A DNA stretch of 64,000 nt from an uncultured SAR86 cluster bacterium (GTDB taxonomy: Bacteria > Pseudomonadota > Gammaproteobacteria > Magnimaribacterales > D2472), in the NCBI GenBank assembly GCA_902528875.1, contig CABZTX010000004.1:5070-69069 (forward strand). Reading direction: 5' to 3'. The position numbers were made by a program, and so were the translations under genes. Positions within the stretch are counted from its first letter, which is position 1; every line of letters begins with the position of its first letter. The notes beneath the pieces were generated by a model. The model did no database searches. It was not told the DNA's origin and saw nothing but the letters and a program-made list of their open reading frames with translations. Shown here in pieces: positions 1 to 64,000 of this stretch.

Positions 1-247
1 TATGGCAATAATTTTAAGACATGAACTTGTTTTTGCAATAATGGCAGGTGTTTTTGTAATTGAAACACTCAGCGTTGCAATCCAAGTTATATCGTTTAAA
101 ACGAGGGGAAAGAGAGTATTCTTAATGGCACCAATTCATCATCATTATGAACTCAAAGGATATGCGGAACCTAAAATAATTGTACGCTTTTGGATAATAA
201 CCCTTGTTTTGATTCTTGTTGCTCTTGCTACGCTTAAATTACGATAA
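1..247 (+). CDS. mraY: phospho-N-acetylmuramoyl-pentapeptide transferase (3' part, truncated by window)
   Basis: C-terminal signature ETLSVAIQV...[25 protein letters not shown]; first gene of the dcw run. Confidence 0.96.
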
Positions 248-253
248 ATACTT

Positions 254-1282
254 ATGAAATCACTTATTTATGGTTATGGCGAGACCGGAAAATCTTTTGA
301 AAGATATTTAATTAAAAAAAAATTAAAATATGATATTTTTGATATAAATATTCCTGAACTTAATAAAAATTATAAACTCAAAAGTTATAATCAAATCTTA
401 TGTAGTCCTGGTATTCCAAAAGAAATATTTGAAAATTTAAAAAAAGCTAATAAGAATGTTTTAACTGACATAGATATTTTTTTTAAAGAAGACAATTCTA
501 TTAAAATTGGTATAACTGGCACTAATCGAAAAAGTACTACAGCATATCATTTGCATCAGTTGTTTAATATCTATAGTTCATCAAACCTTATTGGAAATAT
601 TGGAAACACAATGTTGGATAACATTAATAATAATAGAGACTACTCTGTGATTGAGTTATCAAGCTTTCAACTAGATAAAATGAAAAAAAATAATTTAGAT
701 TATGGGATTTTATTAAATATTGATATTGATCATCTGGATTATCACGGGGACTTTGAGTTATACAAACTTGCTAAAGAAAAAATCTTACAAGCAAAAAAAA
801 GTATTTCATTTGAAATGGATCCATATATATTATTTAATTGGATAACAAAATCAAAAGCTAAAGAAATTAAACTTAAGAATCTCCCTTATAGATTTGAGTC
901 TATTTCTAATAGAATCATTAATGACTCAAAATCTACTAATTCACACGCATTATTTTATGCCTTGAGGAAAGCAAACAAAATATTTGACTCAGACTACATC
1001 CTAATAGTTTGTGGAGATCCAAAAAAAGAGAAGTTCAGAGAGATATTTATTGATGGTCCAAACGAAGTTTTAATTTTTGGCAAACATTTAAATGAACTAA
1101 ACAAATGTATACAGAATAGTAATAAGCATTCATTTGAAACTCTTCAAGAATTACTTATTTTCATTAAAAATAAAAACAAACTACAAAATATTTTATTTTC
1201 CCCAGGATATCCCAGCGGAAAAGATTATAAAAATTTTATTGAGCGGGGTGAGGCCTTTGATTCCTTTGCAAAAAATATATAA
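254..1282 (+). CDS. murD: UDP-MurNAc-L-Ala:D-Glu ligase (shortened)
   Basis: SPGI, GITGTNRKSTT, VIELSSFQL, DHLDYH, INDSKSTN, LFSPG..S..F.ERGEAF motifs; lies between mraY and ftsW. Confidence 0.9.
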   Translation: MKSLIYGYGETGKSFERYLIKKKLKYDIFDINIPELNKNYKLKSYNQILCSPGIPKEIFENLKKANKNVLTDIDIFFKEDNSIKIGITGTNRKSTTAYHLHQLFNIYSSSNLIGNIGNTMLDNINNNRDYSVIELSSFQLDKMKKNNLDYGILLNIDIDHLDYHGDFELYKLAKEKILQAKKSISFEMDPYILFNWITKSKAKEIKLKNLPYRFESISNRIINDSKSTNSHALFYALRKANKIFDSDYILIVCGDPKKEKFREIFIDGPNEVLIFGKHLNELNKCIQNSNKHSFETLQELLIFIKNKNKLQNILFSPGYPSGKDYKNFIERGEAFDSFAKNI

Positions 1283-2392
1283 ATGAAAATATCTAAAAAC
1301 GATATTCTAATTATTTTTCCATTATGTTCTTTAATTATTTTTGGATTGATTATGGTTACTTCCTCTAGTATTTATATAGCGGAAGATATGACATCTAATC
1401 CTTTTTATTTCGCACAAAGACAATCATTTTTTTTGGCCATAGGAATAATTGTTTTGTTAGCATTTTTACTGATCCCATCTGAATATTTATTTAAAACTGA
1501 TTGGATATTTATGCTACTTAGTATTCTATTATTGATAGCCCTGTTTTTACCAGATATCGGTACAAGTGTTAATGGAAGTATTAGATGGATAAGAATTGGA
1601 CCAATCAACGTACAACCATCTGAAATTTGTAAACTCAGTTTAATTTTATATATCTCAGGATATTCTGTGAGAAGAATGTCAGAAATTAATTCTTTAAGAA
1701 GTTTTTTAAAACCATTAATTCTTTTATTTATTATTTCAGTATTAATTATGGGACAACCAGATCTTGGCTCTACTGCGATTATATGTATATTAGTTGTTGG
1801 AATTCTTTTTTATGCAGGAATCTCATTTTTTCAATTAATTTTACTCAGTTTGTTAATAGCACTATTAGGATATCTTGCAATATCAACATCACCAATGAGA
1901 CTTGCGAGAGTTCTAGCTTTTACTGATCCATTTGCTACTGATGTTGTTCAAAACGCTGGATGGCAACTTTCTAATTCTTTAATAAGCATTGGTCAAGGTG
2001 GCTGGCTGGGAGTTGGACTTGGAAATAGTTTTCAGAAGAGTTTTTTCTTGCCAGAAGCTCACACAGATTTCATCTTTGCGATTCTTATTGAAGAGCTTGG
2101 CATATTAGGAGGCTTAATTTTGATATCTTTATATGTAACTCTTTTTATTGGATTATTATCAATAGCATTCGATTCTTTTAAAAAGAGTAGGCCTTTTCAA
2201 GGCTACACGATTTTTGGTATTTTTCTTCTGTTAGTAATACAAGTTTTTTTTAATATTGCAGTAAATATAGGTTTATTACCCACTAAAGGTTTAACACTTC
2301 CGTTTATAAGTTATGGAGGCACAAGTATTATTATAATGTTATCTTTAATGGGCATTGTTCTAAGAATTAATAATGAAAATAAGTTACTTTAA
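1283..2392 (+). CDS. ftsW: SEDS family peptidoglycan polymerase FtsW
   Basis: Multi-TM; QPSEICK, QPDLGS, LPEAHTDFIF, LLPTKGLTLPFISYGGTS. Confidence 0.96.
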   Translation: MKISKNDILIIFPLCSLIIFGLIMVTSSSIYIAEDMTSNPFYFAQRQSFFLAIGIIVLLAFLLIPSEYLFKTDWIFMLLSILLLIALFLPDIGTSVNGSIRWIRIGPINVQPSEICKLSLILYISGYSVRRMSEINSLRSFLKPLILLFIISVLIMGQPDLGSTAIICILVVGILFYAGISFFQLILLSLLIALLGYLAISTSPMRLARVLAFTDPFATDVVQNAGWQLSNSLISIGQGGWLGVGLGNSFQKSFFLPEAHTDFIFAILIEELGILGGLILISLYVTLFIGLLSIAFDSFKKSRPFQGYTIFGIFLLLVIQVFFNIAVNIGLLPTKGLTLPFISYGGTSIIIMLSLMGIVLRINNENKLL

Positions 2393-2395
2393 AAA

Positions 2396-3436
2396 ATGAA
2401 ATTATTAATAGTAGCAGCTAAAACAGGTGGCCACATATATCCTGCAGTATCAGTAGCGAAAGAGCTAATTAAAAATAATCATAAATTAATTCTTCTTGGT
2501 ACAGGTAATTTTATTGAAAAGAATGCTTACAATGAATTAAATTCTAAGCTTTACTCTATACCGATGGAAGGTTTTAGAGGTTCTAGCTTTTTTAAAAAGC
2601 TGAAAGTTACTTTTCAGATATTTAAAAATATCTTTTATGTAATAAAAATAATTAATAAAGAAAAAATTGATGCAATGATTGGATTTGGAGGATTTATTAC
2701 TGTTCCTGCTGGCTTTGCTTGCTTTTTTAAAAGAGTACCTATCTATATTCATGAACAAAACGCAGTTATGGGATCTGCTAATAAATTACTTGCTAAAATT
2801 TCTAGAATAAACTTTCTTGGGTTTGATGGAATAAATCTTAAAAATTCAATTGCTTCTGGTAATCCTATAAGAGAAGAATATTCAAATAATAAAGATTATC
2901 AAGAAAATTCTAAGGAGATTAAAATCTATGTGACTGGCGGAAGTCAAGGAGCAAAATTTATTAATGAAGATATTCCAAAAGCATTAACGGAACTACCATT
3001 TAATTTAAAAATTAAACACCAGTGTGGGATGAATAATATTGAAATTGTTAATAAATTTTATAGCTCGCATAGACCAAACATTGAAATAGTTGAATTTTAT
3101 AATAATCCAGCTGAGCAAATATTATGGTCTGATTTTGTAATATCTAGAGGAGGAGCTCTTAGTTTGTCTGAAATTTCATCTATGAGGAGAGGCGCCCTAA
3201 TTGTCCCTTTACCAACATCAATAGATAATCATCAATTTAAAAATGCAAAAAGCATCGAAAAAATTGGCATGTGCGTTATACATGAACAAAAAGATGGACA
3301 AGGGGAATTAATAAATAAATTAAAAAGTATTTTAGACAATAAAATTTATGCTGAATGGAAAAAAATAGAAAATAAAAATCACCATCAAGCATCTAAAATA
3401 ATAGTCACAAATATAGAGAAAGATTTACAAATATGA
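2396..3436 (+). CDS. murG: lipid II GlcNAc transferase
   Basis: TGGHIYPA, GFGGF, HEQNAVMG, GNPIR, GGSQGA, RGGA, DNHQFKNA. Confidence 0.95.
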   Translation: MKLLIVAAKTGGHIYPAVSVAKELIKNNHKLILLGTGNFIEKNAYNELNSKLYSIPMEGFRGSSFFKKLKVTFQIFKNIFYVIKIINKEKIDAMIGFGGFITVPAGFACFFKRVPIYIHEQNAVMGSANKLLAKISRINFLGFDGINLKNSIASGNPIREEYSNNKDYQENSKEIKIYVTGGSQGAKFINEDIPKALTELPFNLKIKHQCGMNNIEIVNKFYSSHRPNIEIVEFYNNPAEQILWSDFVISRGGALSLSEISSMRRGALIVPLPTSIDNHQFKNAKSIEKIGMCVIHEQKDGQGELINKLKSILDNKIYAEWKKIENKNHHQASKIIVTNIEKDLQI

Positions 3437-4827
3437 AACCTTTCAAGAAAGTAAAGAAGATTCATTTTATAGGAATTGGTGGGGCTGGAATGATTGGAAT
3501 AGCAAAAGTTTTATTGCAAAAAGGCTACAAAATTTCAGGCTCAGATATCTTGGACTCAGTCGACCTTAAAAAGCTAAGAAAAGATGGAGCAAAAGTTTTT
3601 ATTGGTCATTCAAAGAAAAATATTAAAGGCACAAATCTAGTTGTAATTTCTTCAGCAATAGATAAAAAAAATCCGGAACTTATTCAGGCCAAGAATGAAT
3701 CAATAACAATAATACCAAGAGCGGAAATGCTCGGAAGTATTATGATTGGTTATGAAAGTATTGCTGTTGCAGGCAGTCACGGTAAAACTTCAACAACTAG
3801 TATGATTGCAAAAATTATAAGCATGGCAAATTTAAGCCCAACATATGTTGTTGGTGGTAAGGTATTAAGTTCTGACAAAAACTCTCATCTTGGAGATGGT
3901 AAATATATTGTTGTTGAGGCTGATGAAAGTGATGGAACATTCACGCATCTTCAGCCCGACGTTGCTGTTATTACAAATATCAATGACGATCATTTGGTTC
4001 ATTATGATAATAGTTTTGAAAAACTTTTAGATTCATTTGTGATGTTTGCTGAAAATGTTCCCTTTTACGGTTATATGGTTATTAATGGAGATGATAAAAA
4101 TGTAAAAAAAATCTCAAAAAGAATTTCAAGAACTCAAATTACTTTTGGGGAATCTAAAAATAATAACTATAGGATTAATAACATTAATTCAAAAAAAGGA
4201 AAACAACATTTTGAAATTTTTGATAAAAGAAATAAAAAGTCTCATAAGTTTATTATTAACTTACCAGGTAAACATAATGTCTTTAATGCTGCAGCATCAA
4301 TTAGTGTTGGACTGGAAGAAGGAATACCAATTAATGCTATTAAAAAAGGGATAAGAGAATACTCAGGTGTTGGAAGAAGGTATGAAAAACACTTAATTAA
4401 AATTGAATCTAAACAAATAATTCTAATTGATGATTATGGTCATCATCCTCTTGAAATTCAGTCAAATATAAATGCGTACAGGGAGGAGTTTCCAAACAAA
4501 AAAGTATGTATGATTTTTCAGCCTCACAGATTTTCAAGAACTGCACAATTTTTTGAAGACTTTATAAATACTCTTAAAAGAACAGACTTGTTAATATTAT
4601 TAGACATTTACCCTGCTAGTGAAAAACCCATCAAAGGAATTAACTCTAAGATTATTGAAGAAACACTCAAACAAAATGGACACAAAGATATAACTTATGT
4701 AAAAAATCATAATGATATTCATAATATAATTCTCAAGAAAAAAGATGCATTTGATATATTAGTTACGCAAGGTGCGGGAAGTATTTCAAATGTATGCGAA
4801 TCTTTAAAGAATAAATGGATAAGCTGA
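3433..4827 (+). CDS. murC: UDP-MurNAc:L-Ala ligase
   Basis: HFIGIGGAGM, AGSHGKTSTT, EADESD, DDYGHHP, FQPHRFSRT. Confidence 0.97.
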   Translation: MKPFKKVKKIHFIGIGGAGMIGIAKVLLQKGYKISGSDILDSVDLKKLRKDGAKVFIGHSKKNIKGTNLVVISSAIDKKNPELIQAKNESITIIPRAEMLGSIMIGYESIAVAGSHGKTSTTSMIAKIISMANLSPTYVVGGKVLSSDKNSHLGDGKYIVVEADESDGTFTHLQPDVAVITNINDDHLVHYDNSFEKLLDSFVMFAENVPFYGYMVINGDDKNVKKISKRISRTQITFGESKNNNYRINNINSKKGKQHFEIFDKRNKKSHKFIINLPGKHNVFNAAASISVGLEEGIPINAIKKGIREYSGVGRRYEKHLIKIESKQIILIDDYGHHPLEIQSNINAYREEFPNKKVCMIFQPHRFSRTAQFFEDFINTLKRTDLLILLDIYPASEKPIKGINSKIIEETLKQNGHKDITYVKNHNDIHNIILKKKDAFDILVTQGAGSISNVCESLKNKWIS

Positions 4828-5783
4828 ATAAAATTGCTGTGTTGTATGGCGGAACTTCATTAGAAAGAGATATATCTATCAAAAGTGGAGAAGCAGTATA
4901 TCGATCTATATTGGATTTAGGTTATAAATCAAATTTGATTGACTTCAAAGAACTCAGTTCTGTACATATTCTAAAAAAATATGATTTCATTTTTATAGCT
5001 CTTCATGGCTTTGAAGGTGAAGGAGGAGAATTACAAAGAAAATTAGATGATCTAAATATTCCATATTCGGGTTCTTCCTGTGAGGCTTGTTTTAATACAT
5101 GGAACAAAGCACTAACAAAAGAAATTTTAAGAGAAAAAAATTTAAAAACCCCTAACTGGAAACTGATCGAAGATAATCATAAATTAGAAAGCCTTGATGA
5201 AGACTCTAATTTGCTGCCATTTAAAGAAAATAAAGACAAAGAATTTTCAAGCACTCTCATTAATACATTTGGAAAAAATGGGTCATTATTTTTGAAACCA
5301 ATTACTGATGGGTCTAGTTTTGATATCTATAAAGTTTCTAATAACAAACAATTTTTAGAGTCTATAAAAGGCTCAAGCGATCCCAATAGAACATTTATGA
5401 TTGAGGAAGCTATTGAGGGAAGAGAATTTACTATGACCATAGTTGATGAAAAATGCTACCCTCCAATTGAAATAATCACAAAAAATCAATTTTATGATTA
5501 TGATGCAAAGTATTTGTCCAATGAGACGCGTCTCGAAAAAGCACTATTAAGTAATGAAGAAATGAAAAAAATAATGAAAATATCTCTTTCTGCCTTCAAA
5601 GCCTTAAATTGCAAAGCATGGGGAAGAGTAGATCTTATGCAAAATACAAATGGTGAATTTTACATCATAGAAATCAATACGGTCCCAGGCATGACAAATC
5701 ATAGTTGTGTTCCTAGATCGGGTCAATTTTTAGGTCTGTCATTTAATGATGTAGTCAAAAAGATTATAAATGCATCTCTATAA
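4815..5783 (+). CDS. ddl: D-alanine--D-alanine ligase
   Basis: VLYGGTSLERDISIKSG, ALHG, GSS, FYDYDAKY, GRVD, EINTVPGMT. Confidence 0.96.
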   Translation: MDKLNKIAVLYGGTSLERDISIKSGEAVYRSILDLGYKSNLIDFKELSSVHILKKYDFIFIALHGFEGEGGELQRKLDDLNIPYSGSSCEACFNTWNKALTKEILREKNLKTPNWKLIEDNHKLESLDEDSNLLPFKENKDKEFSSTLINTFGKNGSLFLKPITDGSSFDIYKVSNNKQFLESIKGSSDPNRTFMIEEAIEGREFTMTIVDEKCYPPIEIITKNQFYDYDAKYLSNETRLEKALLSNEEMKKIMKISLSAFKALNCKAWGRVDLMQNTNGEFYIIEINTVPGMTNHSCVPRSGQFLGLSFNDVVKKIINASL

Positions 5784-6384
5784 AATATTATTATTAATTA
5801 TTTGTACCACGAATCTTTTTGCTAAATATACAATAAATATTAATTTTGAATCTGGATTTAAATACAAATCTCAGGACAATTTTATTTTAAAACTTGAAAA
5901 TATAAATTCTAAACATGACATAGAGCAGATAATTAAAGATCAAGATTGGATTAAGGATTACATAATAACGCACAAACCTTTTTCAAAAGTAATTTTTTTA
6001 ACAATCAAAAATAGAGAACCTATTTTTGTTCTTAATAATGACTTTTTCTATGATGAGGACTTAAGAAAATTTAAATTTTATAAGACTTACCAAAAATTAA
6101 TTACAGCAAATGGACCAATTCAAAATATTGAAGACATTCAAAAGATAATTAATGAGGTGAAATTTAGTAAATTTAATTTTGATACTTTTACAATAAACTA
6201 TAATTATGTAAATGGATGGGATGTTAAAACAGACATATTTTTAATTAGGTTTGGAAAAGACCTTTCAAAGAATAAATTTAAAAAGTTTCAAGATACTTCA
6301 AATTATTTGTACGAGAATACTAAAATACCTAGTATTATAGATATGAGGTATAAAGATGGAGTCGCTATAAATTATGGCAAGTAA
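5770..6384 (+). CDS. ftsQ: cell division protein FtsQ (short, divergent)
   Basis: Between ddl and ftsA; POTRA-like 'DWIK...' segment and C-terminal IDMRYKDGVAI motif. Confidence 0.8.
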   Translation: MHLYKILLLIICTTNLFAKYTININFESGFKYKSQDNFILKLENINSKHDIEQIIKDQDWIKDYIITHKPFSKVIFLTIKNREPIFVLNNDFFYDEDLRKFKFYKTYQKLITANGPIQNIEDIQKIINEVKFSKFNFDTFTINYNYVNGWDVKTDIFLIRFGKDLSKNKFKKFQDTSNYLYENTKIPSIIDMRYKDGVAINYGK

Positions 6385-7597
6385 AACTAAAAGTTCTAAT
6401 ATTGTTGTTGGCTTAGATATTGGTACTTCTAAAGTCGTATGTATTGTAGGTAGGTTTGTTGAAGATAAGTTAGAAATAATCGCACTGGGAGCATATCCAT
6501 CAAGTGGTTTAAAAAAAGGTGTTGTAGTTAATATAGATGCTACGACTGATGCAATAAGCAAAGCAGTAGAACAAGCTCAGTCTATGATTGAAGAAAAAAT
6601 AAAATCTGTATTTGTTGGTATTGCAGGGAATCATATTAAAAGTTTAAATTCACAAGGTGCAGTTGGCATAAAAGATAAAGAAGTAACATCTTTTGATATC
6701 GACAGAGTAGTAGATTCTGCGCAAGCAGTATCTATTCCATCGGATCAAAGAGTTCTTCACGTATTGCCTCAAGAGTTTGTAATTGATGGACAAGAAGTTA
6801 GTTTAGATCCTTTAGGTATGTCTGGGGTTAGGCTTGAAGCAAAAGTTCACTTAGTTACTTGTTCTAACAGTGCAATAAAAAATATAGAAAAATGTATCAA
6901 AAATTGTGGACTAGGAGTTCAAGGTTTTGTATTAGAACAATTAGCAAGCTCCCATTCGATTTTATCTGATGATGAAAAAGATTTAGGTATTTGTTTGGTT
7001 GATATTGGTGGAGGTACTACTGATATTGCAATCTTTAATTCTGGTTCAATTGTATTTACTGGCGTTATTCCAATTGCTGGTGATCAAGTAACGAGTGATA
7101 TTGCTCAAGCCTTGAGGACTCCAACACCTCAGGCAGAAGATATAAAACAAAAAAATGGTTGCGCTGTAACTGAATTTACAAAAGATGATGAAACAGTAGA
7201 AGTTCTTGCTGTTGGTGGAAGACCACCTAGAGAATTATCTAGAAGTTCTTTAGCAGATATTATACAACCGAGATATTCTGAGCTGTTCGAGCTTATTAAA
7301 GCTGAAATAGTAAGAAATGGATTTGAAGATAATATTTCTGCAGGCCTTGTATTTACTGGAGGTACATCCAAAATGGAGGGTGTTGTTGAATTAGCTGAAT
7401 CAATTTTTCAAACTTCTGTAAGACTAGGAATTCCAACAAAATTTAAAGGCATGGAAACAATTCTTCAGAATCCGATATATTCAACATCAATAGGTCTTAT
7501 TGAACATGGTTTTAAACAAATTAATAATCAAATGTTAGCTGAAGAAAAACAAGGGTTCTTTTCAAAGATTTTGAGGGTTGTCAAAAACGAGTATTGA
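6374..7597 (+). CDS. ftsA: cell division protein FtsA
   Basis: GLDIGTSKV, GLKKGVVVNI, VDIGGGTTD, VFTGG; C-terminal amphipathic helix GFFSKILRVV. Confidence 0.97.
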   Translation: MASKTKSSNIVVGLDIGTSKVVCIVGRFVEDKLEIIALGAYPSSGLKKGVVVNIDATTDAISKAVEQAQSMIEEKIKSVFVGIAGNHIKSLNSQGAVGIKDKEVTSFDIDRVVDSAQAVSIPSDQRVLHVLPQEFVIDGQEVSLDPLGMSGVRLEAKVHLVTCSNSAIKNIEKCIKNCGLGVQGFVLEQLASSHSILSDDEKDLGICLVDIGGGTTDIAIFNSGSIVFTGVIPIAGDQVTSDIAQALRTPTPQAEDIKQKNGCAVTEFTKDDETVEVLAVGGRPPRELSRSSLADIIQPRYSELFELIKAEIVRNGFEDNISAGLVFTGGTSKMEGVVELAESIFQTSVRLGIPTKFKGMETILQNPIYSTSIGLIEHGFKQINNQMLAEEKQGFFSKILRVVKNEY

Positions 7598-7627
7598 TTA
7601 TCAAAATGTAATCAATTAGAATGCATC

Positions 7628-7671
7628 TTCCTTGGTTTTTATATTAAGTAAAAATCTTTAACCATAGGGAA
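7628..7671 (+). promoter_or_regulatory. rpsF leader hairpin, candidate S6:S18 autoregulatory element
   Basis: TTCCTTGGTT (7628-7637) pairs with AACCATAGGGAA (7660-7671), which contains the SD-like AGGGA; TAGAAT -10 just upstream (7617-7622). Confidence 0.45.
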
Positions 7672-7674
7672 ATA

Positions 7675-8169
7675 ATGAGAAAATACGAAGCGATTATAAT
7701 ATTAAATCCTAACCTTTCTTCAAGGGTTAATGACTTCCATAAAGACTTCGAAAAACTACTAAAGGACAACTCTTTTAATATATTAAAAACAGAAGATATT
7801 GGAAGAAGGCAGTTAGCATATTCTATTAACAATCACAATAAAGGCCATTATCTGATTTTTAATCTTGAAGGTGACTCTTTAAAGCTTAGTGAGGTTGAAA
7901 ATAAAATTAAATATAACGAGACTATAATCAGATATTTATTTATTTCCGTTAAAGAGCATTCAGGTCAAGATTCTCAATTATTAATAGATTTAAAAAATAA
8001 AAATAACGATTCTGAGTCACAGGAAAATTTAGATAAAAAAGTTCAAGAAAAAGTTAATATTAAATCTGATGAATCTTCAGTTAAAGAAAATGAGGCTTCA
8101 CAAGCTAAGGAGAATTCTGAAGAAAACTCTTCAGATCATAATAATGAAACTGAGCAGGATGATGAATAA
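7675..8169 (+). CDS. rpsF: 30S ribosomal protein S6 with long acidic tail
   Basis: [28 protein letters not shown]; synteny with rpsR-rplI. Confidence 0.95.
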
Positions 8170-8356
8170 ATATAAGATTCCTAAAAAATTTAGCTACAAG
8201 GATATTGATTTTTTAAAACAATTTATTACTGAAACAGGCAAAATTATTCCTGCCAGGGTAACAGGTATCTCAGCCTCAAACCAGAGAAAAATAACTAAAA
8301 GTATTAAAATCGCTAGATTTTTAGCATTAATCCCATACACAGATATGCATAAGTAA
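8159..8356 (+). CDS. rpsR: 30S ribosomal protein S18 (start ATG 8159 or 8162)
   Basis: [24 protein letters not shown]...[14 protein letters not shown]. Confidence 0.95.
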
Positions 8357-8802
8357 TGAAAATAATTTTATTAGACAAAATTCAAAGATTAGGCAATATA
8401 GGTGATATTGTTGATGTAAATTCAGGATATGCAAGAAATTTTTTGATTCCACAAAAGAAGGCTGCTTTTGCCAGTGAAAAAAATATTGCTGAAGTTGAGG
8501 CCAAAAAAGACGAACTTGCAGCATTGTCTGAAGATGCTTTAGTCAAAGCTCAAGAAAGATCTAAAGATCTTGAAGGCGCATCCTGTGAAATAATCGTTCC
8601 TGTAACGGAAGAGGGAGCTTTATATGGATCTGTAGGTACAAGAGAAATTTCTGAAGCTTTTCTTGATAAACAAATCCACATTGATAAAAGTGAAGTTCAA
8701 TTACCAGATGGTCCAATTAAGGAAACTGGTGATCATAATATAATTTTAAATATACACCCTGAGGTCAATGTAGAAATTATTGTAAAAGTATTGCCCGAGT
8801 AG
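8356..8802 (+). CDS. rplI: 50S ribosomal protein L9
   Basis: LGNIGDIVDVNSGYARNFLIP, GALYGSV, IHPEV. Confidence 0.97.
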   Translation: MKIILLDKIQRLGNIGDIVDVNSGYARNFLIPQKKAAFASEKNIAEVEAKKDELAALSEDALVKAQERSKDLEGASCEIIVPVTEEGALYGSVGTREISEAFLDKQIHIDKSEVQLPDGPIKETGDHNIILNIHPEVNVEIIVKVLPE

Positions 8803-8840
8803 TTGTATATTTTGACATATGATGCAAAAATCATAATCCA

Positions 8841-10207
8841 ATGTCAGATTTAAATATTAATCAAAACGAACAAGCTAGGGAAGCTGAAAAAGCTGTTCTC
8901 GGTGGCTTGATGCTTGAAACTCAAAGATTTGATACTGTAATACAAGTTATCAAAGAAAATGATTTTGATGGTAAAGATCATCAAATAATCTTTCAATCAA
9001 TGTCTGAGCTTATTGAGGAAAATAAACCTTTAGATCCGTTAACTGTTTCAGAAAAGCTTACGAACAAAAATTCGTTAAATAAAGTAGGTGGCAAAGAATA
9101 TTTAATTGAGTTAGCGACTTCGACTCCCACTGCAGCGAACTTAGAGGCATATGCTGAAATTATTAGGCAAAGATCTATAACTAGGAAGCTTATGAGAGCA
9201 AATGCAGATATATCAGAATTGATATCAAATCCTCAAGGACAAGATGGAGCTTCCTTGCTTGATAAGGCAGAAAGTATGATTTTTGCTCTAAACGATGAAA
9301 CCAATCAGAACGATCAAAGTATTCAATCCATGAAAGATCTAATACCATCTACAATGGATAGACTTCATGAATTATCAAACAAATCTGGTGGACTTATAGG
9401 CTCTTCAACTGGTTTTAAAGATTTGGATAAAAAATTGCAAGGAATCCAAGATGGCGATCTTATTATAGTTGCTGGAAGACCAAGTATGGGGAAAACATCA
9501 CTTGCTATGAATATTGCTGAAAATGTATTGTTTGATGATGATACTAAAGGGTCAGTTTTAATATTCAGTCTAGAGATGCCAGCTGAATCACTAACAACTA
9601 GGTTGCTCTCTGGAATGAGTAGATTAGATCAGCAAAATGTTAGATCAGGTATGTTGAAAGATGACGAGTTGAGACTATTATTAAAACAAAGTGACAATCT
9701 AAAAAATAAACCTTTATGGATTGACGATAGTTCAATTATTTCTCCAATGGAATTAAGAGCTAAAGCCAGAAGGCTAGCAAGAACTGAAGAAAATGGATTG
9801 TCTTTAATAGTTGTTGACTATTTGCAGTTGATGCAACTTCCATTGTCTACAGAAAATAGAGTTAATCAAATATCTGAAATTTCCAGATCATTAAAGTCTC
9901 TTGCAAAAGAGTTAAGTGTGCCCGTCGTTGCACTTTCACAATTAAATAGGGCTGTTGAGCAAAGACCAAACAAAAGGCCAATAATGGCAGATTTAAGAGA
10001 TTCTGGTGCAATTGAGCAGGATGCTGACGTAATATTATTTATATATCGAGATGAGGTCTACAATGAAGACTCCGAACAAGGAAATAAAGCAGAGATTATA
10101 ATTGGTAAACAAAGAAATGGACCAATAGGAACTGTTAATCTAACTTTCTTAAAAGAACTTACAAGATTTGAAAATTTCTCAAGTGACAGTTTCTACGATA
10201 CTTTCGA

Positions 10208-10211
<4 letters not shown>
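8841..10211 (+). CDS. dnaB: replicative DNA helicase
   Basis: AGRPSMGKTS, FSLEM, VDYLQLM, LSQLNR, DLRDSGAIEQDAD, KQRNGP. Confidence 0.98.
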
Positions 10212-12927
<2,716 letters not shown>

Positions 12928-12935
12928 TAAGTAAG

Positions 12936-13766
12936 ATGAAGTTAAGAGGTTTTAAAATTGATAATTCGGCTCCAATGACCCTTATGGGCGGTATGAATGT
13001 TCTTGAATCAAGAGATTTAGCTATGATGGTTGCTGAGAAGTTTAGAGAAGTTTCTCAAAAATTAAATATTAGTTACATATTTAAAGGTTCATTCGATAAA
13101 GCAAATAGAAGCTCAATAAATTCTTTTAGGGGTCCAGGAATAGAAGAGGGTCTTAAAATTCTTCAAGAAGTTTCAACAACTTTTGAAGTCCCAGTTATTA
13201 CTGATATCCATGAACCAGATCAAGCAAAAGCAGTCAGTGAGGTTTGTGAAGTAATACAAATTCCTGCTTTTTTAGCAAGACAAACTGATCTTGTAAGTTC
13301 AGCTGCAAAAACCGACTCAATTATACAATTTAAGAAACCTCAGTTTTTATCAGCTCCAGAAATGTCTAACATTATTGAAAAATGTTCAGCAGCAGGTAAT
13401 GATAAAATAATACTATGCGAACGAGGAAACTCATTTGGGTACAACAATCTAGTTGTTGATACTTTAAATTTTCAAATTCTTAAGGAATTATCTAAGCCGG
13501 TTATGTTTGATGTTACTCATTCACTTCAATTACCCGGTGGTCTTGGGAGCGCAACTGGTGGAAGAAGAGAATATGTTTTAAGTTTAGCAAAGGCTGGAAT
13601 ATCTCAATCAATTGCAGGGTTGTTTCTTGAAGCGCACCCTAATCCAGATGAAGCAAAATGTGATGGGCCATGCGCTTTACCTTTGTCAGTTTTAGAAGAA
13701 TTTTTGAAACAAATTGCAGAGCTCGATGAATTTGTTAAAAATCAAGACGATATCGATATAAAATAA
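12936..13766 (+). CDS. kdsA: KDO-8-phosphate synthase
   Basis: [41 protein letters not shown]. Confidence 0.97.
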
Positions 13767-13769
13767 TAG

Positions 13770-15044
13770 ATGCAAAAAATATCTTCAATTAACGCTATTC
13801 AAGTATTTGATTCAAGGGGTGTTCCTACAATATCTTGTAAGGTGAGCCTAGAAGATGGAACTTCAGCTTCTGCTATGGTTCCTAGTGGAGCCTCTACTGG
13901 CTCAAAAGAGGCACTTGAGTTGAGAGATAACGATATTTCATATCATGGAAAAAGTGTGACAAAGGCAGTCAACAATATAAATAATATACTGTCCTCTCTC
14001 GTTATTGGTAAGAATCCAAATAACCAAAAAGAAATTGACGAATTACTCATATCATTTGACGATACAGAGGATAAATCAAAAGTTGGAGCTAATGCAATTT
14101 TAGCTATTTCCCTCGCAACTGCCCATGTAGCTGCAAAAGCCAACAAAGTTTCACTTTATAAACACTTTGCAAAAATATATAAAGATATTACTGGTGAAAA
14201 TGTAGTTCATTGTATGCCTTTACCTATGTTTAATATTCTTAATGGCGGCGAACATGCCGATAATAATATTGATATTCAAGAATTTATGATTATTCCTAGC
14301 GGTGCAAAAAACTTTGTTCAGGTTATGCAATGGGCTACAGAAATTTATCATAATTTAAAGAAAATACTTTTAAAAAACAATTATTCTACAGCGGTCGGTG
14401 ATGAGGGTGGTTTTGCTCCAAGCCTTGAGTCTAATAAAGAAGCATTAAGATTAATTGTTGATGCAATAAAAGAGACAGGATTATTACCAGGTAAAGATGT
14501 AAATATTGCTCTTGATTGTGCTGCAAGCGAGTTTTTTGATGACAACAAATATATTTTAAAAGGAGAAAGTAAGAAACTCTCATCTATGCAATTTGTAGAT
14601 TACTTAGATGATTTAATTCAAAATTATCCTATAGTTTCCATAGAAGACGGCATGGACGAGAATGATAAAGATGGCTGGAAGTTACTTACAGAGAGACTTG
14701 GATCAAAATGTCAGCTTGTCGGAGATGATTTGTTTGTTACTAATAAAAAAATTCTTAAAGATGGTATTAATGAAGCAATGGCCAATTCAATACTTATAAA
14801 ATTTAACCAAGTTGGATCTATAACTGAAACAATAGAAACTATTCATTTCGCAAATCAAAATAATTTTGACTCAATTATTTCTCATCGATCTGGTGAGACT
14901 GAAGATACTACAATAGCTGACCTTGCTGTAGGTTTGGGTATTGGGCAAATCAAAACGGGAGCTCCATGCAGATCAGATAGAGTAGCAAAATACAATAGAT
15001 TGCTTTGGATCGAAGAAGAAAGTAGTAATATTTTGCTTAAATGA
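13770..15044 (+). CDS. eno: enolase
   Basis: DSRG, VPSGASTG, GDEGGFAP, VGDDLFVTN, SHRSGETED, KYNRLL. Confidence 0.98.
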   Translation: MQKISSINAIQVFDSRGVPTISCKVSLEDGTSASAMVPSGASTGSKEALELRDNDISYHGKSVTKAVNNINNILSSLVIGKNPNNQKEIDELLISFDDTEDKSKVGANAILAISLATAHVAAKANKVSLYKHFAKIYKDITGENVVHCMPLPMFNILNGGEHADNNIDIQEFMIIPSGAKNFVQVMQWATEIYHNLKKILLKNNYSTAVGDEGGFAPSLESNKEALRLIVDAIKETGLLPGKDVNIALDCAASEFFDDNKYILKGESKKLSSMQFVDYLDDLIQNYPIVSIEDGMDENDKDGWKLLTERLGSKCQLVGDDLFVTNKKILKDGINEAMANSILIKFNQVGSITETIETIHFANQNNFDSIISHRSGETEDTTIADLAVGLGIGQIKTGAPCRSDRVAKYNRLLWIEEESSNILLK

Positions 15045-15349
15045 TCAGACTCTATTATTTACTTTTGGGTGTTTTAAGTTTAATTATTATTTTTTTATCA
15101 AAGGGTATCTTTTTTGGTGAGAATAGTTACAACAAGAGAGCAGAATTAATTGAGGATAACAAAATACAACAAATTAAAAATGAAGAATTGAAGAAACAAA
15201 ATGAAATTCTTGAATTTGAAATTAAAAATGCTCAAAACTCAAATGATCATATTGAAAATTTCGCAAGGGAAAAATTAAATCTTACCTACAAAGATGAGGA
15301 ATTTATTTCTTTTCAAAGAGAAAATGCAAAAGATGAAAAAAATGAATAA
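15041..15349 (+). CDS. ftsB: cell division protein FtsB (septum formation initiator)
   Basis: N-terminal TM, coiled coil, IENFAREKLNL..DE motif; canonical position after eno. Confidence 0.88.
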   Translation: MIRLYYLLLGVLSLIIIFLSKGIFFGENSYNKRAELIEDNKIQQIKNEELKKQNEILEFEIKNAQNSNDHIENFAREKLNLTYKDEEFISFQRENAKDEKNE

Positions 15350-16469
15350 TTTATTGGTTATTATTGCAGCAGCTGGAACAGGGAAAAGATTTGGTATTAA
15401 CGTCCCTAAACAATATAGCAAATTAAATGGAAAATCAGTTATTGAAAGATCTGTAAGACCATTTATTGACTCAGATAATGTTTCAAAAATAATTATAGCA
15501 ATTTCCAAACATGACTTAGAAATTAAAAATCAAGATTTTTATAATTCAAAAAAAATTGAACTTGTTTTTGGGGGAAATACCAGACAGAAATCAATATTCA
15601 ATGCCCTTATGCATGCTAAAGACAGTTATGATTATGTCATAACACATGATGCAGCCCGTCCAAATGTAATTGAGGATGATATCTTAAATTTATTGCATGA
15701 TATTGAAGAAACTGGAGCAAGTTGTTCCTATCTCTTCACTCCGGTATACGATTCAATCAAAGAAATGTACACTAAAGACAAAAATAAATACCATCTAGTT
15801 CAAACTCCACAGATATCAAAATTCAAGGATCTTAAGCTATCTTTAAAGAAATGTATTGACGAAAATATAGAATGTCCAGATGAGTCTTTTGCCATTGAAT
15901 ATTCAAATTTAAAGACTTCTAAGATTAAAGGCAGAAGATCAAATATTAAGATAACTGAATCCGATGATTTAGATATGTTAAATAAATTTTTAACTAGATC
16001 TGGAATTGGTTTCGATTTACATAAATATAAAGATGGCTCTGGAATAATATTAGGAGGATGTAATATTGATTGTGATTACAAAATAATAGCACATTCAGAT
16101 GGTGATGTATTGCTTCACTCTATAGCTGATTCTATTTTAGGTGCATCAGGAATAGGTGATATTGGTAAGTATTTTTCAGATCAAGATGAAAAAAATAAAA
16201 ATTTAGATAGCACAAAGATTATTAGATTTTGTCTTGATAAACTAAATGAATTAAATCTTGAGATTTATAATGTAGATAGCATCATTATTTGTGAAGAACC
16301 TAAAATTAATCCCCACAGAGATAATATTTTAAAGAGCCTGTCATTAATTTTAGAAATACCGATAGATAAAATAGGCTTAAAAGCAACAACCTCAGAACAA
16401 ATAGGTATTATTGGAAAAAATAAAGCAATCGCTGTTCAAAGTTATGTAAATTTAAGAGAGAAGCAATGA
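15342..16469 (+). CDS. ispDF: bifunctional MEP cytidylyltransferase / MECDP synthase
   Basis: N-terminal AAAGTGKRFG..PKQY, THDAARP, QTPQ, NIKIT; C-terminal GIGFDLH, HSDGDVLLHSIADSILGA, KATTSE. Confidence 0.93.
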   Translation: MNNLLVIIAAAGTGKRFGINVPKQYSKLNGKSVIERSVRPFIDSDNVSKIIIAISKHDLEIKNQDFYNSKKIELVFGGNTRQKSIFNALMHAKDSYDYVITHDAARPNVIEDDILNLLHDIEETGASCSYLFTPVYDSIKEMYTKDKNKYHLVQTPQISKFKDLKLSLKKCIDENIECPDESFAIEYSNLKTSKIKGRRSNIKITESDDLDMLNKFLTRSGIGFDLHKYKDGSGIILGGCNIDCDYKIIAHSDGDVLLHSIADSILGASGIGDIGKYFSDQDEKNKNLDSTKIIRFCLDKLNELNLEIYNVDSIIICEEPKINPHRDNILKSLSLILEIPIDKIGLKATTSEQIGIIGKNKAIAVQSYVNLREKQ

Positions 16470-17221
16470 AAATATTACTTACAAATGATGATGGGTATGA
16501 TGCTGTTAATATAAAAAGTTTATACAAACAGCTTTCTAAAAATCATGAAGTATGGATGATTGCACCTAAAAATAACTGTAGTGGAATGAGCGCAGCTATT
16601 TCATATTTAAGTGAAATAGAGGTCACAAAGATTGAAGACAGAATTTATGCAGTCGATGGTACTCCAGCAGATTGTACATATTTGGGTTTGTTAAGTATTG
16701 TAGACTTTGAGTTTGATATTGTTATTTCTGGTATAAATCATGGTGCAAATATTGGAAATGATGTTTTATATTCTGGAACTGTAGGTGCTGCAATTGGAGG
16801 CAGAAATCTAAAATTTCCACCAGTAGCAATATCAGTAGCTTCTTATGATGCAAAAGATTTAAATTTCCTAACAAATAAATCAGTTGAGTTGATTGAAAAA
16901 ATTTTAAGATATGGTGAAAACCTCAAGGGAAAAGTTATTAATATTAACTTTCCTGATATTTCAGAGGAAGAATACAAAGGATATGTTGCATCGGGCCTAT
17001 CTAAAAGAGGTATACCTGCAAAACCTATTCTTATTGAAGAAAATAAATCACCAAATGATGTATATAAATATAGATATAATGCATCGGGTGAGCCTTTACT
17101 AGACAGCTTTATGACAGATGCAGAAGCGGTTAAAAATGGATTTGTCTCGTTTTCAATTCTTGATTACAGTTTAAACTCTCAGTCTTTTCTTGAAGAAATA
17201 TCAAAATTTTTAGATGAATAG
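16466..17221 (+). CDS. surE: 5'/3'-nucleotidase SurE
   Basis: ILLTNDDG, GTPADC, SGINHGANIG, YSGTVGAA. Confidence 0.96.
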   Translation: MKILLTNDDGYDAVNIKSLYKQLSKNHEVWMIAPKNNCSGMSAAISYLSEIEVTKIEDRIYAVDGTPADCTYLGLLSIVDFEFDIVISGINHGANIGNDVLYSGTVGAAIGGRNLKFPPVAISVASYDAKDLNFLTNKSVELIEKILRYGENLKGKVININFPDISEEEYKGYVASGLSKRGIPAKPILIEENKSPNDVYKYRYNASGEPLLDSFMTDAEAVKNGFVSFSILDYSLNSQSFLEEISKFLDE

Positions 17222-17894
17222 CTCTGGTTTTACATTCAGGAGAGTCAGAGAAGAAATGATTGAAACCCTTTTAGAGTTGGGTATTAAAGATTTCAGAGTT
17301 TTAGATGCAATTTCCCAAGTTCCAAGACACATATTCGTTGATGAAGCGCTATGGTCAAGAGCATATGAAAATAGATCCTTAACTATAGGTTATAAGCAAA
17401 CCATTTCACAACCATATATAGTTGCAAGAATGACAGAGTTATTAATTTCTCACACTCAAGGAAGGGGTAAAGTCTTTGAAGACCTTTTAGAGATTGGTTC
17501 TGGTTGTGGATATCAATCTGCAGTTCTATCTTTCTTTAGCGAAAGAGTTGACTCAATAGAAAGAATCAAACCTCTAGTTCAAAAGTCTAGAGAAAATTTA
17601 GCAAATCTTAAAATCAGCAATATTTTATTTAAATACGGAGATGGTTATCAGGATTGGGATAAGGAAAAAAAGTACGATGGTATTTTATGTGCTGCTGCGC
17701 CAAGAGAATATCCACAAGATCTTATTAATCTTCTCAAAAACGATGCAAAATTAGTAATTCCTGTAGGAGGCTCTGAACAAAAATTAAATGTTATCCTAAA
17801 AGCAAAAGGAGATGAAATAAAAGAACATGAATATGAAGATGTATCTTTTGTGCCAATGCTGGCAGGAAAATCAGATGATGGAAATGATGTATGA
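17214..17894 (+). CDS. pcm: protein-L-isoaspartate O-methyltransferase
   Basis: VPRHIFV, QTISQPYIVA, LEIGSGCGYQSA, GDG, FVPM. Confidence 0.96.
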   Translation: MNSSGFTFRRVREEMIETLLELGIKDFRVLDAISQVPRHIFVDEALWSRAYENRSLTIGYKQTISQPYIVARMTELLISHTQGRGKVFEDLLEIGSGCGYQSAVLSFFSERVDSIERIKPLVQKSRENLANLKISNILFKYGDGYQDWDKEKKYDGILCAAAPREYPQDLINLLKNDAKLVIPVGGSEQKLNVILKAKGDEIKEHEYEDVSFVPMLAGKSDDGNDV

Positions 17895-18631
17895 AAGAGA
17901 AAGCTAGATTCTTTATAGCAGGAATTTTTATTGGTTTGTCAGAATTACTTCCAGGTATATCTGGAGCCACAGTTGCATTAATGTTTGGTGTTTACGAAAA
18001 ATTACTAGATTTTTTAAGAAAATTTAAAAATTCAAATCTCATACTTCCTCTTTTATTTGGCATGATTTTGAGTGTATTTTTATTTTCTTCTTTAATTGAT
18101 TTTTTATATCAGAGCTTTACTAATACATTTAATATTTTAATTGCCATCCTAATGGTGGGATATGGAATTTTTTTAGTTATAAATACATTCATCAATAGAG
18201 ACATAAATAAGGGTAAATCATTTTATGTATGCATTATATTTTCCATATTGATTGGATTTTCATTGAGTGGATTTTATATTTCAGGTGCATATCCTCCTGA
18301 AGGTCCTTTTATGCCATCTTCAGTTGCCTTAATTTTATTTGGTTTTTTTGCATGTTCATTCCTACTTTTTCCTGGAATTTCAGGGAGCGCTTTTTTATTA
18401 GCTGTTGGCATCTACCCACTAATAATTGGAAGTATTTCAGGTTTAAACATTGAGATTTTATTCCCTTTTTTAATTGGAATGATTATTTCATTAATTCTTA
18501 TGCCAAGATTAATCAATAAAGCTTACATAAGATTTGGAAATATGATGCTAGTATTCTTTGGAGGATTAATCTTTGCTGCAGGCATTGACAGCCTAATATC
18601 AATAATAGTGCCTAACTCGGAAGTATATTAG
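17891..18631 (+). CDS. DUF368 family membrane protein (putative undecaprenyl-phosphate translocase)
   Basis: Two PGISG repeats (LLPGISGATVA, LFPGISGSAFLL) in a multi-TM protein. Confidence 0.85.
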   Translation: MKEKARFFIAGIFIGLSELLPGISGATVALMFGVYEKLLDFLRKFKNSNLILPLLFGMILSVFLFSSLIDFLYQSFTNTFNILIAILMVGYGIFLVINTFINRDINKGKSFYVCIIFSILIGFSLSGFYISGAYPPEGPFMPSSVALILFGFFACSFLLFPGISGSAFLLAVGIYPLIIGSISGLNIEILFPFLIGMIISLILMPRLINKAYIRFGNMMLVFFGGLIFAAGIDSLISIIVPNSEVY

Positions 18632-18643
18632 ATTGTTTTTTTA

Positions 18644-19249
18644 TTATTTTAAAGTTTTGATTTGAACATCCAAGAATTTATTCTTTTGAAGAAATTCCAT
18701 AATTTTCATTGCCCATTCGTGATATGCCTTTCCCTCTACGTTAAGATTGACAATATTATCTTTATTAAGATTATCCAAAAGTGTATTTTCAAAAATTATG
18801 TTATCCATATTAGAAAGTTCATCAATTTTGAATTTTGAATTATTAATAATCATTTCTCCATTATCATAGAGCAATATCGTATTTGAATTTTCACTAGGTG
18901 ATGTTGTTTCACTTTGATTGTTAATACCAATATTTAAAAATTCTCTTTTGTTCTCTAAATCTTTAAAGTGATCAGCATCAGGAAGTGGTTCTTTAGCCTC
19001 GGTTATATTTTCATAAACATCAGCAAGTCTTGCATTTATTTCAACAAATTCGATTTGGTTTGCTGGTAATTCATCATCCGCAAATATTGCTTCAATAGGA
19101 CACTCTGGTTCACAAAGACCACAGTCAATGCATTCATCTGGATGTATTACCAAAAACTCAGGACCTTCATAAAAACAATCCACAGGACAAACCTCTACAC
19201 AGTCTGTGTATTTACATTTTATACATGATTCTGTTACTACGTATGTCAT
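18644..19249 (-). CDS. fdxA: 7Fe ferredoxin (FdxA type) with C-terminal ExbD/TolR-like domain
   Basis: [29 protein letters not shown]...[12 protein letters not shown]; about 95 extra C-terminal residues. Confidence 0.88.
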
Positions 19250-19330
19250 AATTTCTAAAGAATGCAAGATTTTAACCTACTGATGTTTAAATTTACACAA
19301 AACTATTTAAAAAAATGAAAAATTACTATA

Positions 19331-19350
19331 TACTGTATAAATATACAGTA
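19331..19350 (+). promoter_or_regulatory. LexA (SOS) box upstream of recA
   Basis: TACTGTATAAATATACAGTA, one mismatch from TACTG(TA)5CAGTA; overlaps a TATACT -10; SD AAGGAG at 19355-19360. Confidence 0.93.
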
Positions 19351-19366
19351 AATTAAGGAGTCAATT

Positions 19367-20374
19367 ATGCCTAAATCAAAAGACACTACCTCAAAATCAC
19401 TTAAGGATACTCTTGCGGATATAGACAACCATTTCGGAAAGGGAACCGTTATGAGGATGGGTGATCGAGAAAATTTAGATATACCCTCAATTTCAACAGG
19501 ATCCTTAGGTCTCGATATTGCCTTAGGGATTGGTGGTATTCCAAAAGGCAGAGTTACAGAGATATATGGACCTGAATCTTCTGGTAAAACAACATTAACT
19601 CTTCAAATAATTGCTCAATGTCAAAAAGAAGGAGGTACATGTGCTTTCATAGATGCTGAGCATGCTTTAGACCCTCAGTATGCTGAAAAGCTAGGTGTGA
19701 ACGTAGATGAGTTACTTTTATCTCAACCCGATACTGGTGAGCAAGCTTTAGAAGTTGCTGATATGCTTGTAAAGTCTAAAAGTGTAGATTTGGTAATAAT
19801 TGATTCTGTGGCTGCACTTGTACCGAGAGCTGAAATAGAGGGCGAAATGGGTGATCATCATGTTGGTCTCCAAGCTAGACTTATGTCACAAGCACTCAGA
19901 AAAATAACTGGAAATATTCAACGATCTGGTGCGACTGTTGTTTTTATAAATCAAATAAGAATGAAAATAGGAGTGATGTTTGGAAGCCCAGAAACAACAA
20001 CAGGTGGTAATGCTCTTAAATTTTATTCATCAGTTAGGCTTGATATAAGAAGAATTGGTGCCGTAAAAGAAGGTGATGAGGTGATGGGAAATGAAACACG
20101 AGTAAAGGTTGTTAAAAATAAAGTTTCACCACCTTTTAAACAAGCAGAATTTCAAATAATTTATGGTCAGGGAATTAATCAAGAAGGTGAAATTCTTGAT
20201 TATGGAAACAAAATAGGTTTAGTTGATAAGTCTGGCGCATTTTATAAGTTAGACGGTGAAAGTATTGGACAAGGCAAGGTCAAAGCAAGTTTATTTCTTA
20301 AAGAGAACAGCAAAGTTAGAGACAAGTTAGTTAAAGAAATTCGTTCATCATATATTTCCCCTAAAACTAAGTAA
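19367..20374 (+). CDS. recA: recombinase A
   Basis: [46 protein letters not shown]. Confidence 0.99.
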
Positions 20375-20389
20375 TTAGTTTTTTGATAT

Positions 20390-20425
20390 AATTCCTATTG
20401 ATATTATATTAATAGGAATTTTTTT
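20390..20425 (+). terminator. putative intrinsic terminator after recA
   Basis: AATTCCTATT (20390-20399) / AATAGGAATT (20411-20420) inverted repeat followed by a T-run. Confidence 0.55.
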
Positions 20426-21604
20426 ATGGCAGATAAAGCATATATTGTAGAGGCAGTCAGAACTGCAGGTGGAAAAAAAGATGGCTTGCTGAGCAAATGG
20501 CATCCTTCAGACTTGGGTGCAAAAGTTCTTGATGAAATAGTAAATCGTCTTGAAATGGATCCAGCGCTTGTAGATGACGTTATATTTGGATGTGTTGATC
20601 AAGTTGGTGCTCAATCTGGTAATGTTGCTAGGAATGCTGTTTTGTCGTCATCTTTTCCAGAATCAGTTCCTGGGACTTCTGTTGATAGGCAATGTGGTTC
20701 ATCTCAACAAGCAATACATTTTGCTATACAGGCTGTAATGTCTGGAACCCAAGATATAGTTATAGGTGGTGGTGTTGAAGTAATGTCTTTAGTTCCTATT
20801 GGAGCATCGGTAATCGATGGTATGGATGCTGGTCATGGTTTTCCCTTTGATTCAAATGGAATAAAGGAGAGATATCCTGGAGTATTTTTTTCACAATTTA
20901 CAGGTGCTGAACTAGTTGCAAAAAAATGGAATTTATCAAGAGAAGATTTAGATCAATTCGCGTTGGAAAGTCATCAAAAGGCTGTAATTGCAACTGAATC
21001 AAATTTTTTTGATAAAGAAATACTACCCATCAAAGCAAAAAATGATAAAGGTATTGAAGACTTGGTAATAGTTGATGAGGGTATAAGATTTGATGCGAGT
21101 TTAGACAAATTGGCTGGACTTAAACCAGTTTCAGATGGCGGAGTAATAACAGCTGGTAATGCCAGTCAAATTACAGATGGAGCTGCAGCTGTTTTAATTT
21201 GCAATGAAGAAGGCCTTAAAAAAATTAGTGCTACACCAAGGGCTGAATTAGTATCAATTTCTGTAGTTGGAGATGATCCAGTTTACATGCTTACAGGACC
21301 AATACCCGCATCATTTAAAGCACTAGATACAGCTGGCTTAAGCATAGATGATATGGATATATATGAAGTTAATGAGGCTTTTGCTCCAGTTCCACTAGCT
21401 TGGGCGAATGAATTAAAAGCTGATAGAGCAAAATTAAATGTTAATGGTGGTGCTATGGCTTTAGGACATCCTTTGGGAGCTACTGGAGCAAAGTTGATGA
21501 CCACAATGTTGCATGAACTTGAAAGAAGAAATGGTAAGTATGCGCTTCAAGCTATATGCGAGGGCGGGGGCACAGCTAATGCAACGATTATAAAAAGAGT
21601 TTAA
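20426..21604 (+). CDS. acetyl-CoA C-acyltransferase (thiolase)
   Basis: DRQCGSSQQA (catalytic Cys), NEAF, GHPLGATG, CEGGG. Confidence 0.95.
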   Translation: MADKAYIVEAVRTAGGKKDGLLSKWHPSDLGAKVLDEIVNRLEMDPALVDDVIFGCVDQVGAQSGNVARNAVLSSSFPESVPGTSVDRQCGSSQQAIHFAIQAVMSGTQDIVIGGGVEVMSLVPIGASVIDGMDAGHGFPFDSNGIKERYPGVFFSQFTGAELVAKKWNLSREDLDQFALESHQKAVIATESNFFDKEILPIKAKNDKGIEDLVIVDEGIRFDASLDKLAGLKPVSDGGVITAGNASQITDGAAAVLICNEEGLKKISATPRAELVSISVVGDDPVYMLTGPIPASFKALDTAGLSIDDMDIYEVNEAFAPVPLAWANELKADRAKLNVNGGAMALGHPLGATGAKLMTTMLHELERRNGKYALQAICEGGGTANATIIKRV

Positions 21605-21606
21605 TA

Positions 21607-22329
21607 TTATTTTTCCCAATCAAACTTAGGCAATTCTTTGAATAAATTTCTTAATCCCTCAGACCACTTACTGGAAAGATCTGAGAAAAAAGGTGTCTTG
21701 AATTGAAGATGTTCTTCTTGAGAAATTTGAATGGTGTCTTTTTTATAGACAATTAGATCTATTGGTGGACCCACAGTTAAGTCACTTTTCATAGTAGAAT
21801 CAAATGAAACAAGCGCACATCTTGCTGCATCACCTAAGGAAGTATCGTTTCTGATTAATCTATCTAAAATTGGCTTGCCGTATTTAGTTTCACCTAGTTG
21901 AAAAAAAGGCTTTATTTCTGATGCTCTAATATAATTGCCAACAGGATATACCATCATCAAGTCAGGATCTTGTCCTTGAATTTGACCACCAATTATAAAA
22001 TTAGAACCCAAATGAGTATTAAATGATATGCCATCAGTTTTTGAATGATTCCATGATATTTGTCCAACATAATCAGCAATATCGTCAAAATTTTTACATA
22101 TATTTAAACTATTTAAGGGATTATTTGTATTCAGATCATTTTGTAAAGTTTTATATACATGTTGTGACGTTGATAAGTTTCCTGAGGTAACAATAACTAT
22201 ACATCTATCACCAACCGAATATGAGAACATTTTTTTATAGGTAGAAACATTATCTAATCCTGCATTAGTTCTTGAATCTGATACCATTACAATACCATCA
22301 TCCACTTTCATTCCAACACAATATGTCAT
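21607..22329 (-). CDS. Anbu proteasome-type Ntn peptidase
   Basis: MTYCVG...SDSRTNAG.DN.STYKK gives the Thr1/Asp17/Lys32 triad after Met removal; GNL, GGQI, QLGETKYGKPILDR, VGPPID. Confidence 0.93.
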   Translation of the reverse strand: MTYCVGMKVDDGIVMVSDSRTNAGLDNVSTYKKMFSYSVGDRCIVIVTSGNLSTSQHVYKTLQNDLNTNNPLNSLNICKNFDDIADYVGQISWNHSKTDGISFNTHLGSNFIIGGQIQGQDPDLMMVYPVGNYIRASEIKPFFQLGETKYGKPILDRLIRNDTSLGDAARCALVSFDSTMKSDLTVGPPIDLIVYKKDTIQISQEEHLQFKTPFFSDLSSKWSEGLRNLFKELPKFDWEK

Positions 22330-22413
22330 ATTTTTACTTAATTTATGAAATGACTATTCTATATTTATATAACAAAAAAATACATAATAATCATTATGTT
22401 TCCTGAGTGTCTT

Positions 22414-22422
22414 TGATAAAGT
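22414..22422 (+). promoter_or_regulatory. putative extended -10 promoter for the riboswitch/ATP-grasp transcript
   Basis: TG-A-TAAAGT, ending 7 nt before the first riboswitch nucleotide. Confidence 0.4.
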
Positions 22423-22429
22423 ATATGAA

Positions 22430-22478
22430 CGTTCATCTTTTAATAGAAGACGGAAGTAGGTGAGAGCCGAAGGAACGC
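22430..22478 (+). ncRNA. glutamine riboswitch (glnA RNA motif)
   Basis: CGTTCA-TCTTTT/AAT/AGAAGA-CGGAAGTA-GGT/GAGA/GCC-GAAG-GAACGC: P1 CGTTC:GAACG, P2, E-loop AGUA/GAA, P3 with GNRA loop; matches the glnA motif consensus as I recall it. Confidence 0.88.
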
Positions 22479-22527
22479 GATTCTTAATCTTATCTTATTC
22501 ATTTTCTATTAAGTGTATAAATTTGAA

Positions 22528-23958
22528 ATGAATAATAAAACTAAAGAAAATAAATTATTTGACGAATATTTAAACAATAAGCGATTACCTCGGCAAGGTT
22601 TTGTCAATGCTTATAATTACTTTTCAAAACTAACACCATCAAAAAAAAGATTTTTAACAAAAACTCGCGATTCAATTATTAGGTCTATGGGAGTTACTTT
22701 CAGAGTTTATGACAATAATAAGCTTATTGATAGAGACTGGCCGCTTGATTTAATACCCAGAATAATAAAGGAAAAAGAATGGATACAAGTTAAAGAGGGC
22801 CTTATACAGAGAATAAAAGCAGTAAATTTATTTATTCATGATGTCTATCATAAGCAAGAGTTCCTTAATAAAAATCCTATTTTAAAATCGTTAATCTTAG
22901 AATCACCAAATTATTTAAAAGAATGTTCTGGGATAATTCCAAAAAATAAAATATGGGCAAATATTTCTGGTACTGACTTAATTAAAGATCACCAAGGTAA
23001 TTTTTTTGTATTAGAAGATAATTTGAGAGTACCATCTGGTGTTGCTTATATGCTTGAAAATAGAAATGTAATGAAAAAGGTGGTAACAGATCTTTTTAAC
23101 AAATACCAAGTTTCACCAGTAGATGACTATACTTCTCAACTTTATACATGTTTATCAAATGCAAGTTATAGCAAGGAAAAAAATAAGACTATAGTAATCC
23201 TAAGCCCTGGAGTTTTTAATTCAGCTTACTTTGAACATGCTTATTTAGCTCAACAAATGGGTGTTGATCTTGTTGAATCATCCGATTTATTTTTATCAAA
23301 AGATAATTATGTATGTTTAAAAACTATAAATGGTCAAAAAAAAGTAGATGTGATTTACAGAAGAGTAAATGATAACTTTTTAGATCCTGAGGTATGGGAA
23401 AAAGATTCTGTTTTAGGAGTTCCAGGTATAATTAAATCTTGGAAAGAAAGAAAGATCGCTATAGTTAATGCTCCGGGCTCTGGAGTTGCAGATGATAAAG
23501 CTGTATATGCCTTTGTTCCAAAAATGATTGAATTTTTCCTTGGAGAGAAATCAAAACTCAAACAAGTAAAAACATATTTATGTGCTTTTGAAAAAGATAA
23601 GCAATATGTTTTAGAAAATATCAGTAAATTAGTTTTAAAGCCCGTAAATGAATCAGGTGGATATGGAATTTTAATAGGGCCTGGCGCTACAAAAAAAGAA
23701 TTAAGTCAATACAAATTAAAAATACAATCCAACCCGAGGAACTTTGTTGCACAACCTCTTATAAAACTCTCTACAACACCAACTCTTATAAAAACAAGTA
23801 TTCAACCAAGGCATATTGATCTGCGTCCTTTTATTTTGTCGGGCAATAAAACTTTTGTGACTAATGGAGGACTAACAAGAGTTGCTCTAAAAAAAGGATC
23901 AACTATAGTAAATTCATCTCAAGGCGGTGGAAGTAAAGATACATGGATAGTTAATTAA
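22528..23958 (+). CDS. circularly permuted type 2 ATP-grasp protein (alternative GTG start 22513)
   Basis: WPLDLIPRII, VLEDNLRVPSGVAYMLENR, NSAYFEHAYLA, VDVIYRR, GSGVADDKAVY, VNSSQGGGSKDTW. Confidence 0.93.
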   Translation: MNNKTKENKLFDEYLNNKRLPRQGFVNAYNYFSKLTPSKKRFLTKTRDSIIRSMGVTFRVYDNNKLIDRDWPLDLIPRIIKEKEWIQVKEGLIQRIKAVNLFIHDVYHKQEFLNKNPILKSLILESPNYLKECSGIIPKNKIWANISGTDLIKDHQGNFFVLEDNLRVPSGVAYMLENRNVMKKVVTDLFNKYQVSPVDDYTSQLYTCLSNASYSKEKNKTIVILSPGVFNSAYFEHAYLAQQMGVDLVESSDLFLSKDNYVCLKTINGQKKVDVIYRRVNDNFLDPEVWEKDSVLGVPGIIKSWKERKIAIVNAPGSGVADDKAVYAFVPKMIEFFLGEKSKLKQVKTYLCAFEKDKQYVLENISKLVLKPVNESGGYGILIGPGATKKELSQYKLKIQSNPRNFVAQPLIKLSTTPTLIKTSIQPRHIDLRPFILSGNKTFVTNGGLTRVALKKGSTIVNSSQGGGSKDTWIVN

Positions 23959-23959
23959 A

Positions 23960-24850
23960 ATGTTATCAAGCATCGCAGAAAAAACATATTGGCTTTCTAG
24001 ATATATTGAACGTATTGAAAATACCTCAAGATTGATAAATGTAAATTCTGACCTTCTTCTCGATATACCTCATGATGAATCAAACGATTTAAAACATCTA
24101 ATTAAGATTACAGGACATTTTGATGACTTTAAAAAAAGCAACTCAAAGGAAAATGTTTTTTTCTTTCTTATAGAAGACGAAAAAAATCCGTCTTCAATTA
24201 AATATTCAATTGAGATGGCAAAAATGAATTCAAGATATCTTTTAACAATGCTTCCTAAATCAGCTTGGGAACAATTCAACAATCTCTACTCTGATTTTAA
24301 TAATGGCGCAGTAAAGAGAAATAGCGAAGATTTGTATCAAATAATTAGAAATTCACAAAGATTTTTTGCAATTATTTCTGATGGAATGCAAAGAAATGAT
24401 GTCTTTAATTTTATAAAGTTGGGAAGATTTATTGAAAGAGCCGACATGCTTTCTAGAATTATTGAAGATCAAATTCTTAGAAAAGAAACTCATGTGAATA
24501 AATATTATCAAAATTTACAATGGAGTAGTGTTCTCAGGTCTATCAATGGATATGAATCTTTTAAAACTATAAATAAAGAGAATCTAAATCAAGAAGTAGT
24601 ACTTGGTTTTATGATAATGGAAAAATTGTTTCCAAGATCTTTAAAATATTGTGTTGATAAGCTTGTTGAAGTTCAGAAATTTTTACCGCAGTCTACAAAT
24701 ATTAAAAAAATCACAAAATCTTTATTAAGAAACCTTGAGAAAAATAATGTATATAAATACGATAAAAAAATATTAAAACATTTAGATAATTTTCAGTTTG
24801 GTTTAATTAAGTTAGATAAAGAAATTAATGAGAGGTTCTTTTCGTATTAA
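23960..24850 (+). CDS. alpha-E domain protein
   Basis: MLS..AE..YWLSRYIERIEN..R and GRFIERADM..R (two ER motifs), NPSSI, FPRSL. Confidence 0.92.
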   Translation: MLSSIAEKTYWLSRYIERIENTSRLINVNSDLLLDIPHDESNDLKHLIKITGHFDDFKKSNSKENVFFFLIEDEKNPSSIKYSIEMAKMNSRYLLTMLPKSAWEQFNNLYSDFNNGAVKRNSEDLYQIIRNSQRFFAIISDGMQRNDVFNFIKLGRFIERADMLSRIIEDQILRKETHVNKYYQNLQWSSVLRSINGYESFKTINKENLNQEVVLGFMIMEKLFPRSLKYCVDKLVEVQKFLPQSTNIKKITKSLLRNLEKNNVYKYDKKILKHLDNFQFGLIKLDKEINERFFSY

Positions 24851-26124
24851 TTTTTAAAAAAGTTTAAGATGGTTTTAATATCATCAACTGGATTCATTGA
24901 TTTATCCCCATTTCTTGCGATTAGCTCTATCTCTTTATTGTCAATATAATTTTTTCCAATAATTATATTTAACGGAATTCCTATAAGTTCTGAATCTTTG
25001 ATTTTTGAACCATAACCAACATTTCTGTCATCAAGAAGAACTGAGTAATTCATTTTTGTGAGCTGATCATACAAACTGATTGCTGCTTCAGTTATTTCTT
25101 TTTCTTTGTTATGGCCGATAGAAATAATATTTATATCAAAAGGAGATATATTATGAGGCCAAATTATTCCTTTTTCATCATAGTTTTGTTCTATAGCAGC
25201 AGCAACTAATCTTGAGACACCGATACCATAACAGCCCATGTATAATGTTGAAGCTTTGCCATCAGCATTCAAAACGTTCGTTTTCATTGACTCAGCATAT
25301 AGTTTGCCCAGTTTGAATATATGACCAACTTCAATGCCTTTTTTTATCTGAATTATACCTTTACCATCTGGTGATGGTTTTCCTTCTAGTGAGTCTATAT
25401 CTTCTCCCTCGGAAAGCAAAAGCTCTGTATTTATTGCAAATTCAGAACCATCACTTATAGCAATTGTATCTTCTCCATTCTCAGCCAATACATGGAACTC
25501 TTCTGAGCTATCTCCACCAATTGCACCTGAGTCTGCTTTTGAAATCTTAAAATCAAGTCCAATTCTGTTAAAAATTTTTTTATATGTCTCCCGCATTAAA
25601 ATATATGTTTCCTGAAGAGATGATTCATCAATATTAAAACTATAAGAGTCTTTCATAAGAAATTCTCTTCCTCTCATGATTCCATATCTTGGCCTCACCT
25701 CATCCCTGAATTTAGTTTGTATTTGATAAATATTTAAAGGGAGTTGTTTATAGCTTTTTACATTATTTCTAATAATATCTGTAATAACTTCTTCATGTGT
25801 TGGACCTAAACAAAAGTCTCTTTCATGCCTATCTTTAATTCTCAGTAATTCAAGACCCATTTTGTCCCATCTTTTAGTTTCATCCCATAATTCTTTTGGT
25901 TGAACCATAGGCATGAACACCTCTTGAGCACCAGATCCATCCATTTCTTCTCTAATAATATTTTCAATTTTTTTTAAGACTTTTAGTCCCAATGGCAACC
26001 AAGTATATATACCTGAAGCAGCTTTTCTAATCATGCCAGCACGAAGCATTAATTTATGACTAACTATTTCGGCTTCTTGAGGAGCATCCTTAAGTGTTGG
26101 TATTAGTAGATTTGAAAATAACAT
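24847..26124 (-). CDS. proS: proline--tRNA ligase lacking the INS editing domain
   Basis: SHKLMLRAGMI, LGPTHEE, QTKFRDEVRPR, REFLMKDSYSF, GIEVGHIFKLG, MGCYGIGVSR. Confidence 0.96.
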   Translation of the reverse strand: MLFSNLLIPTLKDAPQEAEIVSHKLMLRAGMIRKAASGIYTWLPLGLKVLKKIENIIREEMDGSGAQEVFMPMVQPKELWDETKRWDKMGLELLRIKDRHERDFCLGPTHEEVITDIIRNNVKSYKQLPLNIYQIQTKFRDEVRPRYGIMRGREFLMKDSYSFNIDESSLQETYILMRETYKKIFNRIGLDFKISKADSGAIGGDSSEEFHVLAENGEDTIAISDGSEFAINTELLLSEGEDIDSLEGKPSPDGKGIIQIKKGIEVGHIFKLGKLYAESMKTNVLNADGKASTLYMGCYGIGVSRLVAAAIEQNYDEKGIIWPHNISPFDINIISIGHNKEKEITEAAISLYDQLTKMNYSVLLDDRNVGYGSKIKDSELIGIPLNIIIGKNYIDNKEIELIARNGDKSMNPVDDIKTILNFFKN

Positions 26125-26155
26125 AGTTTATAATTTTATCTTTTTTTGAGAACTT

Positions 26156-26446
26156 ATGCCGATTTATGACTACAAATGTTCAATATGCGAATACCAATTA
26201 GAATTAATTCATAAAATAAATGATAAACCAAGTGAAATTTGTCCAAAATGTAATAAGAAATCTCTAAAAAAGTTAGTTTCTGCACCATCTTTTAGATTAA
26301 AAGGTGGAGGTTGGTATGAAACCGACTTTAAAACAGGTAAAAAGAGAAATATTTTGACGAGCGAGCCCTCCAAAGAGCATAAATCAGAAGAAACTTCTAA
26401 AACAAACTCCAAGAAAGCCTCTAAACAAGATAAAATTAATAAATAG
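26156..26446 (+). CDS. FmdB-family zinc-ribbon protein
   Basis: MPIYDYKC..C...CPKC...SAPSFRLKGGGWYETDFK. Confidence 0.9.
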   Translation: MPIYDYKCSICEYQLELIHKINDKPSEICPKCNKKSLKKLVSAPSFRLKGGGWYETDFKTGKKRNILTSEPSKEHKSEETSKTNSKKASKQDKINK

Positions 26447-26458
26447 ACAGGGAAAAAA

Positions 26459-28225
26459 ATGAAATCTAATTATTGTGGTGAAATTACATCATCAAATTTA
26501 AATGAAGAGGTTACTATTTGTGGCTGGATCCACAGAAGAAGGGATCATGGTGGAGTAATATTTCTTGATGTAAGAGACATAAAAGGTATATGCCAAGCAG
26601 TTGTCAATCCTGATAATCAAAAATCTTTTCAATTAGCTGAAACCATAAGAAATGAATTTGTTGTTCAGATCAGTGGAATTGTTCGAAGCAGGCTTGAAGG
26701 AACAGTTAACAAAAATATGCATACAGGTGAAATTGAAATCGAAGTAAAAAATATAAATATCTTAAGCAAAGCAAATACTCCTGTATTTCCAATAGATGAG
26801 TATCAAGAAGTTAATGAAGATGTGAGATTAAAAAACAGAGTTCTGGATCTCCGAAGGCCTGAAATGAACGAAAGAATTATCACAAGATCTAAAATTACTT
26901 CTTTAGTAAGAAATTATTTAGACAAAAATGGCTTTCATGAGATTGAGACACCAATCTTAACAAAAGCTACACCAGAAGGTGCAAGAGACTACATTCTCCC
27001 CAGCAGAGTTCAACCTGGAAGCTTTTATGCTTTGCCTCAATCTCCTCAACTTTTTAAGCAATTACTCATGATAGGTGGACTTGATAAATATTATCAGATT
27101 GCAAGATGTTTTCGAGACGAAGATCTAAGAGCTGATAGACAGCCTGAATTTACACAAATTGACATTGAGGCATCTTTCATAGATCAAGATGAAATAATTG
27201 ATATAAGTGAAAAAATGATTAAAAAAATCTTTAAAGAATTTTGCAATGAAAAACTAGATAAATTTGAGGTAATAGATTGGCATAAGGCAATGCACGAATA
27301 TGGTTGTGATAAGCCTGACCTTAGAATACCTTTAAAACTGATAGAGGTTTCTGATCTTGTAAAAGAAGAGGAATTTAAAGTTTTTTCTGAACCAGCAAAA
27401 AAATTAAATTCAAGGGTAGTTGCTCTAAAAGTCCCAAATGGAAATTCTCTATCAAGAGGACAAATAGATGATTACACCAAATTTGTCTCTAAACTCGGAG
27501 CGAAGGGTTTGGCATATATAAAAATTAATGACATTGATGACTTCGAAAATGGCATCCAGTCTCCAATTTTAAAGTTTTTAAATAATGAAACAGTTAAAAA
27601 CATTCTTGAAAATTTAGAAGCAGAAACTGGAGACTTAATATTCTTTGGAGCTGGCTCGTCGACTATTGTAAATTTATCAATGAGCAGCCTTATTAAAAAA
27701 CTAGGGGAAGATTTAAATTTATATGTAACCAAGTGGGCACCTTGTTGGATTATAAATTTTCCTATATTTGAATTAAACAATGAAGGTAACCTGACTCCAC
27801 TTCATCATCCTTTCACATTACCGAAATGCTCGCAAAAAGAGATTTTGGAAAAACCAGAAGATGCAATTGCTCATGCTTATGATGTTGTATTAAATGGTTA
27901 CGAAATCGGTGGAGGGTCACTAAGAATATATGACAAGAGTATGCAACAGACAATTTTTGATACTTTGAATATTACTAAAGAAGATGCAGAGAATAAATTT
28001 GGATTTCTTTTAAGAGCTCTTTCATCCGGTTGTCCACCACATGGAGGAATTGCTTTTGGGTTAGATAGAATTATTATGTTGGTATCTGACACTACTAATA
28101 TTAGAGATGTTATAGCATTTCCAAAAACTCAAAGTGCGACATGTTTGCTAACAGATGCGCCAAGTAAAGTTGAAAAAAAACAACTTGAAGAACTTAAAAT
28201 AAAAAGCATATTAAAGGAAGAATAA
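26459..28225 (+). CDS. aspS: aspartate--tRNA ligase (probably non-discriminating Asp/Asn)
   Basis: RRRDHGGVIF, TPEGARDY, LPQSPQLFKQ, CFRDED, PPHGGIAFGLDR. Confidence 0.97.
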   Translation: MKSNYCGEITSSNLNEEVTICGWIHRRRDHGGVIFLDVRDIKGICQAVVNPDNQKSFQLAETIRNEFVVQISGIVRSRLEGTVNKNMHTGEIEIEVKNINILSKANTPVFPIDEYQEVNEDVRLKNRVLDLRRPEMNERIITRSKITSLVRNYLDKNGFHEIETPILTKATPEGARDYILPSRVQPGSFYALPQSPQLFKQLLMIGGLDKYYQIARCFRDEDLRADRQPEFTQIDIEASFIDQDEIIDISEKMIKKIFKEFCNEKLDKFEVIDWHKAMHEYGCDKPDLRIPLKLIEVSDLVKEEEFKVFSEPAKKLNSRVVALKVPNGNSLSRGQIDDYTKFVSKLGAKGLAYIKINDIDDFENGIQSPILKFLNNETVKNILENLEAETGDLIFFGAGSSTIVNLSMSSLIKKLGEDLNLYVTKWAPCWIINFPIFELNNEGNLTPLHHPFTLPKCSQKEILEKPEDAIAHAYDVVLNGYEIGGGSLRIYDKSMQQTIFDTLNITKEDAENKFGFLLRALSSGCPPHGGIAFGLDRIIMLVSDTTNIRDVIAFPKTQSATCLLTDAPSKVEKKQLEELKIKSILKEE

Positions 28226-28228
28226 TCT

Positions 28229-28966
28229 ATGGCTGGTCATTCAAAATGGGCAAATATAAAGCATAGAAAAGCAAGGCAAGATGCCTCCAGAGGGAAAGTT
28301 TGGACAAAAGTTATCAGAGAAATCACAGTTGCAGCCAAAGACGGTCCTGATCCAAACGACAACCCAAGATTAAGATTGGCACTAGAAAAAGCAAATACTG
28401 CAAACATGCCTAAAGATAATATTAAAAGAGCGATTGAAAAAGGTTCAGGTACTGGCGAATCAGGAGCTCTAGAAGAAATTATATTTGAGGGTTATGGTCC
28501 TGGTGGGGTTGCAATCTTAGTTGAAACTATGTCGGACAATAGAAATAGAACAGTTTCAGATGTAAGACATGCCTTCTCAAAGTTTGGTGGTAATCTTGGT
28601 ACGGATGGATCAGTTTCGTATCTATTTAAAAAACTTGGAATAATACATATAAGCAAAGACTTTTCTGAAGAGAAACTAATGGAAATAGTCATTGAGTCAG
28701 GTGCTGATGATTTTACTGAAGAAGAAGATTTTTATGAAGTAACTACTGAGTCATCTAACTTCAATAAAGTTTTAGATGTCTTTAAACATTATGAGGTTAA
28801 TTATATAAATGCTGAGCTAACCCTGAGAGCAGAAACCTCTATAAATCTTGATGAAGAAATGTCTGAAAAAGTTTTCAATATTATGGAGTTTATGGATAAT
28901 CTTGATGATGTACAAGAGGTTCATACAAATGGCGAATTTCCAGAAGACTTTGAGGTTAAAGGTTAA
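28229..28966 (+). CDS. yebC: YebC/PmpR family protein
   Basis: MAGHSKWANIKHRKA, EGYGPGG, DNRNRT, DDVQEVHTN. Confidence 0.97.
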   Translation: MAGHSKWANIKHRKARQDASRGKVWTKVIREITVAAKDGPDPNDNPRLRLALEKANTANMPKDNIKRAIEKGSGTGESGALEEIIFEGYGPGGVAILVETMSDNRNRTVSDVRHAFSKFGGNLGTDGSVSYLFKKLGIIHISKDFSEEKLMEIVIESGADDFTEEEDFYEVTTESSNFNKVLDVFKHYEVNYINAELTLRAETSINLDEEMSEKVFNIMEFMDNLDDVQEVHTNGEFPEDFEVKG

Positions 28967-28968
28967 TT

Positions 28969-29394
28969 TTGTCAATAAACTCAAGAAATAAAGGTGCTGT
29001 ATTTGAGAGACAGATAGCTAATGCGTTGATAGAAGATTTAAATTTAAAAAATCCTGTTAAAAGGATATTAGAGCAAACAAGAACAAAGGAACTGCCAGAC
29101 CTGATGCTAGGTAGTTGGTGTATTGAATGCAAGGCTTATGGCACTGGTGCAGAACCTAGACCAGACTGGTGGGAACAGGTTATAGCATCATCCAAGACTA
29201 ATGGATTAAAACCTGCACTTGTATATAAATTTAATAATAGACCAATAAAAGTTCGTATTTTAGCTTGCTCAATTAATAGCAGAATAAAGAATGATTTAGT
29301 TACAGTTGATCTTTTGTGGCCAGATTTTATTCAAATTATATTAGAGTTATTTCAAGAGGATATTGAATTACATGAACGAACATATCAAGTGTGA
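28969..29394 (+). CDS. PD-(D/E)xK nuclease, Hjc/phage-type Holliday junction resolvase-like (TTG start)
   Basis: SRNKGAVFER ... LPD ... IECK ... WWEQ ... PALVYK; predicted catalytic E13/D44/E53/K55; sits at the ruvCAB position. Confidence 0.75.
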   Translation: MSINSRNKGAVFERQIANALIEDLNLKNPVKRILEQTRTKELPDLMLGSWCIECKAYGTGAEPRPDWWEQVIASSKTNGLKPALVYKFNNRPIKVRILACSINSRIKNDLVTVDLLWPDFIQIILELFQEDIELHERTYQV

Positions 29395-29782
29395 TGACCT
29401 TAAACAAAAAATTTTTATAGAGGATACAGACTTTCAAGGAGTTGTATATCACGCAAATTATTTAAAATATTTTGAAAGAGCTAGATCTAATTTTTTATCA
29501 AAAGTGGGAGTTTCACAGAAGGAGCTAAGAAATCAGGATAAAGCATTCGTAGTAAAAAGCATTGAACTTGATTACCTTAACTCAGCTGGGCTCGGAACTG
29601 AAATAATTGTCGAATCTTATGTAGAAAAAAAATCAAAAGCAAGAATTGTTTTCTATCAAAAAGTTTTAAATAAAAATGATAATAAAATTCTCGTATCTGG
29701 AAGAGTTGAGGTATGTTTTATAAATTTGTCTACAAAAAAACCAATAAAATTTCCTGATGAATTATTATCAAATCTCACATAG
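29372..29782 (+). CDS. ybgC: Tol-Pal associated acyl-CoA thioesterase
   Basis: EDTDFQGVVYHANYLKYFERAR; directly upstream of tolQ. Confidence 0.93.
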   Translation: MNEHIKCDDLKQKIFIEDTDFQGVVYHANYLKYFERARSNFLSKVGVSQKELRNQDKAFVVKSIELDYLNSAGLGTEIIVESYVEKKSKARIVFYQKVLNKNDNKILVSGRVEVCFINLSTKKPIKFPDELLSNLT

Positions 29783-29790
29783 AATAAATC

Positions 29791-30459
29791 ATGGATGAAA
29801 TATCAGTTTTAAATCTTTTCTTAGAGGCTGGCTTAGTTGTAAAAATTGTTATGACATTACTTTTTGTTGCGTCAATTCTATCTTGGATAGTTATTATTGA
29901 AAGATACAATTTTTTTACAAAAATAAAAAATCTTAATAACGAATTTCTTAAAAATTTTTGGAACAATAAAGACCTTACTTTGCTTTATAATGACTTGTCA
30001 GACAATAATTTTCTGTATGGCTCTATGAATTTATTCAAGAATTCTTATGATGAATTCCAAGATATAAATACAAACAAAACAATTTCAGAACTTGATCTTG
30101 AAGGTATTAATAGAATAATGAGAGTTTCAATTGCATCTGATGAGGAAGAAATGAATAAGCATTTATCATTCCTTGCTAATGTTGGTTCTGTTAGTCCCTA
30201 TGTTGGTTTGCTTGGAACAGTTTGGGGAATTATGACTTCATTTCAAGGATTATCTGATGCAACACAAGCTACTATTAATGCTGTTGCTCCAGGTATTTCT
30301 GAAGCCTTAATTGCCACTGGTATGGGTTTATTTGCAGCAATTCCTGCAGTCGTGGCATTTAATAAATTTACTTCAGAATCAGAGTCTATTAGTCAAAGTA
30401 CAATGATTTTTGCAGAAGAACTAGCCAGTATTTTTTATAAGCAATCAATTAAAAAATAA
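29791..30459 (+). CDS. tolQ: TolQ
   Basis: SPYVGLLGTVWGIMTSF, VAPGISEALIATGMGLFAAIPA. Confidence 0.96.
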   Translation: MDEISVLNLFLEAGLVVKIVMTLLFVASILSWIVIIERYNFFTKIKNLNNEFLKNFWNNKDLTLLYNDLSDNNFLYGSMNLFKNSYDEFQDINTNKTISELDLEGINRIMRVSIASDEEEMNKHLSFLANVGSVSPYVGLLGTVWGIMTSFQGLSDATQATINAVAPGISEALIATGMGLFAAIPAVVAFNKFTSESESISQSTMIFAEELASIFYKQSIKK

Positions 30460-30881
30460 TGATTTATAGGCTTGCAAAAAAGAAAAATCTTAAAGCTGAA
30501 ATAAATGTAGTTCCATACATAGATGTGATGCTTGTTCTTTTGATTATATTTATGGTTTTATCACCTCTTTTAATTCAAGGAATTGAAGTTAATTTACCTC
30601 AAACAGACACAACAAAAATGTCAGTACAAAATGAACCGTTAGTAATATCGATTGATAAAAATGGAAATTATTTTATTAATGTTGGGGATGAATCGCTTTC
30701 AATAGACTTAGAAGAGCTAAAAAGAAAATCAAAAGTAATCTATGATGCAAATCCAGAAGTAGAAGTAGTTTTTCAAAATGATAAAAATGTAGCATTTGAG
30801 TCTGTAGCAAAAGCAATGGCATCAATTCAGAGTATTGGAATTTCTAATATAGGAATCGTAACTTCTGGTTATGAGAATTAA
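30459..30881 (+). CDS. tolR: TolR
   Basis: EINVVPYIDVMLVLLIIFMV. Confidence 0.95.
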   Translation: MIYRLAKKKNLKAEINVVPYIDVMLVLLIIFMVLSPLLIQGIEVNLPQTDTTKMSVQNEPLVISIDKNGNYFINVGDESLSIDLEELKRKSKVIYDANPEVEVVFQNDKNVAFESVAKAMASIQSIGISNIGIVTSGYEN

Positions 30882-31497
30882 TAAAACTTATTTTGAAGCC
30901 TCTTTTGTCTCATTTTTAATACATGCCTTAATTCTTTTATATCTTCTTGGTTTCTTTTATTCTGAGTCTAAACAGACATCAATATTAACCAAGCCGATAA
31001 ACGTAAGTTTGATTTATAAAGATCAATCCGGAGTAAAAAAAAATAAATCTATCAACAAGATTATCGAACCACAAAAAATTGAGTTATCAGAGGCAATTAA
31101 CAAAAATGAGACTTCTACAGAATCTATCTCATTCGATTCGCTTTTAACCTCAATTGATTTTGATGAGCTTTTAAAAGAAGACAACCTAATCTCTGAGAGA
31201 ATAGAACAAAATGAAATTGATTTATACTCTTCCTTGATAGTAAAAAATATCGAAGAAGCTTGGCGAAAACCAATTAATATTCAAGAGGGATTAATCTGTA
31301 ATTTAAGACTTACAATTAACAAAAGTGGCAGAGTTCTTAACGTTAACCTTATAAAAAGTAGTGGGAACATAAGGTTTGATAATTCTGCGATTAAAGCAGT
31401 TCAAAGAGTTGAGACTTTTAGTTTCTATAATCAAATTTCAGCTAGTCTTTTTGCATCTAACTTTAGAACAGTAATTCTAAAATTCAATCCATCATGA
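30871..31497 (+). CDS. tolA: TolA (short)
   Basis: TM with S-x3-H motif (SFLIHALIL); C-terminal SSGN..FDNSAIKAV; lies between tolR and tolB. Confidence 0.85.
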   Translation: MRINKTYFEASFVSFLIHALILLYLLGFFYSESKQTSILTKPINVSLIYKDQSGVKKNKSINKIIEPQKIELSEAINKNETSTESISFDSLLTSIDFDELLKEDNLISERIEQNEIDLYSSLIVKNIEEAWRKPINIQEGLICNLRLTINKSGRVLNVNLIKSSGNIRFDNSAIKAVQRVETFSFYNQISASLFASNFRTVILKFNPS

Positions 31498-32750
31498 ATA
31501 GAATAATTTTTTTACTAATATTTTCTAATATCTTAATTTCTGAACTTATCTTAGAGGTTACTCAGGGTACAGATGATCCTTATAGGGTCGCATTAGTAAC
31601 GTTTAATGGAGACGCCAAAATAGTTAATGAGATAAATTCAGTTATTAGAAATAACCTTATGAGATCTGGCGAGTTTAATATTTTTGAAGATGATGATTTG
31701 TTATCAGTACCTAAAAATGAAAATGAAATAATTTATAACGATTTTAAGATTCTTAATATTGATTATCTTGTTTTTGGAGAGGTTTTTATTGATGGAAATA
31801 GCAATTCAGTAGAATATAAAGTTTTTGATATTAAAAGGGGTACTCAGATAAGAAACTCAACTGTTTTTGGAATTCCAAATAGAAACAGACAATTAGCACA
31901 TTATGTTGCCGATGGTATTTATGAAGAAATAACTGGTATAAAGGGAATATCAGCTACAAAAATTTTATACGTTACTGAGAAAGATAATTTCAATCTAGTT
32001 ATTTCAGATGCTGATGGAAAGAATGAACAACTATTGCTTTCAAGCTCTGAGCCAATAATTTCACCAACATGGTCTCCTGATTCGAAAAAGGTAGCATATG
32101 TATCATTCGAAACTGGTATGGCTAAAGTGTATATTCAAGATATAGCTTCTGGTGAAAGGGAGGTCGTGATAGAAAACTCAAAGCAAATAAGTTCACCAGC
32201 ATGGTCTCCAGATGGAAAATTTTTATCTTTAACAATGTATCAGGATGGAAATGCTGAAATTTATATATTGAACTTAAAAAATAAAAACCTTACTAGATTA
32301 ACAAATCATTATAGTATTGATACTGAATCAGTATGGTCACCAAGAGGAACCAAAATTATGTTTACTTCAGGTCGATCAGGATCTCCTCAATTATATGAAA
32401 TAAATTTAAGAAAATTTAATTCAAAACCAAAGAGGATTACTTTTGATGGAAATTACAATGCTAAAGGATCTTATTTACCTAATAATGAAGGGATAGTTTT
32501 TGTGCATAGAAGCAAAGATCAGTTTCAGATTGCACTTAAATACTTTAATGAAAATTTTGTTAGAACTTTAACAAACTCAATGATGGATGAATCACCTAGT
32601 ATTTCTCCTAACGGAAATGTTATAGTTTATGCAGTAAAAATTAATGGTACTGGGATGCTCGCTGGTGTTACTTTAAGTGGAGCAAAATTTATTTTACCTG
32701 CTTCTGAAGGTGCTGTTCGTGAACCATCTTGGTCAAGTTTTTTGAGATAA
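31494..32750 (+). CDS. tolB: TolB
   Basis: Repeated P.WSPD beta-propeller motifs, AYVSFE, GRSGSPQLY. Confidence 0.95.
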   Translation: MNRIIFLLIFSNILISELILEVTQGTDDPYRVALVTFNGDAKIVNEINSVIRNNLMRSGEFNIFEDDDLLSVPKNENEIIYNDFKILNIDYLVFGEVFIDGNSNSVEYKVFDIKRGTQIRNSTVFGIPNRNRQLAHYVADGIYEEITGIKGISATKILYVTEKDNFNLVISDADGKNEQLLLSSSEPIISPTWSPDSKKVAYVSFETGMAKVYIQDIASGEREVVIENSKQISSPAWSPDGKFLSLTMYQDGNAEIYILNLKNKNLTRLTNHYSIDTESVWSPRGTKIMFTSGRSGSPQLYEINLRKFNSKPKRITFDGNYNAKGSYLPNNEGIVFVHRSKDQFQIALKYFNENFVRTLTNSMMDESPSISPNGNVIVYAVKINGTGMLAGVTLSGAKFILPASEGAVREPSWSSFLR

Positions 32751-32765
32751 TTTAAGGAGGAATTT

Positions 32766-33251
32766 ATGCAGTATACGAGAATTAATTTTCATTTTTTATT
32801 TTTTTTAATTTTTTTAAGCTCATGTTCAAGTATGAATGTTTCTCAGGAAAAAGTTTATCCTGATGATGTGAGAACTGTTAAAGCATCATTGAGCAGTTCT
32901 GAGGTTAGTTATGATAGTGAGGCAATTTTTGCTAATGCAATAATTTATTTTGAGTTTGATAAATCAAACCTTACAACTAAATCTCTTCAAACATTGAAAA
33001 GCATTGTTAATGCATTAGAAGAAAATTCTGCAATTGGATTAACTTTATCTGGTCATGCTGATGAAAGAGGCACTCGTGAATATAATTTAGCTTTAGGTCA
33101 AAGGCGTGCAGAAACCGTAGCTGAATACTTAATACTAAATGGTATTAATAAGAGCAGAATCACTGTAAAAAGCTATGGTGAAGAAATGCCTGCAATGTTG
33201 GGTCAAAATGAGAAAAGTTATGCAAAGAATAGAAGAGTTGAGATAAATTAA
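32766..33251 (+). CDS. pal: peptidoglycan-associated lipoprotein
   Basis: Lipobox LSSC; YFEFDKS, GHADERGTREYNLALGQRRA, NRRVE. Confidence 0.96.
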   Translation: MQYTRINFHFLFFLIFLSSCSSMNVSQEKVYPDDVRTVKASLSSSEVSYDSEAIFANAIIYFEFDKSNLTTKSLQTLKSIVNALEENSAIGLTLSGHADERGTREYNLALGQRRAETVAEYLILNGINKSRITVKSYGEEMPAMLGQNEKSYAKNRRVEIN

Positions 33252-33254
33252 TTA

Positions 33255-33908
33255 ATGAATATTAAATTTTCTTTGTTATTTCTATTACCTATTATTTTTT
33301 TTCACATTGCTGTTCAAGCTGATGATAATGAAGATATAAAAACTGATATTTTATTTTTAAAAATACAGGAGCTTGAGACAGAAATCGCAGAATTAAGGGA
33401 TAGAGTTGAGTCTCAGAATTATTTAATTGAAAAATTAATCAATGAATCTTTAGAAGTCGCTGAAAATAACTCTTCAAACATTGATGACCTTAATTTAGGG
33501 TCAGATATTAAATTTAAAGGTATTGAAGATCCTAAAAGCGAAGACCAAATTTATAATGGAGCAATTACATCATTAGAAAATCAAGAATATGATAGAGCTT
33601 ATAATCTTTTTAACTTTTTTATAAGTAATTTTGATAATCAAGAAAAAAAGCCATTAGCATATTTTTGGTTAGGTGAAATTTCTTTTATTAATGATGATCT
33701 AGAAAATGCAAATAAGTTTTATTTGGAGCTAATAAATTCATTTCCAAATCATTATAGAGTTCCACTGTCACACAAGAAGATAGGCGACATCTACATGAAA
33801 AAAGGTGAAACTAATATGGCTTCAAATAAATATAATTTTGTTATTCGACAATATCCTAATAATACTGCATCTTCTTTAGCCTTGCAGATATTGAAAAATA
33901 TGGAATAA
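33255..33908 (+). CDS. cpoB: cell division coordinator CpoB (YbgF), TPR protein
   Basis: Signal peptide, coiled coil, TPRs (AYFWLGE, QYPN); follows pal. Confidence 0.88.
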   Translation: MNIKFSLLFLLPIIFFHIAVQADDNEDIKTDILFLKIQELETEIAELRDRVESQNYLIEKLINESLEVAENNSSNIDDLNLGSDIKFKGIEDPKSEDQIYNGAITSLENQEYDRAYNLFNFFISNFDNQEKKPLAYFWLGEISFINDDLENANKFYLELINSFPNHYRVPLSHKKIGDIYMKKGETNMASNKYNFVIRQYPNNTASSLALQILKNME

Positions 33909-33935
33909 TCACCATCTTTATTTATGTATTACCCT

Positions 33936-34011
33936 GGGTCGCTAGCTCAGCTGGTAGAGCAGTTGGCTTTTAACCAATTGGTCACAGGTTCGAATCCTGT
34001 GCGACCCACCA
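33936..34011 (+). tRNA. tRNA-Lys (anticodon TTT)
   Basis: 76-nt cloverleaf GGGTCGC...GCGACCC-ACCA; anticodon loop CTTTTAA; T-loop TTCGAAT. Confidence 0.97.
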
Positions 34012-34032
34012 TTTTTGGGGCATAATACTTTA

Positions 34033-35289
34033 ATGTTTTTCTTAAGAAATCTCTTTCTTAATTTAAGAACTTCCTTCACTGTTGATGCATTTAAAGGAGG
34101 TTTTTTGTTCTTTTTAGTTCTATCTTCTTGGTACATCTTGCGGCCTGTTAGAAATGAAATGGCTGTTTCAAATGTTAATGAACTTCCATATCTCTTAGGT
34201 GCTGGAGCGCTAACAATGTTGTTACTAAATCCATTGTATTCATGGATTGCAAGCAGAGCTAATCTAAAAAAAATTGTATTTTATTGCTACTCATTTTTTA
34301 TAACTAATTTAATTTTCTTTATGTTGTCTTGGAGAGTTCTTGATCTAGGAAATTCAGTTTGGTTAGAGAGAGTTTTTTATGTTTGGAGTAACGTATTCGC
34401 ATTCTTTATAGTATCAATTTTTTGGGTTGTAATTATTAATTTATTCAGAGACTTTAAAACAAGAAATTTCTATGGAGTAATTATGGCTGGCGGATCTTTA
34501 GGAGCATTCTTCGGATCCTCAATAACCAAGGAAATGTCAGGATCTTTTAATGAGTTTGGTCTTGAGCTTTTTAGTATTTTTTCAGCTACATTTTTATTTT
34601 TAGCAATGATATTTGCAATTCAAATGATAAACAAATCAAAGTCTCTTAATAAATTAGAGCTTAAAAATGTTGGTGGAGGAAGTCTTGATGCCATAGCTAA
34701 CTCTATTAAGAAGAGCGAAATAAGAAACATCTCTTTATATGTTTGGATTTGGACTGGGCTTATGACTGTTCAATGGATTACTGCTGCTCATATAGTTGAA
34801 TCGTGGTCACAAGATCCTCAAGAAAGAATAGAGTTTTTTTCTCTCATTGAGCAAATTATTTCTCCACTGACCTTTATATTTCAGATTTTTTTAACAAATA
34901 TAATTATTAAGCATATTGGGATAAAAAATATTTTGATGATGTATGGATTTATATTTATCTTAGCTTTCATGTCCTATGGATTTATTCCATCTATAACTGT
35001 TGTTGCAATTATTCAAATAATTCTTAGAGTATTTGAGTATGCAATTAACAAACCAACAAGAGAGATAATTTTTAGTTCATTTAAAAAAGATGATAGATAT
35101 AAATCATCAGTTTTCATTGACACTTTTATTTCTAGATTTGGTGACTTGACTGGAAGCAGCATAATTGAAATTGGGAAATTAACAACAGTTGCATTAAACA
35201 TGCTCCCTCTATTTACTATTCCTATAGCTGCATGTGTGTCTTTTTTAGGTATTAAAATTTCTAAACAGACTAAACTTAAAGGCCCCTAG
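34033..35289 (+). CDS. MFS transporter related to the NTT/TLC ATP:ADP antiporter family
   Basis: About 12 TMs; WYILRPVRNEM, VSIFW, AGGSLGA, EYAINKPTRE, RYKSSVFIDTFISRFGD. Confidence 0.8.
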   Translation: MFFLRNLFLNLRTSFTVDAFKGGFLFFLVLSSWYILRPVRNEMAVSNVNELPYLLGAGALTMLLLNPLYSWIASRANLKKIVFYCYSFFITNLIFFMLSWRVLDLGNSVWLERVFYVWSNVFAFFIVSIFWVVIINLFRDFKTRNFYGVIMAGGSLGAFFGSSITKEMSGSFNEFGLELFSIFSATFLFLAMIFAIQMINKSKSLNKLELKNVGGGSLDAIANSIKKSEIRNISLYVWIWTGLMTVQWITAAHIVESWSQDPQERIEFFSLIEQIISPLTFIFQIFLTNIIIKHIGIKNILMMYGFIFILAFMSYGFIPSITVVAIIQIILRVFEYAINKPTREIIFSSFKKDDRYKSSVFIDTFISRFGDLTGSSIIEIGKLTTVALNMLPLFTIPIAACVSFLGIKISKQTKLKGP

Positions 35290-36712
35290 ACGCATTTAGA
35301 ATTTCTTTAATATCTACAATTTTCGTCATAATCCTCTCAGATACTTGAAAGTTATTTTGTGTAAGTTGAAGCGCAAATTCTAATTGGTTTAGAGCTTTTT
35401 CATTTTGTCCTAAAAGTAGGAAATATTCAGCTCTACTTTGATGATACCCAACTATATTTTGTCCAGTTCTTTGAATTTCAGATAATAGTAACCATAGCTC
35501 AGGGTCTCTATTTTTTCTTATTAGCTGATCTCTAATTATTTCTTCCGCCTCAAATTTCTTATTAATTTGTAAAAGAATCTTTGATTTTGAAATAGATAAT
35601 GGATAATTCCTAGGAGAAATTTCTAAAAATTTATTTACTAATTTTAGAGCATCATCATATCTGCTAGCAGCATTTAAAACATCAACTTTAGTATTATTTA
35701 AAACAAGATTTTTTGGATATTTAGCTATAAGCCTATCAAGAAGTTTGATGCTTTCTGTGTAGTTATTATTATTACTATGCGCAAGGGCTAATCCATAAAA
35801 ATTAGAATCTGAAGGATTATTCTCTACTCTTGCTTTAAAGATTCTTATTGAGTTTGAGGGAATAGTTTCATAATAGACTTCAAGTCTTGACTTCATGAAC
35901 GAAAATTCAAGACTATCTTTTTTAGTATTTTCACTTGAAATATTTTCCGCTGCATTAAATGCATCACTGATTCTTGATGATGACAAAGGATGAGTTAATA
36001 AGAATTCCGGGGGAAGATCTCCAGAAAGTCTTCTTAGATTATTCATATTTTCAAACATTTCGCCCATTGACTTTGGATCATATCCTGCATTTACAAGATT
36101 CATAAAACCAACTCTATCAGCTTCTTTTTCAAATAATCTGCTGTACCGTAAATTTTGTGATTGAAGGATAGCAGGACCAACTGCCATGGCATTTGGATTA
36201 TTGCTTATTAGTGCAATCGCAATTGATGAGACCATGACAAGGGTTGATGCAAGATTAGTATCCTTTGATTTAAGAACATTTCTTGCAAAGTGTCTTTGGC
36301 TTAGATGTGCAAGTTCGTGAGCTAAAACTGAAGAAAATTGTCCTTCATTATCTGAATTAAGGAACAATCCTCCATTGATACCTATAATTCCTCCAGGTGC
36401 AGCAAATGCATTTAGAGAATCATCATCAATAAGCAATATTGAAAAATATCTATCTTCAACTTGGCTGTATTCAGATAATCTATATATGAGATGCTCAGTA
36501 TAATCAAAGATAATTGGATCTGATATCAAAGGCGCTTGAGAGTAGACTTGCTTAAGAAACATTTCACCAATTGCTTTTTCTTGAGCTGCTGAAACTGCTC
36601 CTGAAACTCTATCTCCCAGAATTGGTAATTTTGTGTTGTTTGCACCAGTCTCGTCTGATGAAGCAAGACCAGAAATAAAAATTATTAATATTATAAATAT
36701 TTTTACTAACAT
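35276..36712 (-). CDS. bepA: M48 metalloprotease with TPRs, BepA/YfgC
   Basis: LNAFAAPGG, VLAHELAHLSQRH, EKEADRVG, PPEFLLTHP. Confidence 0.92.
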   Translation of the reverse strand: MLVKIFIILIIFISGLASSDETGANNTKLPILGDRVSGAVSAAQEKAIGEMFLKQVYSQAPLISDPIIFDYTEHLIYRLSEYSQVEDRYFSILLIDDDSLNAFAAPGGIIGINGGLFLNSDNEGQFSSVLAHELAHLSQRHFARNVLKSKDTNLASTLVMVSSIAIALISNNPNAMAVGPAILQSQNLRYSRLFEKEADRVGFMNLVNAGYDPKSMGEMFENMNNLRRLSGDLPPEFLLTHPLSSSRISDAFNAAENISSENTKKDSLEFSFMKSRLEVYYETIPSNSIRIFKARVENNPSDSNFYGLALAHSNNNNYTESIKLLDRLIAKYPKNLVLNNTKVDVLNAASRYDDALKLVNKFLEISPRNYPLSISKSKILLQINKKFEAEEIIRDQLIRKNRDPELWLLLSEIQRTGQNIVGYHQSRAEYFLLLGQNEKALNQLEFALQLTQNNFQVSERIMTKIVDIKEILNASRGL

Positions 36713-36834
36713 ATTAATCCAATTATAAGCTTAAATATTAGAACAAATTAATCAGAATAAGTTTAATCTTCTTTTTACAAAAATTGTCTAAAAATTCTTT
36801 TTTTTAACAAATCTTATATAATGTTGATCTTTAT

Positions 36835-37899
36835 ATGATAGAACATTTAAGCAATTTCTTTAAACGCATTTTTAGTAATGAGGAAACAGTCATTTTTGCT
36901 TTAATAATAATTTTTACGTTAATCATATTTAGTTTCTTTGCAGCTGTTCTTACTCCATTCATAGTAAGTATTATTGTTGCTTATTTATTGGTTGGTCTTC
37001 AGAAAAACATAGTTGCATTTGATCTCTCAGAATCTACTGCAAATATAATATCTTTTTCAATTTTTATAGTTGTTGGCGCAGCAATGTTTACTTGGTTAAT
37101 TCCTCTTCTTTACGTGCAACTCCAATCTTTTGTTCTAGACATACCAAGACTTTTTAATGATTTTCTAAACTTTGTGTCAACAATGCCCGCAGCGTTCCCC
37201 GAACTTGTTAATTCTGACCAAATTTCATTATTTTTCCAAGCAGTTTCTTCTGAATTATCTTCTATCACTCAAAATATTGTAAAGTCTTCAATTGCTGGAA
37301 TTCAAAGCACGATTACAGTTCTCTTATATGTTATTTTGTTTCCTATTCTCGTCTATTTTTTTCTTTTTGATCGAAAAAATATTATTGAAGGGTGTTTAAA
37401 AATAATACCTGGGAATAGAGAAATGTTATCTAAAGTATGGGTGGAGATGGATATTCAATTAAGTAACTATGTTCGAGGAAAAGTTCTTGAAATAATTATT
37501 GTTGCAATTGCTGCAGCAATATTATTTTTTTTATTTGATTTAAATTATGGTGCTCTACTCGCAGTATTAGTCGGTTTATCTGTTTTAATACCTTTTGTTG
37601 GAGCATTTTTGGTCACAATTCCAATTGTGATAATTGGATTGTTGCAGTTCGGTTTGGGAACTCAGTTTTATTTATTGATAGGTTTATACATGCTTCTTCA
37701 ATTCATAGACGGTAACTTGCTCGTACCTTTAATTTTTTCTGAAGCAGTGAAGTTACATCCTATAATAATAATTCTTGCTGTATTTATATTTGGTAGTATG
37801 TTTGGATTCTGGGGAGTATTCTTTTCAATACCACTTGCAACATTTATTAAAGCAGTTTGGAATGCGTGGCCAGGACTATCTTTTAAAAATGAAAAATAA
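36835..37899 (+). CDS. AI-2E family transporter (PerM-like)
   Basis: NYVRGKVLEI, IPFVGA, QFIDGNLLVPLIFSEAVKLHP, GFWGVFFSIPLAT. Confidence 0.9.
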   Translation: MIEHLSNFFKRIFSNEETVIFALIIIFTLIIFSFFAAVLTPFIVSIIVAYLLVGLQKNIVAFDLSESTANIISFSIFIVVGAAMFTWLIPLLYVQLQSFVLDIPRLFNDFLNFVSTMPAAFPELVNSDQISLFFQAVSSELSSITQNIVKSSIAGIQSTITVLLYVILFPILVYFFLFDRKNIIEGCLKIIPGNREMLSKVWVEMDIQLSNYVRGKVLEIIIVAIAAAILFFLFDLNYGALLAVLVGLSVLIPFVGAFLVTIPIVIIGLLQFGLGTQFYLLIGLYMLLQFIDGNLLVPLIFSEAVKLHPIIIILAVFIFGSMFGFWGVFFSIPLATFIKAVWNAWPGLSFKNEK

Positions 37900-38845
37900 G
37901 CTATGCCTTTTAGTATTAGTTTCATTTAATATAATGGCCAACGAAAATTTTGGAATAGCAGTCCATGGTGGTGCAGGTGTTTTATCAGGATTAAGTTCAG
38001 AACAACAAAAAATTATTGAACAACAAGTTTCTAAGACGCTTTTGTCAGCATATAAAATTCTTGAACAAGGCGGATCAAGCATTGATGCGGTTGAATTTGC
38101 TGTATCAGAATTTGAAGACTCTCCTTTGTTTAATGCTGGCAAGGGATCTGTATACAATGCTGACGAAGTCCAAGAAATGGATGCGTCAATAATGCATGGT
38201 AAGGATAGATCCGCTGGAGCAGTAGCTTCTGTTAAAAGAATTAAAAACCCTATAAAGCTCGCTAGAAAAATTTCAGAAAACACTGAACATGTTTTTTTAG
38301 TTGGAGATGGTGCAGAATCTTTTGCCGAGTTAATTGGCGAAACTATTGTAGATCCCAGTTACTTTTATTCTGAAAAAAACTTAATTCGGTTAAGAAAACA
38401 AAAAAATCTTGTTGCTAGTGAAACCAACATAAAAAATAAAATTGGGACAGTAGGTGCAGTTGCGCTTGATAGGATGGGAAATATTTCAGCTGGAACTTCT
38501 ACAGGAGGTATGACTAATAAGATGCCTGGAAGAGTTGGTGATTCACCTATTATAGGTTCTGGTACCTGGGCACAAAACAATTTTTGTGGAGTTTCATCAA
38601 CAGGCCATGGCGAATTTTTTATTAAATATCAAGTTGCTAAAGAAGTTTGCACAAGAATTGAATATTTAGGACAATCATTAGAGGATGCCTCCTCTAAAAT
38701 AATCAGAGAACTCGATGATATTGGTGCTTCAGGAGGGTTAATTGCAATTGATAAGTTTGCAAATGTTGCTATGCCTTTTAATACGAAAGGGATGATAAGA
38801 GGCAGTTTAACCAACAAATCAGATATAAATGTAAAAATTTATTAA
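37889..38845 (+). CDS. iaaA: isoaspartyl peptidase / L-asparaginase (Ntn hydrolase)
   Basis: IAVHGGAG, FNAGKGSV, EMDASIM, GTVGAVALD (Thr nucleophile), TSTGG, GRVGDSP, TGHGE. Confidence 0.92.
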   Translation: MKNKLCLLVLVSFNIMANENFGIAVHGGAGVLSGLSSEQQKIIEQQVSKTLLSAYKILEQGGSSIDAVEFAVSEFEDSPLFNAGKGSVYNADEVQEMDASIMHGKDRSAGAVASVKRIKNPIKLARKISENTEHVFLVGDGAESFAELIGETIVDPSYFYSEKNLIRLRKQKNLVASETNIKNKIGTVGAVALDRMGNISAGTSTGGMTNKMPGRVGDSPIIGSGTWAQNNFCGVSSTGHGEFFIKYQVAKEVCTRIEYLGQSLEDASSKIIRELDDIGASGGLIAIDKFANVAMPFNTKGMIRGSLTNKSDINVKIY

Positions 38846-39309
38846 AGTTCTTCTACAGAGCTAAGGACTTCGTCTACATGTCCTTTCACTTTCACAGACC
38901 TCCATTCTTTTACAACCATTCCTTTGTCATTAATTAGAAAAGTTGACCTATCCACGCCGATGTATTGTTTTCCATACATTGACTTCATTTTCATTACATC
39001 AAAAGCTTTGCACATCTTTTCATCTGGATCCGACAATAATTCAAAAGGAAAAGATTGTTTTTCTTTGAAATTATTATGTGATTTTACGCTATCTCTTGAA
39101 ACACCAAGAATAGCAGTATTAAGTTTTTTAAACTTTTTAAAATTATCTCTAAAATCTTGACCCTCTAAAGTGCAACCAGGAGTACTATCTTTTGGATAAA
39201 AATATACTACTAAATTTTTTCCAATAAAATCTGTATTTGATAACTTAATATCACCAGTGCAGTCGCCTGAAAATTTTGGACATTTTTTGCCAACAAGTTT
39301 TTTTTCCAT
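38842..39309 (-). CDS. bcp: peroxiredoxin BCP
   Basis: YFYPKDSTPGCT, GVSRDS, LLSDPD, RSTFLI, VKGHVDEVL. Confidence 0.95.
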   Translation of the reverse strand: MEKKLVGKKCPKFSGDCTGDIKLSNTDFIGKNLVVYFYPKDSTPGCTLEGQDFRDNFKKFKKLNTAILGVSRDSVKSHNNFKEKQSFPFELLSDPDEKMCKAFDVMKMKSMYGKQYIGVDRSTFLINDKGMVVKEWRSVKVKGHVDEVLSSVEEL

Positions 39310-39371
39310 TATTTTTCCTTACTTATAAATTTATACTATAGTGTATAGTCTTATTTTTACTTATTTATAGA

Positions 39372-40262
39372 ATGATGCAAGTCTTAAATGGAAGTTTAGT
39401 AGCTCTTATTACACCCATGTTAAAAAATGGAGAAGTAGACTTTATATCATTAGGAAAACTAATAGATTGGCATATTGATGAAGGTACAAATGGAATAGTG
39501 TCTGTTGGAACAACTGGCGAATCGGCAACAGTAAATGTAAACGAACATATTAAGATTATCGAGCATACAGTCAAACATGTGAATAAAAGAATACCTGTTA
39601 TTGCCGGTACTGGGGCCAACTCTACTAGTGAAGCGATAGATCTTACTAAAGAAGCATCTGATCTTGGGGCAGACTTTTCTCTAATAGTTACTCCATATTA
39701 TAATAAGCCAACTCAAAAAGGCTTAATTGAACATTATTTTAAGCTAGCTGATTCAGCTGCTATACCTCAAATACTTTACAATGTGCCATCAAGAACTGCA
39801 TGTGACTTATTGCCTTCAACTGTGAAAGTTCTGTCCGATCATGAAAATATCGTTGGAATCAAAGAAGCTGTAAATGAAAATGAAAGAATTAAAGAATTAA
39901 TAGATATTGGTAAATCAAAACAGAATTTTAAAATTTTTTCTGGTGATGACCCTACATTTTTTGATTTTCTTAAAATGGGAGGTGATGGCGTTATTTCAGT
40001 TGCAGCAAATGTAATTCCAAGATCAATTTCTAGTATTTGCAGACATGTAAGTGAAAATAACATTAGCCAAGCAAAAAAGTTAAATGAAGATAACAATAAT
40101 CTATATGAATTGCTATTTGTAGAATCAAATCCAATACCGGTTAAGTGGATCGCCTACAAAATGGGCTTAGTTGAAAACTCTATTAGGTTACCATTGACTA
40201 TACTAGACGAACAATATCAAGAAAACATCATTTCAGAAATGTTAAAATTAGAGATGATATGA
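39372..40262 (+). CDS. dapA: 4-hydroxy-tetrahydrodipicolinate synthase
   Basis: ALITP, GTTGESAT, PYYNKP, LYNVPSRT, GIKEA, SGDD, ESNPIPVK. Confidence 0.97.
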   Translation: MMQVLNGSLVALITPMLKNGEVDFISLGKLIDWHIDEGTNGIVSVGTTGESATVNVNEHIKIIEHTVKHVNKRIPVIAGTGANSTSEAIDLTKEASDLGADFSLIVTPYYNKPTQKGLIEHYFKLADSAAIPQILYNVPSRTACDLLPSTVKVLSDHENIVGIKEAVNENERIKELIDIGKSKQNFKIFSGDDPTFFDFLKMGGDGVISVAANVIPRSISSICRHVSENNISQAKKLNEDNNNLYELLFVESNPIPVKWIAYKMGLVENSIRLPLTILDEQYQENIISEMLKLEMI

Positions 40263-41242
40263 AAATATTTTTAGTATTTTTGTTTTTTTTACCCTCATGC
40301 TCATTTATAAATGGACCAGAAGGTTATTTCCCGGACAAAAAGAATGAATTTTTGAAAGATAAAATTGAAGAGGACATAGCTTTACCAAGCTCTTTATCAG
40401 AACCAAGCACTGAAAACCATTACCCAGTAACTGATCTCGAGCCGATTGAGGAGAGTTTAGAAGTTCCTAAACCTAGACAAATTTTTGCTTCATCTGGAAA
40501 TAGTTCTGTCCAACTCCGAAGACTTGGTGAATTGATGTGGATTTATATTGAAACTTTGCCTTCTACCTCATGGCCAATTTCAAAAAACTACTGGGAAACC
40601 TCTGTTTATGATGTAACAAAAGCTGATCCTAATTTAGGTGAAATTATTATTGATTTTGATCAAAATAATAATTTGCTAATGAAAGTTGAACATGGAATAA
40701 AGGAAGCATCTACAGAATTATTTCTATATCAAGTAAATAAAAAAAATCAGACTATTGAGAGTAATCCAGAATTCATTCAAGCTGAAATGGAAAAAATTGT
40801 AGAATATTTTGCTGAGTCTGTAAGTACATTCTCTGGAACGTCTTTAGCTGCACAAAATCTAAACGAAATGAAAAAAGCTAGTATTTTTACTGAGGATGGA
40901 AAGACGGTTATTGCATTAGATCTTACCTATGATAGAGCATGGTCATCAGTTAATAAGGCATTAAATGAAGCAAACATTGTCACTAATGACAAAGACAGAA
41001 GCAGAGGTATTTTTTATGTAAGTTACGCCAAAGAAGAGGAGAGTCGTTTTTTTGGTTTATTTGGAAGAAACAATAAAGATAACGCTCTATCAAACGAACA
41101 AATTGCATTTGGTGAAGAATCACAGTTTGAAATTTCAATATCTGAAGAAAATAATAAAACTTTTGTGAGAGCAGTTTCAAAAAGTGGTAATATTGAAGAG
41201 TCTGAACAGCTTTTATCAAAAATCAACGAGTCTTTAAGTTAA
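40259..41242 (+). CDS. bamC: outer membrane assembly lipoprotein BamC
   Basis: Lipobox LPSC; DRAWS, DKDRSRGIFYV; dapA-bamC-purC synteny. Confidence 0.82.
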   Translation: MKIFLVFLFFLPSCSFINGPEGYFPDKKNEFLKDKIEEDIALPSSLSEPSTENHYPVTDLEPIEESLEVPKPRQIFASSGNSSVQLRRLGELMWIYIETLPSTSWPISKNYWETSVYDVTKADPNLGEIIIDFDQNNNLLMKVEHGIKEASTELFLYQVNKKNQTIESNPEFIQAEMEKIVEYFAESVSTFSGTSLAAQNLNEMKKASIFTEDGKTVIALDLTYDRAWSSVNKALNEANIVTNDKDRSRGIFYVSYAKEEESRFFGLFGRNNKDNALSNEQIAFGEESQFEISISEENNKTFVRAVSKSGNIEESEQLLSKINESLS

Positions 41243-41958
41243 TGAATAAATTAAAAGAAATTACAAAAGGAAAAGCTAAATCAATGTTTACTACTGATAA
41301 TAGTGAACACTTGGTAATGCATTTTAGTGATGATACTTCTGCTTTTGATGGAAAGAAAAAAGAGGCACTTTTAGGAAAGGGAGCCGTCAATAATCAGTTC
41401 AATGCTTTCATTATGGAACATTTAGAAAATAATGGAATTGAGACTCATATGGTTGAAATTATCGATAGCACTGATTCATTAGTTTATAAACTTGATATGT
41501 TTCCAATAGAATGCGTAATAAGAAATAGAGCAACTGGATCAATATGCAAGCGTTTAGGCACAGAAGATGGCTTAGTTCTCGAAAAACCATTATTTGAATT
41601 TTTTTTGAAGAATGACGAGCTTGGAGATCCATTAATTAATGATGAACATATAATTTCATTTGGATGGGCAAAAAATGATCACATTACAAAAATGAAAGAA
41701 ATTACATATAAGGTAAATGAAATTTTATCCAAATTGTTTATAGAATCTGGACTAATTTTAGTAGATTTTAAAGTTGAATTTGGTCTATATAAAAACAAAA
41801 TACTACTTGCTGATGAGTTTACTCCAGATGGATGTAGGCTTTGGGATTCCAAAACATTAAAAAAAATGGATAAGGATAGATTCAGACAAGGTCTTGGTGG
41901 AGTAGTGGAGTCTTATCATCAAGTAGCAGAAAGATTAGGTATGAAAATAGAAACTTGA
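41242..41958 (+). CDS. purC: SAICAR synthase
   Basis: GKAK, DDTSAFDG, LVDFKVEFG, LADEFTPDGCRLWD, DKDRFRQ. Confidence 0.97.
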   Translation: MNKLKEITKGKAKSMFTTDNSEHLVMHFSDDTSAFDGKKKEALLGKGAVNNQFNAFIMEHLENNGIETHMVEIIDSTDSLVYKLDMFPIECVIRNRATGSICKRLGTEDGLVLEKPLFEFFLKNDELGDPLINDEHIISFGWAKNDHITKMKEITYKVNEILSKLFIESGLILVDFKVEFGLYKNKILLADEFTPDGCRLWDSKTLKKMDKDRFRQGLGGVVESYHQVAERLGMKIET

Positions 41959-41982
41959 CTAAAATAGTCAGGTATTTATAAT
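41951..41982 (+). promoter_or_regulatory. IscR type-1 operator overlapping a sigma70 promoter
   Basis: AAACTTGACTAAAATAGTCAGGTAT (41951-41975) matches ATASYYGACTRWWWYAGTCRRSTAT at 24/25; -35 TTGACT 41955-41960; -10 TATAAT 41977-41982. Confidence 0.85.
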
Positions 41983-41988
41983 TCATTC

Positions 41989-42423
41989 GTGAAATTAACT
42001 ACAAAAAGCAGATATGCAGTTAGTGCACTTGCTGAATTAAACTTTTTGCAGTCTTCTGGACCCGTATCTTTAAGTGATATTTCTTTAAGTCAAAATATAG
42101 ATATCTCTTATTTGGAACAGATCTTCAGAAAACTAAGAATAGCTGGAATCGTTAAGAGCATTAGAGGTAGAAATGGTGGATACTTGTATGCCAAGGATCC
42201 GTCTAGTGTTTCAATAAAAGAAATAATGCATGCAGTTGATGAGATACTTGACGCTACTAAATGCAACGGTTCGTCTTCATGCCATAACGGCAAGAAGTGT
42301 AACTCTCATGATTTATGGGATCAACTTAATAACATAGTAGAAGATTACCTTGAAAAAATAACGATTAACAGTCTTGTAGAATCAAATAAATGCCCATATA
42401 TTAAGGTTAAAGAGATAAATTAG
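41989..42423 (+). CDS. iscR: Fe-S cluster assembly regulator IscR (GTG start)
   Basis: [25 protein letters not shown]-x5-C-x5-C-x2-H ligand set. Confidence 0.94.
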
Positions 42424-43644
42424 ATGAGCACACAATCAACAATTTACCTAGATTACGCATCAACTACTCCTGTTGACCCAAGAGTTGCGTCAAAAATGAT
42501 GGAATTTTTAACTCCTGATGGTGAGTTTGGTAATCCTGCTTCAAGATCACATAGATTTGGATGGAAGGCTGATGAAGCTGTTGAAGAAGCAAGGTCTCAT
42601 GTTTCAGGTCTTGTAAACTGTGATCCACGAGAAATTGTTTGGACATCTGGTGCTACTGAAGCTGATAATCTTGCAATCAAAGGTGTTGCAAGGTTTTATA
42701 AATCAAAAGGCAATCATATTATTACATCTAAGATTGAGCATAAAGCTGTCTTAGATCCTTGCAGACAATTGGAAAGAGAAGGGTTTGAAGTTACTTATCT
42801 TGATCCAAATGAAAAAGGTGTTATAACTCCTGAAGTTATAAAATCTGCAATTCAAGAAAATACAATACTTGTGTCTATTATGCACATCAATAATGAGCTT
42901 GGCACAGTGAATGACATTGAAAAAATTGGAAACATCACCAGAGATAACGGAATTCTTTTTCATGTTGATGCTGCACAAAGCACAGGAAAAATAAATATAG
43001 ACTTAAAGAATTTGAATGTTGATTTAATGTCTTTTTCTGCTCACAAAACATATGGTCCAAAAGGTATTGGAGCTTTATATGTTAGAAGAAAACCTAGAGT
43101 CAGGTTAGAGGCACTTATTCATGGTGGTGGTCACGAGAGAGGAATGAGATCTGGCACTCTTGCAACTCATCAAATTGTAGGTATGGGTGAAGCATTCAGG
43201 ATTGCTAACATTGAAATGGAAAGTGATTGTGAAAAGGTTTCTGAATATCATGAACAATTCCTTAAAAAAGTTCAAGAGATTGACCATGTATATATAAATG
43301 GTGATCTTAAAAATAAAGTTCCTAACATTTTAAATGTGAGCTTTAATTTTGTTGAAGGAGAGTCGTTAATCATGGGCCTAAAAGATATTGCGGTTTCTTC
43401 TGGCTCGGCGTGTACATCAGCTAGTCTTGAGCCGTCTTATGTTTTAAGAGCTTTAGGAAGAAAAGATGAGCTTGCTCATAGCTCTATAAGGTTTTCATTT
43501 GGAAGATTTACAAATGATGATGATGTGAATAATACTTTAGAAATTTTAAGTAATGTAGTTCACAGACTAAGAGAATTATCTCCATTATGGGAAATGCATT
43601 TAGATGGAATTGACCTTGATACAGTAGAGTGGAAACTTCATTAG
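42424..43644 (+). CDS. iscS: cysteine desulfurase
   Basis: [42 protein letters not shown]. Confidence 0.98.
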
Positions 43645-43653
43645 GAGAATAAT

Positions 43654-44058
43654 ATGGCATATAGCAAAAAAGTTGTAGAAAAATTTGAAAATACTATCAA
43701 CAATCCTGAAGCTTTTAAGGTTGGCAGATTTGATCCAAAGGAATTAAATGTTGGTACTGGTATGGTCGGTGCACCAGCATGTGGCGATGTAATGAAACTT
43801 CAAATCAAATGCGAACCAAAAGGAAATACGCATATTATTAAAGATGTTAAATTTAAAACATATGGTTGTGGTTCAGCAATTGCATCTTCAAGTGAGTTAG
43901 TTGAAATGCTAATTGGGAAAACTCTTGAGGAAGCAAAAGCAATTAAAAATATTGAAATTGTTGAGGCTTTAGAACTACCTCCAATTAAAATTCATTGTTC
44001 TGTTCTTGCAGAAGACTCTATAAAACAAGCGATAGAAGATTACGAGTCAAAACAATAG
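43654..44058 (+). CDS. iscU: Fe-S scaffold IscU
   Basis: GAPACGDVMKLQI, FKTYGCGSAIASSS, LPPIKIHCSVLAED. Confidence 0.97.
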   Translation: MAYSKKVVEKFENTINNPEAFKVGRFDPKELNVGTGMVGAPACGDVMKLQIKCEPKGNTHIIKDVKFKTYGCGSAIASSSELVEMLIGKTLEEAKAIKNIEIVEALELPPIKIHCSVLAEDSIKQAIEDYESKQ

Positions 44059-44062
44059 TTTT

Positions 44063-44407
44063 ATGGATAGTATTAACGCTAATGCACTAAACTTTTCTGA
44101 GAGTGCTATAAATCACTTCAATGATGCTTTAATGCAAAGAGGTAAAGGCAATGGTGTCAAACTTGGCATCAAAAAAGCGGGCTGTTCTGGCTATGAATAC
44201 ACTTTTGAATATGTTGATAATATTGATGAAACTCTTATTAATGTAAATGCAAATAGTGATCTTAATATATATGTTGATTCAAATAGTATGCCATTCCTCA
44301 AAGGAAGTTTGATTGACTACGTCGACGATGGCCTCAATAAAGGTATAAAATTCATAAACCCAAATGCTAAGGCGGTTTGTGGATGTGGCGAAAGTTTTAC
44401 TTTATAA
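44063..44407 (+). CDS. iscA: A-type Fe-S carrier IscA
   Basis: GCSGYEY, NPNA..CGCGESF. Confidence 0.94.
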   Translation: MDSINANALNFSESAINHFNDALMQRGKGNGVKLGIKKAGCSGYEYTFEYVDNIDETLINVNANSDLNIYVDSNSMPFLKGSLIDYVDDGLNKGIKFINPNAKAVCGCGESFTL

Positions 44408-44410
44408 ATT

Positions 44411-44752
44411 ATGGCAAAAATAAAAATCTGGCCTCATGAGGAAATCTGCCCCAATGGAGTAGAAATAGAATCACGTCCGGATGAAACTATTTGTGAAGCT
44501 GCTCTTAGAAATAACATAAAAATTGAGCATGCTTGCGAAATGTCATGCGCATGCACAACATGTCATTGTATTATAAGAAAGGGTTTTGAGAGTTTAGACG
44601 AGGCAAGTGATACGGAAGAAGATTTGCTTGATAAAGCATGGGGCCTCGAACAAACCTCCAGATTAAGCTGTCAAGCCATTCCTCCAGTAGATGAGGATAT
44701 TGAAATCGAGCTTCCAAAATATAACATTAATATGGTTTCTGAAGATCATTAA
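44411..44752 (+). CDS. fdx: ISC 2Fe-2S ferredoxin
   Basis: HACEMSCACTTCH, LDKAWGL, SRLSCQ. Confidence 0.96.
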   Translation: MAKIKIWPHEEICPNGVEIESRPDETICEAALRNNIKIEHACEMSCACTTCHCIIRKGFESLDEASDTEEDLLDKAWGLEQTSRLSCQAIPPVDEDIEIELPKYNINMVSEDH

Positions 44753-44961
44753 TGAACAAAATTGACTGGGTAGATGTAATCGATATTTCAATTGAACTAT
44801 TTGAAAAATTTCCTGATATTGATCCACAGTGGATTAGTTTTCCAGATTTACATAGTAAAGTGTGTGCATTGGATAATTTTATTGGCGATCCAAAGAAATC
44901 AAATGAAAAAATACTTGAAGCTATTCAGATGCATTGGATAGAAGAATATCAAGAAGTCTAA
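44752..44961 (+). CDS. iscX: Fe-S assembly protein IscX
   Basis: W.D..DI, DP....F.DL, SNEKILEAIQMHWIEE. Confidence 0.94.
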   Translation: MNKIDWVDVIDISIELFEKFPDIDPQWISFPDLHSKVCALDNFIGDPKKSNEKILEAIQMHWIEEYQEV

Positions 44962-44991
44962 TATAATACTGCATATTTTTTATATTAAGCT

Positions 44992-45417
44992 ATGAGCATT
45001 GAAAAAACATTGTCAATAATTAAACCTGACGCAGTTAGCAAGAATATTATTGGAAAAATTATAACTAGGTTTGAAGATAACGGATTATATCTTGTAGCTG
45101 GTAAGCTCTTACATCTTTCCGATGATGATGCAGGTGGTTTTTATCAAGAGCATAAAGGTAAACCCTTTTATGAAAATCTTATTAAATTTATGACATCAGG
45201 ACCGGTTTTTATCCAAGTTTTAAAGGGAGAGGATGCAATTACAAAAAATAGAGAATTAATGGGTGATACCGATCCTACAAAGGCAAAAAAAGGAACAATT
45301 AGAGCTGATTTTGCCAATAGCATAGATGCAAATGCAGTCCATGGGTCTGATTCTCAAACAAGTGCTATCAGGGAGATTGAGTACTTCTTTAAAGCTGAAG
45401 AAGTATTGAATAAATAA
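44992..45417 (+). CDS. ndk: nucleoside diphosphate kinase
   Basis: [32 protein letters not shown]. Confidence 0.98.
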
Positions 45418-45418
45418 A

Positions 45419-46498
45419 TTGTCTCAAAAAAAGAATCTTTTAGGCCTGTCTCAAGATTCGCTAGAAAAATTTTTTCAAAAAATAAATGAACCAAAATTTA
45501 GAGCTAAACAGCTCACAAAATGGGTTCATCAAAAAGGAATTTTAGATTTTGATCAAATGACTGACTTTAATATTGGCCTTAGAGAAAAGTTAAAAGAAAT
45601 TTCATCACTTCAAATTCCAAAGGTATACAAATCTTTTGAGTCTAATGATGGCACTATTAAGTATCTAATCCTACTTGAATCAGGATCAATGATTGAAATG
45701 GTAGAAATTCCAGATAAAAAAAGAAGAACACTTTGTATTTCATCACAAGCAGGTTGCGCATTACAGTGTACTTTTTGTGCAACTGGCGCTCAGGGGTTTG
45801 ATCAAAATTTATCTAGTCATGAAATTGTTGGTCAATTATGGATATCCAATTTCTACAAAAATAATAAAAAAACTATTACTAATGTAGTTTTCATGGGTAT
45901 GGGTGAACCACTTTTAAATTTTGAACCAGTTATTGAAGCTGCAAAAATAATGAAAGACCAATTTGCATATGGTTTATCTAGAAAAAGAATTACGATAAGC
46001 ACTTCTGGCATTGTTCCAAATATTGATCAACTTTCAAAAAATATTGATGTGTCTCTTGCAATATCTCTACATGCTGCTGATGATAAGTTAAGGGATGAGA
46101 TTGTTCCAATTAATAAAAAATATCCAATCAAATTACTTATTGAATCATGCAGAAATTACTTGAAAAGCTATGAAAATAAGAGAAGTATAACTATTGAATA
46201 TATTCTAATTAAAGATATCAATGACTCATTAAAAGACGCAGCAAAGGTTTCAAAACTGCTATCAAATATTTCTTGTAAGATTAATTTGATACCATTTAAT
46301 AGCTTTAACGGGTCTTCATATGAAAAACCCTCAAATAACAAAATCCATGTTTTCAAAGAGTTCTTAATGAATAAAGGATTTATCACTACTCTAAGAACTA
46401 CGAGAGGAGATGAGGTATCTGCAGCCTGCGGTCAGCTTGTTGGCAATTTAGCAAGACCAATAAAAGGCAAGAAATTAATATCACATAAATCATTATGA
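45419..46498 (+). CDS. rlmN: dual-specificity RNA methyltransferase RlmN (TTG start)
   Basis: CISSQAGCALQCTFCATG, VFMGMGEPL, SLHA, AACGQL. Confidence 0.96.
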   Translation: MSQKKNLLGLSQDSLEKFFQKINEPKFRAKQLTKWVHQKGILDFDQMTDFNIGLREKLKEISSLQIPKVYKSFESNDGTIKYLILLESGSMIEMVEIPDKKRRTLCISSQAGCALQCTFCATGAQGFDQNLSSHEIVGQLWISNFYKNNKKTITNVVFMGMGEPLLNFEPVIEAAKIMKDQFAYGLSRKRITISTSGIVPNIDQLSKNIDVSLAISLHAADDKLRDEIVPINKKYPIKLLIESCRNYLKSYENKRSITIEYILIKDINDSLKDAAKVSKLLSNISCKINLIPFNSFNGSSYEKPSNNKIHVFKEFLMNKGFITTLRTTRGDEVSAACGQLVGNLARPIKGKKLISHKSL

Positions 46499-47241
46499 GT
46501 AGTAATATCCTCAAATCAGCAGCTTCTGCAAAGACTGGTAAAGTTTTTTTAAACAAGAGAAATGAAATTGGGCTCTCGCATGAGGAAATTAAGGAAACAC
46601 TGGGAATCAATAAAGATTATATTCTTGCAATTGAGTCTGGTAATTATCAAATTTTTCCCAGCGAATTTTTTGCAAGAGCTTATTTCAAAAAATATAAAGA
46701 ATTTTTAGGCGTTGACGCTTCATTTCCCGTCCTCTACAAGGACATTGATAAGAAAAGAATTGTTAAGAGAAGAAGTTTTAGCTATATAAAAATTATTGAT
46801 AAAAGAACCATATCTCTCATTACATTAGTAAGCATATTTTCACTTTCATTTTTATTCATAATTAACTTTTTTTCATTTTCAAATAATTCAAATCAAATAA
46901 ATAATACTGAATTTGAAGTAAGTAGTGAAAGTTATAATAGTATCGAAATGCAAATAAAACAAAATAACGAAATAAAAGAGTCTAAAATTTTGTTATCTAA
47001 CAAATTAATATTGGATTTTAGTGACGAATGTTGGATTGAAATATATGAGAATAATGAAATTCTTGAAACAAAATTATTTTTTCCTGGTGACATATATGAA
47101 AGAGTTATTGAGCAACCATTTAAAATAGTAGTTGGAGATTATGAAGCTTTAAAAGGTTCTTATAATAAGAAGGAGATTGATTTTCTTGTTAATGCTAATA
47201 GACTAACAAAGGTTAATACTATTTATTTTAATAATGAGTAA
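46495..47241 (+). CDS. rodZ: cytoskeleton protein RodZ
   Basis: N-terminal HTH (AIESG...[12 protein letters not shown]), single TM, C-terminal CWIEI domain; lies between rlmN and ispG. Confidence 0.85.
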
Positions 47242-48337
47242 TTGGATTAAGAGAAAGAAAACTAAAACACTTAATGTCGGTGGAGTTATGGTTGGAGGAA
47301 GCAATCCAATTTCTGTTCAGTCAATGACAAATACGAATACTTGTGATGTTGTTTCTACAGTCAAACAAATAAATGATCTTGTATCTGCTGGTGCCGATAT
47401 TGTTAGAGTTTCGGTGCCTGGATTTGATGAGGCAAAAGCATTTAAAGAAATCAAAAAAGCAACCTCTGTCCCATTGGTAGCAGATATTCATTTTGATTAT
47501 AAAATTGCCTTAGAGGTTGCAGATACTGCAGATTGTCTTCGAATTAATCCAGGAAACATTGGTAAGGAAGATAGAGTACGACAAGTAATTAGTGCAGCAA
47601 AAGATAATAATGTTCCTATTAGAGTTGGAGTAAATGCTGGATCTCTTGAAAAGGATTTACAAAAAAAATATGGTGAACCTAATGCAGATGCATTAGTAGA
47701 GTCTGCAATGAGACATGTTGAAATTTTAGATAAGCATAATTTTGACAATTATAAAATGAGTTTGAAAGCCTCAAATATAGAGATGACAGTAGAATCATAT
47801 AGAAAAATATCAAAGTTAATAACTCAACCTCTTCATTTAGGAATTACAGAAGCTGGCAGCTACAGAGCAGGTGCTGTGAAATCCTCTATTGGTGTAGGGA
47901 TGCTTTTATCAGAAGGAATTGGCGATACAATTCGTATTTCACTTGCATCTGATCCTGTTGATGAAATTAAGATAGGTTGGGACATACTTAAGAGTTTAAA
48001 TCTAAGAAGTCGAGGATTAAAAATAATTGCATGTCCTAGCTGCTCAAGACAAAATTTTGATGTTATTAAAGTTGTAAATGAGCTTGAAGAAAGATTAGAG
48101 GACATAGTTGATGATATTGAGGTCGCGATTATTGGATGTTATGTAAACGGTCCCGGTGAAAGCAAGGCAGCAAATATTGGATTGACAGGAGCAAGCCCAA
48201 TGAATCTTATGTATATTAATGGATCACCAAATAAAAAAATAAAAAATGAAAATATAGTTGATGAGCTAGAAGATCAAGTTCGTACAAAAATTATAAATAT
48301 GAAAAATAATTCTGAAAAAATTATTTTGAGGAGCTAA
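47234..48337 (+). CDS. ispG: HMBPP synthase
   Basis: [47 protein letters not shown]. Confidence 0.97.
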
Positions 48338-48338
48338 G

Positions 48339-49607
48339 TTGGAAAAAATTAATTCCCTTTCTGGAATGCTAGATTTGATTTCTAATAAAGCCAAGAAATC
48401 TGAGTTCGCAGATAAAATATTTTTAACTGAAAAGTACTTAAAAAAAATCTTTCAAAACTATGGGATGTCTGAAATAAGAACTCCAGCATTAGAGGACACA
48501 AGCCTATTTAAAAGATCAGTTGGTGATGCATCTGACATAGTAAATAAGGAGCTTTACTCTTTTAATGATAAAAATGACAAGAATATTGTCTTAAGACCTG
48601 AGGGAACTGCAGGAGTAATAAGGGCAATTATTCAAAAAAAAATTGACTTAGAAGCTCATAAATTCTGGTACATGGGTCCAATGTGGAGGTACGAAAGACC
48701 ACAGAAAGGAAGATACAGGCAATTTTATCAAGCAGGTGTTGAAATTCTTGGTCATCATGAGGGTTTGCCTGAATTTGAAATGATTTCTTTGATATGCTCA
48801 ATTAATCAGTATTTACTAATAGATAAACCTTTAATCAAAATTAATCATCTTGGCGATAATAAAATTAAAGAATTGTACTGTGAGGATTTAGTAAAATATT
48901 TAAGTCCATTAAAATCAAAATTAGATGAGAAAGATAAAAATAGATTGAAAAATAATCCACTTAGGATTTTGGATTCCAAAAGTGAAATAACTCAGAATAT
49001 ATTAAAAGATGCTCCAAAAATAAATAACTATATTTCAAATAGCTCTAAAGTGTTGCTTGATGAAATTATGAAAACTTTTTCTTCTGAATGCAACATTCAA
49101 ATTGATTCAAGTCTTGTTAGAGGGCTTGATTATTATACTGGTTTTGTTTTTGAAGCTATTTCAGATGACCTAGGCGCCCAAAATGCGTATTTAGGAGGAG
49201 GTAGATACGATAATCTTTGTAGCCAGCTTGGAGGAAAAAATCTTCCAGCTATTGGCATGGCCATTGGCTTAGAGCGATTATCAATTCTGATCAATGCTGA
49301 AGAAGCATCTGTCAAACTCATTTCTTTTATAATATTATCAGAGAAAATTAATCCAAAAGCATATAAAATAGCTCACGATATTAGGTTACTTAATGAAAAT
49401 GTAAAGATTGACATCCAGTTATCAGAAGGTAGCTTAAAGTCTAAGCTTAGAAGAGCAAGCAAAGATAATGCAGATTACGCTATTATATTGGGAGATCAAG
49501 AGTTGGAATCAGAGACTGTTATAGTTAAATCTTTAAAAGAAAGTAATTCTGAACAAAAATCTATGAGTATCGATGAATTAAATGAGTTTATCTCAGCAAT
49601 AAGTTAA
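48339..49607 (+). CDS. hisS: histidine--tRNA ligase (TTG start)
   Basis: LRPEGTAG, RYERPQKGRYRQF, LVRGLDYY, GGGRYD, GLERL. Confidence 0.97.
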   Translation: MEKINSLSGMLDLISNKAKKSEFADKIFLTEKYLKKIFQNYGMSEIRTPALEDTSLFKRSVGDASDIVNKELYSFNDKNDKNIVLRPEGTAGVIRAIIQKKIDLEAHKFWYMGPMWRYERPQKGRYRQFYQAGVEILGHHEGLPEFEMISLICSINQYLLIDKPLIKINHLGDNKIKELYCEDLVKYLSPLKSKLDEKDKNRLKNNPLRILDSKSEITQNILKDAPKINNYISNSSKVLLDEIMKTFSSECNIQIDSSLVRGLDYYTGFVFEAISDDLGAQNAYLGGGRYDNLCSQLGGKNLPAIGMAIGLERLSILINAEEASVKLISFIILSEKINPKAYKIAHDIRLLNENVKIDIQLSEGSLKSKLRRASKDNADYAIILGDQELESETVIVKSLKESNSEQKSMSIDELNEFISAIS

Positions 49608-49618
49608 AGGCATTTTTT

Positions 49619-50263
49619 ATGAATAATATCTATGAAAATAATATAAGATTTTTGCCTTTATTTAAGTTTATAGATAAGTATAAAAAATTGTTGATAATTA
49701 TGATTACTTTAATTGTGCTGTCTGCAATATCATTATTTATATTTTTCCAAATTAAGAATACTAATAATATTAAAGCTGCAGAGTTTTACAGTCAATGGGA
49801 GGCAGAATCATCAAAAAGTGAACCAAATATGAAAATACTTGATGAAATTTTTACCAATATTGAGACCAAATATTCAGGAACTGGATATTATAAAACTGTT
49901 TTGCTTAATAAAGCCAATTTGGAACTGAATCAAGAAAAGCTTGAAAATGCCTTAGAAAGTTTCAATAAATTAATCAAAATCACTGATGGTTTCAATGGAA
50001 ACAAGATCTATAATAAAATTTCACGTATCAGCGCCGCAAGAATTTTATTAACCAATGAAAGATATGATGATGCTCTAAAAATGATTAGTTCTTACTCATC
50101 ATCTGATACTAATGCATTTATTCATGAGCTGACAGGGGATATTCTTTTAAAGCAAAATAAAATTCAATTAGCAATTGATCAATATCAAATTGCATCACAA
50201 AAGTATTCAGATGAGTCCTCAAGATCTATTGTTGAAATTAAAATTGCAAATATTGGCGAATAG
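49619..50263 (+). CDS. yfgM: YfgM-like TPR membrane protein
   Basis: N-terminal TM plus TPRs (ARILL, ELTGDILL); hisS-yfgM-bamB-der synteny. Confidence 0.8.
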   Translation: MNNIYENNIRFLPLFKFIDKYKKLLIIMITLIVLSAISLFIFFQIKNTNNIKAAEFYSQWEAESSKSEPNMKILDEIFTNIETKYSGTGYYKTVLLNKANLELNQEKLENALESFNKLIKITDGFNGNKIYNKISRISAARILLTNERYDDALKMISSYSSSDTNAFIHELTGDILLKQNKIQLAIDQYQIASQKYSDESSRSIVEIKIANIGE

Positions 50264-50264
50264 C

Positions 50265-51425
50265 ATGAAATCTAACAATATATTCTTTTCAGCAATAATT
50301 TTAATGCTCTTAACTTTAAGCGCTTGCTCTTCTATGGATAGATTAAAATTTTGGGAATCTGATGAGATTGATCTTGATGAACCTGCGAAGCTTGTAAGTA
50401 TTTCTGAAGATAAAACCATTGAATTATTATGGAGTAAATCTTTTGATGGCATAAATGATCTAGGAAACTTTCAGCCAGCTTTCAATTCCCAGGATATATT
50501 TTTTGCTAGTTCTGATGGAACAGTAATATCTATGGATATTACTAATGGTAATGAAAATTGGAAAACTGAACTCAATTTTTTAGCTTCGGGAGTTGCTTCA
50601 GGTTTTGGTATTGTTGTTATTTCTGATATCGATGGAAATGTCATTGCACTAGATCAAGAGAATGGATTTGAGTTATGGAAGACAAATGTTAAGGGTGAAG
50701 TTCTGAGCAGTGTTGCAATTGATCCAAGAGCTGTTGTTGTTAAAACTGGCTCCGGTGAACTTTTTGGACTTGATAAAGACGATGGTTTAACTAAATGGTC
50801 TTATAGGTCAAAACTACCATCTCTTACAATAAGAGGAAGTAGCAGCCCAATCATTGTTGATGATAAAGTTTATGTAACTTTTGACAGTGGTAGACTGGGA
50901 GTCTTTCAAATTGAGTCAGGATTCCCTCTTTGGGATGGAGCAATTTCATATGTTACAGGTTCTTCAGAATTAGAGAATTTGATTGATTCAGACGCCAATC
51001 CTGTAATCGAGGGAGGGTTAGTTTTTACGACTAATTATCAAGGAAATTTAAACATATTTGACTTAGCACAAAAAAGATCAATTTGGTCATCTCCAATATC
51101 TTCTTTCTTTTCTCCGTTAATTACCAGAGGTATAATTATTGTAATTGCATCTAGCTCTGAAATAAAAACATTTTCTTCAAAGACCCTTATTGAGTCATGG
51201 AGTTCTTCTGATTACCTTAATAGAAGCTTATCTAATCCAGTAAGCTTTAAGGGCAATGTTGTGGTTGGAGATTTTGAAGGGTTTGTTCATGTAATCAATC
51301 CAATAAATGGTATTACCATAGGCAGAAAAAAAATATCTAGAAAGCCAATAAAAACTATTATTGGGAGAAGTAATAATTTATTTGTTATTGATGAGGCATT
51401 TAATTTATATTCACTTAAAATATAA
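50265..51425 (+). CDS. bamB: outer membrane assembly lipoprotein BamB
   Basis: Lipobox LSAC; PQQ-like repeats, LTIRGSSSP, VVGDFEGFVH. Confidence 0.92.
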   Translation: MKSNNIFFSAIILMLLTLSACSSMDRLKFWESDEIDLDEPAKLVSISEDKTIELLWSKSFDGINDLGNFQPAFNSQDIFFASSDGTVISMDITNGNENWKTELNFLASGVASGFGIVVISDIDGNVIALDQENGFELWKTNVKGEVLSSVAIDPRAVVVKTGSGELFGLDKDDGLTKWSYRSKLPSLTIRGSSSPIIVDDKVYVTFDSGRLGVFQIESGFPLWDGAISYVTGSSELENLIDSDANPVIEGGLVFTTNYQGNLNIFDLAQKRSIWSSPISSFFSPLITRGIIIVIASSSEIKTFSSKTLIESWSSSDYLNRSLSNPVSFKGNVVVGDFEGFVHVINPINGITIGRKKISRKPIKTIIGRSNNLFVIDEAFNLYSLKI

Positions 51426-51438
51426 ATGATAAAAAATA

Positions 51439-52821
51439 ATGTTTACTTCTTTAGCAATAATAGGGCGTCCAAATGTTGGAAAATCAACCCTTTTTAATAA
51501 ATTAACAAAATCAAGAAATGCAATTGTATCTGACATTCCTGGCTTAACAAAAGACAGGAACTATGGTTTCATAAATTTTAGAAATAAAAAATCATTAATT
51601 ATTGATACAGGTGGAATCCTAGAAAATCAAAAAAATGAGAAATTAAAAGACTCAATAACTAAACAAGCATGGATAGCTGTTGAGGATTCAACAATTATAA
51701 TTCATGTTTTCGATGGCTCAGAAGAACTTAGTAATGAGGATATAAATATTATTTCTAAACTAAGAAAATATAATAAAGATGTTATTACTGTTTTAAATAA
51801 ATCTGATAAAAAATCCTTAACATCTATTAAAGACGATTTGAGTAGATATGGAATAAGTGATTTTATAGAAATTAGTTCTGAGCATTCATTAAACTTAGAT
51901 GCATTAAGAGCAATTTTAAAAAGTAGGATTCCAGATAATAATTCTATTGATCACTCTGGAAAAAGGGTAGCCATTCTGGGAAGACCGAATGCTGGCAAAT
52001 CAACTTTTATTAATAGCATCATTGATGAAGATAGATTAATTGTAAGTGAGCAAGCTGGAACGACAGTAGACGCCATAGATATACCTTTTAAATTTAATAA
52101 TGAGGAATATATTTTCATTGACACAGCTGGAATTAGAAAAGGATTCAAGAGAAATCATAAAACTGAATATTTTTCTTATGTAAAAGCTATTCATGCAATT
52201 GAAGAAAGTAATCTTGTCATATTTATGTGTGACGCAAATCAGGGTTTGGTTGACCAAGATTTAAAAATATTAAATATAATAATAACATCAGGCAAACCTC
52301 TACTTATTGCACTAAATAAGATAGATTTAATATCTAAATCTAATCTAGAAAAATTATATAAATCTAGAAACATGCAACTAAGTTTTATAAAGAATATGTT
52401 TACAGTCGAAATCTCAGCAACAAAAAAGAAGGGCTTTAGAGCTTTATTCAAACATTCAGAATATTTAATTAAACAGTCTCAAAAAAAGTTCAGCACATCA
52501 CAATTAAATAGAATGATGAAAAAGTTTGTTGATTCAAGTTCCCCTCCATCAATTAATGGAAGAAGTATAAAATTCAAACATGTTCACTTTGGTGGTATTT
52601 ATCCAACTACTTTAATAGTTAATGCAAATCAAGATAAAAAAATTCCAAACAATTACAAAAAATATTTAGAAAATTCTTTTAAATCAAGCATGAACCTTCA
52701 AAGTATTCAGCTAAATCTAATATTTAGAAGATCTTCTAATCCTTATGAAGGTAAAAAAAATAAACTTTCTGAACGACAGATCAAAAAAAGGAAGAGACTT
52801 ATCAAGCACGTAAAAAAATAA
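51439..52821 (+). CDS. der: ribosome biogenesis GTPase Der (EngA)
   Basis: Two G domains: GRPNVGKS/DTGG/NKSD and GRPNAGKS/DTAG/NKID. Confidence 0.97.
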   Translation: MFTSLAIIGRPNVGKSTLFNKLTKSRNAIVSDIPGLTKDRNYGFINFRNKKSLIIDTGGILENQKNEKLKDSITKQAWIAVEDSTIIIHVFDGSEELSNEDINIISKLRKYNKDVITVLNKSDKKSLTSIKDDLSRYGISDFIEISSEHSLNLDALRAILKSRIPDNNSIDHSGKRVAILGRPNAGKSTFINSIIDEDRLIVSEQAGTTVDAIDIPFKFNNEEYIFIDTAGIRKGFKRNHKTEYFSYVKAIHAIEESNLVIFMCDANQGLVDQDLKILNIIITSGKPLLIALNKIDLISKSNLEKLYKSRNMQLSFIKNMFTVEISATKKKGFRALFKHSEYLIKQSQKKFSTSQLNRMMKKFVDSSSPPSINGRSIKFKHVHFGGIYPTTLIVNANQDKKIPNNYKKYLENSFKSSMNLQSIQLNLIFRRSSNPYEGKKNKLSERQIKKRKRLIKHVKK

Positions 52822-52898
52822 TCATAATCCAATATTTTAAAAAGGTTTAAATTTCTGCTGTATAATCTTCAATAAATCTTTTTTAAAACTAGCACACA

Positions 52899-53285
52899 AT
52901 GCAAGAAAGACCGGTATATCTTGATCTAACAAAAATTAGACTACCATTAACTGCTTTAATGTCGATTACCCATCGATTATCAGGTATGTATATTTTTTTC
53001 GTTACACTTCCTATCAGTCTTGTCTTAATCAATAAATCCGTCTCATCTAAATCAAGTTTTGAAAATCTTTTAACAGCAATGTCATCAATTTCATTTTTTT
53101 CTCTTACAGTTTTTATAAGTTTTTTAATTCTTTGGTATCATGTTTTGACAGGTGTAAGGCATTTAATAATGGATTTTTTTCATTTTGGTGAGTCACTAAA
53201 TGGATCTTACTATTCTGCAGTTTTTACAATAGCTATTTGGTTTTGTTCTTTAGTAATATTTTTTGGATATATGTTTGTCTTATGA
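52899..53285 (+). CDS. sdhC: succinate dehydrogenase cytochrome b subunit
   Basis: RPVYLDL, SITHRLSG, YH..GVRHLIMD. Confidence 0.95.
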   Translation: MQERPVYLDLTKIRLPLTALMSITHRLSGMYIFFVTLPISLVLINKSVSSKSSFENLLTAMSSISFFSLTVFISFLILWYHVLTGVRHLIMDFFHFGESLNGSYYSAVFTIAIWFCSLVIFFGYMFVL

Positions 53286-53641
53286 AAGGATCAATTATAT
53301 GGAACCTACAAAGATATAGCTCATTAATTATATTATGTTATTTAATATATGTTGCGTATTTTATCTTATTTACTGAAGATATTAATTTTTTCTCTTGGTC
53401 GAATTTCTTTTTATCATTTCAAGCAAGATTTATAACATCAATTGTTTTTTTAATGATAATTACTCATGCATTTATAGGCCTATGGACCGTTGGAACAGAT
53501 TATCTTACAAAGAGAACTTTAGGTTTTTTGAGTAAATCAATTGCAAAAAGGGCTAGTATTTTAAGGAATTTGTATTTTTTAATATTTGGTCTTACAGGAA
53601 TCCTTTATTTAATCAGTATTTTATATATAATATGGTTATAA
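53282..53641 (+). CDS. sdhD: succinate dehydrogenase membrane anchor
   Basis: W.LQRYS, HAFIGLWTVGTDY. Confidence 0.92.
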   Translation: MKGSIIWNLQRYSSLIILCYLIYVAYFILFTEDINFFSWSNFFLSFQARFITSIVFLMIITHAFIGLWTVGTDYLTKRTLGFLSKSIAKRASILRNLYFLIFGLTGILYLISILYIIWL

Positions 53642-53669
53642 CAATTAATGATATATAATTATAAATATT

Positions 53670-55454
53670 ATGAATAATATTTTTACTAGAAATATTAAGA
53701 CTATTAGGTTTGATGCTCTAATAGTTGGTGGCGGTGGTTCAGGCATGCGAGCATCTTTAGAGCTTGCTAAGTCTGGACTAAAAACTGCTGTTGTTTCAAA
53801 AGTTTTTCCAACAAGATCTCATACTGTATCCGCTCAAGGGGGTATTACATGCGCAATCGCAAGTGCAGATCCAAATGATGATTGGAGATGGCACATGTAT
53901 GATACTGTCAAAGGCGCTGATTTTATTGGTGATCAAGATGCAATTGAGTACTTATGTTCTGAGGGCCCTCAAGCTGTATTTGAGCTTGAACACATGGGGC
54001 TACCTTTTTCAAGATTTGATAATGGACGTATCTATCAAAGACCATTTGGAGGACAATCAAAGGACTTTGGAAAGGGCGGCCAAGCTGCAAGAACATGTGC
54101 TGCAGCTGATAGAACAGGCCACGCCCTTCTCCATACTCTATATCAAAATAATGTTAAAGAGGGTACCAATTTTCTAAATGAATGGTTCGCTGTAGATTTA
54201 GTTAAAAATTCGAAAGATGAAGTTACTGGAGTCATAGCATTTTCAATTGAAAATGGTGAAGTGGCATACCTTAAAGCTCAATCTACGGTTCTTGCAACAG
54301 GTGGAGCTGGTCGCATATACGCATCCACAACTAATGCACTTATAAATACGGGCGATGGTCTGGGAATGGCGCTAAGAGCAGGATATCCTGCACAAGATAT
54401 GGAAATGTGGCAATTTCATCCAACAGGAATATATGGAGCAGGCTCACTTGTAACTGAAGGATGCAGAGGTGAAGGAGGTTATTTGGTAAACAAGGATGGC
54501 GAGAGATTCATGGAAAGATATGCTCCAAATGTTAAGGATTTAGCTGGTAGGGATGTTGTAGCAAGATCTATGGTTTTAGAGATTCTAGAAGGAAGAGGTT
54601 GTGGAGATAAAAACGACCATATTTATCTAAAATTAGATCACTTGGGAGCGGATGTCTTAAATTCAAAATTACCTGGAATTTGTGAACTATCTAGAACCTT
54701 TGCACATGTTGATCCAATTTATGAACCTATACCAGTTGTACCGACCTGTCATTACATGATGGGTGGAACACCAACAAATATTAATGGCCAAGCTTATAAA
54801 AGGATTAATAATGGAGACAAGTTAATATCTGGTCTATACTCTGCGGGTGAGGCAGCATGTGTTTCAGTTCATGGTGCAAATAGACTTGGCGGAAATTCTT
54901 TACTTGATTTGGTTGTTTTTGGAAGAGCAACCGGTAAATTTATACAACAAGAAATTAAATCAGGTGGAGGAGTAACTCCTTCAACTTCTAGCGATATTGA
55001 TAATGCTCTCGAAAGGCTTAATAAATTAAATGAGTCATCCTCTGGGTTTGATACAGCAGAAGTTAAAAAAGAACTTCAAGAATGTATGCAGAATTATTTT
55101 GGCGTATTTAGAAGAGGTGAGTTTATGAAGAAAGGCTTAGATGATCTTGCTGAAATTAAGCATAAAGTTGATAACCTCCATTTAAAAGACAAAAGTGATG
55201 CATTCAACACAAGTCGTGTAGAGGCTATTGAATTACAGAACCTTTTTGAGGTAGCTGAGGCAACAGCAATTTCAGCTTTTGAAAGGAACGAAAGCAGAGG
55301 CGCTCATGCAAGAGATGATTTCCCGGACAGAGACGATGAAAATTGGCTGTGTCATAGTTTATTTGATCCTGAAACAAAAAAAGTTTCAAAAAGAGAAGTT
55401 AACTTTCAACCGACACAAATGGAAGCATTTCCTCCTAAAATAAGGACTTATTAA
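53670..55454 (+). CDS. sdhA: succinate dehydrogenase flavoprotein
   Basis: [49 protein letters not shown]. Confidence 0.98.
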
Positions 55455-56194
55455 TGTTTGATAATAAACTACATATCAGCATGTATAGATATAATCCTGA
55501 GGAGGATAAGTTTCCCTATATGAAAGAGTATAAAATTGATAAGCCAAAAAAAGACATAATGGTTTTAGATTTACTGAATTTACTCAAAGAAGAAGATCAA
55601 TCAATATCATACAGACGATCATGCAGAGAAGGAGTATGTGGTTCTGATGGCATGAATATAAATGGTAAAAATGGATTAGCATGTATTACACCTATATCGA
55701 CAGTGATTAAAAGAAATAAACTAGAATTAAGACCTCTACCTGGACTCCCTGTAATAAGAGATCTAGTTGTAGACATGACAGAATTTTATGCACAATATGA
55801 AAAAATAAAACCTTTCTTACAAAATGAAACAACTGCACCAGAGCAAGAAAGACTTCAATCACCTGAAGAAAGGGAAAAACTTGATGGATTATATGAATGT
55901 ATTTTGTGCGCATGCTGTTCTACAAGTTGTCCATCATTTTGGTGGAATCCAGATAAGTTTGTTGGTCCAGCTGCTCTTCTTCAAGCCTATAGGTTTTTAG
56001 CAGATTCTCGTGATTTAAAAACTAACGAAAGATTAGAAGATCTCTCAGATCCCTTTAGTGTTTACAGGTGTCATGGAATAATGAATTGCGTTAATGTCTG
56101 CCCAAAAGGTTTAAATCCAAATAAGGCTATTGGTGAAATAAAATCGATGTTACATAAAAATAAAAAGGATATAATTGCTACTGATGGAGTATAA
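55454..56194 (+). CDS. sdhB: succinate dehydrogenase Fe-S subunit
   Basis: [37 protein letters not shown]. Confidence 0.98.
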
Positions 56195-56210
56195 AATATA
56201 GTATAAAAAA

Positions 56211-59021
56211 ATGAATTCATCGATGAAAGAGCTATGGGGTAGCTCGCATATATCATCTGGGCACGCAGCATATCTTGAAAGCCTTTACGAAGTATTTCTC
56301 AATAATCCTACAGAATTAACTGAAGATTGGAGAGAGTTTTTTTCTAACCTTTCTGAAGGAGATTTATCAAAAGACATTTCTCACAAAGAAATTATTGATC
56401 GATTTAAAAACTTACCACGTGTTACTCAATCTTTATCAAAGAATTCATTTTCTATTGATGAAAGACAAGGAAAAGTAATAAGATTAATTCAAGCCTACAG
56501 AAATAGAGGGCATCAAAAAGCTAAATTAGATCCACTTGGAATGATGGAAAGAAATATTGTTGAGGATCTAAATTTAGAATTTCATGGTCTCTCAACAACA
56601 GACCTCGACGAAGAGTTTTATACAGATACGCTTGCTACTAAAAAAGAAAAACTAACTTTAAGAGAAATAGTTCAGCATTTAGAGGATATTTATTGTGGAT
56701 ATATCGGCATAGAATGCAATCATATTATTGAATCTTCGGAAAGAAGATGGTTTCAAAGAAAATTTGAGACTAAGTTACAAGATTACAAAATTGATAATGA
56801 ACAAAAAACTCATATTTTTGAACGTCTTTGCTCTGCTGAGGGTCTAGCAAAATATTTGTCTGCTAAATATCCTGGTATGAAAAGATTTGGAATTGATGGT
56901 GCAGAAGCAATGGTACCTTTGATTGATAGCGTTATCCAATATTGTGGTGAAATGGGTGCCAATCAGATATGTTTTGGAATGGCTCATCGGGGAAGACTTA
57001 ACTTGCTCGTTAATGTTTTAGGTAAACTTCCATCTGAGCTATTTACATCTTTTGATGAAGATTTTGAACTTGAGGGAGCTAGCACAGGAGATGTTAAATA
57101 CCATTTAGGTTTCTCGTCTAACTTTAAAACTCCTGGAGGAGAAGTTCATGTTTCTTTAGCTAACAACCCTTCACATTTAGAGATAGTTGATCCAGTTGTA
57201 ATTGGATCCGTAAGGGCTAGGCAGGATAGATTAAATGATAATGAAAGGACTAAAGTTATTCCAGTGTTAGTTCATGGTGATGCATCTTTCTCTGGACAAG
57301 GTGTTGTAATGGAGTCACTGCAGATGTCGCAAACAAGAGGTTTTGGTGTCGGTGGAACTATTCATATAATTGTAAATAATCAGATTGGTTTTACAACAAG
57401 CAATAAACTCGATGCTAGATCGACAGACTATTCAACTGATGTAGCTAAAATGATTCAAGCTCCAATAATACATGTAAATGGAGACGACCCTGAAATGGTT
57501 GTCAATGCTACAAGGATAGCTTGTAAGTATAGAAATAAATTTAAAAAAGATATTGTTATTGATTTATTTTGCTATAGAAGAAGAGGTCATAATGAAGCCG
57601 ATGATCCTTCAGCAACGCAACCTTTGATGTATGAAAAAATTAAAGGTCATGAATCTGTGCTAAAACAGTATGAAGAAAAACTTGTTTCAAATAATGTTAT
57701 ATCTTCAGATCAAGCTAAAAAAATTAAATCTGAATACAGAAAATCTCTTGAATCAGGCAAAAGTGTTGCAAAGAATCTTGCTTCAAAATCAAGCAATGAT
57801 TTATGGTTTGATTGGGATCCATATATGAACATTAAATGGTGGCCAAAAGTTAGTACAAAATTCAATAGAAAAATATTCAATAAATTAGGTAAACAAATTT
57901 GTCATGTTCCAGACTCTTTTAGTTTGGGCACCCAAGCAAAAAAGATATTTGCGGATAGACTTAAAATGAATAAAGGAGAGCTAAAAATCAATTGGGGTTT
58001 TGCAGAAACAATGGCCTATGCAACTCTTCTTCAAGAAAAATATCCAATAAGAATAAGTGGTCAAGATGTGAGAAGAGGGACCTTTTCACACAGACATGCA
58101 TGTGTTTTTGATTCGAAAAACGGTCTAGGATTTATCCCTTTGTCAGATATTGCAAACGAATATAACTCAAGATTTGACATATATGACTCGCTTTTGTCTG
58201 AAGAGGCTGTTTTAGGTTTTGAATATGGATATTCAGCAACTTGGCCAGAAGGCTTAACAATTTGGGAAGCCCAATTTGGTGATTTTGCGAATGGTGCGCA
58301 AGTTGTAATTGATCAATTCATTGTCTCTGCTCAACACAAATGGGATAGACTTTCTGGTTTGGTTATGTTGCTTCCTCATGGATATGAAGGTCAAGGACCT
58401 GAGCATAGTAGTGCAAGAATTGAAAGATTTTTACAATTATGTGCATCAGAGAATATTCAGGTTTGTGTTCCAAGTACACCCTCTCAAATTTTTCACCTTT
58501 TAAGAAGACAAGCAATAAGAAAAATGCGAACACCATTAGTTGTCATTTCACCAAAAAGCCTATTAAGAAATCCTGATGCAGTTTCATCTATTGACCAATT
58601 AACTGATGGAGAATTCTCATGTGTTATTGATGATAATATTGCTAAAAAAAATCAAGTAAAAAAAGTGATAATGTGTTCAGGTAAAGTTTTTTACGATTTA
58701 GTTAATAGACGAGATGAAAAGGATGTAAAAGATACTGCTATTATTAGAATTGAGCAGTTATATCCATTTCCATATGATGATCTTGAAGAAGTGTTATTAA
58801 AGTATCAAAATGCTCAAGAATATATTTGGTGTCAAGAAGAGCCTTTAAATCAAGGAGCATGGTTTAGCCACAGACATAGAATTCAAAGAGTTTTAGACAG
58901 ACTTAGTAATGGACTTGATGTAAAATTAGTCAGCAGACCGGCAGCCGCGGCCCCTGCAGTTGGTTTAATGAAATTACATCTCCAACAACAAGAAGAACTA
59001 ATTAATACTGCATTTAAATAA
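56211..59021 (+). CDS. sucA: 2-oxoglutarate dehydrogenase E1
   Basis: GMAHRGRLN, GDVKYHLG, HGDASFSGQG, WEAQFGDF, HGYEGQGPEHSSAR. Confidence 0.98.
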   Translation: MNSSMKELWGSSHISSGHAAYLESLYEVFLNNPTELTEDWREFFSNLSEGDLSKDISHKEIIDRFKNLPRVTQSLSKNSFSIDERQGKVIRLIQAYRNRGHQKAKLDPLGMMERNIVEDLNLEFHGLSTTDLDEEFYTDTLATKKEKLTLREIVQHLEDIYCGYIGIECNHIIESSERRWFQRKFETKLQDYKIDNEQKTHIFERLCSAEGLAKYLSAKYPGMKRFGIDGAEAMVPLIDSVIQYCGEMGANQICFGMAHRGRLNLLVNVLGKLPSELFTSFDEDFELEGASTGDVKYHLGFSSNFKTPGGEVHVSLANNPSHLEIVDPVVIGSVRARQDRLNDNERTKVIPVLVHGDASFSGQGVVMESLQMSQTRGFGVGGTIHIIVNNQIGFTTSNKLDARSTDYSTDVAKMIQAPIIHVNGDDPEMVVNATRIACKYRNKFKKDIVIDLFCYRRRGHNEADDPSATQPLMYEKIKGHESVLKQYEEKLVSNNVISSDQAKKIKSEYRKSLESGKSVAKNLASKSSNDLWFDWDPYMNIKWWPKVSTKFNRKIFNKLGKQICHVPDSFSLGTQAKKIFADRLKMNKGELKINWGFAETMAYATLLQEKYPIRISGQDVRRGTFSHRHACVFDSKNGLGFIPLSDIANEYNSRFDIYDSLLSEEAVLGFEYGYSATWPEGLTIWEAQFGDFANGAQVVIDQFIVSAQHKWDRLSGLVMLLPHGYEGQGPEHSSARIERFLQLCASENIQVCVPSTPSQIFHLLRRQAIRKMRTPLVVISPKSLLRNPDAVSSIDQLTDGEFSCVIDDNIAKKNQVKKVIMCSGKVFYDLVNRRDEKDVKDTAIIRIEQLYPFPYDDLEEVLLKYQNAQEYIWCQEEPLNQGAWFSHRHRIQRVLDRLSNGLDVKLVSRPAAAAPAVGLMKLHLQQQEELINTAFK

Positions 59022-60227
59022 ATGAGCATAGATATAAAATCACCAACTTTTCCAGAATCTGTTGCAGATGGAACAATTGCAAACTGGCTAAAAGCTGAAG
59101 GAGAGACTGTTTCACAAGATGAAGTAATAGCAGAGATTGAGACTGATAAAGTTGTTTTAGAAGTTTTAGCGCAATCTGATGGAACTATTTCAAAGATAAT
59201 TAAATCTGAAGGCGAAACAGTCAGTAGTTCAGAAAAAATTGGTGAATATGAAGAACAAATTGAATCATCCTCTGAGACATCTGACAGTAAAATACATCAC
59301 GATCAAGAAAAAAAAGAGTCCATAAAAAAACATGAAACAAACATAGTTGCAAAAAAGAAGAATGGACCTGCAGTAGAAAAAATTCTAGCTGAAAAAAACA
59401 TTGATGCTAAGGTCGTGAAACCTTCCGGGAAGGATGATCGTCTTACAAAGGCCGATCTTATTGATCATATTGAACAAGAACAGAAGGCTGATAATTCTTC
59501 AGTTGAAAAGCTTTCCTCATCTGATTCAAGAGAAGAAGAGAGAGTCCCTATGTCTAGATTGCGAACTACTATTGCAAAAAGATTGGTATCAGTAAAACAA
59601 GAGACAGCAATGTTAACAACTTTTAACGAAGTTGATATGTTGCCCATTAAGGAACTCAGATCGAAATATGGTGCTGAATTTGAACATGAGCACAATGTAA
59701 AGCTTGGCTTTATGGGCTTTTTTGTAATAGCCGCAGTTCAAGCTCTTAAAAAATTTCCTCTTGTGAATGCATCTATTGATGGAAATGATATTGTTTATCA
59801 TGGCTTTCAAGATATTGGAGTAGCCGTTTCAACAGAAAGAGGTTTAGTAGTCCCAGTAATCAAAGATGCTGATAATAAATCAATTTCAGAAATTGAAAAG
59901 TCAATATTAAATTTTTCTCAGAAAGCAAAAACAGGTAAATTATCAATTGAAGAGATGCAAGGTGGGACATTTACCATATCAAATGGTGGTGTATTTGGCT
60001 CGCTACTTTCTACTCCTATCTTAAATGCTCCTCAGACTGCCATATTAGGCATGCATTCAATTCAAGAAAGACCTGTAGCAATTAATGGTGAAGTAATGGT
60101 AAGACCTATGATGTATTTGGCTCTTAGTTATGATCACAGGTTACTTGACGGAAAAGAGGCTGTGTCTTTCCTTGTTTCGATCAAAGAGCAATTAGAGTCA
60201 CCTGAAAGACTTTTACTTAATTTATAA
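59022..60227 (+). CDS. sucB: dihydrolipoamide succinyltransferase E2
   Basis: Lipoyl motif [34 protein letters not shown]. Confidence 0.97.
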
Positions 60228-60241
60228 TTAAAAGGATATTT

Positions 60242-61657
60242 ATGTTCGATGTAGTTGTTATTGGAAGTGGTCCTGCTGGTTATGTTGCAGCAATTAGAGC
60301 AAGTCAACTTGGCCTTAAGACTTTATGTATTGAAGAGTCCATTCAAAAAAATGGTGATGTTTCTCTTGGAGGCACATGCTTGAATATAGGGTGCATTCCA
60401 TCAAAATCTCTTTTAGATTCATCTCATAGATATTACGAAGCAATAAAGAACCTACCAAATCATGGAATCAATGTTCAGGATATTAGTCTTGATTTGGAAA
60501 CTATGATGAAAAGAAAAGATAATATAGTAAAAAAACTTACTGGAGGTATATCTTCTTTATTTGCACAAAATAAAGTCGAACACATAGTTGGTAGAGGAAA
60601 AATTATTTCTCATAACAAAGTTGAAGTTACTAAACCTGACAAATCTATAGAAAACATTGAAACAAAAAATATAATTATTGCTACTGGATCAAGTCCAATT
60701 GAGATACCGTCTGCAAAGTTTGGTAAAAATATAGTTGATAGCACTGGCGCACTATCATTCAAAGAAGTTCCAAAATCATTAGGAATTATTGGTGCTGGTA
60801 TTATTGGCCTTGAGCTTGGAAGTGTTTGGTCAAGACTTGGCTCCAAAGTAACAATTATTGAAGCACTCGATGATTTCTTACCTATGACTGATAAAGATAT
60901 AGCTAAAGAATCATTTAAAGAGTTTAAAAAGCAGGGTTTGGACATAAAACTTGGGTCAAAACTAATATCTGCTAAAGATCTAAAGGAGTCTGTAAAAATT
61001 ATTTATAACAATGAAAAAGATCTTGATATGGAGTTTGACAAATTAATTGTTGCCGTAGGGAGAGCTCCTAATACTAAGAATATATTTAAAGATGATATTG
61101 GAATAAGCATGTCAAATAGCTTCATTCAAGTAAATGAATTTTGCCAAACAAATATTCCTAATATATGGGCAATTGGAGATGTGGTGAGGGGACCAATGTT
61201 GGCTCATAAAGGAAGTGAAGAGGGAATTATGGTAGCTGAAAGAATTGCTAATAATTATGCGAAGGTAAACTATTCGCTTGTTCCCTCTGTAATATATTCT
61301 CATCCCGAAGTTGCTTGGGTAGGCTTAAATGAAAGTGAGCTTGAGGAAAAAGGTATTCAGTTTAAAATTGGAAAATTTCCATTTGCTGCAAGCGGAAGAG
61401 CTCTTGCAATAGACCAGTCAGTTGGTTTTGTAAAAATCTTATCAGACGCCAGATCTGATACTATTTTAGGTGTTCATGTTTTTGGACCATGTGCTGGTGA
61501 AATTGTTCAGCAAGCTTTAATTTCCATGGAATTTGGAGCGAGCTCGGAGGATCTTGGGATGACAATGTTTAGCCATCCAACAGTATCAGAAGCTTTGCAC
61601 GAAGCAGCATTATCAGTTAACAACGAAGCAATCCATATTGGAAATAGAGCAAAATGA
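60242..61657 (+). CDS. lpdA: dihydrolipoamide dehydrogenase
   Basis: [34 protein letters not shown]. Confidence 0.97.
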
Positions 61658-62814
61658 ATTTGCATGAATATCAAGGTAAACAATTATTCGCTGAATACAA
61701 TATTCCTATATCGAAAGGTAAAGTTATTTTCAGTCCTGATGAGGTTATTGATGCTTGTAATGAAATTGGTGGAACAAAGTGGGTTGTTAAGACTCAGGTA
61801 CATGCAGGAGGAAGAGGTAAGTCTGGTGGGGTTGAATTAGTTGATTCGCCTGAAAAGGCACTTGAATTCTCAAAAAAATGGATTGCAAAGAGACTTGTCA
61901 CATACCAAACAGATAGCAAAGGACAATTGGTCAATTCAATTCTCATTGAAGAGTGTACAGAAATTAAATCTGAATTATATCTTAGCGCTGTCGTTGACAG
62001 AGAATCACAAAAGATAGTCTTTATTGGTTCAAGTGAAGGAGGAGTCAATATTGAAGATGTTGCAAAAAATTATCCAGATAAAATTATCTATCAAGCTGTT
62101 GAATTTAAGGATAAAAATTTAGCAGATCAGTCTATTGATATAGCTAATGTCTTAAAGTTGAATGACGATCAAACAAAACAATTTATTCCAATGATTGAAA
62201 ATCTTTTGAGGCTTTTTGTTGAAAATGATTTAAGTTTGTTAGAAATAAATCCTCTTGTTATAGATGATAATGGGGATCTTCTATGTCTTGATGCCAAAAT
62301 TAATATTGATTCAAATGCATTGTTTAGACAACCAAAAATTAATGATATGTATGATGAGACACAAGAGGATCCACAAGAAGCTGAGGCTGCTTATAATGAT
62401 TTAAGTTACGTATCACTTGATGGAAACATTGGATGTATGGTTAATGGAGCTGGTTTAGCAATGGGAACAATGGACACAATAAAATACTTTGGTGGAAATC
62501 CTGCAAATTTTCTTGATGTTGGAGGAACTGCAACTCAAGAAAGAGTAACTAAAGCATTTAAAATTATTTTAAGAGATCCTGAAGTTAAAGTTGTTTTAGT
62601 CAATATATTTGGTGGAATCGTTAGATGTGATTTAATTGCAGAGGGTGTTATTGCGGCCATTAAGGATGTTGATATAAAAATTCCTGTTGTCGTTAGATTA
62701 GAAGGCAATAATGCCGAACTAGGAGCAGAAATTTTACTTAATTCAAATATTAGAATTATAAGTATTAATGATTTGGCTGAAGCTGCAAAAAAATCAGTGG
62801 AATTAGCAAAATGA
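61654..62814 (+). CDS. sucC: succinyl-CoA synthetase beta subunit
   Basis: [40 protein letters not shown]. Confidence 0.98.
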
Positions 62815-63677
62815 GTATTTTAGTTAACAAAGACACAAGGTTACTTGTTCAAGGCTTCACTGGATCTCAAGGAACCCTTCATTCAGAGCAATCCATTTCA
62901 TACGGAACGAATATAGTTGGTGGAGTAACTCCTGGTAAAGGTGGAAATACGCACCTTGATAGACCGGTTTTTAATACTGTAGAGGAGGCTGTAAAAGAAG
63001 TGGAACCAAATGCATCTTTAATTTTTGTACCAGCTAAGTTCTGCAAAAACTCAATAATTGAAGCTGCTGAAGCAAACATTAAGTTAATTGTTTGTATTAC
63101 AGAAGGAATACCAACATTAGATATGTTAGAAGTAAAAAAAACAGTTGATAAATTGGGAGTCAGACTGATTGGACCAAACTGTCCAGGAGTAATAACTCCA
63201 GGTGAAGCAAAGCTAGGAATAATGCCTGGAGACATTCATCTCGCAGGATCAATAGGAATAATCTCCAGATCTGGTACATTGACATATGAAGCTGTCAAAC
63301 AAACCACTGATATTGGTTTAGGTCAAAGTAGTTGTGTTGGTATTGGTGGCGACCCAATTCCAGGATCCTCATTTGTAGATATTTTAAAACTTTTTGAAGA
63401 TGATAAGAAAACAGAAGCAATTGTAATGGTTGGAGAAATTGGAGGTAATGCAGAGGAAACCGCGGCGGAATATATAAGAGATAATATATCAAAACCTGTG
63501 GTTTCTTATATTGCAGGACAAACCGCTCCTGTAGGAAAAAGAATGGGACATGCTGGGGCAATCATTGCTGGTGGAAAGGGAACTGCAAAAGATAAAATTG
63601 AAAAATTAAAAAAATGCGGCGTTCATATTGCTGATAACCTTGTGTCTATTGGAGAAAAGGTTTCAGAGGTTCTATAG
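62811..63677 (+). CDS. sucD: succinyl-CoA synthetase alpha subunit
   Basis: [32 protein letters not shown]. Confidence 0.98.
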
Positions 63678-63999
63678 ATTTATTTTTTTCTATATTAATT
63701 TTTATTATTTTTTTTAGTCTTGATATCGCAAGCACTGAGCAAAGAGATAAACCAATTATCATTCCGTACCACATCCCCTTTGCTCCAAGTGGATCTGAAA
63801 AACCATAATTTGTTAAAAAATATCCAATTGGCATTGCAAAGAACCAATATGAAATAACTAAAAGAATCATTGGAACAAAAGTATCCTTATAACCTCTCAA
63901 ACTTCCTAATGCACCCATTTGTATTCCATCAGGTAATTGAAAAATTGCAGCAAAAATAATCAAGCTAATCGCCAGCTCTTTAACAGGAATTTCAGTTGT
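63646..63999 (-). CDS. MATE family efflux transporter (C-terminal part, runs off window)
   Basis: FQLPDGIQ...[11 protein letters not shown]...SYW...P.GY...G.WYG; reading frame open to the window end. Confidence 0.9.
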
Positions 64000-64000
64000 A

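Follow-up and report, generated by a model that had tools for sequence, protein, structure and literature searches.

Since 2017 structures have been solved for proteins of the Anbu operon, in which Pseudomonas, Yersinia and others unite genes for an ATP-grasp protein, an alpha-E protein, a transglutaminase and the proteasome-like Anbu (PMC5666114, PMC6376114), and the available account describes the system as being without a substrate, with ATP hydrolysis by the ATP-grasp protein as the only demonstrated activity (PMC6376114). Which signal such a system answers to is the question raised by a locus in the window, a 64,000-nucleotide stretch of contig CABZTX010000004.1 from an uncultured SAR86 cluster bacterium. 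The original prediction placed there a glutamine riboswitch of the glnA class ahead of an ATP-grasp/alpha-E gene pair, in what it took to be a gammaproteobacterium, an affiliation that agrees with the labels of two of the three closest named records (the third is labelled Rhodospirillaceae).

The motif is real. Every element that had been listed for it is present at 22430-22477, and a cmscan run against all 4227 Rfam families aligns the window to the whole RF01739 model (1-53 of 53) with 61.5 bits and an E-value of 3.6e-11, the Rfam gathering score for this family being 35 bits; a whole-genome scan is concordant, and the sole other Rfam match in the window is a tRNA. As predicted, the aptamer is GC-rich (44% G+C) in an AT-rich spacer (25-30%), and it lies on the same strand as the ATP-grasp gene and within the 35-50 nt that had been proposed, the match ending 46 nt before the ATG with no terminator between (Table 1). 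Its three-stem junction, CGGAAGUA core, GAAGGAACGC 3' strand and predicted 5'-leader position liken it to the type 1 glutamine riboswitch of the gifB leader in Synechocystis sp. PCC 6803.

Table 1. Features of the Anbu/ATP-grasp intergenic region and its flanking genes (window positions).
Feature	Position	Strand	Details
Anbu (proteasome-like Ntn-hydrolase)	21607..22329	-	Pfam Proteasome E 1.6e-10; PDB phmmer
26-nt intergenic block	22360..22385		letter-for-letter conserved in the divergent region
Extended -10-like TGnTAAAGT (candidate promoter)	22414..22422	+	TG 22414-22415, A, TAAAGT 22417-22422; about 6-7 nt before the first base of the aptamer
Glutamine riboswitch aptamer (RF01739, glnA motif, type 1)	22428-22481	+	cmscan, full model
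Aptamer P1	22430-22434 with 22473-22477	+	CGTTC with GAACG; sequence
Aptamer P2	from 22436 with 22445-22450	+	TCTTT(T) with AGAAGA; pairs 22436-22440 with 22446-22450; sequence
Aptamer core	22451-22458	+	CGGAAGTA; sequence
Aptamer P3	22459-22461 with 22466-22468	+	GGT, GAGA loop, GCC; sequence
Aptamer GAAG	22469-22472	+	sequence
Pyrimidine/U-rich switching tract	22481..22513	+	complementary to the purine-rich aptamer strands
Anti-start segment (predicted)	22495..22505	+	TTATTCATTTT; pairs with 22525-22535 (GAAATGAATAA, ATG included) when the aptamer is enforced
Circularly permuted ATP-grasp, 476 aa	22528..23958	+	CP_ATPgrasp_2 PF14403 E 1.9e-147; PF04174 E 1.7e-122
Alpha-E, 296 aa	23960..24850	+	PF04168 E 1.2e-63, full profile

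Across 16 distinct homologous leaders, the 13 pairs of the P1/P2/P3 junction are standard in 99.5% of pair cells, a share that drops to 38-68% with slid partners. In this shallow set the changes are confined to UA/UG and GC/GU, and double compensatory changes do not occur. The conserved bases of the junction, namely the CGGAAGUA core, the GAAG and the C that follows P1, are all present in the cmscan alignment and invariant in the 16 leaders. When 19 distinct intact leaders are considered, that of the window included, the core is again invariant, the flanks differ, and P2 and P3 vary only toward G-U-compatible pairs.

Downstream, the predicted ATP-grasp and alpha-E pair is borne out by the profile matches (Table 1), alpha-E starting 1 nt past the ATP-grasp stop and overlapping the convergent proS by 4 nt at its 3' end (ORF table). 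In the PDB the ATP-grasp protein matches 3n6x (E 2.7e-141), which was deposited as 'putative glutathionylspermidine synthase'. Its ATG aligns with that of the homologues, among which the GTG at 22513 that opens the mechanical ORF is without conservation, and no Shine-Dalgarno is visible before this ATG in the window sequence or in the aligned leaders. On the other side of the spacer, phmmer against the PDB assigns the divergent gene to Anbu (designed Anbu 5loy, E 6.4e-69; Anbu 5nyj, E 3.8e-59; Anbu chains spanning 6.4e-69 to 2.4e-54), archaeal proteasome beta subunits reaching only about 1e-4, and its N-terminus reads M-T-Y-C-V-G, with a Thr right after the initiator Met. Three of the four proteins of the Anbu operon are present and adjacent. 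The complete four-gene system that had been proposed did not survive the analysis, however. Transglut_core (PF01841), the one family used in the transglutaminase search and found in 10 of 14 named genomes as a positive control, was not found in any of the six genomes searched, i.e. that of the window (74% complete) and five trio-bearing relatives (92-97% complete). Moreover, Anbu is not the last gene of a co-directional operon but is divergent from the ligase genes, in the window as in each of the 20 loci retrieved for the order; because it is transcribed divergently, it is outside the riboswitch-controlled mRNA. What would come under the direct control of intracellular glutamine is the ligase half of this reduced Anbu system.

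Across a clade, the association of the riboswitch with these genes is conserved. In whole-genome scans of the window's genus and one sister genus (g1 and g2), RF01739 lies directly upstream of the ATP-grasp gene, on the same strand, in 13 of the 14 genomes that bear this gene (11 of the 14 at or above the cut-off, two at 26.4 bits, one with no match), and 16 of 20 further loci (three named genome records and 17 metagenome contigs) carry it at or above the cut-off, these being counts among relatives and not of independent events. All 11 genomes of g1 with any RF01739 match have one at the ATP-grasp gene. The arrangement was found in none of 13 ATP-grasp-bearing genomes from seven genera elsewhere in the order (reconfirmed on 12 loci), and the longer Anbu/ATP-grasp spacers of these genera (about 200-250 nt) contain no other Rfam family at gathering score. 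RF01739 itself is present in 48 of the 101 genomes of the order searched and in none of the genomes representing 149 other families of the class (one genome each). Other copies in the order stand ahead of glnA, a short GS-like gene, gltB, Gcw_chp and a DUF4278 ORF. This set of neighbours, with its genes of nitrogen assimilation and its DUF4278 ORF, is a further resemblance to the known type 1 glutamine riboswitches. The predicted wiring of the ATP-grasp/alpha-E pair to glutamine is thus well founded computationally, and on sequence evidence a working glutamine-responsive regulator of the two genes is very probable.

The ATP-grasp tree contains one riboswitch-bearing clade, within which the aptamer has decayed or been lost three times independently while the ORFs stayed intact, and the aptamer is therefore dispensable in some lineages. 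The pattern of decay can be seen in seven distinct leaders of the alignment: decayed relatives carry CAGAAGUU and GAUGGAACA in the conserved junction, where the score drops to 26 bits or lower, and decayed copies as a whole score 26-37 bits or give no match. These losses, together with the accessory nature of the cassette (an island absent from 5/5 near-complete genomes of the genus checked), might suggest that the window aptamer is a non-regulating evolutionary relic heading the same way. Such a reading is very unlikely, as the window copy fits every conserved position of the model, its core is identical to that of 18 other intact leaders with different flanks, and the decayed copies reveal how visible drift is where selection has gone.

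The original prediction also included an extended -10 placed to start transcription at the aptamer. The string is there, and of the 24 aligned leaders that extend this far and bear an aptamer or its remnant, 23 have a TTTGnTAnAGT-like string at the corresponding position; a consensus promoter scan, which requires both hexamers, does not list it, and its role as promoter of the riboswitch transcript is that of a candidate. Further upstream, the exact pattern of the 26-nt block (with one Y position) recurs in 28 of 79 loci, all of them from the riboswitch-bearing clade, decayed-aptamer loci included, and in no locus of another genus within this set. The block probably serves Anbu and the riboswitch transcript jointly, as promoter, UP-element or operator DNA. 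About 10% of the words searched were contained in six RNA runs, four of which were mapped. A single 151-nt RNA-library contig spans 22452-22602 with two differences, a possible hint of co-transcription, at a depth of 2, with possible DNA carry-over and with only 30 nt on the aptamer side. High RNA depth at 22444-22480 was rejected as a signal of the window, because the loose ends resemble the GS-like leader and the depth derives from riboswitch copies of other organisms. The ATP-grasp and alpha-E genes are mostly uncovered in the four mapped runs, which proves nothing, and the contigs give neither starts nor strands.

How might ligand binding be read out? There is no terminator-like site in 21500-25200, a result that led to the rejection of a classical attenuator (intrinsic terminator) as the expression platform and from which we infer translational control. 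The switching tract is able to form a long anti-aptamer hairpin by pairing 22481-22485 with 22470-22474, 22488-22495 with 22458-22465 and 22502-22513 with 22439-22450, and this hairpin is the minimum free energy (MFE) structure of the window leader (-25.3 kcal/mol) and of most intact leaders. The complementarity is conserved: in the 16 leaders 87.8% of pair cells are compatible with it, against 50-66% when slid (a control biased by a query structure that comes from one aligned sequence), RNAalifold on its own recovers two of the anti-aptamer helices, and the tract:aptamer duplex is more stable than its shuffles (mean z -2.7), 5% or fewer of them being as low in 12/16 leaders. Covariation is thin, consisting of one compensatory pair in one clade (AU in 12, GC in 3). 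By prediction, the enforced aptamer falls short of the anti-aptamer fold by about 9 kcal/mol, a gap that could be closed only through tertiary contacts, ligand binding or co-transcriptional kinetics. In having no Shine-Dalgarno and a long anti-aptamer hairpin as its proposed platform, the leader differs from that of gifB. Since the terminator search excludes a classical attenuator but leaves Rho, the aptamer might bind glutamine and act through Rho-dependent termination, RNase access or mRNA stability instead of translation initiation; the missing Shine-Dalgarno would fit, and so would a C/U-rich leader that, once the aptamer has formed, could be unstructured like a rut site. Such a read-out is nevertheless very unlikely, in view of the mere 46 nt between aptamer and ATG, which is short for Rho loading, and of an anti-start complementarity in the window that is better than 96% of shuffles.

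We infer a ligand response that is read out at translation and in the OFF direction. The two-gene mRNA would carry a type-1 glutamine riboswitch in its 5' leader, and this leader would adopt one of two exclusive folds, the P1-P2-P3 aptamer or the anti-aptamer hairpin, in which the tract lies on the purine-rich strands. With glutamine bound, the aptamer would hold and the freed anti-start segment would pair across the AUG, shutting translation off; when glutamine is low, the hairpin would take up the tract, leaving the A-rich start region open and translation on. Expression of the ligase pair would then belong to conditions of nitrogen limitation, as is reported for the P. putida Anbu operon. 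In a constrained fold of the window leader the anti-start helix comprises 11 bp and P(unpaired) for AUG..+12 falls from 0.56 to 0.30, the duplex being at -9.7 kcal/mol against a shuffle mean of -5.7 (4% of shuffles are as low), and enforcing the aptamer reduces accessibility of the same region in 13/16 leaders. The anti-start helix is not a clade-wide feature, because tract:start complementarity beats shuffles in only 5/16 leaders, from two sub-clades (mean z -1.21). Accessibility modelling was rejected as a general predictor of direction and is no proof of it: start accessibility shows little or no change when P1 is enforced on 12 leaders of other genes in relatives (glnA, GS-like, gltB, Gcw_chp and DUF4278), and in this comparison set the effect is also small in three of five ATP-grasp leaders. 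The class-B lineage, which has a mutated P1 3' strand and still carries the switching tract as well as a 477-aa open frame, fits constitutive expression after loss of the aptamer.

The idea originally put forward, ligation when nitrogen is replete, presumes the opposite direction. The same riboswitch and genes would then form an ON switch like that of cyanobacterial gifB, the ligase pair being made for storage or tagging when nitrogen is plentiful. In the absence of glutamine the anti-aptamer hairpin would bury the U-rich leader to about -15 and, in this genome, GUUCAU in the 5' strand of P1 would also pair with AUGAAU, blocking initiation, whereas the locked, glutamine-bound aptamer would free an unstructured U-rich leader of about 46 nt for ribosome loading. 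The unconstrained MFE of the window leader does close the hairpin by GUUCAU:AUGAAU over the start codon, UUCAU in P1 and AUGAA at the start are common to all leaders, and there are precedents, as down-regulation on nitrogen depletion was inferred by Weinberg 2010 (PMC2864571) and the glutamine riboswitches tested in vivo so far are all described as ON (Klahn 2018, PMC6212724). However, the P1-5':AUG helix occurs in the MFE of only 1/16 class-A leaders and amounts to 5-6 weak pairs across a large loop, the start becomes less and not more accessible with the aptamer enforced, the intact ORFs of dead-aptamer lineages are harder to fit with a default-OFF leader, and the Anbu of P. putida is reported to be induced by nitrogen limitation (PMC5666114, PMC6376114). 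An ON switch is therefore possible but on the unlikely side, and the nitrogen-replete proposal is not favoured. The entire explanation given above, that is, a working glutamine-responsive regulator with translational read-out that is OFF with glutamine, is one in which the modelling leaves us with evenly balanced confidence.

The contrast with gifB extends further. A streamlined marine gammaproteobacterial lineage takes the place of a cyanobacterium as host, an ATP-grasp/alpha-E pair that of gifB or glnA as target, and the direction may be OFF where that of gifB is reported to be ON (PMC6212724). A link to nitrogen is shared with the Anbu operon, for which the P. putida evidence is a transcriptome response, whereas here a cis-acting RNA sensor sits on the ligase genes only. 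The further suggestion that ATP-grasp and alpha-E represent the tagging or ligating half of an Anbu amino-acid recycling system, induced by nitrogen starvation via a glutamine-OFF riboswitch, is doubtful as it stands. Proteasome-dependent amino-acid recycling in starved mycobacteria is a parallel.

The claim that this pairing is undescribed stands in one part. A search of literature listings and main-text passages found no report pairing a glutamine riboswitch with ATP-grasp, alpha-E or Anbu, and the direct riboswitch link to Anbu-associated ligase genes appears to be new, although the genes downstream of metagenomic hits listed in the supplements of Klahn 2018 may bear on this. That the Anbu operon is linked to nitrogen is not new, having been published for P. 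putida (PMC5666114, PMC6376114). Metagenomic type-1 elements upstream of glnA, of a taxonomic affiliation then unknown, were described by Klahn 2018 (PMC6212724), and a 2025 study lists RF01739 among SAR86 deletions (PMC12379486); as far as their main text is concerned, neither mentions an association with ATP-grasp, alpha-E or Anbu.

With an RNA that senses a metabolite placed ahead of the ligase genes, there is direct evidence, independent of any protein, of the cellular signal to which the system answers, and the search for a substrate of the Anbu-linked ligase narrows to glutamine- or nitrogen-linked chemistry. That the host is uncultured is no bar, since a leader of about 130 nt is amenable to study in E. 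coli as well as in vitro. An owner emerges for the 'marine metagenome' glutamine riboswitches, an order of streamlined marine gammaproteobacteria. Should the OFF direction be true, the known logic of this riboswitch class would be extended, and should the recycling reading be true as well, the locus would mark the first case in nature of a glutamine OFF-switch and the first of a proteasome-like system controlled by a riboswitch.

A full-length glutamine riboswitch lies in the window. When the whole window was scanned with cmscan against Rfam 15, two matches reached the gathering score: one tRNA and RF01739 (glutamine riboswitch, glnA motif, type 1), for which the cut-off is 35 bits. All the elements of the glnA-motif aptamer described in the original prediction are present, and its G+C content is 44%, compared with 25-30% in the surrounding spacer. 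The aptamer is a typical RF01739 representative, and the assembly (1.03 Mb, 74% complete) contains no second match to the family.

The only genes behind the riboswitch are those for a circularly permuted ATP-grasp protein (nearest solved structure 3n6x) and its partner alpha-E, the proteasome-like Ntn-hydrolase Anbu being encoded divergently upstream, and this divergent trio was found in 20/20 loci fetched from the order. Since no transglutaminase core was found in the window's genome or in five trio-bearing relatives (92-97% complete), and since Anbu is divergent, the system here is a reduced form. The predicted system thus survives as ATP-grasp and alpha-E behind the riboswitch, without the transglutaminase, whose core was not found in the six genomes searched, and without Anbu on the riboswitch-led transcript. 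The whole cassette is an accessory presence/absence island between a thiolase gene and the convergent proS, because these two flanking genes are direct neighbours in 5/5 near-complete genomes of the genus that have no cassette genes (loci L075-L079), separated by about 15-40 nt in four of these genomes and by about 290 nt in the fifth.

Features of the cassette and its surroundings (window positions)
Feature	Position	Strand	Evidence and remarks
Anbu, 240 aa	21607-22329	-	solved Anbu chains matched at E 6.4e-69 to 2.4e-54; divergent, upstream
26-nt A/T-rich block	22360-22385 (1433-1458 in fetched locus L001)		between Anbu and aptamer; identical at every base except for one Y position
RF01739 aptamer	22428-22481	+	model 1-53 of 53, 61.5 bits, E 3.6e-11
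Circularly permuted ATP-grasp protein	ATG 22528 to 23958	+	PF14403, E 1.9e-147
alpha-E	23960-24850	+	PF04168, E 1.2e-63; begins one base after ATP-grasp ORF
proS	24847-26124	-	short 425-aa form
Whole cassette, 3.2 kb	21607-24850		Anbu, riboswitch, ATP-grasp and alpha-E

As a side observation, the proS product scores slightly below the threshold of the NCBIfam 'exception' model PRK12325 (538.5 vs 550) and matches long-form models in two stretches, and therefore is without the inserted domain. Such a short form is unusual, if the host is a gammaproteobacterium.

RF01739, which the accessible text of a 2025 paper lists in SAR86 (PMC12379486), was detected in 48 of 101 genomes from this order, among them the window's own; 41 score above the cut-off. 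An ATP-grasp homologue is found in 27 of the same genomes, and genome size in the relatives is 0.9-1.6 Mb. Elsewhere in the class, sampled with one genome per family, it was found in 0/149 other families, the two matches among 151 genomes being the window's genome and one of the same order. In the window's genus and one sister genus, an RF01739 match lies directly upstream of the ATP-grasp gene, on the same strand, in 13 of the 14 genomes bearing that gene (eleven at or above the cut-off, two at 26.4 bits in G006 and G011, and none in G039), a count that, the genomes being kin, describes one clade and not independent events. Within the window's genus, all RF01739-positive genomes (11/40, in addition to the window) carry the element at this gene, and no RF01739 match adjoins it in the 13 gene-bearing genomes of seven other genera. 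Twenty further loci were collected, 17 from metagenome contigs and three from the closest named records, two labelled 'Gammaproteobacteria bacterium' (MAGs TMED225 and MED709) and one 'Rhodospirillaceae bacterium'; in 16 of them an aptamer at or above the cut-off stands just before the ATP-grasp gene.

When 42 ATP-grasp sequences were placed in a maximum-likelihood tree with a midpoint root, all the riboswitch-associated genes fell into a single 28-row clade (support 100/99), sister to riboswitch-less genes from two other genera of the same family. The 27 distinct leaders aligned inside this clade comprise 19 with intact aptamers, three in which the 3' strand of stem P1 is mutated (36-37 bits), four with core mutations (CAGAAGTT, GATGGAACA) and one from which the aptamer is wholly absent. 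These three non-intact classes are separate lineages on the tree, in which the ORFs are still open, and the simplest reading of the sequences would be one gain followed by three inactivations. That the window's aptamer is itself a relic is very unlikely.

How binding might be read out is suggested by the leader. No terminator-like site was found in 21500-25200, and no Shine-Dalgarno sequence was seen before the ATP-grasp ATG in the window or the aligned leaders. The 46-nt spacer between aptamer and ATG is rich in pyrimidines, the aptamer in purines, and the two are complementary. Folded without constraint, the window's leader has as its minimum-free-energy structure an imperfect hairpin of 28 bp (-25.3 kcal/mol), which uses up P1-3', P2-3' and P3. 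On 16 distinct intact leaders, 87.8% of these anti-aptamer pairs are standard, compared with 50-66% when the partners are slid, and in 12 of the 16 the spacer-aptamer duplex energy falls at or below 5% of composition-matched shuffles (mean z -2.7). RNAalifold, given no structure, returned a helix between the P2-loop/3' strand and UUUUUAUUA and another between AAGGA and UUCUU. At a single pair both partners have changed (AU in 12, GC in 3), in one clade only. Because the structure tested derives from one of the aligned sequences and covariation is thin, the anti-aptamer fold is well supported as a conserved complementarity and stays a prediction as a structure.

If the aptamer were held by its ligand, the released spacer tract would pair with the start region, and glutamine would turn expression off, a modelled outcome to which we give about an even chance. 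With the aptamer enforced in the window's leader, 22495-22505 pairs with 22525-22535 (11 bp, CAU facing AUG), the mean unpaired probability of AUG..+12 drops from 0.56 to 0.30, and accessibility of this region drops in 13/16 leaders. The dead-aptamer lineage that keeps spacer and open reading frame points the same way, as does the P. putida Anbu operon, reported in the accessible parts of PMC5666114 and PMC6376114 to be induced under nitrogen limitation. However, the spacer-start complementarity beats shuffles in only 5/16 leaders, and, applied to other leaders of the order, the accessibility calculation gives no useful signal. Moreover, the cyanobacterial glutamine riboswitches tested so far are ON switches according to the accessible text of PMC6212724, which makes activation by glutamine possible, if less likely given the reduced start accessibility in those 13 leaders. 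A glutamine aptamer with another read-out is very unlikely, if marginally less so than a relic.

A TGnTAAAGT string is conserved across the leaders 6-7 nt 5' of the aptamer, and a metatranscriptome library contains one contig (151 nt, two differences) that spans 22452-22602 and gives a weak hint that aptamer and ATP-grasp ORF are co-transcribed. The 26-nt block is kept in 28 loci, all of the riboswitch clade and including those with decayed aptamers, and is absent from the other-genus loci. Its conservation exceeds that of the coding sequence on either side, which makes it a candidate regulatory site: it may serve either divergent transcript, or both, as a promoter, UP element or operator.

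Other genera of this order have RF01739, often in tandem copies, ahead of glnA, gltB and a short GS-like gene, and also ahead of a DUF4278 ORF and a gene for an outer-membrane protein of the Gcw_chp family. These targets being mainly nitrogen-assimilation genes, the ATP-grasp/alpha-E pair thus joins such a set. The glnA and GS-like leaders of relatives (L003, L006, L009, L010, L013) share a module after the aptamer(s), CGTTAAAC..GATCGAGTTTAA..TTC..CCTGCAG, with a clear GGAG Shine-Dalgarno 3' of it, an expression platform, possibly structured, that is different from the SD-less ATP-grasp leader; the string recurs as abundant loose ends among metatranscriptome contigs. The Gcw_chp-family proteins (~200 aa, E about 1e-19; L002 838-1431 and L016 842-1444) look secreted or outer-membrane, and genes of this family often lie next to those for ammonium transporters. 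In G055, a relative of the same family, a tandem riboswitch (L027 1673-1840) precedes a 56-aa ORF with DUF4278 (E 1.1e-06), the domain that makes up IF17, a factor inactivating GS in cyanobacteria. Control of GS by such inhibitory proteins is called unique to cyanobacteria in the accessible text of Klahn 2018 (PMC6212724).

The nitrogen link of Anbu operons was known beforehand, as the accessible parts of PMC5666114 and PMC6376114 indicate. In the paper listings and passages searched, no association of RF01739 with genes for ATP-grasp, alpha-E or Anbu was found; the new element is the cis-acting glutamine sensor, with a target undescribed in the literature searched. Of the original prediction, then, the observation is confirmed and the interpretation partly supported: a cis-acting glutamine link to these genes is well founded on computational grounds, and the transglutaminase-containing system was not found in the six genomes searched. 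The accessible text of Klahn 2018 (PMC6212724) describes the class as confined, among the genomes of RefSeq 80, to cyanobacteria, and as otherwise present in marine metagenome sequences of unknown affiliation. The present data assign the latter a proteobacterial owner, already hinted at in what is accessible of the 2025 SAR86 paper (PMC12379486), and the finding makes it easier to test what the Anbu-associated ligase pair does.
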